From positions 1 through 64,000 of the forward strand of contig BCKZ01000023.1 in the NCBI GenBank assembly GCA_001600815.1: a DNA stretch of 64,000 bases, read 5' to 3'. The first letter of the stretch is position 1. Each line of letters opens with the position of its first letter. Both the position numbers and the translations under genes were made by a program. This DNA comes from Alloascoidea hylecoeti (lineage: Eukaryota). Under the pieces are notes generated by a model. That model was given only the letters and a program-made list of their open reading frames with translations. It was not told the DNA's origin and did no database searches. Of the stretch, positions 1 to 64,000 are shown one piece after another.

Positions 1-31
1 GCATGAAATAAGTTAATTAACAATGAAATAA

Positions 32-619
32 CAACAATTATCACATTATTTTGATACTGAAGAAGAAGATGAATCATTATTGTTAATGCCATCAAATACA
101 GAAATTATACCTAAGACATACAATGAATCTGACCACAAACAAGAATGGCTTGAAGCAATGGACAAGGAATCACAAAGCTTAAGAGATAATAAAGTATTTG
201 AAGAAACCTATGAACATGTTCCAAAATCTTCTATTGTTAGTTCCAGATGGGTTTATGCACTGAAGAACCTTGATTCAAAACCTTTGTACAAAGCAAGACT
301 AGTTGCAAAGGGCTTCTCACAAGAAAAAGGCATAAATTTCTCCTCTACATATTCTCCGGTTTCATCTCATGATAGTTTAAGAACACTGTTGTCTTTACAC
401 ACACAAAAACCAAATGAAATAATGGTTCAATTTGATGTAAAAACAGCCTTTCTTTCTTCAAACCTAAGTGAATGTATATACATGCACCCTCCATCCGGTA
501 TTAAATCAAAACCCAATTGTATTTGGAGACTTCATCGCTCTTTATATGGATTGAAACAATCACCCATGAACTTCTATCATAAAATCTCTGACGTTTTACA
601 ATCTATTGGTATGAAAAAT
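32..619 (+). mobile_element. Ty1/copia reverse transcriptase fragment (copy A), truncated
   Basis: ORF 80-625 has copia RT motifs W.EAM..E..SL, SSRWVY, YKARLVAKGFSQ..G, QFDVKTAFL and L.RSLYGLKQS. It breaks off at about 619, before YVDD. Confidence 0.93.
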
Positions 620-716
620 TCTTGATTTTATCATTGAAAAATAGACAAGGTTCAATTATAGTATTCTTTAAGCCAAATCTATCTAGCACTTCTTTCATGT
701 TGTTATAAAAGTTTAA
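620..716 (-). mobile_element. Inverted ~97-bp RT fragment, near-identical to 1111-1208
   Basis: tcttgattttatcattga...gtttaa is the reverse complement of 1111-1208 with only about 3 mismatches. Confidence 0.9.
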
Positions 717-892
717 TATAACGATTTTTACTGCTTTCTTATTAAGAAAAGTGATTAAGATAAAGGATGGAGAACTAAATCCAATGGTGGATTTAGTCTC
801 CTTTTATATTAATATTTATGTATATAAGTTATATAATTGTAAGTATAAATATTAAATAATAAATCGAAGTATGTAAGAAGTATTTTTCAACA
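717..892 (-). mobile_element. Solo/recombined LTR (~176 bp, TGTTG...TATA)
   Basis: The minus strand starts TGTTGAAAAATACTTCTTACATAC and aligns with the LTR at 4581 (TGTGAAATATACTTCTCACATAC). Both share the CTAAATCC-loop-GGATTTAG hairpin. The flanks (tttaa / taata) are not a TSD. Confidence 0.8.
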
Positions 893-2276
893 TAATATGT
901 TCCTGTTTCATCCTATGATTCACTCCGTACATTATTAGCTCTTCATGTTCAACAAAATTCAGAAACCATCGTACAGTTTGATATAAAAACCGCTTTCCTA
1001 TCTGCAAATTTATCTGAAGTCATTATGGTACAACCTCCTCCTGGACTTGCTATTCCACAAAACCACGTTTGGCGTCTTAAGAAATCTTTATATGGACTTA
1101 AACAAGCACCATTAAACTTCTATAACAAAATGAAAGAAGTGCTAGATAGATTTGGCTTAAAGAATACTATAATTGAACCTTGTCTATTATTCAATGATAA
1201 AATCAAGATTATATTATATGTTGATGACGGATTGATTTTCGGAAAAATGCAAGATATTAAAGAAATACTAGCAAAACTACAAATATTTCTTTACAGTCAA
1301 GGTTATGGAGTTTCCTCAAGTTTTTCTTGGTATTACTATATCCAAATTGGGGGATGGTAGTTTACATTTAGATCTAAGTAACTATTTGTCAAAAATTCAA
1401 AAGGAAAATAATATTACTCCCTCCTTCAAATCAAAAGTTCCAATGTCGTCCACATATGATATTTGCAATGATAATACTGAAAAATTAGATGAAGCCCAAA
1501 TAAAAGAATTTCAAAAGATTATAGGTATACTTACATATTGCACGTCAACAATTAGGGTAGATCTATGTTATCCAATTAATTTATTGGCCAGAAAGTTGAA
1601 AGCTCCAACCCAAAGCAACTTACAACAAGCAAAGAAAGTGTTAAGTTATGAAATATCTACTAAGTTCAAGGGAATTAATTATCAAAAGAACAAGAAATTA
1701 GACAATAAGGTTACTGAAACTGCATTTATAAAGGAACATGAAACAAGTAAAATTGAGTTTAATAACAAATTAACTATTACTACTATTACAGACGCAACTT
1801 GGGCAGATGGCAAAGATCGTACAAGCAATCATGGATACATAACTTTTCTAGAAAATAACATGATAAGCTTGAAAAGTCTGTTGAAACTATATTTAGAATT
1901 ATATAAATAAGATAATTATATAATTCTAAATATAGTTTCAACATTCTCGCTATTTTAGAATTTTATACAAAATATAGTAAAAAATAAATAATAAAATAAG
2001 TATAAAATAAGTTTAAAAATAGTTAATATAAAATAAGTTTCTCAAATAAGTTTTTCATAATAATAAAATAATAGGTTAATATGAAATTGATAAAATAAAA
2101 CAATAAAATGAGTAATAATANNNNNNNNNNNNNNNNNNNNNNNNNNNNNNNNNNNNNNNNNNNNNNNNNNNNNNNNNNNNNNNNNNNNNNNNNNNNNNNN
2201 NNNNNNNNNNNNNNNNNNNNNNNNNNNNNNNNNNNNNNNNNNNNNNNNNNNNNNNNNNNNNNNNNNNNNNNNNNNN

Positions 2277-3611
2277 CAAAACAGTTTCTTCTTTAAAATC
2301 ATTTGGAGTAAGTTCCCAAAAGCGGTCCTTTTTCTCAGCTTGCAAGATAATATTATTATTTTTAGAAATAGTGGCATGTTCTTTTGTTAAATTAATTTGA
2401 TAACCTTGTTTGGTGAGTAAATCGCCTGAAATAATATTACGATCGGCTTTAGGATAAACCTTGACATGATGTAATACTAAATTGTTGATTTTTAAATCGC
2501 CTTCTAAAACCTTGGTTGGTGTATTATCAATTCCTTTGACAGTAGTGGATGATGGTTTTACATTTGTTAACAATGATTGATCGGTAACCAGATGACAACT
2601 AGATCCGCTATCAAGAATAAAAGGAGTTTCAGAAATATAAAATATTTCATCGGGGTTTTCCANTTTTCCATCATTAATTTCCGTGTAATATACCATAGTA
2701 TCCAAGGGTAATTCAATATATTGTACGTGGTCAAAATTCTTTTTATCCTTTTTAGGATCGTACTTANGACAGTTAGGACCAGTATGACCGAATTTCCGAC
2801 AAATGTAACATTTAATTCTGTTTTTGATTTCAGAATTAGCGTTTGAATGANTAACCAATTTTTGAGATACNTTGTTTCCATCAATATTATTTGATTTGTT
2901 CGCCTTAACATANTTAATTTCTTCAGAATCGTATGATTTAATTGAATTAAATTTTTTAACCTGAGTAATTAATTTTCTGTGTGATACGTTTTNAAAATCA
3001 AAATAATTGGATAAATTGTTTCTCATGACAATATTATCAATTTTTTCTGCAGTAGTATTGAACAATGTATAGTAAGGGATAAATTCTTTAATATTGACGA
3101 AGTAATAAGACATAATAGTGACATGATTATTAAAATCCTTGTANTCAGAACCATGTTCTAAAACATTCTTAGTGAATTTTTTAAGTAACATTAANCGGTC
3201 TAGAACATCAAAATTTTTAATACTGAACGATGTGTAAATTTCATGATAGAGTTGTATTCCATTATATGCNGGATCAAAATTTTCTAGTACTGTTTTGCTG
3301 AATCTAGATTTAATCATTGTGTCTAGAAGTCTGCAAAAATTAACCGGGAATTTGTTTCCATGATACATAGTTTCAATAAATTCAATATTAAATGATGAGT
3401 CAACGAACATATTTTGAAAAATGTTCATAATCCATGCATTAANGACAGGGAAGTAATAGCCATGATCAAATGTTTCAAATTTTTCGTTTTTGATTGATTC
3501 AAATTGAGTTTTGAAGCAATCGAAGTTCATATCACCACCAGTAACGGTAAGATCGTTGAANGTGAGTGATCTTATTTGTCTATCTGATGTAGGGGATACG
3601 TCAGAAGACAT
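2277..3611 (-). CDS. Gag-protease polyprotein (partial, runs into the assembly gap)
   Basis: CCHC zinc knuckle CYICRKFGHTGPNC (2769-2810) is followed in frame by a copia protease (FILDSGSSCHLV...L.HVKVYP...RNIIS...L...GY). Confidence 0.9.
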
Positions 3612-3673
3612 GGTTGAATTGATAAGTTAAAGTAAAAAGTAAGTTTTTGTGTAGCAATTAATAGTAAGAGTCT

Positions 3674-3687
3674 AAAGATTGGAAATC
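3674..3687 (-). promoter_or_regulatory. Primer-binding site, complementary to the tRNA-Ser(IGA) anticodon arm
   Basis: GATTTCCAATCTTT directly follows the LTR end. It is complementary to AAAGAUU-I-GAAAUC (nt 27-40 of yeast tRNA-Ser AGA as I recall it). Confidence 0.7.
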
Positions 3688-4580
3688 TATAAAACTTTTA
3701 ACTTTTAATAGTTAAGAATATGAATAAAATAAAGGATAGAGAAAGAAATCCTGAGGAGGATTTCTTCTCTTTTTATATTTCTTTTTATTCATATTCTTAA
3801 CTATTAAAAGTTAAAAGTTTTATAAAGTCAAAAGGTATCTTCAATAACTCTTAGTACTTCTGAAAGTGAACTTATTGCTATTTGTTATGGAACTCGACAT
3901 GCTCTATTTGTTCGCAATCTACTAAGAGAATTTAATATGTCGACTAACCCAATAAATATTATTAATGATAATCAATCTGCTTTAATGATGGGTACCAATA
4001 GGACAGGTAGAAATAAACACATAAAAGTTAAGTTCTTTTTTACACGACAACTAGTTGAAGCGAATGAAATAAAGCTTCACTACATTCAAACAAAAGAGAA
4101 TATATCTGACCCTTTAACAAAAAATTTATATCGTTCTCAATATAACTTACTTATGAACAAAATCATGAATTAAAAGTATTACTTATTCTTATAAAATGTT
4201 ATCTTAATTGTTTTTTCTCATCTTATTCATTCTTTGTTTTATTTTTATTTCATACTTATTTTTATCTTATAAATCTTTGTTATTTATTTAAAAATCTCTT
4301 AAAACTTATCATTTTATACAATATACTTTATTCTTCAAGATGTTAATTCAATTTATCTTATTATTTTTGTTATATTTATCCAAATATACTTATTTTTCTT
4401 ATACCTTTTTATCTTGATATGCTTATCTCAAATATCTCAAAATTTGTGTTATTTACATTTCAAAACACTTATTTTATATTTATTAACTTTTATTATATCT
4501 AAGAAAATGTTTGTTTCTATTTAAAACTTATTTCTATACTTTTTATTTTTAAATTCTTATATGTATCAAAGTTCTGAGAA

Positions 4581-4707
4581 TGTGAAATATACTTCTCACA
4601 TACTGCGATTTATTATTTAATTATGAATAACTTATATCCTTATATACTTAAAATTAATATAAATAGAGGCTAAATCCCTCTAAGGATTTAGTTCTCTATC
4701 CTATATG
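4581..4707 (+). mobile_element. 3' LTR of the outer element, 3'-truncated
   Basis: Homologous to the 717-892 LTR. It is preceded by GAGAA, as is the nested element's 3' LTR. Confidence 0.75.
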
Positions 4708-5500
4708 CTAGAAATAGGAAGGTACGCTGCCCAGGATATCGATGCTAAAATTGAAACGGGTGTAAAGTCCATTTTTGTGTGTGTACAGCCCGATCAAGTC
4801 TCGAAGCTTAAAAAAAGTTTTATAACCTGCCACTAAAGATACCCTGATCCACAAGGTCTCGGTATTTTGAATGAGGCATCGGCATTCGGTATTTCCTTTA
4901 TAACATATGGGAGGGCTCATAATTGGAATTCCTGCCCTGTAATAAACTTTTATGAAGAGATTCCAAATGTGATCAATTGGGGTCTCCTCCGCTCAAAAAA
5001 CCAACCATTCCAACATATCTATCTTCTCCTAACGAACCCAATTCATCGTAGTTCCAGATGTATAGATAGACCTGTTATCCAACTTTAATAAGGCACTCTC
5101 ATAAATCTAATTAAAGACCACTCGCAAATCTTCTATGTAGAAACATGTGATGGATCCTTTTTTCTGCAATTAGGATGCCCAACTATTCTATACGGAGAAT
5201 TATGGTTTCCTTTCCAAATTTCAGTCAATACTATAAGGCACATGGACTCATTCAAAGGCATGGTGGTTGTCAAGAATATCATTTTCCAGACCCGGATCCT
5301 GTGCCACAAAATTCGTCACTAAATAAAACACCATCACAAAAGTCATTATACCATTTCAGTCTACTTTTAGGCAATACCATTCTTTTCATTTGGTTTTTTT
5401 TATTCAGATAAAAGCAATTATATGATGGAAATATTACGTATTCTTGTATTTACAGAAGTGAAATATTAAGCATTTTGATTACTTGGAAACTGAGGAACTA
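4708..5500 (+). mobile_element. Degenerate non-LTR (L1/Zorro-like) ORF2 C-terminal remnant
   Basis: Broken frames read KIETGVKSIF...P...QGLGILN (post-RT P...GGLG-like motif), ET..MDPFFC (CCHC-like) and IWFFLFR. Confidence 0.4.
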
Positions 5501-6134
5501 TATTTAGACAAATTATATACCTCAATCGTGGTTGTCATTGTCTTCTAGATTTAGAATTGCCTCGAATCTCGCTTAATGGAATTCTAGAAGTCATTATACA
5601 GTATGTTTAAAAAGATGGGAATTTTTGGAGGTGTCTAAAAAAAACGCACCTAGACTTGATGAATTGATATGGATGTATGCCATTGCAATTGTAAGGAACT
5701 CAAAACAAAATCAATTATATTATACGGTGAATCGAGAAGAAGACGATACCGATATTATCTGAAATATTATCGTGAAATAGGTGCTCCACTTGTTTTTTTA
5801 TGATCCTTTAATCTCATTTATTGTTAATTATAACACATTTTTATTTTCAGATCTCGTCTCGCCTTCAATGTCGGCTAAGGGCTTAATTACTGTATTACTC
5901 TTTAATTTTACACGGCGTATTCAACTTTAATTGAATATTGAAAAAATAATAAAATATTTAAATATTAAATATTGGTTTGCGTGATACAAAAATAACAAGC
6001 TATATAAAACTCAGAACTCAAAAAAGAAATAACAATGAAAACCCTCACACTAGTTGTATATGTTCATATCCATAAATTTAGATAGATAATTTTTATTTGC
6101 ATAGATGTAATCAAAAACCAACTTTAAATTTTGT

Positions 6135-6834
6135 TTATTCATCCCCTACAATTGGAGTTCGAATCTTTCGTGGTCTTCCTCTGCCTCTTTTAACACCATC
6201 AGCAGATGGATCACCATTGACAGTAGAGCTAACTTTAGTAGGAGGATGAGATTTGCGTGGTCTTCCTCTGCCACGCTTGATTATTGGTTCGCCGTTTTCA
6301 TCATTTTTGAGTTCCTCATTTTCCCCAAGTTTCTTTGTTCCATTGGAATTCACAGACTTCAGAGCACCCGAGTTATCGCTGGACAAGAACGGTTTACCAA
6401 CTTTTCTAGGACGACCTCTTCCTCGTGTGGAAGGTACTTTTTCAACCTTAGGATACTTGCGAGGTCTTCCTCGTCCCTTTCTAGCTGGTGCTTCTGGTGA
6501 TGATGTATCAGCGGTTAAATTTTCAGTCAAAATGGTGGTGTCAACCAATCTACAATTAGTAACAATTTCGGTTAGTTAAAGAGCAAATAGGTGACAATGA
6601 GAGATTAAAGGCCTAGATCTTGTATTATTGATCTGTAAACATACGAATTATCCGTCGGCTTTGGTTTTGATATTTCGTCTTCTTGTATAGACTTAGGAGA
6701 GTGCAGCAACATCAGAACTAGCAATATATATCATTTAGTTAATAAATTAATAAAACACATTTGATTAAGTGACTGTGACTGACTGATTCCTTACCTGGAT
6801 CTTCATTTAAATTTGTATCTTTGATGTCAGTCAT
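6135..6834 (-). CDS. HMGA-like multi-AT-hook protein; exons 6834-6795, 6717-6645, 6549-6135
   Basis: Four [K/R]GRGRPRK AT-hooks. Introns GTAAGG..TATTAAC..TAG and GTATGT..ACTAAC/TACTAAT..TAG splice in frame to an ATG at 6834. Confidence 0.8.
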
Positions 6835-8299
6835 TATTCCGAGTTGGGATGAGATGGTGAATATTCAAGATCGAGTGGTGAAGGGAGCGTACTTGAAGAA
6901 ACAATAATAACTTCTAGAGAAAGTCCTGTTTGTAAAATAATTAATATAATACAAGTAGCAATATTTGATTTATCACGAAACTTTGATGGATTCGTGTGGA
7001 AAAGAAGAGGAGTCTTTTTTAAAACACGTGATTCACACTTTGGAAAAAGATTCGTACCTTTGTAATATTACAAAACATTTCGTTTGAAAAGTTCATTTCG
7101 CCTTTCACAGTTATCAGCCTATACGGGGTTTTAACATAAAACAAACGTGGGATAAAAATGAAGCTAGATCAAAATTAATAGTAATCATTACTCTGAAGCG
7201 AGTGTATTTGTCTTCACATAAGAATACAATACTAGTATGAGCTATAAACCAACTGCTGCCCAAACCTTAAGCCTTCAATATTCAGGATAGACTGAAACAT
7301 TCCGTTCCCCACAAAACCATTTGTCTTCAACCAGTACCGCATGAATATAACCGCATCTGACACTGTAACTGATATCCATCATAACTACGGCCCCAACTCC
7401 TGTAAAGCGGTATTATCATATCTGGAACTTCCTCGCAGTATCAGCTTATCTGGTCCAAAACATTACACGACCTCTTCATAGACATTCGCAATTTTAAAAC
7501 TACTGAATGTTTATCTTAATACTATCATGATTTTTGATTTACAAGCATTGACGTTATTATCTTCGGTTCGTTCATTGAATTCCAAACAGATGAAATTAAA
7601 TTCAAATTTTTCTTTTATCACCACCTCTTTTCCATCAGATATTCATCGTACTAAGACACCACTGGGTACGATTCAGTAAGATCAATATATTGTGAAACTC
7701 CTATCTACAGAATCCAGGGCCACATTTTAACAATGATATTGATTGTTCTAGGCCCATCACTAAGTAAACGCCATAGATCAACATTATTCCAAAGGTATTA
7801 CAGAGACTGACTCCATTCAGTCTTGACTCTATATAATTCATGATTATCCTAAAGATATTTTTAAACGGACTCAGACATTCAAATTAACCAAATATTGATA
7901 GAATTTGTCGAAGACCCACCTTTTTCTAGATTTTATATTCCCACACCGACAATTCAATTAAAATCACGCCTCAGCGATAATTTTTAATCCAGGAACTACT
8001 CTCCTTGCCGATAATGAAATATCAAATATTCTGTTTATGTAACAAAAACAATCGTTCACAAAGTATCTCCTCCATCTGAACTTCCAATAGATTGGTCTTT
8101 TCAATACTACCAGAGTTGGTTATGCATGAATCTACACAATCGTCTAGTATTTATGATATCATCATTCTGCCATTCTTGGTTGGCAATTTTCATCAGAAGC
8201 ACTTGGTTGAGATTCACAATTGCAATTATCACTTCACCAACAGCTATTAGATTCATATCAAAACTAACCTATGTATTCATATCTCCTTAATAAATATTA

Positions 8300-9147
8300 G
8301 GAATTCTACGCAACTCAACATAATTAAAGTTCAGAAGAATTTGATATAACTTATACAACTTCATGAGCACTGGTGATTCCAGCTTCGAACACAGATATTA
8401 TTAAAGTATATATTGCCTTCAGATCAGGGCACTAAGGCATGGCATAAATGGAATCATAAATCGAGGTTCACATGCATTCCAGGGTTGAAAACAGATTATT
8501 AGAACATAGTGATTGTCTAAAAGCTTCAGTTGAAAAATCATTGTATATTTGAATAGTAAATATTTTTTCGATATAGTAATTGAGTGCTTAATTACAGAGT
8601 CAAAGCAATATCTCGTCCAAAGATCACGTCTATGAAACTGGCTTCATTACAAAATCATTGGTACAGTAGAGAATACCAGACCAACTGACAGAAAGCTAAA
8701 GTTATCTTCGATAGATAGCAGTCTAATATGAAATGTTACTGAGAGGTTTCAGGTAAAGATTAATTCAAAGATTAAAGTAGTATCAAAACAGATAGAAATA
8801 CCGTTTGTTCGAGCCTTTGAAGGTAGTATCTTTTAGCAGGACAATTCTCCAACAATCAAATCCAAAAGAGCAGGTTTGGAACAGCTGATTTGTTAGCATG
8901 CGAACTCTCCAGACCTAATATCACGTTGAAAAATGTGTGGCACAATCTCAAAATTGATCCAGGAAACAAGCACCCAGAGTCATCTACAATTAAATGTGGT
9001 GTCAAAAGAATCAAGAATTGTCTTTCAGAAGTATTGCCAGAGTTATGGGAGTAGCTAGATCAATCACTTTTTGACCGACTCATCGCATCGGTTCTAAAGC
9101 GGCTAGAATTAGCTGTCGCAGCAAAAGGAGGACATATTGACTACTAG
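8300..9147 (+). pseudogene. Tc1/mariner transposase relic
   Basis: Motifs F*QDNSP (~8830), NSPDL/HVENVWHNLK (~8905-8950) and C-terminal FDRLIASVLKRLELAVAAKGGHIDY*, with internal stops and frameshifts. The 5' boundary is approximate. Confidence 0.85.
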
Positions 9148-9591
9148 AATTGTCTCTAGTGATACTTAAACAGATTAGGGAACGTGATTTCCATTATATT
9201 TGGTGATATTTCCTTGAGAATTGGTCCTTTTAATTAATTCTTTTACGTTTATACATGTTTTTCAGACTATAACAACGTTGTTTCGTAACATCTACAGACA
9301 ATACTCCGACACAACTAAAAATAATATATTAATTAGCTATAATCAATTATATATGTATGCAATATTTCTCTAAGTCAATAAATAAAACAACTATTTGATA
9401 TGTACAATCTTTCGCTTTTGTGGGTACCCTTAGAAAATGGTATGATATTGGCGTCCGTATGCCATACGATAGCGACCAGAAATATATCCTTCGTAAAATA
9501 TAACTTTGAATCGAAAGACCCCTTTATAAAACTTCTTCAATTTTTGTTTTTTTCTTTTGAATTGTGATTCTGTAGCCTATACGCTTGATAA

Positions 9592-10439
9592 TCACTGGCT
9601 TCTTAAAACATATTCTTCTTTCAAATATTGAGCACAATCAATAACAAATTCATCAACTTTTTCTGGTGCCAATGGTTTCACTGCACCATTTCCAAAACCA
9701 ATTGGTACTTGAACTCTATTTCGGCCATCTGAGTCTAATATTGTAAGCATGTCCATGGGGTATTTTCCTCCACCAAGCGGGTGAAATGCATTAAATGACT
9801 TGATTAAAGATCCATCTAGCTCATTAACTTGAGAATTATTGTTAGCATATTTTAAAACACATAGTAGATGCATCTTAGGCGTTATATTAACATACGTATT
9901 GGAAAATTGTACGCGTTGACGGTTGTATCAGAAGAAATACCATATATTTCAATGCCTGCTTCACGTCTAAGTCTTTCATATGAATCACTGGCCAAGGTTA
10001 GGAAAATTGTTAAGAAGTACTTTACAAGACCATAATTATCATCGTACCTGATAAATTTCAGAAATGGAAACTCAATTAATCCAAAGAAAATTAGAACAGT
10101 TGCAGTAACACCAGACACCAATTCTTGTAAAAATATTTCCTGGTAAGATTTTCCATGGTGGAATATTCTTAACTTGGAATTTATATCAAGCGTATCTAAA
10201 ATAAACGAAGATTTATCCCTTTCAGCTATAAAAGTAGGTCGTATAGGACTAGACTTTTTTCTTTTAAAGAGCAATTTTCGTTTCACGCAGTCTGTCACGT
10301 AAACAGAATCTAAGGTTTCATTTAATGATATTTCTGTCTCTAATTCCGAGATAAGTCTTTTCATTTTTTTGGATGGAGGTGGAGTTTTCTTTAAAAGAGG
10401 AGAAGTCTTCATCTCAAACGTTTTCATCGGGATGCTCAC
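9592..10439 (-). CDS. Thioredoxin/AhpC-fold-like fungal protein; intron 9895-9828
   Basis: Two ORFs join through GTATGT..TGCTAAC..AAG (or an in-frame TAG 12 nt later), giving IYGISSD...YNFPILNELDGSLIKSF..FHPLGGG..PMD.LTILDSDGR. Confidence 0.6.
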
Positions 10440-11634
10440 GTGTGTTTATGTTTTACCCCATTTGGCTATATAATCTGGGAGTACCGATAATTCTTGATAA
10501 CAACATTCGGGAAATAATTTTAAAACGAAGTCTTATACAAATTGTTTTCTCCACTTCCCTTGACAAGTTACAAACCTTTACACATAACCATATACCGGTA
10601 TATAATCCTCTCATCTCATATTTTTAACTTTAAAAAAGAGTTAAATGTTGAACTTTCAGGAAACCCACTTTTTGAGATAAATGTATGGGTACATACTACG
10701 TATACTACGTACTGTAGGAGATTAAGAGCCATCTTCATCTTTGTTTTCAATTAACACGAGATCCAGTGGACTATCATAATAATTAAATATATTTATATTC
10801 CTCTCATCTCTATCCCTCTTATTTCCAATTTTAATATACAGTTCACAAGATAAGTTCAGATAAATCCATGTTTCAACATAATATATTGTTATGTACATAT
10901 TCACCCGGGTGAAATCAGGAAAATCTTCCGGAGTTGTTCTAGGGTAGTGTCATTATCACCATTATTGTATTTAGTACTTGATTCTTTTAAAAGAGTTCTT
11001 TAAACTTTTTATTATTTTTTTTTTGTTCCTCAGTGTTTAATTTTAAACACCTAATCTTCCTTAATTTCAATGAAATCAATACTGTAGTTTCCCATAACAT
11101 TATCATTATTAGAAATTGAAATTGAATTCAAATTTGAATTTGAGCCGGAATTGGAATTGAATATATTTAATAGAATTTGAAGAAATAAAGATATCGAACT
11201 AATATTGTCATTTTTTGCTACTTTTTTTTTATTGTTAATAATTCAATATTAGTATCATTTCTTTCAGGATACTCAATTAATGATTTATAAGTTTTTAAAT
11301 TTACTTTAAATTTGTTTTTTCATTTATTTACCCTATGTCTTTAAAATTCATATTGAATTGAGTTGGGGTATGTTATTTGGGTACTATAGATAAGAAGATT
11401 GATATAGGTATTTCTTAAAGCCTTTGAAATTTCAATGAAAAACCTTCCTTGATCTTTGATTGTATCTGAAAGTGAATTGTACAACATAATTACATACTTT
11501 TAAAAATAACTTTTCTCATTATCATATTTAAGGAATTCCAGAACAAGTCATGGAGAAATAAAAGGTAGAAAGTTTTCAGTAGCAATTGATTCTCCTAGTA
11601 AAATTATATATTTATATTCATAATTACATATTCC

Positions 11635-13767
11635 TTACAACAATTCCAAAATCTTTCCGATAGCAACTGTTTGTCCTTGATCTCTTAAAGTAAATCTACC
11701 TAACTGAGGATAGTTTTCATAAGTTTCGCAACAAATTGGCAAGTCTGTCTCCAGTATAGCAATAATCTTCATTCCTTGTTTAGCAAACGCTGGCGGTTTC
11801 TTTGATCGTTTATTTGTTCCCCTCTGCAATTTATGTAACAATTCAGTGAAGGTGACTTCTTGAATTGCTGTATGAATATGCAAAACACAGGAATAGCCTG
11901 TTGATAAGATTGATTTTAATTCAACAATGAAGATTTCTGCTTTAAACTTTGTAACAGTATGAACTGGATGCGAAACAGATGTTAAGACAAAACCATTAGA
12001 TATATCTTCTTCTTCAATTCCTTTCAATTTAAGTCTAACTTGTTCACCGCAATAAGCAGATGCAACTTCGGACTCGGTTTCATTATAAATTGTTAAGACA
12101 TTAACATTTTTTTTATTAGGCATAATCACTAACAAATCATCCTTCTTAACATGTCCACTTTCAATCTTACCTTCAACAACTGTACCCATATCTTTCATTT
12201 TACCTCCGATAGGTAACATAAAAGGAGCATTTAGTTTTCTATCAACGGCAGACATAGAATCCAGATACTCTAATAGGGAAGGACCTTTGTACCAACTACA
12301 TTCAGATTTGGAAACACGATCTTTCAAACCAGCACCACTGAATCCAGAAACAGGCATAAAGACAACATCAGTTTTAATATTAAAGCCAATTTTTCTTAAG
12401 TAGACTGAAAGTTTAGTAGTACATTCATCATAACGCTTCTTTGCCCAATTAACAGTTGGGTCATCCATCTTATTAATAACAACGATTAACCTATTAACAC
12501 CTTGTGTCTTGGCTAATAAAGCGTGCTCTCTTGTTTGACCACCCTTTTCAAAACCAGTTTCGTATTCACCTTTTCTAGCAGAAATAACCAAAATACCAAC
12601 ATCTGCTTGAGAGGCACCACCAATCATTTCAGAAACATACATTTTATGACCAGGAGCATCCAAAATTGTATATCTTCTCTTTTCAGTTTCAAAATAAGCC
12701 TTACCCACCTCAATTGTTTTACCATCGGCTCTTTCTTCCTTATTGGTATCCATAATCCAAGATAGGTACCAACCCTGCCTACCAGCTTCCTTTGCTTCAC
12801 GCTGATATTTTTCAACACTACGATGGTCAACGGCATTGGTTAAAAAGAGAATATTTCCACCCATCGTTGATTTACCGGCATCAACGTGACCCATAAAGAT
12901 AATTGAAAAGTGATCTTTTCCACCAAACATATCCTTGACGATAGCTTCATCAATTTCTTCTTCTTGTTCTTTGATTAAGGTATCAGCATCCTTAACTGTA
13001 GAGCCCACAACAGCGGTGGTAGCAGCTGGTGCAGCTGGCTTGGATGGAACAGGAGAAGCAGTTTCACTTCTTGCCGGTGTTGTAGTCTTTGAAGTTGCAA
13101 CCTTAGTTTCAACAGGTTTTGTTGCTTTGGTCTCAGTAGCTTTTACAACCTCTGGCTTAGGTGCAATTGCTTCTTCTTTTGGCTTAGTATCTTCCGGTTC
13201 CACTTTGTTGGCAGAAACAGTAAGTTTATTACCTAACTTGATACCACCCCCTATAACCAATGTCTTCTTTTGTGGAGTAGCTTTGGTAACAGGTCTATTG
13301 AGATCGGCCTTTTTTGCAGCTTCGGCAGCTTTGTAATCTTCTAATGACATTGCTGATCCTGTAGCACCAGAATTTGAAGATCCATCTTGAGGTTGGTATT
13401 GTCTGTTATAATTATTATAATTGTTATTATGGTTGTTATTGTTGTAGCCACCTCTATTGTTATTGTTTCTTGAATAGCCACCTTGAGTATTTTGACCATA
13501 TTGGCCATACTGCCCATATTGTCCATAAGCCTGCTGTTGTTGATTATATGGATATGCCTGGTTATAGTATTGCTGTTGAGGTTGGAAACTCGGGGCAGCA
13601 GCAGGGTTGAAACTAGGAACACCGGCTGCATTCCATTGTCTTTGACCACCTGGTTGATTATATTGTTGTCGGTTTTGTCCACCTTGATTTTGGCCCTGAT
13701 TTTGAGCTTGATCTCCAACATTTAGTTGCCTTTGAAAGTCGTTTGATAATTGGTCTTGGTTAGACAT
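11635..13767 (-). CDS. SUP35: Translation termination factor eRF3
   Basis: Q/N-rich N domain, charged M domain, GTPase motifs GHVDAGKST, DAPGHK and NKMD. Confidence 0.98.
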   Translation of the reverse strand: MSNQDQLSNDFQRQLNVGDQAQNQGQNQGGQNRQQYNQPGGQRQWNAAGVPSFNPAAAPSFQPQQQYYNQAYPYNQQQQAYGQYGQYGQYGQNTQGGYSRNNNNRGGYNNNNHNNNYNNYNRQYQPQDGSSNSGATGSAMSLEDYKAAEAAKKADLNRPVTKATPQKKTLVIGGGIKLGNKLTVSANKVEPEDTKPKEEAIAPKPEVVKATETKATKPVETKVATSKTTTPARSETASPVPSKPAAPAATTAVVGSTVKDADTLIKEQEEEIDEAIVKDMFGGKDHFSIIFMGHVDAGKSTMGGNILFLTNAVDHRSVEKYQREAKEAGRQGWYLSWIMDTNKEERADGKTIEVGKAYFETEKRRYTILDAPGHKMYVSEMIGGASQADVGILVISARKGEYETGFEKGGQTREHALLAKTQGVNRLIVVINKMDDPTVNWAKKRYDECTTKLSVYLRKIGFNIKTDVVFMPVSGFSGAGLKDRVSKSECSWYKGPSLLEYLDSMSAVDRKLNAPFMLPIGGKMKDMGTVVEGKIESGHVKKDDLLVIMPNKKNVNVLTIYNETESEVASAYCGEQVRLKLKGIEEEDISNGFVLTSVSHPVHTVTKFKAEIFIVELKSILSTGYSCVLHIHTAIQEVTFTELLHKLQRGTNKRSKKPPAFAKQGMKIIAILETDLPICCETYENYPQLGRFTLRDQGQTVAIGKILELL

Positions 13768-14043
13768 TTTGCTTATTCGATCCTATAAATATTTAAGCTG
13801 ATGGGAAATAAGAAAACGAAAACGAAGTCTGAAGAGTGGATTTATGTAAAAACAAGTAAAATGGATGGATTTTGAAAAAGTGATAAATTTTTTGGTTTCG
13901 TCCATGAAAAGTCATGTGATACTCACTCGACCGGGTAATTTATTGATGAATTATGAGTAAACGTTTTTGTTTTGAAATAATTATTTAAGAAGGGAATATT
14001 ATACAGTAGCTATAAATAAACCTACTTATATCATTATATAAAA

Positions 14044-15147
14044 TTATGTTTGAACTTTTTTAAGACATTTCTCAAAGGTTTCTAATAAATTTTTAAGACC
14101 ACTAGTGACATTTTCATCAGGACCTTGGCCAGGAGTAAATTGTGAATGTGCAAAGTCAATAAAAGAAAGCGTAGAGATTGGAGCTTCCTTATCAAGTTCA
14201 TCTGAATCATCACCTTCCTGATCAAGTTCATCTGCTTCATTATCTTTTTGATCAGGTTCTTTAATTTCCTTATCAACATCTTCATGCTTTGTTTCATCTT
14301 CTTCCTCCTCTGATTCTTCCAAATCTTCATTAAATAAATCATCTAAATGATTGATAACAATGCGGTGATAGGTGGCATCCTCCCATCTTTTCAAATCACT
14401 CTCATAAGTAAATAATAGACTGGAAGCAATTAATCTAACTTCTTCCTTTTGAAGGCATTTCAATAATAATTCCAATCTTTCAATGTAAACCACTAATAAT
14501 TCTTCAATATAGTCATTACTTCCCAACGGTTCGAAATATTTTAAGATTCCATCTGCTACATCAGTTGTAGTTAAATTTCTACCAAAAAATTTATCATAAA
14601 CAATATAATCTTTCTTTTCATGATCATATACTTTCATACCACATATTCTAAAATACAATGAACCAGATGTAGTTGAATCAGAAACCTTTTTCAATCGTTC
14701 AACTTTTTCAGGAGTGGCGTTCGAATCCCAAAGGATTTTCCCTAATTTTATATCCAAAACCGAAGGATGAACGAATCCATTAGTTAAATTTTTCAGAACA
14801 ATGTATGGCTTCTCATCTGATTCAGGTGTATTAATAGTATTTTCCAAGGTTCCATAGAAAGGAGCGACCCAATGCCATAACCTAGATCCGTCTATGTCAA
14901 TATCAATGGATGCTGCGTCGGCTTCATCTTCATCTTCGTCTTCAGATTTTTCGGGAGATTCGCCATGTAGATCCTTTGTTTGTTGTTGAAATAATTCTAG
15001 ATAAAAATCTACTTCTTGCTGGGTGGTAGCTTTGGCAAAAAATTCGCCTGAGTTATCTTTTAGGGTCCCGGCATGACCTGCGGCTGCACCCTCAAAAGGA
15101 GAAAAAGACGACAATTTATGCTGGAGGGAGTTGATTTCGTCAATCAT
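14044..15147 (-). CDS. ARG82: Inositol polyphosphate multikinase
   Basis: AAGH, PSVLDIKLG, FRICGMK, SSLL and IDFAH motifs. Likely start MIDEIN. Confidence 0.9.
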   Translation of the reverse strand: MIDEINSLQHKLSSFSPFEGAAAGHAGTLKDNSGEFFAKATTQQEVDFYLELFQQQTKDLHGESPEKSEDEDEDEADAASIDIDIDGSRLWHWVAPFYGTLENTINTPESDEKPYIVLKNLTNGFVHPSVLDIKLGKILWDSNATPEKVERLKKVSDSTTSGSLYFRICGMKVYDHEKKDYIVYDKFFGRNLTTTDVADGILKYFEPLGSNDYIEELLVVYIERLELLLKCLQKEEVRLIASSLLFTYESDLKRWEDATYHRIVINHLDDLFNEDLEESEEEEDETKHEDVDKEIKEPDQKDNEADELDQEGDDSDELDKEAPISTLSFIDFAHSQFTPGQGPDENVTSGLKNLLETFEKCLKKVQT

Positions 15148-15582
15148 TTTGACTTTTTGGTTGAAATTTATAAAAGTGCAGGAAAAACCGGTGGAACACA
15201 AAACGAACATTTCAATTAATATAGCCTCATGAAACACTAATACTACGGATACATAGATTAACAGGAACTGGGTTTATTTTTAACTACCCGAACATGTCAT
15301 ACGATCTGGGAGGGTTTGAGGGTTTCCGAGGCTCCACGAGGCTCCACGAAGCTATACCGGGGACCATGAAACCTACAAGCTTTAGGGCGAAGTTGGACCT
15401 GACAGCAAATTCAAACCTGTTGAAATATTACAATTAATATTGTCTCAAGTTAAAAATAAACCCTTCCTGCAGACGAAAATTAACTTATAGTTGTTTACTA
15501 TCTTATATTAATATTTGCTTCTTTCCCTCTTTTTCTTTACCACACTCCATTTCCTTTTCCTTTTCCATCCTTCCATCTAATC

Positions 15583-16594
15583 ATGAGTTTCAGAAACGTA
15601 TGTCCACAGACCCTTATAGTACAACTATTTGTATTAGTACTAACCTTATCATCCTAGTCTTACAAAGGGTAGGTCTTGTATCCTGTGGATTACACATTTA
15701 CTCCTTCATCCACAGATCTCTAACACTAACACCTTTTTTAGTTATCAACAACCATCCCCATATGGAAATGACAGTTCTTTTGAATTAGGCGGTTATGAGG
15801 CGAAACCATACGGAGAGGACGATTTTGCCTCTTTTATGGGCGAAATCACTGATATCAATCACTCTTTAGATCAATACGAATCCAATATTGAAGATATCGA
15901 AACCTTACACCAAAAATTACTTAATGAAGTTTCAGAAGAACAAGAAGAATACGTTAGAAAACAACTTGATAGTAAAATTGCCCAAACCTCTTCCATGTCA
16001 AATTCCCTAAAAATGAGGATTAAAAAGGCACAGGCTGCTGGATTACACGATGAATCTAAGAATAAACAAGCAGAAGCTTGTAAGAATCGATTCATGAATC
16101 TGATCCAAAACTATCGAAAAGTTGAGGCAGATCATAGGGAACGAAGCAAACAGCGAGCTGCTAGACAATATAAAATCATACGACCCGAGGCCTCAGAAGA
16201 CGAGGTTAGAGACGCGATTGAAGACACCTCTGGGCAACAGATTTTCTCTCAAGCTTTATTGAACACCAACAGACGAGGAGAAGCACGTTCAGCTTTAAAT
16301 GAAGTACAAAATCGTCATCGAGAACTAGTTAAATTGGAAAAAACTATGGGTGAACTTGCTCAATTGTTCAGTGATATGGAGGAACTTGTCACCGAACAAG
16401 ACGTTGCTATCCAACAAATCGACGAACAGGTTGAACGGGCACAAATTGATATTGAACAAGGTGTTGGCAATACAGATAAGGCAGTTGTTAGTGCCAAAAA
16501 GAGCAGAAAATGGAAGTGTTGGTGCTTCTGGATCGCAATCCTTATTATTATTATCATTGTTATAGCGGTTGTTGTGTCTGTTCTTAAAAAATAA
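15583..16594 (+). CDS. SSO1: Plasma-membrane syntaxin (Sso1/Sso2); exons 15583-15597, 15658-15668, 15742-16594
   Basis: Habc domain, SNARE motif (ALNEVQNRH.EL.KLEKTM.EL.QLF) and C-terminal TM. Two introns with TACTAAC/CACTAAC splice in frame. Confidence 0.92.
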
Positions 16595-17314
16595 GGAACA
16601 AGATGATGTGTCCGAAAAGTAATTACATAACGGAATTGGATTTGCACTTTGAAGATTAAATTTCTACATTATATATTATTTTAGGCTATAAATATTTAAA
16701 TGTGATAATTATATGTTGACAGTTGATTTAGTACTATACTATCATCACACATTATGACGCTCAGTTTGATAGACCAAGGCCAACAGTGCCGATATATAGA
16801 GTGGAGAAGGTCTTTGATCTTCCAGTGACAAAAGTTATCTCTAAGATCATAATAAAACATCGAAATGTTTAGATCGAAGCGAAGGCAAAGACTGGTAATG
16901 TACACTATGGACATTAATTGAGGTAGGAAACAAATGGAAAATTTATTAACTAAAGAATAATATTTAACAAACGATTGGAAAATGGAGAAGAGAAAACTTT
17001 TCAAAGGGTGTGTCTTAAATAAGAAAATAATGATGGATTGTACTGAATTTTACTCGTGTGTTCTGAAGTTTACCCGTGCGATCCAACAAAAACAGATCCA
17101 ACAAATTGTCCTTAGATGGTCGCCCAATGGCGTTATTCTGTAGTTAGTGTGTCGCTAATATGTCGTTACGGTACATAACCCAACTTTTTCATGGCTCAAC
17201 TCTTTTTTGATTTGCCAATTTTTTTAAATTATAAAGAACACCCGTTTCCGTTTTTTTCAGACTTTTTTTCTTCTTCACACTCCACCGCTTTTATCTTCAT
17301 TTTCACATTTACCA

Positions 17315-20300
17315 ATGCGTGCCGAAGTTGAACAGGAACTTGCTCACGTTCTTCTTACTGAACTTCTCGCATTCCAATTCGCATCTCCCGTTAGATGGTG
17401 AGTACACTACAAACTTCTCTCTATTTGTTGTTATATTTACTAACTCTTCTTATAGGATCGAAACTCAGGATGTTTTTCTTAAAGACCACAATACCGAACG
17501 TGTTGTGGAAATTGGTCCTTCTCCCACTTTGGCTGGTATGGCCTCAAGAACCATAAAATCCAAATATGAATCTTATGACGCCGCAAAGTCTCTTCAACGT
17601 CAGGTCTTATCTTATGCCAAAGATGCTAAACAGATATATTATATTGCCGATCCTGCTGAGGAAAAGGAAGAAACTCCATCCCCAGCTACTGCTGATACTC
17701 CTGCTGCAACTGCTGCTGCAACTCCTGCTGCTGCCCCCGTTGCCGCTGCTCCAGCCCCAAGTGCTGCGGGACCTGCTGCCTCTATTCCAGATGAACCTGT
17801 CAAAGCTGTTCTTGTTCTACACACTCTTGTCGCTACCAAGTTGAAGAAACCACTGGAAGGTATTTCTCTTTCAAAGGCAATTAAAGATCTTGTTGGTGGT
17901 AAATCAACTGTTCAAAATGAAATCTTAGGTGATCTAGGTAAAGAATTTGGAACAACTCCTGAAAAGCCAGAAGAAACTCCATTAGATGAATTAGCTGAGA
18001 CCTTCCAAGGTAGTTTCAATGGTCAATTAGGTAAACAATCTTCATCCCTTGTTTCAAGAATGATTTCTTCAAAGATGCCGGGTGGATTCTCTCTTACTTC
18101 TGCTAGAAAATACTTAGAAAGTAGATGGGGTTTGGGTCCTGGTAGACAAGATTCTGCTTTGCTGATCGCCTTGACTGTTGAACCAGCATCCCGTCTTGGA
18201 TCAGAAGCTGATGCTAAAACATTTTTTGATTCTGTTGCCCAGAAATATGCTGGTATTGCAGGTATTAATCTAGCTCAAGCTTCTGCTGCCTCTGCTGGTG
18301 GCGCTGCTGCCGGTGGAGCTGTAATTGATTCTGCTGCTTTTGATGAATTAACCAAAGATCAAAGAGATCTTGCTCGTAAACAATTAGAACTATTTGCACA
18401 ATACTTGAAGATTGATTTAAAGAGTGGTGATAAGAAATTTATTAAACAACAGGAAGCTACTAATGTTTTACAACAAGAATTGGATCTTTGGAATGTTGAA
18501 CATGGAGATTTCTATGCTTCTGGTATAAAACCTGTCTTTTCATCATTAAAAGCAAGAGTTTACGATTCTTATTGGAATTGGGCTCGTCAAGATGTTCTTT
18601 CAATGTATTTTGATATCATTTTTGGTCGTTTATCAAATGTCGATAGAGAAACTGTTTCTCAATGCATTCAAATTATGAATCGTGCCAATCCAACCTTAAT
18701 TAAATTCATGCAATATCATATTGATAACTGTCCTGCTTCGAATGGTCCAACTTACGAATTAGCTAAGAAATTAGGACAACAATTAATTGACAATTGTATT
18801 CAAGTATTAGATGCAGAACCTGTTTATAAAGATGTTATGTATCCAACTGCTCCAAAAACAAATGTTGATTTGAGAGGTAACATTACTTATGATGAAGTTT
18901 CAAGAACTGCTGTTAGAAAATTGGAACAATATGTTCATGAGATGGCTGCTGGTAGTGAAGTTAGTAGAAGTGATAAATATCCTACTATTAAAGAAGATCT
19001 TGTTCGTGTTTACAAAACAATTTCTAAACAACAACAATTATCTAAAGCTACTAAAGATCATGTTACATCATTATATAGTGAACTTTTGAAATTTTTGGAA
19101 GAATCGGAAGAAATTGATTCCAAACAAAAAGTTGTTGCTGATGTTGGTTCTGAATCAGAAACAGATGTTACTGATGAAATTGGAAGCTTGGCAAATACTT
19201 CATCAATTAAGAAATCAGTTTCATCTAAATTATCACATGAAATTATTCCATTCCTACATTTGAAGAAAAAGACACTTGATGGTTGGGAATATGATAGAGC
19301 ATCATCTGGTGTTTACTTAGATGGTTTAGAGAATGGTGCTATTAATGGTCTTACTTTCCAAAATAAATATGCCTTACTTACTGGTGCGGGTGCTGGTTCA
19401 ATTGGTGCTGATATCTTACAAGGTCTTATTTCCGGTGGTGCAAAAGTTGTTGTTACAACCTCTAGATTCTCTCGTAAAGTTACAGAATTTTATCAATCCA
19501 TGTACAGTCGATTCGGTTCTCATGGAAGTGCTTTAGTTGTTGTTCCATTCAATCAAGGTTCTAAGCAAGATGTTGAAGCTTTAGTTAATTATATTTATGA
19601 TGATCCAAAGAAAGGTGGTCTTGGTTGGGATTTGGACTTTGTTATTCCATTTGCTGCTATTCCAGAAGCTGGTATTGAAATTGATGGTGTTGAATCAAGA
19701 TCAGAACTAGCTCATAGAATCATGTTAACAAATGTCTTACGTCTTTTAGGTAACATTAAGAAACAAAAAGTTGCTCATAAATCAGATACTAGACCAGCTC
19801 AAGTTATTTTACCATTATCACCTAATCATGGTACTTTTGGATCTGATGGTTTGTATTCTGAATCTAAATTAGCTTTGGAAACTTTATTAAATAGATGGCA
19901 TTCTGAATCATGGGGTTCATACTTAACTATCTGTGGAGCTATTATTGGTTGGACTCGTGGTACTGGTCTTATGAGTGCTAATAATATCGTTGCAGAAGGA
20001 ATTGAAAAATTAGGAGTTAGAACGTTTTCACAAAAAGAAATGGCTTTCAATTTACTTGGTTTATTTACACCTGAAATTGTCAATTTATGTCAACAGGAAC
20101 CAGTTATGGCTGATTTGAATGGTGGATTCCAATTCATTCCAAACTTAAGAGAAACAACCGCCAAATTAAGAGCTGATTTGAATGAAACTTCATCTATTAG
20201 AAGAGCTGTTTCTGTCGAAACCGCTATTGAAACCAAAGTTGTTAATGGTGATGCTGCTGATGCACCATACCAGAAAGTTACAATTCAACCAAGAGCTAAC

Positions 20301-22994
20301 CAAAAGTTTGCTTTCCCAACCCTTAAACCATATAAAGAAGTTAAGAAATTATCTCCTGATTTGGAAGGAATGTTAGATTTAGAACATGTTATAGTTGTTA
20401 CTGGTTTTGGTGAAGTTTCACCATGGGGTAACTCTAGAACTAGATGGGAGATGGAATCTAAAGGTGAATTTTCTCTCGAAGGTTCTATTGAAATGGCTTG
20501 GATTATGGGTCTTATTAAACATCACAATGGTAATATTAAGGGTAAACCATATACTGGTTGGGTTGATACTAAGACTAAAGAACCAGTTGCTGATAAGGAT
20601 ATCAAGAGTAAATATGAAGAACATGTCTTGAAACATGCTGGTATTAGATTAATTGAACCCGAATTATTCCATGGTTATGATCCAAAGAAGAAACAACTTA
20701 TTCAAGAAGTTGTTATTGAACATGATTTGGATGCATTTGAAGATTCTAAAGAAACTGCAGAACATTTCAAACATGAACATGGTGATAAAGTTGAAATCTT
20801 TGAAATTCCCGATTCTGGTGAATATTCTATCAAATTATTGAAAGGTGCTACTTTATTCATTCCAAAGGCACTTAGATTTGACCGTCTTGTTGCTGGACAA
20901 ATTCCAACAGGTTGGGATGCTCGCCGATATGGTATTAGTGAAGATACTATTAACCAAGTTGATCCTATTACACTTTATGTATTGGTTTCTACTGCTGAGG
21001 CATTACTTAGTTCAGGTATTACTGATCCATATGAATTTTATAAATATGTTCATGTTTCTGAAGTTGGTAATTGTGCAGGTTCTGGTATGGGTGGTGTTAC
21101 AGCACTTCGTGGAATGTTTAGAGAAAGATACTCTGATAAACCAGTTCAAAATGATATTCTTCAGGAATCTTTTATTAATACTATGAGTGCTTGGGTTAAT
21201 ATGTTGTTACTTTCTTCATCTGGACCTATCAAGACCCCGGTTGGTGCCTGTGCTACAGCCGTTGAATCTTTGGACATTGGTGTTGAGACTATCTTGACAG
21301 GTAAAGCTAAGATTGTACTTGTTGGTGGTTACGATGATTTCCAAGAAGAAGGATCTACTGAATTTGCTAATATGAATGCTACTAGTAATACAATTGAAGA
21401 ATTTGAACATGGTAGAACTCCAGCAGAAATGTCAAGACCAGCTACTACCACACGTAGTGGATTTATGGAAGCTCAAGGATCTGGTATTCAAGTTATTATG
21501 AATGCACAATTAGCTATTGAAATGGGTGTTCCAATTTATGGTATTGTTGCTTACACAGCTACAGCCTCTGATAAGATTGGAAGATCTGTACCAGCACCAG
21601 GTAAAGGTATTTTGACTACAGCTAGAGAACATCATGGATCATTGAAGTACCCAACACCATTGATGAACATTAAATATAGAAAAAGACAACTTGAAAAGAG
21701 AAAGGCTCAAATTAAACAATGGACTGAAACTGAGTATAGTTACATCAAAGAGGAGGCTGCAGCAATCAAGGATGAATATGGAAGTGAATTCTCTGAAAAG
21801 GATTTCTTCAAGGAAAGAGTTGAATTTATTGACAGAGAAGCTAAGAGACAAACTAAAGATGCTCTACATTTATGGGGTAATGAATTCTGGGCTCAAGATC
21901 CTCGTATTGCTCCATTACGTGGTGCACTTGCTACATTTGGATTAACTATTGATGATCTAGGGGTTGCATCTTTCCATGGTACATCTACTAAAGCCAATGA
22001 TAAGAATGAATCTATTACTATTAATAAGATGTTGTCACATCTTGGACGTACTAAGGGTAATCCAGTTTATGGTATTTTCCAGAAATACTTGACAGGTCAT
22101 CCAAAGGGTGCAGCTGGTGCCTGGATGTTCAATGGAGTTTTGCAAGTTTTGAATAGTGGTATTGTTCCAGGTAATCGAAATGCAGATAATATTGACAAGA
22201 TTTTAGAAGAATATGATTACATTTTATATCCATCAAGAACAATTCAAACAGATGGTCTCAAAGCAGCATCAGTTACATCATTTGGATTTGGACAAAAGGG
22301 AGCTCAAGCAATTGCCATTCATGCAGATTACTTATATGCAGCACTTGATGAAAAATCATATGAAAGTTACGTTTCAAAGGTCAATGCTAGATACAAGAAG
22401 GCTTATAGATATGTCCATCGTGCCATGGCAGAAGAATCATTATTTTCGGCCAAGGAACATGCACCTTATTCAGATGAATTGGAACAACCAGTTTACCTTG
22501 ACCCATTGACTCGTGTAACACCAGATAAGACAGGATCATTGATTTACACTCAACCAAATGTCCAAAAATCCGGTGCATATCTCGCACAACAAACAGGGAA
22601 GGTTGTTGAATCCTTAACAGAATCAAGTTCAGGAAAGAATGTTGGAGTTGATGTTGAATTGATTTCATCTATTAACATTGAAAATGAGACATTTCTTGAA
22701 AGGAATTTCACTAAAGCGGAACGTTCATATTGCTCCAAGACAGCTTCTCCTAGATCCAGTTATGCTGGGAATTGGAGTGCTAAAGAGGCCGTTTTCAAAT
22801 CGTTGAATACAGCCGGCAAAGGAGCAGGAGCAGAATTGAAAAGTATTGAGATTCTAAGGGACAGCAATGGAGCACCAGTCGTGAAATTGCATGGAGACGC
22901 GGCCAAGGCAGCAGCAGCAAATGGGATCAAGACTGTCAAAGTGAGCATTAGTCACGATGACTTCCAAGCGGTTGCAGTAGCCTTTTCCGATTAA
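17315..22994 (+). CDS. FAS2: Fatty acid synthase alpha subunit; intron 17398-17455
   Basis: [11 protein letters not shown]...FASPVRW/IETQD, ACP GGKST, KR, KS (PVGACAT) and C-terminal PPTase (GVDVE, WSAKEA). Confidence 0.99.
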
Positions 22995-23310
22995 GATAGA
23001 AGGCTATAATGTAGATAGGATACTTAAATATACTGATATTATAATTTATAGTTGAAGCAGTTAATGCACAGTACTTTTTATTAGCCCCGCGTATTTTAGA
23101 TAAGAAGAACGTTAACGGCTGAGCAGTGAATCTACACTAATTAAAGAAAACTCCGCTGGAAACCGCCGGAGATATCATTGTACACTCAGTGTGAGTCACG
23201 TGCTGATAGCGATCTTTGAGAACTTCCGACGGTCTCCAACGGTGCTGTTAAACATATAAACCGGGGAACTTCTCAGTTTCTGTCTTTTTATCTTTTTATC
23301 CTTCTATCGA

Positions 23311-23359
23311 TTTACTTATTTACTTATTTATTATTTATTATTTATTATTTATTTACTTA
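23311..23359 (+). repeat. (TTAT)n-type microsatellite directly upstream of the URC1-like ATG
   Basis: tttacttatttacttatttattatttattatttattattt... Confidence 0.7.
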
Positions 23360-23361
23360 CA

Positions 23362-24672
23362 ATGGTCCCAGTTCCAGTTCCAGTTCCAGTTGCAGCACCA
23401 ACTCCAGTCACAACGCAAAAGAAGGTTGTGCAGCCAGATATAGATATCATGAATGTCAATCAAAAAGAGATGAACCCTATTCCTCTCAATTGGGGTAACT
23501 CCGACCCACAGTCTCGTGGTCCCGTAGTCTCTTCTCCCTACAACCCAGAAAATAAATCATTTTACAGAAAAAATACAATTGGTGCCCATGCCGGATCTTA
23601 TTGCATTTATCATGCTTTAGCTGTTGCTATGAATGATGTTACGGAAAACCATAAACCTGATTTCACCAATTCAGAACCTCCTATTCAGTTTGGCCCAAAA
23701 CCACAGTGGTCTAATCCTGATAAAATTGTTTCCTTGGATCCTTTTGGTCATATGTCCCCTTGGCTATATCAAAGCTATATCGACCAAGGTATTAATGTCA
23801 GACCTACTATTGCTATTACAAAAGCCCATTTACAACTACCGGACTTGAAAGAATCTGTTGCAAAGGGAAACCTAAAAGTGGATGGTAATATAGTTATTAA
23901 TAGTGATGGAGATGTGAATGTCACCAAATTTGCAATTGAACCTGTTTGGCATTTACCTGGCATTGCAAAAAGATTAGGAATTACTGAAAAGACTCTTAGG
24001 ACGGCGTTATTTGAAGATACAGCGGGAATGTATCCTGAATTGATTAATCGTCCTGATATTAAAGTATTTTTACCTCCAATTGGTGGTGCTACTGCTTATG
24101 TTTTTGGTGACCCAGAAAAATTATCCGATCCTAGTGTTAAATTATCTGTTAGAGTTCATGACGAATGTAATGGTTCGGATGTTTTCGGTTCAGATATTTG
24201 TACATGTAGACCTTATTTAATATTTGGCATTGAAGAATCAATTAAAGAAGCACAAAATGGAGGTGTTGGATTAGTTGTTTATTTTAGAAAAGAAGGCCGA
24301 GCTTTGGGTGAAGTTACAAAATATTTGGTTTATAATGCAAGGAAAAGATTTGGTGATCATGCTTCTGATTATTTCAAAAGAACTGAATGTATTGCTGGTG
24401 TAAGGGATATGAGATTCCAACATTTAATGCCTGATGTTTTACATTACTTAGGTATTACCAAAATAGATCGAATGTTATCAATGTCAAATATGAAATATGA
24501 TGCTATTATTGATTCAGGTATTAAAATCATTAATAGGATACCAATCCCTGATGAAATGATACCTCCAGATTCAAGAGTCGAAATTGATGCTAAAATCAAT
24601 TCAGGTTATTTTACAAATGGGAAAATCTTAACTGATGAAGAATTGAAGAATGTTAAAGGTAGAAGTTGGTAA
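23362..24672 (+). CDS. URC1: GTP cyclohydrolase II-like uracil catabolism protein (Urc1/urg1 family)
   Basis: N-terminal WG..DP..RGPVV...IGAHAGSY.IY.ALAVA domain plus a GCH-II-like domain (RVHDECNGSDVFGSDICTCRPYL, RKEGRALGEVTKYLVYNARK). Confidence 0.9.
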   Translation: MVPVPVPVPVAAPTPVTTQKKVVQPDIDIMNVNQKEMNPIPLNWGNSDPQSRGPVVSSPYNPENKSFYRKNTIGAHAGSYCIYHALAVAMNDVTENHKPDFTNSEPPIQFGPKPQWSNPDKIVSLDPFGHMSPWLYQSYIDQGINVRPTIAITKAHLQLPDLKESVAKGNLKVDGNIVINSDGDVNVTKFAIEPVWHLPGIAKRLGITEKTLRTALFEDTAGMYPELINRPDIKVFLPPIGGATAYVFGDPEKLSDPSVKLSVRVHDECNGSDVFGSDICTCRPYLIFGIEESIKEAQNGGVGLVVYFRKEGRALGEVTKYLVYNARKRFGDHASDYFKRTECIAGVRDMRFQHLMPDVLHYLGITKIDRMLSMSNMKYDAIIDSGIKIINRIPIPDEMIPPDSRVEIDAKINSGYFTNGKILTDEELKNVKGRSW

Positions 24673-24949
24673 ATATTATATAATTGTGTAATTGTATCTA
24701 TATGTGAATATTCTATTTATGTGTTTGAGCATCTTTTTCAATCACCTATACCCGTAGCCATATGGCATATGGTATCAATATTACAACTATTTGTTTTTAA
24801 CCTCCTCCAAATAAAACCTATTAAATATGCCATGGAATGATTTCGAGAGTTCCACTAAGCCAAATCTTAAATAATATTATTGTAATTCTAAAAAGAAATT
24901 GAGGTTAACTAAGCGGATTGTAATCTGTGTGCATATGTATATTCCTTCA

Positions 24950-25775
24950 GCTGTAAGCTGAAATCACGATGAATTGGTTTCGTAAGAAGAAAATAAAAGT
25001 GTTGAAGTGGTCGCCATTTTTACCAGACCTGTCAATTTGAGCACATTTGGAATCTCCTCAAATAAATTCATCATAAGGCAGGAACTACGATTATGAGCCT
25101 TCCACACGATATAGAACTAAAGAAAGATCAATTATTTATGTCTCTTCTAAAATACTGAGACCAAAAAAAAAGGCTATATAACAGTCGCTGTAAATCCAGA
25201 AACGGCATTTTCAAGGGTTATACCTTTTGATATTTCCTCCTGATGCAGTGTAATACAACCCCTTCCTTAGTGAGCCAAAGCTGGAAACATCTCACACTGG
25301 AGTTTCTCAGCCAACATTCGCGGGAAAAATGAAGAGTCTGATACTAACTGTATACCTGTTTCAAAATTCTAAATATGAGAGATTCCCGATGTTGTATTAA
25401 GAGAATCTCTCTCTAAGTAATATACACCATTCGCAAAGATCTAGAATAGCAGCGAACCCATTTTAGAATCAAAAGTTGCTGAATTAGATCCCGCTATTCA
25501 AAGGCAGACACAAGCATTTGATTTTGGTCGGAGTCTTGTTTTGATTCATCATTTATCGTGGAAGTGAACGTGAAGAGTCGATTATGAGATACCAAATTTG
25601 TCGGAAACTTTCAGATATGAAATCTTGATGTGTTGTCCCTTATAAGCAACTTGCTTTAATGATAGTTCTCATTCTTTATATTGTGCGTGCCATTTTGAAT
25701 TCTGGTGGTGAGGAACTTTTGAGTTGGATTAATTTGGGAACTTTTTCATATTTTGGGGTGGTCGTCCACCAATTA
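24950..25775 (-). pseudogene. Fot1/pogo-type DNA transposase relic with an internal deletion
   Basis: Broken frames give a psq-like HTH (SYLKVSDKFGIS*STL), a CENP-B-like helix (Q.ML...E.RDLI), ILLI..., IRLFIFPAN, DVSSFGSLRK (QPLDV-like) and ITLENAVSGFTAT. Confidence 0.7.
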
Positions 25776-26486
25776 TAGATCTTCTCAATTTTAACACTAC
25801 ATTATAATAGCCGCTTTGAGAAAACATCTACATTATTCTTTGATGTTATAGTATCAATATGGTAGCTCCAACTAATCGTGGTATAATGAAGTTTTGGGGT
25901 TTATAAATGGATCTACTGAGATCAATGCGCTAAGGTATAGAAAATTTCCAACAGTCCATTTACAATAATATATCTTTGTTGTTGGTTTTGTAATTCAAGG
26001 TTGCAACAGAACAATGTTGTGGCATCTGAGTTCTATGCAGGTGAAGTTATAGGGTTAAAGGCACCAACACCAAATATTAACATATAGGCCTACAAATATT
26101 AAGGAACCTTGGGAAGTATTTTAAGAACCGTTTAAGGCCTTGTAGAATATTGTGTGACTGGTTATAATGCAATTTTTATTTGGAGTGGTAAGGGTAAGGA
26201 TATACTGGTATCCAAAAAAAGGTTAGCAGTTTATGATTAAAGTCAGGACTGTGCATTCTGTAGGTTCCTGTTTCTGTCTCTGATTATTGATATAAGAGCT
26301 TAGAAATCCAAAATAGCCAACAGTTCATCCTTAGGTGATTCCCATAATGTCCTTTGAGCCATCAATACATGTATGTTACCCGGATGTTGCACTATTATTA
26401 ACCCAGGGACACCCGTACACCTGTTTTCCGGCCACATTATATTTATATAGAAATTGGAACTTCTTCAATTGATATCTGATTTCTCC

Positions 26487-29400
26487 ATGTCTACGCACAA
26501 CCCTCCTGTGCCTCCCAAAGACACCCCTCCATCCCCCACCGAGGATGCCACGGGCCCACCTGCCGCCCCATCATCCGACTCGGTCCCGGTGGAACCCGTA
26601 CACGAGGAGTCTCCCATTCCCGATCCTCCTTCAGATCCCCCGAAACACCTTAGTGGAGATCCCGAACAGACCACCGTGGAGTCTTCGGAAATTATCGAAA
26701 AAGCTCCTCAAAATCATACTGATGACTCAACGTCACCTGAATCGGATATAAAAAAACACCTTCCAGATCCAATTGATACCTCAATTGCAAACAAACCTCT
26801 AGAAGTCGAACCGGAACCAGAGCGGGACCAAATAGCCAATGAACACTCTAATGAACAATCTGCTCCTTCAACTCCTTCTGTGCTATCTGTCCCAAATACT
26901 CCTTCAACTTCAACTCAACATCACCATAGAGCTTTTTCAAACGCCACTACAATTAGTACTCTAAGCAAATCTGACTCCTTTTCAGTTGTTTTTATTAAAA
27001 AAACAATGGAGGCAATAAATAAAAGTAAAGAGGCTAAAAAACATCTTCCTTTATTTAATGCTTCTAAAAAGGCTTTGGGTATGTTTGTTTTTTAGATTTA
27101 TGATGATATTTATATATAACATGCTAACTAAATTAAAGATAAACTAAATGAAGATCTAACCACTTTACCTCAACCTCAAATCGTTCTTGAACCTTTGAAA
27201 ATTGTCTGTCAATCCAACAATAATTTATTGAAAGTTCTTGCCTTAGATTGTATATCAAAGCTTTGTGCTTCAAATTATTTTGAAGACCCACCAATTGATG
27301 AAAATAATAATAAACCCGATGATGGAATAACACCACCCCCAAAACAACCATTAATTGATAATGTTATCACAATTGTATGTGATTGTTTTATTGGTGAATC
27401 AACTGATGAAAAAGTTGAATTACAAGTAGTTAAAGCTCTAATGGCTGGAATTTTAAATGATAAAATAATTGTTCATGGTGCAAGTTTATTAAAAGCTATT
27501 CGACAAATTTATAATATTTTTATATTATCTTTTTCAAATTCAAATCAAATAACTGCTCAAGCAAGTTTAACACAAATTATAAACGCTATCTTTGATAGAG
27601 TTAAATTAAATGATAAAAGAAAATCAAGTGCGAGTATTATAACAAATAATACAGTCGTTGGAGGCGTACCTCCAAATATAAATGAGGTTGATGTTACTAT
27701 TGATACAAATTCTGAAAAAGGAAAATTAACTTTGAAAAATTTTGAAAATATTAATGATGATGAAGATGATTTAACAAAACCTATAATAAATACAATTGAT
27801 GAAACCTCCAAAACTAATACTACTAATAATCAAAATACTACTGATAATAAAGAAATTGTCATTATTGGGGAAAATGACATTTTCACAAAAGATGCATTTT
27901 TAGTTTTCAGAACAATGTGTAAGTTATCGGTTAAACCTCTTGAAAGTGATACTGATATGAAATCACACCCAATGAGATCAAAATTGTTATCATTGCACAT
28001 GATTCATTCAATCTTAAAATCACACATGTCTGTTTTCTTATCACAAAAAACAGTTATTAATCAACAAAGTAGTAATAATGTTAACTCAAATTCCTACACT
28101 ACTGTATTTGTTGATGCTATACGACAATATTTATGTTTATCATTATCAAGAAATGCAGCAAGTATTGTACCCCCTGTTTTTGAAATATCTTCAGAAATTT
28201 TTTGGTTACTAATGTCAAATTTAAGAAGTCAATTTAAAAGAGAATTGGAAGTTTTTTTAAGAGAAATTTATTTCCCAATTGCAGAAATGAAAACATCAAC
28301 TTCTCATCAAAAAAGATATTTTTTATCAATAATTCAAAGATTATCTAATGATCCAAGAGCATTAATTGAAATTTATTTAAATTACGATTGTGATTCTAAT
28401 TTAGAAAATATTTTTGAAAGATTGATTAATTACTTATCTAAAATTTCAACAACTTTTGTTAGTTTAACTCCATCTCAACAAATTTACTATAAAGAATCTT
28501 TAAAAAAACCTTTAGCTTCTTATAATCTATTATCTTTACCAGCTATTGCTATTTCAAATGCAACTATTCAAGCCCAAGCTGCTGCTCATCATCATGATTT
28601 ATTCCCCGTTGAATATGCTTTAAAAATAACAGCCTCCAAATGTATTACTGGTGTATTAAGATCTTTATTCACTTGGTCTCAAAAAGGTGTTACCTTAGAA
28701 AATGGTAAAGTTTTGGAATCCTCCCTATCATATTCTGTTGGTCGAACAAGATCAAGCACTATTGGTAGTAATACGATACCACCTTCAAGTCCTACATTTA
28801 GTACCCCTGTTGTTGGATCATCATCTGCCTCTTTAATTGATTCAGATGATCCATCACAATTCTCTTCACTAAAACAAAGAAAAACAGCTTTATCAGATGG
28901 TATCAAATTATTCAATTATAGTCCTAAAAAAGGTATTGAAAATTTAATTAAAAATGGATTTATTGAATCAAGTGAATCAATTGATATTGCAAGATTCTTA
29001 CTTTCAACAGATGGTTTAAATAAATCTCAAATTGGTGAATATTTAGGCGGTAAACATGAAAAAGAAATAGCAATCATGCATGCATTTGTAGATTTATTAG
29101 ATTTTACAAGTATGGATTTTGTTGCTGCAATGAGAAAATTCTTACAATCATTTAGATTACCGGGTGAATCACAACAAATCGATAGATTTATGTTAAAATT
29201 TGCTGAAAAATATGTTTCTGGTAATCCAAATATTTTTGCAAATGCTGATACTGCATATGTTTTAGCATATTCTGTAATTATGTTAAATACTGATCAACAT
29301 TCACCACAAGTTAAAAATAGAATGACAATTGAAGAATTTATTAAAAATAATAGAGGCATTAATGAAAATCAAGATTTACCAACTGAATTTTTAATTAAAA

Positions 29401-32400
29401 TTTATGAAGATATTCAGAATGATGAAATTAAATTACAATCTGAACAAGAAGCTGCATTAATTGCTGGTGATTTATTTGATAGTAATATAGGATTTTCACC
29501 TTTATTTTCAAATAGAGACCCACAAAGGGAAGCTTATGTTTTAGCTTCAAAAGAAATGTCTTCAAAAACAGAAAAATTAGTAAGAAATTTAAGTAAAATT
29601 TCAAAATTTAATAATAATACTAATAATAGTAATAATACTAATGGTACTACGAAAAAAACAGTATTTTATTATGCTTCTCATGTTGAACATGTTAAATCGA
29701 TTTTTGAATCTTTATGGATGTCATTTTTAGCAGCTGTTACAGGACCATTTCAAGATTATGATGATAAAGAGATAATTGATAATTGTTCGGAAGGTATTAA
29801 ATTATCAATTAAAATTGCTTGTTTTTTTGATATTGAACTAGCAAGAGTTTCATTTATTGGTACATTATGTAGATTTACAAGTTTATTAAATTTACATGAA
29901 ATGAAATGGAAACATTTAACTGCAATTAAATTATTATTGGAATTAGCTTTATCTGAAGGAAATTCTTTAAAATCATCATGGAAAGACATACTTACTTGCA
30001 TTAGTCAATTAGAAAGATTTCAATTAATTGGGTCAGGTATTGAAGCAGGTTCTATACCAGACGTTTTAAATGCTAGAATTGCTAGCCCAACACATAGTAG
30101 GGCATCAACAGAAAGTCACCATCCATTGAATTTCTTATCATTTGGTAGCAGTAATAACAATCCAACATATTATAATCAGCAAGCAATTTCTCAGAATTTT
30201 GATTTAGATGTTGCAGATGCTGCTAGAAGTTCGGAAATTACAATTGCAATGGATAAGATTTTTACACAAAGTGCACAACTTTCTGGTGATGCGATTTTAG
30301 ATTTTGTTAAAGCTTTGACTGCTGTTGCATCAGAAGAAAGTGAATCCTCAAAACAAAGCGAGAATCCAAGAACATTTGCAATTCAAAAGATGGTTGATAT
30401 TTGTTATTATAATATGGAACGTATTAGAGTTCAATGGTTAAATCTCTGGTTAATAATGGGTGAACAGTTCAACAAAGTACTTTGTCATCCAAATAATAAT
30501 ATTGTTTTCTTTGCTTTAGATTCTTTAAGACAATTATCTGTTCGATTTTTTGAGATTGAAGAATTAGCACATTTTAAATTTCAAAAAGAATTCTTAAAAC
30601 CCTTTGATTATGCGATTACACATAATCCAAATGAATCTGTTAAAGAAATGGTAATTGATATGCTTGAAAATATGGTTCAACAAAAGGCAAAACAAATCAA
30701 ATCTGGCTGGAGAACATTATTTAGTACATTAGCTCACGGAGCAAAAGATTCAAATGAAAAAATTGTTCGTAAAAGTTATGAATTAACTCATAAAATTGTT
30801 CAAAAACATTTTGATTTCGTTTATTCACAAGGTGCTTTTTCTGATGTCGTTGTATGTTTTACAGATCTAGCTAAAAATGAAAAGTTTCAAAGAATTAGTT
30901 TGCATGCTTTGGAAATTTTAAGAAATTTAATTAAACAAGTTGCAAACATTAGTTTTGGTTCAAATGATGACACAAAACTTGGAGTTCATGTTGTTCTAAA
31001 GTTGAATAATAATGATATACCAACTACTGATGTTAGTGATATTAACGCTACTACACTAGCGACACCAGCACCAGCAGCTGAAGAAGATGATGTTTTAGTA
31101 AAATTATGGTTCCCAATATTATTTGCTTTCCATGATGTTATCATGAATGGAGAAGATTTAGAAGTTCGATCAAGAGCATTAAATTATTTATTTGATACGT
31201 TGGTACAATATGGTGGTAGATTTGAACCCGAGTTTTGGGATATGATTTGTAAACAATTACTATTCCCAATATTTACAGTTCTTCGTTCAAGATGGGAAAT
31301 CAATCAATTTAATAGTCACGATGATTCATCAGTTTGGTTATCAACAACATTAATACAAGCATTAAGAAATACAATTGGATTATTTTCACATTATTTTGAA
31401 ACCTTAAGTCGAATGTTAGATGGATTTTTAGATTTATTAGTTACTTGTATTTGTCAAGAAAATGATACAATTGCAAGAATTGGTAGATCCTGTCTACAAC
31501 AATTAATTACACAGAACCAAGATAAATTTAATAATGAGCAATGGAGTAAAATTACAACAGCTTTTGAAACTTTATTTGAATTAACTACGGCTTATGAATT
31601 ATTTGGCGATGATAATAGAAAATTGTCATCGAAGGTCAATATTAAAAAGGTTAGAAGCATTGGGGAGAAAATTGAGGGACTAGATATGAGTAATGAAAAT
31701 AATATAATGGAAGAAGAAGAAAAAATTGAACATTCAGAAGTCGCGACGAATTTATTCAAAACAGCCGACGAATATTTGGACGATACAAGAGATGAAGCGA
31801 CAAAAAAGAAAGATAGAAGTCGAGCTATTGTTGTTAAATGTGTTTTACAGTTACTGATGATTGAAAGTTTATCTGAATTATTCGCAGATGACAGTATTTA
31901 TAAATTAGTCCCTGTTGACAATTTAATAAGATTGGCAAACTTACTAGAAAGGAGTTATACATTTTCAAGAGATTTCAATGATAATAAGGAGTTACGAATA
32001 AAACTTTGGCAGGAAGGGTTTATGAAGCAATTACCCAATCTTTTAAAGCAAGAAACGAGTTCGGTAGCCGTTTATTTCGGTATTACATTTAAATTATATG
32101 GAGATACAGATAAAACAAGAGTTGAACAACGGGTGATTATTAGAGATCAATTAATACCCCTTTGTGTTACGATTATAAAGAGATTTGTTCAATTAGATGA
32201 AGACACTCAGCAACGAAATATTAATACTTGGCGGCCAGTTGTTGTTGAGATTCTTCAGGGATATTCTAAGCTAGGTCGTGAGGATTTTAGTAAAAATGCA
32301 AAAGAAATCTATGGATTGGTATTAAAGATTTTAGAAAAAAATGTTCCTAATGATTTGAGATTATCAGTTCATTCATTTCTATCAAGGGCAGGCGATATAT

Positions 32401-32414
32401 TCCTTGAAAGTTAA
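26487..32414 (+). CDS. SEC7: Arf-GEF Sec7; intron 27079-27138
   Basis: DCB/HUS (YLNYDCD), Sec7 domain (FRLPGESQQIDRFM) and HDS domains. Intron GTATGT..TGCTAAC..AAG joins the two ORFs in frame. Confidence 0.98.
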
Positions 32415-32964
32415 AATTGATTTATTATTGTAAGTATTTTTAAAAGATTTAATATTTCCTTTTTGTAATTACTTAACAAATCCATGTGCACGTGAAGCAA
32501 TTATTCATATTCACGTCAAAAAGAGAAGTTAATAATACGGAATCTGACGTCATTACCATACATTTTCATTAGATTAAATTAAAATAAATATTTTATAATT
32601 AAATGTCAAACAAATTGTGCTTTTCTTTATTCATTCCGTTTCTTTGTTTTTATGTCTTTCATTGTTTTAAAGTCAGCATTTATTTCCATTTCCGTTTCCG
32701 TTTCCATTTCATTATGATTTATTTTCATTTCGATTGCTGTAGTTTTTCAACTGAAATTTCATAATTTCAGCTGCATAATAATATTTCAGTCAAAACCCTA
32801 AACCATACAATACTAATAATACCCCGTGCATACTATATTATAAACACCACAAAAACAAAAGCAAGGTTAAAGATAAAGATTATAAAAACAAAGATAAAGA
32901 TAAAAAAAAAACCAAACATTAAGATATATAAAAATGGAAAGAAATAAATAATTAAAAAGAAATA

Positions 32965-34068
32965 TTAAACGGATTTTAAATTAACCAATGCATAAACTGC
33001 ATCTTGCTCCATTGAGACATCACCGTCATTACTATCATTGTCATGAAAATTGTTATTATTAGCATTACGGTTGTTAAAACTGAAACCATTACTGTTATTT
33101 GAAGCTAGACTCTGAGAAAGAGAAAAACTTTCAGGGCTTGTGAGACCTTTAAAATTCCGGTTATTCCTATAATTCGGTAATGATGCGCCACATGGAATTG
33201 AAAGTGGTTTTGGTGCTTTTATGCTCGGTATACTCGGTGAGCTTAAATAAGATGAGGCCGGTGTATCTTCAGATTCCCCTAAGCCTGTAGAAACGTTATT
33301 TGTAGTATTGTTTGTATTTGTATTGTTTGTAAATGTTGAGTTTAAAAACCCTGCTGTTTTTGAAGTATTTGAGAATGAGCTGCTACGAATGTAGCTATTA
33401 CTAAAACCAAATGATTGTGAATGAGGCCGATAGTTTGTATCCATATAATCATCATTATTATTATTATTATTATGATCCGTGTTAGTATGGTCATGCTCAA
33501 ATTCAAATAAATCGCTTTCTGGTCTAGAGTGAGTCTCATTGTGGAACATCATATCATCATCAGCCATAAGAATGTCATCATCATCAGATTCGATAGCAGA
33601 TTCAGGGACTTGCTCCATATAACCAAGCGAAGGTGATATTGTATTTTGAATAGCTGGTAGAGTATTAGAATTTCTTGAATTTAAAATATTTATTGATGGG
33701 ACAGTTGGTAAAGATTTAGATTGTTGTGGTTGAAATGAGGAGGTAAATGCAGTTTCCCGATGTTGCTGCTGTTTAAGATCAACACTTTTTGCCTTCCATT
33801 GACCCCAGCCAACCTTTTCAAAAACGATTCCATTTTCTACATCACCAGTTTCTAAAGCCGAAATAATTAATCTTCTCTGTTTTGAAAGTGATAAATTGGC
33901 AAATCCTGGAATGGCAACTGACAGATGCCCTGTTATATGCCGGATAGCCAAGGGGCCTTCAGACATTAAAAGTGCAGCTATTCTTTCAGGTGTGACTGCC
34001 GAGGCTGCCTGGATGCCCATTGGTGAAGTTGTTGATAACAACGAGGTCGTGGAATGTGGTTGTGCCAT
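32965..34068 (-). CDS. STB3: Sin3-binding/RRPE-binding protein
   Basis: Signature TPERIA.LL..GPLAIRHI...F.NLS.SKQRRLI..A...FEKVGWGQW. Confidence 0.85.
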   Translation of the reverse strand: MAQPHSTTSLLSTTSPMGIQAASAVTPERIAALLMSEGPLAIRHITGHLSVAIPGFANLSLSKQRRLIISALETGDVENGIVFEKVGWGQWKAKSVDLKQQQHRETAFTSSFQPQQSKSLPTVPSINILNSRNSNTLPAIQNTISPSLGYMEQVPESAIESDDDDILMADDDMMFHNETHSRPESDLFEFEHDHTNTDHNNNNNNDDYMDTNYRPHSQSFGFSNSYIRSSSFSNTSKTAGFLNSTFTNNTNTNNTTNNVSTGLGESEDTPASSYLSSPSIPSIKAPKPLSIPCGASLPNYRNNRNFKGLTSPESFSLSQSLASNNSNGFSFNNRNANNNNFHDNDSNDGDVSMEQDAVYALVNLKSV

Positions 34069-34235
34069 TGATTTTGGAGTTAAAGGAGTACTATGAAGAA
34101 AGAAAGGTCCGGTCAAAAAGAATAAATGACTTATCATATCACGTGGATCGATCGCGTATACTTAAATCTAAAATGATTATTTCATAATGAAATATTAGAT
34201 ATATAGTTATATTTTTAAATTTATATATGTTATTC

Positions 34236-35069
34236 TTAGTTCACTTTCTGGACATCAATAGGTCTTCCCAAATATTGTCTAATAAATCTTTTAAAAGAAA
34301 TCCAACCTTGTTTAACACCATTTGGTACATTAGGATGGGCAACCAATCCATCAACTCTTACTTCCCAAACTTTCAAAGTATTTCTTGTGAAGTTAGATTT
34401 CTCGTATCTTAATTTAATGAAAACAACGTAAGTTAAAAAAACAAATAATGCTTTTAATTGGAATGTTAGGAAAACCTGTAGGAATAAGTATAATAATAAT
34501 ATGAGCTCAAAATTTGCAGCAATTGCAATTGATTTATCATTAAATCTCCTTACAAAAGAACCAATTGAAACTGATATATTATGTTGAGCAGAGTAACCAA
34601 GTGCTGGAAATAGATAAGCTCTTGAATAAGTTAAGGTGTGAAAAATTGAAAATATAGCAAAAGGTACAATTGTTATTGTAACTCTTTTATAAAATAACCA
34701 AAGAAATGCAATTAATAGATATTGAACATTATCATCTCCTAATAAAATCACTGGATTAAAACTTTTATGTTTATAGGTTTGAAAAATTATAATCCCAAAA
34801 GATTCAATAACTGCAGCATATATTAACCTATACCAAAAATTTGCTGCTCGACCACCACTTCTAAAAGTAATTAAATACAAAAAAAAACCAAGTAGGACGA
34901 ACACATGGCCAGCAAACCAGGAAAATTGGATTGTTTTAGCAAGAGCAATGAGGTTTGCTTTGATATCGACTGGGCCTGAGGCACTTGAAGTTGAACCAGA
35001 TTGAGAAGAGGTTGATGCCGAGTGTTTGCTTGGTGGCGGACCAGATCGGGACGATGAATTGGATGACAT
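34236..35069 (-). CDS. POM33: TMEM33-family nuclear pore/ER membrane protein (Pom33/Per33)
   Basis: QFSWFAGH, DDNVQYL, PF.IFS.FH.LTY and FIKLRYE motifs. Confidence 0.85.
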   Translation of the reverse strand: MSSNSSSRSGPPPSKHSASTSSQSGSTSSASGPVDIKANLIALAKTIQFSWFAGHVFVLLGFFLYLITFRSGGRAANFWYRLIYAAVIESFGIIIFQTYKHKSFNPVILLGDDNVQYLLIAFLWLFYKRVTITIVPFAIFSIFHTLTYSRAYLFPALGYSAQHNISVSIGSFVRRFNDKSIAIAANFELILLLYLFLQVFLTFQLKALFVFLTYVVFIKLRYEKSNFTRNTLKVWEVRVDGLVAHPNVPNGVKQGWISFKRFIRQYLGRPIDVQKVN

Positions 35070-35453
35070 TAATATTACCGTAGTTTTTACTTTTTCAGGT
35101 TTCAGCAGAACAATTCAATTGAAATGGTGGATTCCAAAAATGTCGCGAAGATATGTGAAAGGGAAAAGGTGGTAAGGGAAGATTGCTGGCGTGTGAGTGA
35201 GAAGGTGACAAAAAAGAAGATCACACTAGTCTGATGTACGGAGGAACGTATATGTAGTAAACAAAGTTTGTCGGCATGCGCTAAATTTCTTATCTCCAGG
35301 AGTGCCAAACTACTTATCTTCCCAAGTGTCAATTACAAATTTATTTTTATTACAATAATTAATTAGTATATACACTATATCAGTATCGGTAACATCAGAA
35401 ATCAAACAATTATATACATATATAGAATAATTATATTAGTCTCATTAAATAGG

Positions 35454-36884
35454 CTATCTCAATGAAAACCCACGTCTTGGCTTAGGTTCTTCTATTTTAG
35501 CTTCAAGTGCAGCTTTCTTGTTTTGTAATTCCTTTATTTCCCGATTTAGTTTATTTTTCATTTCTTGATGCTTTGCAAATAAATCAGATTCAGATTTTGT
35601 CAATTTATCTTCCTTATCTTTAACTTTCTTTTCGAAAACTTTTTTCATTTCAGCTTCCATTTTTTTAAGTTTCATCTGGTGTAATTCTTCTTCTTGTTGT
35701 TTCTTTTTTTGGGGATTAAATTCTCTGAAAACAGTATCATCTTGCTTTATACCAAGAGATGTCAATCTTTCTCTTCTATAATTTTCATATAAAATATTAA
35801 CTGTTTTTTCACGTAATTCTTCCATATAACTTCGAACTAACATTTGTCTTAATTTGATGAAATCACAATGTTCTTCATTTTCAACTTCTACTGCGCCCCA
35901 TTGATATTTTCTACCTCTAACATTTTTACCTTCAGCATTTACAACTGTATCCATGGAACCAATGATTGCAAATGGTACTTTCGACATTAGTTGTTGGGAT
36001 TCTAAAATTGTTTCTTCATCTTCGTTTTTATAGTTTGGTGGATTGAATAACTCTATATTTTGAGTTTTTATATCATCCAAAATTGATCTTTTAAAATTTT
36101 CAACTTCTTCCGTTGTTAATGTATCGGATTTGGATATAATTGGTATTAAATTGACTTTTTCATGTAACAATTTCATCATTTTAATATCAATCGCTTTTAA
36201 AGAATGGCCAGTAGGTTCAATAAAATAAAGACAAGCATGGATTCTTGTATCAGGAATTGAGGTTCTATTTGTATTTGATTCTGATTCAAGATACGAATCG
36301 AACCTGGATTCGATTTCTTCAATAATTGGAGTCCATGCATTTGAATTATTTATATAATCACTGTAACCTGGAGTATTTACGACTGATAAATTCAATCTAA
36401 TGTCATTCTCTTCAATAATAGTTGATTTAGTTTCAATGTTAATTGAAGGAACTTTTGGCTTCGAATTCTTAAAAATCTTAGACTCTTCTTCTTCTTCTTC
36501 CTCCTTGATCTCAAATTTTGAAGGATCTTGTGGACCTTTAGGAGGACATAAATTTTGATTAAATAAAGTATTAATCAAAGTTGATTTGCCAAGCCCACTT
36601 TGTCCAACAACTAAGAGATTAAAATTGAAACCTTTTTTAACAGATCTTCTGTACCACTGATTTGGTAGATTTGCAAACCCCACGTAACCCTTTAGTTTCT
36701 TGATAGATTTATAAGAAGTATCGGCAGTATTATTACCGGACGAAGTGGAAGTATCGACTTTGGTAGTTTCGAAAGAATCCGAAGATTCAAAATTAAAAGG
36801 GGAGGTATCGACTAAAAGTTTATTATTAATATTAATATTATTTTCATATTGTTCGCGTATTTCCAACTTACCTGCAGACAACAT
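35454..36884 (-). CDS. CDC3: Septin
   Basis: GYVGFANLPNQW.R.SV..GF, GQSGLGKST, septin unique element and C-terminal coiled coil. Confidence 0.93.
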   Translation of the reverse strand: MLSAGKLEIREQYENNININNKLLVDTSPFNFESSDSFETTKVDTSTSSGNNTADTSYKSIKKLKGYVGFANLPNQWYRRSVKKGFNFNLLVVGQSGLGKSTLINTLFNQNLCPPKGPQDPSKFEIKEEEEEEESKIFKNSKPKVPSINIETKSTIIEENDIRLNLSVVNTPGYSDYINNSNAWTPIIEEIESRFDSYLESESNTNRTSIPDTRIHACLYFIEPTGHSLKAIDIKMMKLLHEKVNLIPIISKSDTLTTEEVENFKRSILDDIKTQNIELFNPPNYKNEDEETILESQQLMSKVPFAIIGSMDTVVNAEGKNVRGRKYQWGAVEVENEEHCDFIKLRQMLVRSYMEELREKTVNILYENYRRERLTSLGIKQDDTVFREFNPQKKKQQEEELHQMKLKKMEAEMKKVFEKKVKDKEDKLTKSESDLFAKHQEMKNKLNREIKELQNKKAALEAKIEEPKPRRGFSLR

Positions 36885-37113
36885 GGATTCCGTTGTAAGT
36901 TATTCTCGAGAAGAAGAAAAGTGACAAAGTAAAAAAGTAAAAAGTAAAAAGTAAAAAGAAGAAAACAAAAGAGAAAACAGGAAAAGAAGGAAATAAAAGG
37001 AGATTTCGTGAAAAGAATGGCTTCATCCTAGTCTGAATCTTATTTCCACAACTGGATTCCCTCAAAACTTTATTCTCGGCCACATAAAATGTTGCAGGGT
37101 AACTCATCGTATT

Positions 37114-37169
37114 ACGCGTCACTCCGTTAATAAACTTACTTCCTGTTTAAATTTATTATTGTTACGCGT
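37114..37169. promoter_or_regulatory. Two MCB elements (ACGCGT) in the divergent CDC3/HIF1 promoter
   Basis: ACGCGT at 37114-37119 and 37164-37169 in a CpG-poor background. Confidence 0.6.
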
Positions 37170-37185
37170 GCCACTCTTCTCTAAA

Positions 37186-38316
37186 ATGAAAAACAAATAC
37201 TCCAAAACTATATCAAATTTAATATCGCAAGCAAATATTCAATATTCAAAAAAGAAATTCGAAATCGCTTGTGATAAATACGCCGAAGCATGTGAATTGT
37301 TCAACAAAGAATTTGGTGATGATGATGGTGATTTATTATTATTATATGGAAAAGCTTTATTTCAATGTGGTGTGAAAAATTCAGAAATATTTAGTTCTGA
37401 ACAGAACGGTAAAGAGAGTAAAGATATTACTGATGCTGCTGGTAACGAAAAAGAAAAAGAAGGAAAAGATCCAAACAATGGGTTGTTTCAATTTACTGAA
37501 GATCCAGCAGAAGATAATGAAGAAGATGAACAACAAGATCAAGATAATGAGGGAAAGGATGAATCTGATTTTGAATTAGCTTGGGATGTTCTTGAACTTG
37601 CCCGGAAATCATTTGAACATCAAATAGACCTTTACAATTCAACGCATCCCGAAGATGAAGAGGATAACATAATCAAAAAATGTAAAGGTAAAGGTAAAGA
37701 AAAAGAAATTGAAGCTGAAGGTAAAAAGGAATATAAAAATCAAACTTCTGAATTAATGGAATTAAAAAAGCGTCTTGCTGAATCATATGATTTATTAGGT
37801 GAAATATCACTTGAATCTGAAAACTTCTCTCAAGCCGCTGTTGATCTTGAATCTTCGTTAAAACTAAAATTAGAAATTTATTCTACTGAATCAACTTTTA
37901 TATCAGAAGCTTATTTTAAATTATCTCTTGCACTAGAATTTTGTTTAGATGATCCGACTGCAAAATCAAAATCAATTCAAAATTTAGAACTTGCTATATC
38001 AAGTGTCAATTCGAGAATCAAAAAATCTGGTAAAGATGAAAATGATAAAGATATATTAAATGATTTACAAATACGACTGAATGATTTAAAAAAATCTTCA
38101 ACTAATAATGATATCTTAGAACAACAAAAAGCTTTTATTCTGGAAGGAATATTAGGTAACTCAGCAAATGAATCTGCTAAAGCGGTTATTTCTGCAGCGG
38201 CTTCTAGTAATGGTAATAGCGTTCATGATATTAATTCACTGGTAAAGAAAAGGAAATCCGATAAGACGAAGACAATTAATAATTCTGCAAAAAAACAGAA
38301 GAAGAACAGTAAATAA
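37186..38316 (+). CDS. HIF1: NASP/Sim3/Hif1-family histone chaperone (SHNi-TPR)
   Basis: YGKALF, acidic insert, DFELAWDVLELAR, YDLLGEISLESENF.QA..D and a C-terminal basic NLS. Confidence 0.85.
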   Translation: MKNKYSKTISNLISQANIQYSKKKFEIACDKYAEACELFNKEFGDDDGDLLLLYGKALFQCGVKNSEIFSSEQNGKESKDITDAAGNEKEKEGKDPNNGLFQFTEDPAEDNEEDEQQDQDNEGKDESDFELAWDVLELARKSFEHQIDLYNSTHPEDEEDNIIKKCKGKGKEKEIEAEGKKEYKNQTSELMELKKRLAESYDLLGEISLESENFSQAAVDLESSLKLKLEIYSTESTFISEAYFKLSLALEFCLDDPTAKSKSIQNLELAISSVNSRIKKSGKDENDKDILNDLQIRLNDLKKSSTNNDILEQQKAFILEGILGNSANESAKAVISAAASSNGNSVHDINSLVKKRKSDKTKTINNSAKKQKKNSK

Positions 38317-39062
38317 TAATATAGAAACATGATCATATGTTATTATCATTATCTTTATATCTTTCTTTTTGAATATATATATTAGTTCACATTCAATCTA
38401 AGCTTAGGAATAGGTAATGAAAATTAGCATCTTAAAATATACATTCTAGAAGCATAAGCCAAAAGTATAACATATATATGAAATATAATTTAAACAAGAG
38501 AAAAAACTAATATAAACCACCTTAATCGATGGGTAATGGAAGAGGTTCTATGATGCAGACCAATTGGGGATGATTAGCTGTTTTGATACATATTCTTAGG
38601 GTTTGTTTAATTGGATGTTTGGTAAGCCAAAATTCAGATATAATTCAACGTATGTATTAACACGGAAGGCTGATTATTTTGACTTTCATGATATATTTCT
38701 AAGATTTTAACCCTGTGATCATATGGAAATTTAGATCTATTTATGAAGTTCTTTTTAACGAATATAGCAAATGCTTGCGTTTATATAAGAATTATTCTAA
38801 ACTAAACATTTGTAATAAACAGATAGAATATAAGGCAGAATACTTTTAAAGGTACGACTTCAAGTATATATGCTTTTAACTATTTAAAGATAAAAGCCGT
38901 TTAGGTAAGTCTTCAAGGTTCTAAATGAAGAGATATTAAAATTTCTTAATATCTTTCCCTGACTTTTTCCGAATCCTATCATAGACTGGACAGGAACGGT
39001 GCTTTTTGCTAGTAACCGCTAATTCACAGAATTACCTTACGATTCGGCAAGGAGCAAAAAGT

Positions 39063-39146
39063 TCTCCTGGGGGTGAATCGAACACCCGATCTCAAGATTA
39101 TTGATCCATTACAGTCTCGCGCCTTAGCCAACTGGGCCACCAGGAG
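39063..39146 (-). tRNA. tRNA-Tyr(GTA) with a 10-nt intron (39108-39099)
   Basis: CTCCTGG/CCAGGAG acceptor stem, D loop AGTTGG, anticodon arm CGAGA-CTGTAA|intron|A-TCTTG, T loop TTCGATT. Confidence 0.95.
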
Positions 39147-40527
39147 TCTCGCGTGCATCTGAAAATAATATTCTTTTATTATTCTACCATCCATGCAACT
39201 GCATGCGAATTTCTGTTATTTCCTTTAGCGGAAGTATTATATAATTGAAGACTTACTTAGTGGAAGCTAAACTTAGCTAATTAGTGGCAGATTTCCTTAT
39301 TAGGGAGCGGCAGTCGTATTTAGAGGTAAATTTAAAAACTTGGGCATTTATTTTCTAATCACTATCTATAATTCATTATTAACCTATGGTACGGTTAAAT
39401 AAATATATCAAAGGAAAAAATATAATTAAAAAGGGCCAAAACATTTACATTTTTGGAAAAGGCATATGCATTGGAATTAAGAAAGAGCGTATAAAGATGC
39501 AGGGACACATCACTACAAAATTTAAATGAATTTGACATAAGATAGAACCATGACAACTAGATAATCCTTTACCGTGCCTAAGTCATTAACATTCCATTCT
39601 CGCTTCAGTACCCCACTCAGAACTTCTGGATATCACCAATAAAGGGGGGAATTTTAAATTTTAATATCTAAATCCTTGGGAGAAGAAAGCAATAGAAAAA
39701 AAACTAATGGTGATTTAGATAATCCTGTCAGAGAAGGAAGAATAAGATTTTCATTCTATGAATGATTTCCTCGATTAAATACCAGTTGCTAGTTAAAAGT
39801 TTCAATTAGAACTTACATCTAAATTTAAAGAAAAACTCTTATTAATATTTAAATTCTTCAAGTTGAAATAGGCTTCTTAATAGTTCTTACCAATGAACAC
39901 CATATTGGAATTTGGAGCAGTCAAGTCATAAAAACTTTTGCGTCGACTGACGTTCATTGTGGAAAAGTCTTATCGGCCTATTATTGAATGAAATAATAAG
40001 AAAATCACTAATATTAAATTATTATTATTAGCATAATCCACTACTCGGTTTAAACAAATAATGTATCTAAAGTTAAACTGAAGACTTAAACCCTGTAGGC
40101 TGGAAATCCAAGGCTCCAAAGTAATATCAGATAGGATCATGATTCATGACCCAATAGCAAACGCAGTTTGGCATATCTTACAGGCAATCTCAAGAACTGA
40201 TTAAATGTGAGGCTAGCCTCAAAGTTAGAGTTATTTCTATCATTTAACACAGAAAAACAAAAGATAACCTGTATACTTACACAGTTAAAAAATGTTCATA
40301 TTCATTATTATGAAAATGCTGAGATGATTTCAATACCTGATAATCAAGATTCAGCTTCTATTCTTAAACTTTTTGTGATCAGAAATATTCCATTTTAGGA
40401 AATGAATCACATTACCCGGACGTTAAAAAAACATAAGACACGTGAACGGACATGAATATCCGACTTTTTCTTTCCATATATAACATATCAACCAAATAAA
40501 TAAGTTATTTGATAACCCTCAATTAAT

Positions 40528-42583
40528 ATGATAAAGACTCAAACTCAAAAAAAACTAGCGTGAGTAATCTTTATTCTTTGTGGCTAAAAAGACTTTTTAA
40601 CATTAACATCCTTTTCATGGCATATTCAATAGATGTGTTCGCTGTAGACAACATAAAATTAAATGTGATTTGGAAAGTCCTTGTTACAATTGTTCTCGAC
40701 TAAATAGAAAGTGTGAGCCTACTATAAATGATCGTAGGAAGAGGAGAATTTCAAGTGGTTATGTTAGTAGTTTGGAGAAAATCATAGTACAACTAAAAGA
40801 TTTAAAAGATAATCCTGAGGAACAGAAAGATATTTTCAATAATATACATATGGATAATGTTGGGAATATAATAATAAAGAATATAATACAGGAAGGTTCT
40901 AAGAATGGAAACCCTAATATAGAAAATGTAGCTCCGGTAAGAATTTCAGCCAATAAATTGCTTACGATAAAGCCCAGGAATAAAGAATCTGCTGGTGGAA
41001 TTTCAAATATACCGATGATAATAGACAATTCAGAATCCTTCTCAAATGAAAATGGAAATGTTAGAGTGTATGGCCCTACTGCAGTTTTCAGTAGAGACAT
41101 TATTCCTACCTACTCTAAATTTTCCAAAGAAACTTCTAATTCTGTCTCATTATTAAACAAAGATACAACTATTTTACAATCTATTTCCTTGTTTTTTAAA
41201 TGGCAATATCCTGATTTAAACATGTTTATTCATCGTGAATCATTTCTAATAGATTTTTTAAACCCAGGAATTGATGAACTAAAATTGAAGTATTGTTCTG
41301 AGGAGTTAATCTATGCAATTTCAGCATGCGGAGCTATGATGTCCCAAGATGAAACAACATACGCAAGACACGGTCAATTTTATATGATAGCAAAAGAAGC
41401 GTTATTATTAAAGTTGGATTGTCCTTCTATTGCTTCACTTCAAGCTTTGCTATGTTTAGCATTCTATGATTTGTCTAATGGCTCAAATTCATCCGCTTGG
41501 ATGCACTCTGGTTCTGCATTTCGAATGGGCACTGATCTTGGATTTCATTTAAATCCCAAGAATTGGCACATTGATGATAATATTGCTCTCTCTGATTATG
41601 ATATTGCTGTTAGAAGCAGGATATATTGGGGCTGTTATGTTGCAGATCAGTTTATAAGCACAGTTTTAAGTAGGATACCGATTTTACAGTTAGCAGCTAC
41701 AACAATCCCAGAACCAAATCAACTTCCTGATTTAGATGGTATAGATGACTATGAATTTATCGATGCAAATTCGAAATACCCACATAGTATTGATGTGGCA
41801 TCGCCTATGATACAAATGGCAGGCTTATCAACATTTGCTGAGTTTTTTTATATGAAAATGTTTACACAAGGTTCAACTATTGAAAATAAACAGCAACAGT
41901 TACTTTGTTTTAACGTTGAAATGAGGAAGTGGAGAAAATCGCTACCTCAAGGTCTAATATGGGATGCAATTAACTTGAAAAAAAATGCCATGAATCCTAC
42001 AATTATGGGGTTGAGATATTATTATTATATTCTTTTGTTATGCTTTAATAAGCCTTTTATTGAGCATGGGCTAATTCTCAATAAAGCTAATGATAGCAGG
42101 ATATTTTCCTCGCCATCTATGTTATGCTCTGAAGCTATTGATGACTTGTATTGTGCCATACAATGTTTTAAAAGTCACAATCCAAATCTTAGAAACAGTT
42201 CTTTATTGGTTGTTTATGCATTGATTTTAAGTATTGATATTTTGATATTAGGAAACAGAAATACATCACCAATTGGACCGCAAAAGGCTAAACTTGATTT
42301 TTTCCTTTTATCATTAAAAGCGTGCTCTAAAACATGGAGATTAGCACAAACTACTTACAATACTATATGTGCTAAAATTAAAAGATTATGGCCTGATTCA
42401 AATATTGATTCATCAACTAATGTTGAAACAAATGATTACTCCAACGTTGATTTTCATGATGATATGGAGGGATTATTTGATATTTTCTCTTTTCCAGCCG
42501 CAGGTATTAATCATTCTTCTTCTTTTCCGAGTTTGTGTAATTTTGAAAATATTGAATCATTATTATCGCACTTGAATAATTGA
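40528..42583 (+). CDS. Zn(II)2Cys6 transcription factor with Fungal_trans domain; intron 40560-40632
   Basis: Splicing GTGAGT..CATTAAC..TAG yields ACVRCRQHKIKCDLESPCYNCSRLNRKC. The middle homology region reads AW.HSG.AFRM..DLGFH...RSRIYWG.YVAD. Confidence 0.92.
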
Positions 42584-42778
42584 CTATAATTGTACTATAT
42601 ATTCTATTTATCGCCCATAGTTTTTAGCTAGGTAACAGGACCAGTTTTAATATCTTTATAGTCTGATCACCGTCTGTTTTGATTTTCTACTCATCTCAAT
42701 AGAGTGTAGTAAATATATACAGCCATTCTACCAAATTCCGGCTACTCAGTAGACTAAATATTTTACCTCCATTTCGTA

Positions 42779-43687
42779 TTATGCACTTATACCCAGAGAC
42801 GGGGAATGCAATGTTATGGGGATATTTAATAAGTGACCCATTCTTACTACTTTTGTTCTTAGATAGCCGTCCATTTCTTTAGAACGCACTCCTCCCTCAC
42901 TGTCAGACCACATCTTGGGGACCATCGGAACCCTCTCTACCACCTTAACCAGACGGTCCTCCCCTTCAACTGCTAAGATTTTATCGGGATTATTTGTCAG
43001 GAGAGATATTCTTTCTATACCCAAGTCCATCAATATTGATGTCGCAAGTCCAAAATTCCTCGAATCTGCGGGATGATTTAACATTAGATTTGCTTGAACT
43101 GTGTCGGCCCCAAGATCTTGTAAATTGTATGCTTTCAGTTTTTCTCCTAATCCTATTCCACGTCCTTCCTGTCGAAGATATACTATTACTCCACGTCCAA
43201 TTTCACTCATTTGTCTTCCTGCCTCATCAAACTGTTCACCACAATCACATCTTACAGACCATGCATTTTCGCCAGTATAACATTCAGAATGGATCCGTAC
43301 CAACGTAGACTTTTCCTTGACATGATCAACATCTTCTGAAATTGTACCACATTCACAATTAGCGGTCTTATCAAAGGTTGATACAAACTTTCCATCACTA
43401 TCCTGTATTAATCTTTCACCACTCTTTTCATCATAATCACTTCTTTCTCTTCCTGGCCATAGTTTTCCAACGTATGCTCCCCTTGTCATTCTTGAATGTT
43501 CTGTATCATTTGGTTTCTTTTCAAACAACGTTTTGGATCTTATATCTGATCCAAACACAATTGCTAGATGTTCTTTATTATCTATATTATTTTGGTATAA
43601 ATGAAGGAAAATCTCTGCACCATGGCCATGAGTTGTTGGGATTCTAGCTCTTGCAGTGCATTCAACTATCGGTAAAGTATTTGTCAT
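42779..43687 (-). CDS. RIB1: GTP cyclohydrolase II
   Basis: [45 protein letters not shown] and LLTNNPDK. Confidence 0.96.
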
Positions 43688-44084
43688 GTTGCTGAAGTGT
43701 ATGATTATTAAAGAGAAAAAAATTTAAATTCAAATTTAAGGTAGGTAGAAAAAAATGAAGGGAGAAAAAAATGAAAGGAGAAAGTTGATTCCTTTTATAC
43801 TTAGTCCATGTTGTATGTAATTGCGTTTCAATTATTATTATTAAGTCTGGAGGTTTTGCCCCATCACCAAACTCCGGACTATGTCTCATATTTAATTATA
43901 TTTTAGCCTTACAGTGGCTTGCACTGTAAACATCAATATATGAATTGTATTATCTACCTGTTGTTCACCAAAAAAGAGGCAAAATACAATGAATAATCAT
44001 GTTTAGAAAATCTGATTCATGCTTACAATTATCATGTAATACAGTACACATAACGCATGCTTACTAACATTATCTTACAAATAG

Positions 44085-44210
44085 ATTTCACTTAATTTAG
44101 GCCATGGTTTTACTAATATTCGCTCACCCCTTATCTAAAATTGGAGCACAATTATTTAGTTCAAAATATGGCCGAAAATTTAGCACCATACGGCCAAAAT
44201 TAAGTGGAAT
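44085..44210. repeat. ~126-bp unit bounded by imperfect 19-bp inverted repeats (MITE-like)
   Basis: ATTTCACTTAATTTAGGCC ... GGCCAAAATTAAGTGGAAT, 17/19 complementary. Confidence 0.45.
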
Positions 44211-44265
44211 GATAATTAATCAAAAATGTAAATTTGAAAAGTAATTTATGATGTCTTATAAACCC

Positions 44266-44394
44266 AATTAGTGTCGAATTATTGCTATTTATTCCATACT
44301 TTCCGATATATTAATGAATTAATTAATTTGTATAAAATTGTCACGGAATTTTTAAAATTAGTGTTGAATTATTGCCATATTCCATACTTTCCGA
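44266..44394 (+). repeat. Two ~40-bp direct repeats, 90-bp period
   Basis: AATTAGTGT[C/T]GAATTATTGC..T..ATTCCATACTTTCCGA at 44266 and 44356. Confidence 0.75.
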
Positions 44395-46969
44395 ATCATT
44401 ACAGTAGTAAAATTGTAACTTAAGAATTCGAAGACGGAATAATCAACTCCTGGTAGTAAGATCAGGGGTGATGGTCAAAGACGGGGAATCTTAAACAACC
44501 ACAACCCATTACAATTAAGAATAATGGCTGGTTCAGGACACACAAACAGCGTTGGAGTTTCTAGTTAGAAAATGAATGTGAATACTACGGGATTGTTAGA
44601 TCGCCATGTTAATGCTATAAATGGTTTGAGACCGCCAAAAACAATGAAACAAAATTATGAAAATGGAATTATTTTCACCAAATTAAGTCTACACCTGATA
44701 GAGCTTTGAATTCCGAAATTGGTACGAACATACAGGAAATCTCTGTCAAGAGGTGGCAATTGAATGAAAGTCCGTTTGGGATTTTCTAAGCAGTTAAAGA
44801 TAGTAAAAGGTAAGCAACTGAATTGAACCCTTGAACAGCTTAAATTCTTATTTCAACTCTAATTGAAAGGTTCGTTGAATACAATTGGTGGCTTTTTCTC
44901 GCAAATTCAAGCTCATAAAAGATACCGATATCCATCCAGGAGATACTAAGATTTAAATCAGATATTCGAATATTAATAGAGCAGGATAGAATAAGTCAAT
45001 CAAACATTCAGATAATTCGTTATTTAATTAACGAAAATTCCAATAATATACTTCAGAATTAAGATGATCGGTTTACACTACAAGGATAAAAATTCATATA
45101 TATATAATGAGATTATATGGTACCAAAGACTCTTCACTAGTGTTGTTAGTTTAATCTTCTCTCCTATCTAGATCATTACCCGTACAGGGTGATGGTAATA
45201 GACCAAGAAATATAGTGAACAATACTCTGTGAAGGAAAGAATAATATACCAGAACGTGAAACTGTTTATTCCAGACTCAGTTCCTGCTATATGCTATTAT
45301 GGATGGTACAATCACCACGCCCAGTGTCCCCAAAAAAACTTTAGACACCGACGGCTATTCTTGAAGTTTTTCTCTATAGTATGGTCTTTCTGGCAGAGGG
45401 ATTTGTCACAGCATAAGTATCAGCCCCCTAATATTAAATACAATAACAAATCAGAGTGGCTTAAATTGTTAAGAATTATCGGAATATAGATACATGTATA
45501 GCGGTATATCAGCCGATATAGTATTTAAATAGTGGAATGATCGTTGAGAAGCGTATGCATCTTTGATATTGTCATATGGGACCCAACCGGGGTGAAAATA
45601 TACAAATATTACGGGATATACTGTTTATACCTGTATATATTTTTTTCAGATCTTATTTTTAGCTACTTAGCACAATTTTAATAGAGAATTAAAGATATCA
45701 AGTTATTGATCCATACAAGCTTAAGCATAAGTGAAATCTTTAATCTACAATAAGTTACTATTAGGACTAGGAACCAAGAAGAACCATGATTGTAAGCATC
45801 CAAAAGTTCTACGGACATTCCTGAATATTCATTTTAAGATTGTTAGTTTATATATTGTTCACAAATTTACTAACTCTTACGATCACGACAACATTAATAT
45901 AGAATCACGGGAAACCGGTTCTAATTTAAAATTCTACTTCTCTATTGTTTGATTACTTTATAGAAACATATCTCGTTAATTTATATAATTATAAAGTCAG
46001 ATCAAGCCTGATTTACCCCATGACACAAATTATATAAGATCATATAGATAAATCTAAATCTAAAAATAATTCTCAAATTATTTACCCAAATGCAAAAAAA
46101 AGTGGCTGAATTTCTGTTGTCTTAAGCTTATTATTATAAGATCTTATATTGGCTTAATTTTATATAGCTTTCTATTTTTTTAACTTGTATGAGACTTTAT
46201 AGTAGTTCACATTTTTTAATTGTAAGAAGAATATTATAGTAAATATTGAAAATTTAAAAAAGTCTCATATATATGCTTAAACTTTTAGAAAATATTCCTT
46301 CAAACATAATGGTAATAAAATTGAAGATACATGTAGGAACAACTACAATGATGAACCATTACCATTATTAATATTTGAGGATCTTAATTTAATATTTATT
46401 TTATTGGATAACTAGTCACTAAAATAAAATGATTTAGTCGCGATAAACAATATATAATTGTCGATTTTGAATTTTAATTATTACATATAGTGTTCGATCT
46501 GAAGAGTGCTTTTTGTGGATTTAAAATTCTTAATTGTTAACAATTAGTTGCCTAACATACTAACATATCGTCTTGAATAATAGTTATTAAAAATGGTTAT
46601 CTAGGAAAAGCAAATTTGAAGGGAAAAATCAGTCGAAGGGGGCAACTAATACAAAAAAAAATCAGGAGCCCAATTGGTAAAAAAAAATACATTTAGCCAT
46701 GTGGGTGAAATTGATTTGATTTGAGTTTGCCAATTCAAACCCACTTTTCACTTTTGACATTAAATTAAAGATAAACTTTTTTTATTTTGTTGAAAGATGA
46801 TTAGTTATATCTAGCCGCGTTGAAAGATCAGTGTTCTATTTATATTAAAAGTATATATTTAAATTAAAGCTTGAGTATATGAAGAGTGAAAGATGTGCAC
46901 AGAAGTAATCATTCCTATTTTGAATGTTCTTTATCCTTTATCATATAATATATACGAATTTGAGACATA

Positions 46970-47990
46970 ATGATTGATATGAGATATTTGTATTGGGATG
47001 GAACACCAGTAAAGGAAACTGTCATATGCAGCGAGCTTACTTTTATTAACCTGATCGGATTGTTGGGAAATATCACTTTTTCCTAAGTAATCCTACATTT
47101 CAATATCAATTCCTATTCCAAGCTCAAGGAGTTAATAACAAGTGCAAATATTCCCTACAAAGAAACTTTGATATTTAATGGATAAAATTTAATTCAGATA
47201 TTATGTATTATGATAGCACTACAACTTGCAATTAAACCCAGATTTAGCTTCAGATTTAAATTTTATATGGAAAGCTAATATATTTCACCGAATCTTCGTG
47301 AAAGTCAAGTTGCGAAAGATTTTATAATTATTCTTAATGCTAATATCAATATCAATATTTTGAAATTAAAAGCACATACATATTCAGATTTTTCATTGGC
47401 TTGTTTTGGAACTTAAATCCCCGAGTTCCCTTATAAAGAAAAATTTGATAATTATATATTAATATGGTAAATAATTTAGATTTGAACATATGCTATGTTG
47501 TTAAACAAGCTTTTCTTCGTACTTTATACTTGCACAAACCCGGCATTTGATTCTGCTGGGAATATGACACAACACCCAACCTGAGTTACATTTTACAACT
47601 CAATTCACTAATTCTGACTTCTGAGGAAATGTTGAGATAATAGAAATTATTATGGCCTTGATAATGATAATTATAATAAGTTAATGAAAAATCGAGAGTC
47701 TGATTTTGCATACAATGTTCAAAACAATTGACAGCATGCATATGCGTTTCCATGAAAAGAAAGTAAAAGTTAACAATCTAGCTGTGTCGATAAGCCCTTA
47801 TTTCTAGAATAATAAAATGACGCTTCTAATCAGATTATAATTCTAATATTCCATTATCAAAATTTTTACTTTTGTATGATTTGGAAACAGGGATTGCAAA
47901 TGTCTTAGAATTCAACGCCCAAAAACAGAAGATGTATCATCATATGGTATAACGATAGGAGATAATTTAATGCTGTTGGGTTTTCAGCTG
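46970..47990 (+). pseudogene. Decayed tandem paralog of the downstream F-box gene (C-terminal region)
   Basis: Colinear blocks: FIWKANI~LSWEANL, SQVAKDFIII~PQISRHFAII, FHWLVLELKS~FYWLIFELAS, *NNKMTL~WNNKIAL, FLLLYDLET~YLFLYDLET, with many stops and frameshifts. Confidence 0.75.
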
Positions 47991-48500
47991 ATAATCCATC
48001 GGAGGAAATATATTTAAAGATTCCAAACACTTGTACAGATACATAAACTATAGTACTATATAATTAGTGGTCTCGGAATTCTGGAAGCATTTGCAATTGT
48101 TGAGCAAACTTATGGACGCATTAACGTTGTGTTTATTATTATTACCATATAGTTGTAATTGTACGCGTACAATGTTAAACTCTGCCAGGCCTCTCACATA
48201 AGGCTTAAGGCACAAAGCTCAAGGCTTATTATCACCAGATAATTTAAATGTGTTCATCACCAGGTACTTTTCAGTTCTGTATAGAACTTTCGTTTTATTT
48301 TGTTAATTAAAGGAAATTTTGTTAGTTTTCACATATATTTATAAAAGGAAACTTTGTTTCCCCTTATTCCCATTCTTTAGAATAGTTTCAGATATTATAG
48401 TTTTCACTTAAGATTTAGTTTCGCAGATTTCAAATTCTTGATCAGATTAAAGTTTTTCTGTTTATTTCTATAAATATAGATATTTCAAGCAAAAATTTAA

Positions 48501-50456
48501 ATGTCTGAATACAATATTTACATTGATGATACTCTTACAATTTTATGTGACGAGAAAATGTATAATGAACCAAATCTTCCTATAAATAGGGTAACACATA
48601 AAGAGCATCTATCTGATGTTACACAAATGTTCGGTGAAGACATTGAAAGATTTTCAGATGATTATCCAAAAAGTAAGGGTGATATTAATTATAATGTGAT
48701 ATATGAAGAAGAATTAGGTCCAGTAAGAATAACAAGTCTTCCTAAAGAACTAATTGATATAATTTGTGATTATCTATCGTTAATTGATGCATATAACTTA
48801 TGTATTACAACAAGGTCGTTATATCAATTATATGATAGACCTACGTTTGGATTAGCTATGTGTCTTGAATTGGAGCATAATAAACTACTTAACAAAACGG
48901 TGCTGAAAAGTCTAATGAAAAACTTGGAAAACTTTACTGAAACGATTCATGTCACAGATTCTAATATATTCAAGAAGCCAAAATTTAATAAGATCTTTTC
49001 TCCTGATTTGTACGATATAATTGATAAATTAATATACTCAAGTAATGATTCGGCTGCAGAGGTTTTAGAAAAAATTCAAGGCTCGGGTTTTTTAGAAATC
49101 AATGATAATTCTTGGGATTTATTAAGCAGAGACACAAATAATGACAATCATACTACAGTTCAATTAATGCCTTATGATTATAATAGACCAACAGAAGGAA
49201 CCCAGTTTGATATCGATATACAAAATCAAAAGTTTATCACATTATTACCAAAAATGATAAATTCAATTAGTAATTCACTAGATAAATATGATTGGAAAAA
49301 TACACATCTTGTCGAAAATATAAACATAAACAAAGAGCAAAAAAATTGGAATATTCCGATAGATTTCAATAAGGAAAGGAAACTTGATTATAGGTGGGAG
49401 AATGTTGAAGATATTAATGGATATCGATTGGCTTTAAAAAAAGTAATAGATGAATCAAAATTAAAAGACAATCGATTTTTAAACATAAGAAAATTCAGTA
49501 CAACCAATGGAAAATATTTGATATTACTGCCCAGTAATAATATTGATTTTAAAGATCATAAGAATGATATTACTATAAGCTGTTATAAAATGAACAACTC
49601 AAATAATAGCATATTATCATGGGAAGCAAATCTTTCAACAAATAACATTAATAAACTACAAGTTTCAATAAAAGTTAAACCTCAAATATCTAGACATTTT
49701 GCTATTATACCTATTGAAATGATAACGCATGATCTTGAATTAAATTTTTATTGGTTGATTTTTGAATTAGCATCGGGAAATTATATTGGGAGTTATAAAA
49801 TTCCATTTGATGATTTAGAAGGAAAAGTTTTGGAAAATTTCCATGATAATAATTATCTTATAAACCAACTTTATCTTTATGGATCACATATATTTATAGT
49901 TAAAAATAAATTTTCATTTCATGAAAGTGGATATGTTGAGCCAAGTGGATTCCAGTTATTAACAACAACTTTTGAATCGTTTTTAAAAGGACTTGAAATC
50001 GATAGTGAGATTAAAGTTCATGTTAAAGCAATTGATCAAAATACTCAGGATAGTAGCTCGTTTCTAGCTAATAGATTTCGACCGAAAATAAAGAATGCGG
50101 CTGATGATAATTGTGGCACCAATTGGAAAATACTATTTGAAACAGCGGATAAACCAAATTGTCAATATCAATTTGGAACCGGAATTGAAGAGCTGGAAAT
50201 AGATCATAAGAAAACGCTTTTTTATATCTGGAATAATAAAATTGCACTCCAAATGAATTACGAAATAAAGAAGACAAGATCGAGTGGATTATCACGTAAA
50301 GAATATTTATTTTTATATGATTTGGAAACTTATAAGCGCAAATATATTGAACTTGATGTTGATTGGCAATCAAGAATGAGAAATGGTATGATTATGGTGG
50401 ACGATTACTTGAATTTTGTCGTTGTAGGAAAAGGATTTGTATCCGTTCCTATCTAA
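48501..50456 (+). CDS. F-box domain protein, lineage-specific
   Basis: ITSLPKELIDIICDYLSLIDAYNLCITTRSLY is an F-box motif. The C-terminus is beta-rich. Confidence 0.75.
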   Translation: MSEYNIYIDDTLTILCDEKMYNEPNLPINRVTHKEHLSDVTQMFGEDIERFSDDYPKSKGDINYNVIYEEELGPVRITSLPKELIDIICDYLSLIDAYNLCITTRSLYQLYDRPTFGLAMCLELEHNKLLNKTVLKSLMKNLENFTETIHVTDSNIFKKPKFNKIFSPDLYDIIDKLIYSSNDSAAEVLEKIQGSGFLEINDNSWDLLSRDTNNDNHTTVQLMPYDYNRPTEGTQFDIDIQNQKFITLLPKMINSISNSLDKYDWKNTHLVENININKEQKNWNIPIDFNKERKLDYRWENVEDINGYRLALKKVIDESKLKDNRFLNIRKFSTTNGKYLILLPSNNIDFKDHKNDITISCYKMNNSNNSILSWEANLSTNNINKLQVSIKVKPQISRHFAIIPIEMITHDLELNFYWLIFELASGNYIGSYKIPFDDLEGKVLENFHDNNYLINQLYLYGSHIFIVKNKFSFHESGYVEPSGFQLLTTTFESFLKGLEIDSEIKVHVKAIDQNTQDSSSFLANRFRPKIKNAADDNCGTNWKILFETADKPNCQYQFGTGIEELEIDHKKTLFYIWNNKIALQMNYEIKKTRSSGLSRKEYLFLYDLETYKRKYIELDVDWQSRMRNGMIMVDDYLNFVVVGKGFVSVPI

Positions 50457-50771
50457 TTATAAATATCCAATATTGAATAGATTTTTATATAATTATTATG
50501 TTAATGTTATGATGCATATGCCCATTTTTCCGTACTTAGATCACACTGATCACAGAAATATATCGTAATAATAATATCCGTAAAATTTCCAATTTCCCAG
50601 TTCTATTAATAATTGATTAACATCACAGATTTACAATGTTAATGTTAAATACTGATGAAAGACGGATAAATAATAAATGTTATATAAAACTATAAAATTC
50701 CATCAATTTGAAATAATATACATCTTATTCACATTTGCGTATATATCCGATTATATCGACATCATTACGAT

Positions 50772-51649
50772 ATGGGTTTACATCAACCAGAAGACTTAAA
50801 AGTATTCAATCTATTTAGCCTTAAAGGTAAGGTTAGTTTAGTTACAGGCTCAACGAAAGGAATTGGTCTAGCCGTTGCTATTGGATTAGCAGAAGCTGGA
50901 TCAGACATCGCAATAGTTTACAGATCGACACCAGCTGAAGAAGCTGAAAAGATCAGCAATGATTTGGCAGCAGCAAATGGTGTTCGAGTTAAATCATATC
51001 AAGCAGACGTTACAAACAGAGAAAGAATTTCAAATGTAGTTCAACAGGTTGTGAGAGACTTTGGGAAACTTGATGTGGTTGTTATAAATTCCGGTATTTC
51101 AGTTCCTGAACCTGCTGAGGAAGTAACTGAAAAGGTTTATCATGATATTTTCGGTGTTAATGTTGATGGTGCATTTTTCACTGCTCAAGCTGCTGGTAAA
51201 GTGTTTAAAAGCTTAGTTGCTGATGGAGTCATTAAACAAGGCAAAATTATCTTTACTGCTTCTGTCTCTGCAGTTGTTGTTAATATTCCTCAAAAACAAT
51301 CCATTTACAATGCTTCAAAGGCTGCTGTGGTCAGATTAGCTAAATGTTTGGCCGTTGAATGGGTGGATTTTGCGAGGGTTAATTGTGTTTCTCCTGGTTA
51401 CGTTAATACAGAAATGGTAGCTTCTTTCCCTAAAGATTGGTTAGCAAAGTGGTTGAGTATAAATCCAGCTCAAAGAAATTGCTCACCATACGAATTAAAA
51501 GGTTCTTATGTGTTTCTTGCAAGCGATGCTTCTAGCTATATAACTGGTGAAAATCTTGTAACTGATGGTGGAGTAAGTATTTTAAATTTAATGTCTATTT
51601 ACAAAGTGATACTAACTATAACTTAATCATCTAGATATCTTTACCTTAA
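50772..51649 (+). CDS. Short-chain dehydrogenase (Sou1-like sorbose reductase/mannitol dehydrogenase); intron 51573-51634
   Basis: TGSTKGIG, YNASK, ARVNCVSPGY. Intron GTAAGT..TACTAAC..TAG gives the C-terminus TDGG/ISLP*. Confidence 0.9.
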
Positions 51650-51835
51650 ATGTTGATGATGATCATGATTTTATCAATTGCAATTGCAGGAAATGTTATT
51701 TACGTAAATTGATAGTGCAATTAATTTTTTTCTCTTTGTAGCGTATATAATTAGAAACTATATAGAAAATAAACATAAATCCAATTTTAATTATATGCAT
51801 AAGTCCAAAATTTTTCAATTAAAACAATGAAATAA

Positions 51836-54800
51836 TTAAGATATATTTAGTACTTGTTTTAATTGTTTAATTAATAACCAATCATCTCTTGGAACAGAAT
51901 CACGGAAAGCTGCGTCCTTTAATGTATCAATCGATCGTCGTGTAATAACAGAATAAAGAGTATCAGACTCATCAAAATGACGACCCCAAACTAACTGTTG
52001 ACCGGATGAGGTATCTAAACGCATTGAAACACCTTGATTCGTTTGCCCCTTTTTGATAACATCAAAAGGTTGATGATTAATTTGTAAACTTTGAACAACA
52101 CCTAATTTATGAACCACCTTTTCATTCGTTACAGGGTCAGGTCTAACAAACCCAATTGGTGTACCAATTCTAAGACTACCTTCTAAAATTTCAATACCGA
52201 TAATCATTGGGTTTCTATTGTTAATCATTTGAAGTGTTTTTAAAACACATGGGAAAATTGCAAAATGCAAGTTTTCTTTTCGTTTTTCTTCCAATAATTT
52301 ATTTTGATAAGCAGTAAATTCATCAAATAAATGATAAATAATATCGGCATTAAATATCGTAATACCATGTTCTGTAGCATACTGTTCAGCTTCTTTATCA
52401 ATTTTAACATCAAAACAAAGCATAACCGCATACTCTTTTGCTTTATCAAGCATTGTGGTTGCTTTCATAACATCACGTTTATAAACTGGACCAATACCAA
52501 TTGACATGACAGGGATTTTCATACTCTTTAAAAAGTCTAGCAAAGCTTCCAGTGAACCTAATGTTGATGCCTGGACAGTAACACCTCTACCGCTTGTATC
52601 AACGGAATCTAACAAAGTAGAAAGATCTTCCATAACCTCTTCCATAAGGTCTTCTTCATCATCATCAGGGCCAACAACTAATAATCTTGAACCAGCAACA
52701 GCTTTTTCTAAATCATTAGCCGAAATCTTAACACCAAGAGCAGCCTTAACTTCTTTATTATGAACATAAGCAGATTTAATACGTAGTTCTCTTAATGGTT
52801 GAGGTGTTAGTAGGGCTCTAATATTTGTTACTATAGGACCATTCAAACCACATAAAACAATTCTATCACCCTCTTTCAACACACCATTCGATAAAATAAC
52901 ATCAATTGTAGTACCTAAACCTTCAATAACTTTAACTTCTAAAATTGTTGCTTCAATTCCAGATAAATACATTAATTGTTTACTCATTCTCTTTTGAGTT
53001 AATTCAAGTAATAACCATAATAAATCAGGTACACCTTCACCAGTAACGGCAGAAGTTGGAATAATTGAAACAAATTTTGACATGTTTTTATTTTGGAAAT
53101 ATAATTCAGAATTTAGACCTTGTTCAGCTAGGGCAACTTTAATTTTGCCTAACCTATCTTCAAATTCTCTCTGAACTGACTTTTTTTGTTTTGCGAATGA
53201 ATCTCTAAATGAATTGTTTGGGAATGTTTCCCACGAATAAAGTCTATCAATCTTATTTAAGGCAACAACAAATGGTGTTTTTCTATCTCTTAATAGACGA
53301 ATAGATTCTAATGTTTGTTGTTCAAGACCGTGCATCAGATCAATAACTAGAATGGCAATATTACATAATGATGAACCTCTAGATCTTAAATTTGTAAAAG
53401 ATTCGTGACCTGGTGTATCAATGATTAATAGACCTGGTACATTAAATATAGATTCCTCATAATTTTGCATAACAGCGGTTTTTTGTTTAATTGCTTCAAT
53501 TGGGAAATATGTTGCACCAATTTGTTGAGTAATTCCACCAGCTTCACCTTCTTGGACATTTGTTTGACGAATTTTATCTAAAAGTTTTGTTTTACCTGTA
53601 TCAACATGACCAAGAATACAACAAATTGGGGATCTTAAATTTGATTCATTTTGTCCAACGGGTGGTTTGTGCTTCTTTCTCATTAATGCTGCTTGAATAA
53701 TTGCATCTTCTTCTTCCTTAGCTTTTGCTTTGGCTTCAAGTTCAGCTTTTGCCTTTGCCTCACGATCAGCTATTTCCTTTTCTTTTGCAATTTTAAGAGC
53801 TTTTGCCTCAGCTTCAAGTTTAGCCTTTTCTTCTGCCTTCTTTTGAGCTTTTCGTTGTTCTTCTTTTTGTTTCTTCTCAGCTTCCTCTTCCTCCCAATCT
53901 TTAACTTCTCCGTCTGAATCTAAAGCAGCTTCCCAGTCATCAAGAATAGCATCCTCTTCATCATCTTCAGAGACACCTTTTTCCCAATCTTCCTGTTCTT
54001 CCTCCTCATCCTCAATTTTCTTTTCAATTTTAGGTGGTTTAGATTCAGGTTCGGGTGTAGCTTCATTGGAAGAATGTTTATTGTGATCTTTCTTAGATTT
54101 CTTTTTACCATAAACGGGTTTCTTCTTTTTGTTATCAGCTGTTAACCCTTCAACAATAATATTTCCGGATGCAAGTAATTGTTCACGACGACGTTCAGCA
54201 AGTTTTAATTGCTCTTTTTGTTTCTTTGTTAATAATTTACCCTGAGCTTTCAATTCTTCTCTTTTTTGCTTTTCTTTCTCCTTTTTACGAAGTCTTGCTT
54301 CCTCTTTCTTTTTAGCTTCCTCTGCAATTAAACGCTCTTCTTCTTCGGCTTTCTTTCTTTCTTCCTCTGCAGCCTTTTCAGCCTCTTCTTCAGCTTTCTT
54401 TTTCAATTCCATCTGTTTTTTTAAAGCAGCTAAACCAGCAGGTATTTTTTTGCCCTTCTTACCCTTTGCAGTTGAAGCAGCTGCAGCTGCAGCTGTTGGC
54501 TTTTCATCTTCCGGGGCTGGAGAACTTTCCTTAGAATCAGCTTTTGCAGGGGCAGGTTTTTGGGAAGCTTTCTGAGCAGCTTTTTTCTTTTCAGCCAACA
54601 GTTTTTTTCTTTGCTTTTCCTTTTCTTTCTTTTCACGCTCTTTTTCCTTTTTGCTTTTAATAACTGGCTTGTTGTCATCATTTTGTGTATCAGCTTCGGT
54701 ATTAACTTTCTCTTTTTGCTTATTCTTTGATTTCCTGAGTGTTGCCATAAAATCATTGTCAAAATCCTCAGCGGAGGCAGTTACTGGTTCAGTTGGCTCA

Positions 54801-55000
54801 TTTGAAGCAGCTGGTTCGTCTGCTGAAGGTTCAGGCTGAACACCGAATTCTTCCGCAGGTTCGGATTCATAATCCCAATCATCATTACCTTTCTTTCCTT
54901 TCTTATCTCTAGAAACAAACGAATTGAAGCATGTTAGTTAGTAGACTGTTCCAAAAGTGCTATCAAGCTATATTGCGAGTACTACTTACTTTTTACCCAT
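51836..55000 (-). CDS. FUN12: Translation initiation factor eIF5B; intron 54989-54909
   Basis: [25 protein letters not shown]. An 11-nt first coding exon ATGGGTAAAAA splices in frame through GTAAGT..TACTAAC..TAG. Confidence 0.97.
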
Positions 55001-55319
55001 TGTTAATCGTACTATCCTCTTCAGAAAAAGTGAAAAATCTTTCCAGATCAAATTTACCCGGCTTTTGAAGTTTTGAAATTTCGGAAGCAGGCATCCGAAA
55101 ACAGACATGGGTAACTTCCGGAATATAGAAATTAAAATAAATTACGATTTAAGTAACGTGACTTTGCACCTTTTTAAATTTCTGTGATTCGCTCTCTTTT
55201 CCCCCTTTCCCAGCCACAATTACCGGATTTGTACTTACAAGCCACAATTTTGTCTATCTTCCAAGTAAGTGCCAGTAATATTTTACGATTATGATTATCT
55301 ACTAATTTGATGATGCTAG

Positions 55320-56081
55320 ATGCTTAATATTCAGCCGTCTGCTTCTAATTTCCCCGTTGGGGCCGAGTGTGGACATCCGTCGTCCGTTTCCTCCAATTCG
55401 CCACCTTCATCAATCTCCTCGAAAAAATCTTTTACTGAACTCGTCAATAGAATAGGCCATGAATTATCCTTATCGAAGTGTGAAAAGTTTGAAGATGTCA
55501 ACTATAAAAATTTGATAAGGATTATGAATGAATATGACTCATCTATTAATCCTGAGGAATGGGAAAAGTTTGCTTTACATGATTTTAAAAGAAACTACAC
55601 TAGAAATGGTGTTGAAGAGTTTAAAGAAAAAGCAAACTTATTAATATTAGTGTGGTCTCCTAACAGAGGTTCAATGATTCACGATCATGCTGGTGCTCAT
55701 TGTGTAATGAAAGTCTTAAAAGGTCAGTTGACGGAAAATCTTTATTCTGTTCCTCCTGAAAATGAAAATGATCTCAATGATAGCAATCATAATCATGATG
55801 TTGGTTGCGGAAATCGCCCATGTAAAATTGAACGACAAACAAAGATAAAAGCAAACGATGTTGCTTATATATCAGATAAAATTGGTTTACATCGAATTGC
55901 AAATGAAAGCCCAAATGAGATTGCTGTTTCTTTACATTTGTATACTCCTCCTTATGCTGCAAAATACGGTTGCCATATCTTTGAAGAGGGTAATGGGAAA
56001 AAACATTTGGTTGACATGTCCAAGTTGTACAGTTGGAAGGGAGTTGTTAATGATCAAACAACAAGAAGTAGTACTTGTTAA
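55320..56081 (+). CDS. CDG1: Cysteine dioxygenase
   Basis: YTRN, W.P..GS.IHDHA.AHC.MK.L.G, GLHRI and SLHLYTPP. Confidence 0.93.
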   Translation: MLNIQPSASNFPVGAECGHPSSVSSNSPPSSISSKKSFTELVNRIGHELSLSKCEKFEDVNYKNLIRIMNEYDSSINPEEWEKFALHDFKRNYTRNGVEEFKEKANLLILVWSPNRGSMIHDHAGAHCVMKVLKGQLTENLYSVPPENENDLNDSNHNHDVGCGNRPCKIERQTKIKANDVAYISDKIGLHRIANESPNEIAVSLHLYTPPYAAKYGCHIFEEGNGKKHLVDMSKLYSWKGVVNDQTTRSSTC

Positions 56082-56176
56082 TTATAAAAACGTATTTATT
56101 TCGCACGTTATGTTCTATCAGTATATATTAAGCGCGCACACAAGAATGATTCTATATTATAATATGTAAGTTTAGC

Positions 56177-56240
56177 AATAAAAAAATAAAAAAATAAAAA
56201 AATAAAAAAATAAAAAAATAAAAAAATAAAAAATAAAAAT
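56177..56240 (+). repeat. (A)5-7T tandem repeat
   Basis: aataaaaaaataaaaaaat..., about 8 units. Confidence 0.85.
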
Positions 56241-56635
56241 CTTAATGTTTGTTTCTAAATATCAAGAGCATATAAGTAGCAACAGATGGATGTACTTGTA
56301 ATAAGGGCTAGAAGTATGCTCCTTGGATATAGAAATTATATACAGTAATTAGTAATATTTCAAGATCCAGCCTATTGTTATAGCACCAAAAAGACTTAAA
56401 TGTCATACGAGAATATCCCGTATCTAGCAATGACGGCACTTTTATGCATTTCCTGTCGGCTGTGCTTGAATATATTGCCATCGTTAGTGCGATGAATAAA
56501 AAGATTATTATAACTTTTATTAAAAAAGTCCGGAAGCAGTTGCATTTGTCATTCCTGATCACGTGTGCATCTATAAGTCCAAAATATAAAAACAAGATCA
56601 GATCTTCTTTTTTGCCTTCTACAACAATAAAAAAT

Positions 56636-57127
56636 ATGACTGCTTCTTCATTCTACGAACTTGCTCCTCTAAACAAAAAAGGGGAACCTTTCCCATTTTC
56701 CGATTTAAAAGGAAAAGTTGTTATCATTGTCAATGTTGCTTCAAAATGTGGTTTCACTCCTCAATATAAAGAACTTGAGGCTCTTTATGAAGAATATGGC
56801 TCAAAAGGTTTAGAGATTATTGGTTTCCCATGTAATCAATTTGGTCATCAAGAACCTGGATCGGATGAGGAAATTACACAATTTTGTTCTTTAAACTATG
56901 GTGTTACATTTCCAATCTTGAAAAAGATCGACGTTAATGGTTCAAATCAAGATCCTGTTTATGATTTCTTAAAATCAAAAAAAGGTGGGGTTTTGGGGTT
57001 TAAAGGAATTAAATGGAATTTTGAAAAATTCTTGATTGATAAGGAAGGTAACGTTGAAAACCGTTATTCTTCTTTAACTAAACCTTCTTCATTAAAGGCA
57101 ACTATTGATGCTTTATTGAAGAAATAG
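56636..57127 (+). CDS. Glutathione peroxidase-like (Gpx2/Hyr1 family)
   Basis: VNVASKCGFTPQY, GFPCNQFG.QEPG, FC.LNYGVTFP and IKWNFEKFL. Start MTASSFY. Confidence 0.95.
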   Translation: MTASSFYELAPLNKKGEPFPFSDLKGKVVIIVNVASKCGFTPQYKELEALYEEYGSKGLEIIGFPCNQFGHQEPGSDEEITQFCSLNYGVTFPILKKIDVNGSNQDPVYDFLKSKKGGVLGFKGIKWNFEKFLIDKEGNVENRYSSLTKPSSLKATIDALLKK

Positions 57128-57275
57128 ATTGATATCAATATTTGTTAAACATATGATAAATTTGTACTTTGATTACATGTAATTAATTTTAATTGGCTAT
57201 TACTACATTTCGTATGTGTATACCTGCGTAGATACACATACTACATTTTGTTTATTTATAATCATATTCTTACAA

Positions 57276-60200
57276 TTAACGTTTGGTCCTGTTGCTAGTC
57301 CTTCTCCCTTTCTTCTTTGTCTCCTTATTAACAGGAGTATTACTTTCACTTCCAGCAGGTCTTCCAACTCGTCGTTTTTTAGTCGCTGGCTCTTCATCAA
57401 TATCCTCCAACTCGGAAAGTTCTGAGTCTTCAGAATTTATTAACATTGCGACATCATCCAATTCACTTTCTTCACTTGTAGTTTCAACTATTCTAGATCG
57501 TTTTTTAGATGGTGTTTGTTTTTTAATTGATGATTTCCGTCGACCTGCTTTGCCTTTAACTGGCGAGGAAGTGGCTTTCTTCTTACCCTTTGCCTTTTCT
57601 TTTACCTTTGATTTGTCTTTTAACTTCAACTTATCAGCTTTCTTCTTTTCTAATTCAATTGATTCTTGTTCTTTAACAAGGCATGATAGTAACGTTTGAC
57701 ACCTTCTTGATAATTCAATAGATGTTCTAGATAAGAAAAACCAATCAAATTGAAATAAAGGAGATTGACGAATTCTATCTCTAATAATATCATAAGCATT
57801 AATATCATTATATTCGGCTTCTTTGATACCAATTTTATCAAGACACATTAATAAATAACGATCTTCTTCTTCTGAATAATATTTTCGAACACTATTTGCT
57901 GGTGGATAATTTATAATTAATTCTTGTAATGGATTTTCATACATTGAAATTTTTTTAGATAAAATATCCTGTTGATGTTGAAGTTTACGATTTTTGGTTT
58001 CACCTGATTCAATTTGTTGTATATAACGATCATATCCTGAAATTTCAGTATATCTTTGCCAAAAAACTTTTGAATATTCTTTAATATCTTCAATTGTTTT
58101 TGTTTTTGTTCCATTACCGCTCCCATTGTTACTACTTTCAGATAATTGAAATTCTAATGCAATATCTTTATAATTGCTCCTACCATGTTTTGCACACATT
58201 TGTATAAAATGTGTAAAATCACGTCTTGACCAATTATTAAACCCACCTTGTTCAATTAATTCTTTCTTTAATGTCTCTTCCTTTTCAGTTAAGGGCTCTG
58301 CATTATCGATTAATGCTTGTTCTTTTTCCACTTCCTTATTGGATTTTTTATCCTTCTCAGAAATTGGTACTTTATAATTTACAGTTTTATTATAATAAAG
58401 TTTTTCCTTTTCATATAATTCAATTAATTTTAATGAATAAAATTGATGATCTTGTATATGAATTTGTTTTGGTGCTTTTGGACCTAAATTTTTAGAAGAT
58501 GATGTTCTACCACCAGTATGTAAAACATCTTTATAATACATATCAACTGAATAATTCTCTTTACGTTCTCTTTTTGATGGATTTAACCAAATATTATGAA
58601 TTTTACCATGATTTGGTTTCTTTTTAAAATCTTCTCCATTCCATTCATAAGCTGAATCTGAAGTAAATTTTTGTAAATCATCTAAACCAAGTTTTGAATA
58701 TCGAGAATTTAAAGCTGCTGTTTTTTCTTCTCCCTTTTTAACAATTGCTTCAATATCAATATCATCTTCTTTAATTTCTTCCATTTTGTTACCATTTGAA
58801 TCTATGGTTTTCTTAGAAGTATCATTATTTGAAGTTTCAGTTTCAAAAATTTCTGATGCACCATATTGAATCATATTTAATAAATCTCCTTTTGAATTTG
58901 CTTTACTTTTATTTGATTTATTTGATGATACTCTACCTTGTTGAATAACCAATTGATCTAATCGTAATTTTTGAGTTGCTCTTTCAATAACTTTTTCTTC
59001 GATTGCATTTTCAGTAACAAATCTATAAACAACAACTTGTTTTGTTTGACCAATTCTATGAGCTCTATCCATTGCCTGTAAATCAGCTTGTGGATTCCAA
59101 TCTGAATCATATAATACAACGGTATCAGCAGTTGTTAAATTAATACCTAAACCACCAGCTCTTGTTGTTAACAAAAAGACAAATTTACTTGAGCCTGGTT
59201 TATTATATTCATCAATTGCTTTAATTCGATCTTCATGATCTGTTTGTCCATCAATTCTACAATATTCAAATTCTCGGAATAAACAATAATCTTCTAAAAT
59301 ATCTAACATTCTACTCATTTGTGAAAAAATTAAAACTCTTGATCCTTTTGCCCGAGTAGTTTTTAATAATCTATCAAGAATTTTCATTTTACCAGAATTA
59401 TAAACTAAATGTTCATCTGTTGTATATGGTGGACCAGGTTCAGCACTTTCAAATAAATAAGGATGATTACAACATTTTCTTAATTGCATGACTATATTTA
59501 ATAATCTTGTTTTTGATTCTTTTTTACCATTTGCTCCATTTACTGCATCAATATCTTTTTCTAAAATTTTTTTATACCATTTAATTTGCATGTTTGACAT
59601 ACCGGTATAAATGTTAACTTCTTTTTTTGGTAATAAAGATTTTTCAACATCAGATTTAATTCTTCTTAATAAAAATGGTTTTAATACTTTATGTAATTGT
59701 TTTACAATTTCATCTTGATTTTTCTTTTTTTCTTCTTCAGATATAACAATTTCTTCAGAATCTGGATTTTTACCAGTATCAAACCATTCATCAAATGAAT
59801 CAGAATCACCAAAAATATCAGGCAATATAAAATTTAATAATGCCCATAATTCATGTAAATTATTTTGTAGAGGAGTACCAGTAATTAATAATCTATTTTT
59901 TGAACTGAAAACTCGAATAATTTGTGATAACATTGATTCTTCATTTTTAATACGATGAGCTTCATCAATTATAATATATTCCCATTGAAATTTATTAAAT
60001 TGTGCTTTTTCTCTAATAACAATTTCATATGATGTTATACAAACATCAAAATCACAAGATAATAATTTATTTTTAATTTGATCTTGTCTAGCTTCTTTAT
60101 CACCTTGTAAAATGAAAACATTAATTTCAGGTATCCATCTAGCAAATTCACGAGACCAATTATCTAAAGTTGATTTAGGTACAATTACTAAATGTGGACC

Positions 60201-61054
60201 ACAAACACCTTGTATAAAACGTAAATAACCAAGAAAAGATATAGTTTGAAGAGTTTTACCTAAACCCATTTCATCAGCTAAAATACCAGAAATATTATTT
60301 TCATGTAACGAAATTAACCAATTTAAACCGGAAATTTGATAATAACGTAATTCACCATTTACAAATGCTGGACTTTCATCAAAAATAGTTGTTTGACCAT
60401 TTGATTGTTCTTCTAATAATAATTCAGCATCTTCTTCCTTTTCAGTTTTACGATGTCTATGATCAATAGTATTTGATGTTGATTTTGCTGATGCTATAGA
60501 ACGAACAGATTCAAGAACTTTTGCAAATTCGGCATCTTTTTTCTGTTTATTTTCTAAGAAATGACTGAAAAGATCAGTGAGACTCATTAAATAAGTGAAT
60601 CTTTTCACAGTGTCTTCAAGCTATTTGATAATTGCAATTAGTTACTTGATTATAATAGTGAGCGATATTAATGTATCAAAACTTACATTTTTCGTTTTCG
60701 AATTTTTATTATTTGCAAGAAGATATTTCGCTTTTTTATCCTCAATACTTAATGGTGTAAAAGCTCTATATGGCGTTTCAACCTCCTACAATCGAATAAT
60801 TAATATTTGGTTTTATTTTATGAAATATAATTATAATGTTTAACATACAGTTGCAGACTCAACTCCCGACTAATCACAAAATCAAGAAACACTTCGGTTA
60901 GTATAATAATATAAATAATATATAAAAAAGCAAATGCGCGACGTACTTCTGATGGAGCTGGACTGGGCGAAGACCAATCATTTGAAATGGCTCCTGCTCC
61001 TGCCTGAAATCGTTCTACAATTGTTTTCTTTTCTGGTAAATTCTCACTCGACAT
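57276..61054 (-). CDS. ISW1: ISWI chromatin-remodelling ATPase; exons 61054-60947, 60869-60849, 60785-60687, 60620-57276
   Basis: SNF2 helicase motifs ([26 protein letters not shown]), [15 protein letters not shown] and HAND-SANT-SLIDE. Three phase-0 introns. Confidence 0.93.
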
Positions 61055-61279
61055 TTCGAAAAGAATCACCAAAAAAATAAAAGAAGGAATAAAAAATGTA
61101 AAAGTGAAAAAAGTAAAAAAATAGAAAGAGAAAAAAGGGAAGACGCGTTATAATTCGGGAAGATAAGTTACATCAGCATTAGGTAACGCACCTCCGGATG
61201 TTACAAAACAAAGTTCCGGATTTCCATTAATCAGCTTATCAGTTTTATATTCTTCTCCCAACAAGTACTGAAAAAAATA

Positions 61280-62251
61280 ATGAGCGTAACGGTGACCCAA
61301 AAAACATCATTATTAAAGGAGCCTGAGCCTGAACATTGTCCGGGAGTTGAAAGCGAACAAGCGGGAAAAGCAGATGCCTGCGAAGGTTGTCCAAACCAAA
61401 ATATCTGTTCCAGCAAAATTCCATTAGGTCCTGATCCTGATTTACCACAAATAACTGAAAAATTAAATGATATAAGGCATAAGTTAATGGTTTTATCTGG
61501 AAAAGGTGGAGTTGGAAAGTCGACGTTTACAACGATGCTTGGTTGGGCTTTCGCTGCAGATGAGGATTCAGAGATTGGTGTTTTAGACCTTGATATTTGT
61601 GGACCATCCATGCCTAATATGATGGGAGCAGAAGACGAACAAATTCATTCATCAAATAATGGTTGGAGTCCTGTTTACGTCGCTGATAATTTGGGTATGA
61701 TGAGTATAGGATTCATGCTACCAAATAAAGATGACGCAGTTATATGGCGTGGAACGAAAAAGAACGGAATCATAAAACAATTCATTAAAGACGTTGATTG
61801 GGGTCAGTTAGATTATTTGATTATTGATACTCCACCAGGTACAAGTGACGAACATTTAAGTGTTACTCATTATCTAAAAGACAGTGGTATTGATGGTGCT
61901 ATACTAGTCACTACACCACAAGAAGTGGCATTGTTGGATGTCAGAAAAGAAATTCATTTTTGCAAACGAGCTGGTATACCAATACTTGGTTTGGTTGAAA
62001 ATATGTCTGGTTTTGTTTGCCCAAATTGTAAGAATGAATCTCAAATTTTTGTACCAACTACTGGAGGTGGTAAAGCATTAGCAGAAGAAATGGATATACC
62101 ATTTTTAGGGTCTATTCCTCTAGACCCAAGAATAATGCAGGCCTGTGATACGGGAGAAAGCTTTTTAGACTTATATCCCGAATCACCTGCAACGACTGCA
62201 ATTTTAGATGTTATCGATGAAATACGTGATCGGATAGGAGAATCTATTTAG
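61280..62251 (+). CDS. NBP35: Cytosolic Fe-S cluster assembly NTPase
   Basis: N-terminal [29 protein letters not shown] and [10 protein letters not shown]. Confidence 0.96.
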
Positions 62252-62570
62252 AAATTTTCCATAATCATCAGTTAAGTAGTTTGAATTTTAGTCACCATAC
62301 ATACATATTATATTGAATTTTCACTCGCTAGCATTAGTTTTCATTTGGAAGGTATTAATTATGAGAGAATAAGTTAATTGACTGACTAACCGTCCTAATT
62401 GGAGATCTAGGATTAATGGTTTAATAAGTATTAAAATGTTATGTTGACATGAAAATATATGTATGCTTTTTATTCAGTATATTACTTATATAATTTAAAA
62501 TACAAAAATATTCCTCCTAACTATTTCTTGAATATTTCATAACTTCTTCATCTACCTCTTTGTTTCTTTA

Positions 62571-64000
62571 TCAAGACAATATTTGTTTAAAATGGGTTAA
62601 AGCTAATCCCAAAGTATGTTTTTTATTTTCACTCGTACCCATTTTCATTTTTAAAATATTTGAAATATCAAAGCTTACTTCTAAATCATCATTTTTGGCT
62701 AATTTTAATAAAATCTTTGCAACAAAATCAGACATTAAATAAATTGCAATCTTTTGTTTAAAATTAAGAATTGATACTTGAGATAATAATTTTGATAACT
62801 TAGTTGAAATTTTATTTAATTGTTTCTTATTACCAGAATTAATTAAAGTACCATTTTCTGATAATATCGACAATTCAATATAATTTAAATATAATTGTCC
62901 ACCTAATGACCAATCTTCTACTAAATCAGTATTTTGAAATTGATGTAAATATTCACGTAATCTCTTTAATTCTTTACTAATAATAGCATCAGGTCCAACA
63001 TTTTTAATAATACTATTATGTGCTTCTGACCAATTACCAGCTTTTAATAAATTATCAGTTTCCTGCCATATTGATCCCTTATATCTATAATATAAAGCTT
63101 TTGATTCGAATATAATTCTTTCAGGGACTTTAAATTGTGTTGAAAGTCCTCTAAATATTTTTTCATCACCAATGACATCTTCAATATGTGTTGAAATGAT
63201 TTTTGTTATTAATTCAGAACATTGATTTTCATTTGATAAAAATGATAATATGAATACCGCTTCTTGCCAACATCCCAAAGCGGTTAATTGATTAGAATAA
63301 GCAATTGTTAACTTATCATTAATTGATAATATTTCTAATCTATCTGAATGAGTAGTGAATAATTTTTTAACATTTGATAATATATCGAATAAAATCCATT
63401 TAATTCTATCATCAAGTATAGAAGAGCCGGTTTTAAATAATTCTAAAGATTTTGCTAAATCATAGGATTGATGACCTTTAGATAAACGATATAATCTTAT
63501 TATGGCAAAATAAATATCATATTCATTATTTGATGAATATGGTCCAGGTACACTCTTAACCACTGTAAAAGCATCTTCATAACTATTAATTGATTTTGAA
63601 ATCGGATCTCTTATTGTTGATTCATACCATAATTTTAAACCAAGGGCAACTTTCCAAGAAAATCCTTTACTCATGTTATAATCAGAAACGTATGAAACTT
63701 CAGTATTACCAGCTAATAATTCATAAATTTTACGGATTGGGAGTGGAATTTCATTTAGTGTTTTATTTTTTGACCAATATTCTAATTGTGATCTTGAATC
63801 CATTCTAATATTTTCATCATCAGAACCTAATAAAGGAATTAAAGTAGATAAATGATAATTTTTTGATTGAATTGATAATTTTGTTGCTTCAGTAATTCTA
63901 TTACCACAAATATTTATATAAATTTTTTCTAACGGATCATTTGTTTTAGATAATTTTTCATTAATTTCATTATTAACTTGATTTTTTAACCATTCCGATA
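62571..64000 (-). CDS. NUP145: Nucleoporin Nup145C/Nup96 C-terminal part (5' end outside the window)
   Basis: The frame continues upstream of 63803 (NYHLSTLIPLLGS...QLEYW...IYELLAGN...W..ALGLKLWY), typical of the Nup96 domain. Confidence 0.85.
   Translation of the reverse strand, partial: SEWLKNQVNNEINEKLSKTNDPLEKIYINICGNRITEATKLSIQSKNYHLSTLIPLLGSDDENIRMDSRSQLEYWSKNKTLNEIPLPIRKIYELLAGNTEVSYVSDYNMSKGFSWKVALGLKLWYESTIRDPISKSINSYEDAFTVVKSVPGPYSSNNEYDIYFAIIRLYRLSKGHQSYDLAKSLELFKTGSSILDDRIKWILFDILSNVKKLFTTHSDRLEILSINDKLTIAYSNQLTALGCWQEAVFILSFLSNENQCSELITKIISTHIEDVIGDEKIFRGLSTQFKVPERIIFESKALYYRYKGSIWQETDNLLKAGNWSEAHNSIIKNVGPDAIISKELKRLREYLHQFQNTDLVEDWSLGGQLYLNYIELSILSENGTLINSGNKKQLNKISTKLSKLLSQVSILNFKQKIAIYLMSDFVAKILLKLAKNDDLEVSFDISNILKMKMGTSENKKHTLGLALTHFKQILS

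Follow-up and report, generated by a model that had tools for sequence, protein, structure and literature searches.

Which molecule primes reverse transcription of the retrotransposon on the minus strand of this Alloascoidea hylecoeti contig? The question is raised by the 14 nucleotides directly past the end of its long terminal repeat (LTR), where the usual TGG is absent and where the letters are, with one exception, complementary to the anticodon arm of a serine tRNA. We analysed the whole 64,000-nt stretch (the window) together with public sequencing runs, a protein collection, and metagenome, viral and prokaryote sequences. Judged from sequence comparison, the 14-mer is probably the primer-binding site (PBS) of a Ty1/copia element that uses the 5' half of tRNA-Ser(IGA) as its primer, a C being placed opposite the inosine.

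A 14-nt segment directly follows the LTR end

Read on the minus strand, positions 3687..3674 are GATTTCCAATCTTT and follow the LTR end ...GTTTTATA (3688) with a spacer of 0 nt. The order at the junction is ...AAAAGTTTTATA / GATTTCCAATCTTT / AGACTCTTAC... or, with a longer reading upstream of the 14-mer, ...AAAAGTTAAAAGTTTTATA / GATTTCCAATCTTT / AGACTCTTAC.... The first-pass annotation had given a span of 3674-3690, which is the 14-mer plus the last three LTR bases, and had stated that no usual TGG PBS stands directly after the 5' LTR end TATA. The minus-strand reading agrees, as neither TGG nor any other tRNA-like match is present after the LTR end in this copy. The gag ATG lies at 3611, 62 nt downstream of the 14-mer.

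3674..3687, minus strand: putative minus-strand PBS GATTTCCAATCTTT; predicted pairing with tRNA-Ser nt 40..27, C3681 opposite position 34
3612..3673, minus strand: 5' untranslated leader, 62 nt, from the PBS to the gag ATG

Within the 64 kb the exact 14-mer occurs once. With up to two mismatches allowed, five matches were found in the window (2.56 expected), and the other four have two mismatches each.

The first 9 letters of the leader AGACTCTTAC (3660-3673 region, just past the 14-mer) equal the sense strand of a tRNA-Lys arm, to which the PBS of the fungal element FunCo1, ATTAAGAGTCT, is complementary (PMC5445492). Because the leader start is in sense orientation and would be unable to bind tRNA-Lys, this likeness is taken as a coincidence.

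The segment is complementary to the anticodon arm of yeast tRNA-Ser(AGA)

The reverse complement of the 14-mer, AAAGATTGGAAATC, is identical to nt 27-40 of Saccharomyces cerevisiae tRNA-Ser(AGA) except for a G in place of A34 (nt 27-40, with 26 nt preceding the arm: AAAGATTAGAAATC). The sequence of this tRNA is printed in bioRxiv 10.1101/422972, and a probe for its anticodon loop is given in Table 2 of PMC7200024. Pairing therefore extends over 13/14 positions against the tRNA gene and over 14/14 when I34 is read as G. It stops exactly before G26, with which the next base, A3673, does not pair; at the other end of the duplex only A3688 could extend the pairing (with U41). Extra complementarity between the first 26 nt of the tRNA and the leader, as in Ty1/Ty3, was not found (104/300 shuffles were as good). 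The element thus has the arrangement of half-tRNA primed elements, namely a putative PBS directly after the LTR, complementarity to an anticodon arm, and an end near nt 39-41.

To see the arm in other genomes, metagenome contigs were scanned for the arm (A or G at position 34) combined with class-II spacing and a T-loop motif, which yielded 90 stretches at 80 loci. Genes for tRNA-Ser(AGA) were found at 67 of the 80 (11 distinct 82-nt bodies; locus G+C 0.33-0.51), although the pattern required the arm and the counts say nothing on yeasts with another arm. G26 is present in all 67 genes. No tRNA-Ser(GGA) was found at the 80 loci matching the arm motif with A or G, and in the 13 loci without a tRNA call the motif has G in 8 and A in 5. 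The scan shows an anticodon arm that is common to several yeast-like genomes, not necessarily to all. The first-pass annotation had proposed that the 14 nt pair with nt 27-40 of tRNA-Ser(AGA) and that the sole mismatch is a C opposite position 34; the pairing holds for the S. cerevisiae sequence and for 67/80 metagenome loci, and comparison with tRNA-Ser(AGA) confirmed the position of the mismatch.

The arm is nearly palindromic, and in phage contigs the same motif marks tRNA-Gly(TCC) at 23 and tRNA-Arg(TCT) at 13 of 80 loci, on the other strand; complementarity to the element RNA exists for the Ser reading only. By arm motif, tRNA-Ser(AGA) was found at 0/80 scanned loci in viral contigs. The arm motif combined with class-II spacing gave 5 matches and 0 tRNAs in viral contigs, and 0 matches in prokaryote genomes.

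A random 14-mer with the composition of the window has a probability of 1.1e-6 of matching a single given tRNA segment with no more than one mismatch. This scales to ~3e-3 over ~2600 tRNA windows and to 2e-4 over 42 tRNAs x 4 registers, these numbers of windows and registers being rough assumptions.

LTR ends and a target duplication delimit an inserted unit

Four LTR 3' ends in the window all stop at (T)TATA and are followed by four unrelated sequences: the 14-mer; Pol AAGTCAAAAGG at 3825; single-copy ACCTGCC at 4825; and an inverted RT fragment at ~716. The LTRs begin with TGTTG or TGTGA, and in two cases this start immediately follows a purine tract that ends in GAGAA; at the other end of the minus-strand element the PPT-like AGCGAGAA abuts the LTR start TGTTG. 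The LTR termini of this family are TG...TA, and not the TG...CA usual for Ty1/copia elements.

1874..1878, plus strand: left target-site duplication AAGTC, in the interrupted older Pol
3825..3829, plus strand: right target-site duplication AAGTC
1944..1951, minus strand: PPT-like AGCGAGAA, abutting the start of the 3' LTR; LTR B is preceded by TCTGAGAA
4581..4824, plus strand: LTR B, the 3' LTR of an older element; follows TCTGAGAA, has TGTGAAATAT as its start and GTTTTATA as its end, and gives way to single-copy DNA
717..892, minus strand: LTR C; starts TGTTGAAAAATAC, ends CGTTATA beside the inverted RT fragment

For LTR C, an alternative end at ...TTTTATAACAACA (CAACA) was considered and rejected, as this stretch is RT coding sequence (LNFYNNM) of the inverted fragment.

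A 5-bp target duplication, AAGTC, is found at 1874-1878 and 3825-3829 and bounds the unit. The older plus-strand Pol reads ...MISLKS up to 1878 and resumes with SQKVSS... at 3826, with AAGTC on both sides. An intact Pol copy in run X5 (a loose end) continues ...GCTGGA before 3824, and the related protein P0001 reads NNMISFKSKKIGNITLSTSE at the interrupted site. Because AAGTC stands on both sides and Pol is uninterrupted in X5 and P0001, positions 1879-3824 form a single inserted unit, whose plus-strand ends are TGTTGAAAC... and ...GTTTTATA. Taken together, four LTR copies with four different flanks and the AAGTC duplication show that the TATA boundary is real.

The copy in the window is rearranged

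While gag, the 14-mer and the PPT-like tract lie on the minus strand, the outer ends of the unit have plus-strand polarity. The pieces responsible are the following.

3783..3824, minus strand: the LTR's last 42 nt repeated without mismatch in inverted orientation, in place of the normal first part of the LTR; its plus-strand end GTTTTATA adjoins the target duplication
3730..3782, minus strand: 53-nt LTR core with its own hairpin (AGAGAAGAAATCC / GGATTTCTTTCTCT), common to LTRs B and C
3688..3729, minus strand: U5-side terminal 42 nt of the 5' LTR, with GTTTTATA as its end at 3688; X1 contig 2914-3717 joins this LTR end to the 14-mer and gag
1952..2120, minus strand: AT-rich 3' untranslated region of the minus-strand element
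1879..1943, minus strand: 3' LTR stub, made of the first 44 nt of the LTR (TGTTGAAAC..., 1943..1900) and then an inverted copy of its first 21 nt (1899..1879)

In minus-strand order, the unit consists of the inverted last 42 nt of the LTR, the 53-nt core, the last 42 nt of the LTR, the 14-mer, the leader and gag-PR, followed by a gap, the AT-rich 3' region, AGCGAGAA, the first 44 nt of the LTR and the inverted first 21 nt. The fold-back of the 3' LTR stub has 31-nt arms (97%).

Other LTR copies, in runs X1, X3 and X5, depart from the window at 3787 and continue with the rest of the first 44 nt; a normal LTR is therefore ~149 nt long and is not a palindrome. The junction 3824/3825 is carried by the single-copy X1 contig 3795-4272, and none of the contigs listed for the public runs spans 3718-3794. 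At position 3728, 7/7 X1 contigs have G where the window has A. The fold-backs may be real, from an inversion that lost sequence at both joints, or they may have arisen where the assembly took a shortcut through palindromes. Under either of these two readings the window copy would be left without a normal U3, and it is probably dead. Of the 5' LTR described in the first-pass annotation, the LTR end at TATA stands, whereas this copy is rearranged and the supposed 5' LTR is a fold-back.

Element class

The coding capacity of the minus-strand element is interrupted by a scaffold gap, and its class was assigned from the part that is present, from neighbouring fragments and from protein relatives.

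2277..3611, minus strand: gag-protease ORF, 445 codons, open into the N gap; CX2CX4HX4C knuckle and LDSGSS
2121..2276: run of N, a scaffold gap; IN-RT-RNase H of the minus-strand element would fall here

From gag to PR there is one open frame with no stop or frameshift between. The ORF has a Pfam match to Pol_BBD (E 1.6e-7), and RVT_2 is found in the neighbouring plus-strand fragments and in the 47%-identical relative P0001; the copia-type domains are thus Pol_BBD in the element itself and RVT_2 from its neighbours and P0001. Relatives of gag in the protein collection number only three (P0001, 47%; P0002, 34%; P0003, 76%), with 0 in viral contigs and 0 in metagenome contigs. P0001 is a single ORF of 1500 aa, and its nearest Atlas cluster is auto-named 'Ty5 Gag N-terminal', a name that serves as a lead only and has no corresponding match in Pfam. 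Eleven single Ns are spread across gag-PR (2663-3561). Since an X1 contig ends beside the N at 2913, they probably mark sites that vary between collapsed element copies.

That the locus holds an LTR retrotransposon, as first proposed, is upheld by Pol_BBD, by RVT_2 in the neighbours, and by the PPT, LTR starts and 5-bp target duplication. The whole anatomy is present (the AAGTC duplication, AGCGAGAA/TGTTG and TATA/14-mer), with both LTRs being fold-back stubs.

The same junction in public contigs

To ask whether the junction is peculiar to the window copy, we turned to contigs from public runs. Contigs of X1, X3 and X4, from three studies, cover 3271-3689 or 3271-3717 and carry the gag/leader/14-mer/LTR-end junction with 0, 0 and 1 other letters (at 3567).

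X1 (2016): junction-contig word depth 735; single-copy flank 57
X3 (2023): junction-contig word depth 86; single-copy flank 8.8
X4, wood-decay metagenome (2020): junction-contig word depth 101; single-copy flank 10.7

In these three runs the junction depth is ~9-13 times the single-copy depth, a depth being no copy number. We read this as roughly ten near-identical element copies, or as partly extrachromosomal DNA. An X5 contig covering 3568-3735 has 2 other letters and 1 gap (3728 is the one listed), and a more diverged gag copy, with 35 differences over 261 nt, breaks off at 3587, short of the PBS. The first-pass annotation had asked for conservation of the 14-mer in other copies, and the public contigs do show the same junction, in near-identical copies. 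Because the copies are young and near-identical, the shared junction and its C are inherited by descent and are not independent evidence. The family may be active, given that it is multi-copy and near-identical.

In loose ends at 3673 (X1) and 3674 (X3) the LTR end and the 14-mer run into other sequences, which may reflect either rearrangements or further subfamilies with the same PBS. Their flanks have no counterpart in the window, the best matches being 9-14 nt. The X1 flank bears a faint resemblance, judged by eye, to the D-arm of tRNA-Ser (9 of the last 13), to which we give no weight.

Neighbourhood of the element

The window has ~30% G+C and long intron-less ORFs, and one host protein in it matches Ascomycota F-box clusters in the Atlas (a lead only). 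Scrambled copia-type pieces are clustered at positions 1-4824; in some yeasts, centromeres are marked by clusters of the Ty5 type (PMC13017519).

86-625 and 1025-1910 (RT), 3825-4173 (RNase H), 4581-4824 (LTR B), plus strand: older copia element, interrupted by the unit 1879-3824
3825..4173, plus strand: RNase H C-terminus of the older copia element
39063-39146, minus strand: tRNA-Tyr(GTA) gene, 10-nt intron; no other tRNA gene lies in the window

LTR C is flanked by an inverted duplicate of an RT piece (arms 610-717 and 1111-1218, 94%). The AT-rich region between the Pol stop and the PPT (4174-4580 and 1952-2120) holds many ATAAGT-like words. In some X3 and X4 copies 365 nt of it are missing (4175 is joined to 4541), which makes its length variable among copies.

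The four LTR-like sequences in the window share the hairpin-bearing core. In the core hairpin (3736-3768, 4663-4700 and 780-815) pairing is kept between LTR A (..GAAGAAATCC / GGATTTCTTTC..) and LTRs B and C (..GACTAAATCC / GGATTTAGTTC..), with both sides changed at two pairs (by eye, three sequences). This pattern suggests that the hairpin is under selection, as RNA or as DNA.

A pair of 67-nt inverted repeats, 4910-4976 and 25037-25103, is 81% complementary over a distance of 20 kb, and one copy has an iMet-like CTCATAA loop motif. An iMet-like arm with an intron at 4850-5000 was rejected, since ARAGORN, with introns allowed, reported no tRNA there. Rfam at gathering thresholds gave 0 matches in the whole window.

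Proposed priming

We propose that the element is a young, multi-copy Ty1/copia-type LTR retrotransposon with gag-pol as one ORF, and that its primer would be not a tRNA 3' end but a 5' piece of cytoplasmic tRNA-Ser(AGA) in which position 34 is inosine. Cleavage of the tRNA would fall within the 3' strand of its anticodon stem, past nt 40 (or 41). The last 14 nt of the primer (27-40) would then pair with the RNA directly past U5, and reverse transcriptase would extend it through U5-R. Plus-strand strong-stop DNA would later copy the primer back, with I34 read as G so that a C is written into the PBS, and this synthesis would halt at dimethylated G26, leaving a complementarity of exactly 14 nt. 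The anatomy of the element, the complementarity to the tRNA of other yeasts and the junction are observed; the sequence of the host tRNA, the cut, the priming and the copying of inosine are what we infer.

The best partner of inosine is C, and reverse transcriptase reads inosine as G; Watson-Crick pairing is blocked by m2,2G. Given an I read as G and a block at m2,2G, both the C at 3681 and the 14-nt length would follow from copying the primer back. One further modification counts against this proposal: i6A37 would fall within the tRNA-Ser/PBS duplex, where it presumably weakens hybridisation. An anticodon-loop probe for tRNA-Ser(AGA) is among the oligos of the i6A37 hybridisation assay in PMC7200024. 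According to PMC10275265, all eukaryotic A34 tRNAs are deaminated to I34, and m2,2G26 is present in 21/22 characterised S. cerevisiae tRNAs with G26.

We give somewhat less than an even chance to a broader hypothesis, in which the lineage changed over to priming by the 5' half of tRNA-Ser(IGA) and its genome copies are imprinted by two tRNA modifications (I34 rewritten each cycle, and a stop at m2,2G26), the same switch having moved the U5 end and left TA-ended LTRs that still integrate with 5-bp duplications.

Alternative explanations

The serine tRNA half might be the primer without the C being the copy of an inosine: the family is young, and its founder may simply have carried a fixed substitution opposite position 34. 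The near-identity of the junction contigs (0-1 other letters over ~420 nt) fits this, since one mutation would explain them all, and T to C is a transition. Yet a random single change has odds of ~1 in 42 of placing a C at position 34 (14 positions x 3 letters), and in retroviruses the PBS is regenerated from the primer, which also speaks against a founder substitution. Moreover, A34 is inosine in all eukaryotes according to PMC10275265, so that C would be the better partner anyway. We consider a founder substitution unlikely. A true G34 in the host tRNA, as in tRNA-Ser(GGA) or similar, would give a 14/14 match with no inosine involved, and the complement AAAGATTGGAAATC does read as a Ser(GGA)-type arm. 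However, tRNA-Ser(GGA) is absent from the 80 arm-motif metagenome loci, against 67 with Ser(AGA), and to our knowledge eukaryotes as a rule have A34/I34, not G34, for this codon box, which makes such a tRNA very improbable.

Other explanations do without a serine tRNA. A chance resemblance, with the 14-mer being merely the start of the leader and the element primed in another, unrecognised way, gains from the AT-richness of both the region and the tRNA arm, from the shortness of 14 nt and a match that rests on the tRNA of other yeasts and not the host's own, and from the lack of extra pairing between tRNA and leader. Against it stand the estimated chance of 2e-4 to 3e-3, the lack of TGG or another tRNA-like match past the LTR, and both ends of the pairing: one falls exactly at G26, the other at C40, near the nt 39-40 cut that the first-pass annotation cited for Tca2, copia and Ty5. 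The register of the Tca2 PBS 11-mer quoted there reportedly ends at C40 as well. Such a coincidence seems improbable. Self-priming of the Tf1 kind would have the 14-mer pair with AAAGAGAAGAAATC in the LTR core, the 5' arm of the LTR hairpin. Here 11/14 positions are complementary and the core is a conserved hairpin, but a match as good is reached by 3.4-3.7% of the 14-mers when random or shuffled (170 and 184 of 5000), the three mismatches are central, and Tf1 requires perfect pairing with the first mRNA bases (PMC5445492); we hold self-priming to be highly unlikely. Least credible of all is that the 14-mer is no binding site but was captured, in sense orientation, from a tRNA anticodon arm of the Gly(UCC) or Arg type. 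In sense it does equal nt 30-43 of Gly(TCC) arms, and 36/80 arm-motif loci in phage contigs are tRNA-Gly(TCC) (23) or tRNA-Arg(TCT) (13) on the other strand; those tRNAs, however, are phage or bacterial, a sense copy would have no role at this place, and position and register fit a PBS.

Comparison with known systems

Priming by a half-tRNA has its founding case in Drosophila copia (PMC5371799), which would share this kind of primer with the A. hylecoeti element but uses initiator tRNA-Met and has an insect host. Ty5 and its relatives have a PBS for an initiator tRNA-Met half and LTRs of the form TGTTG...CAACA (PMC13017519; for Ty5 also PMC5371799). Like the present element, the Ty5 lineage (S. 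cerevisiae/paradoxus Ty5, Tca5 and Saccharomycodes ludwigii Ty5) has a single ORF, the LTR start TGTTG and a primer (for the present element a proposed one) from the anticodon stem-loop of a cut tRNA (PMC13017519; PMC5371799), and a single gag-pol ORF is the Ty5-like state (PMC4022208), here seen as 445 open codons from gag into PR and as the one 1500-aa ORF of P0001. The two differ in primer and LTR end: initiator tRNA-Met and CAACA in Ty5, a tRNA-Ser match and four LTRs ending TATA in A. hylecoeti, where TGTTG is present, CAACA is absent and the PBS matches Ser.

The Candida albicans families described in the review PMC4139406 have a PBS for a stretch inside tRNA-Arg(UCU) or iMet, and none of the seven PBS classes given there is for Ser. 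Among them, Tca2 (pCal) and the related copia families with gamma and whio LTRs are likewise Ty1/copia elements with a PBS for an internal region of an elongator tRNA (PMC4139406). Tca2 differs in its primer, tRNA-Arg(UCU) as against the putative Ser, in a paired stretch that includes no A34/I34, and in an in-frame stop between gag and pol (PMC7175516; PMC4022208) where the A. hylecoeti element is open from gag to PR; the PBS of the latter has no match to the Arg reading. FunCo1 of filamentous ascomycetes is another fungal copia element with an internal elongator-tRNA PBS, complementary to an internal region of tRNA-Lys (PMC5445492). It differs in this tRNA, in having no inosine position and in its Pezizomycotina hosts. 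Tf1 of Schizosaccharomyces pombe likewise lacks TGG in its PBS, which directly follows the LTR, and has hairpins in LTR or leader. Its PBS pairs perfectly with the start of its own mRNA, whereas the best internal match in the A. hylecoeti element is 11/14, at the ~3.5% chance level.

Half-tRNA primers are known from few tRNA species (iMet, Arg(UCU) and Lys), and the cutting and choice of the tRNA are poorly understood. If the proposed priming is true, an A-to-I edited base within the pairing would be a natural experiment, in which the letter facing position 34 reveals whether mature, modified tRNA is the template for re-copying the PBS, and the PBS end at G26 would mark where plus-strand strong-stop synthesis halts. 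A yeast family with TG...TA LTRs that still makes 5-bp duplications would also bear on the needs of integrase. Our literature search, with the older surveys (Neuveglise 2002; Goodwin & Poulter 2000; Ke 1999), Repbase and GyDB outside its scope, found no family primed by a Ser half-tRNA. Half-tRNA priming itself is known from these systems; what is proposed here is the serine tRNA as primer.
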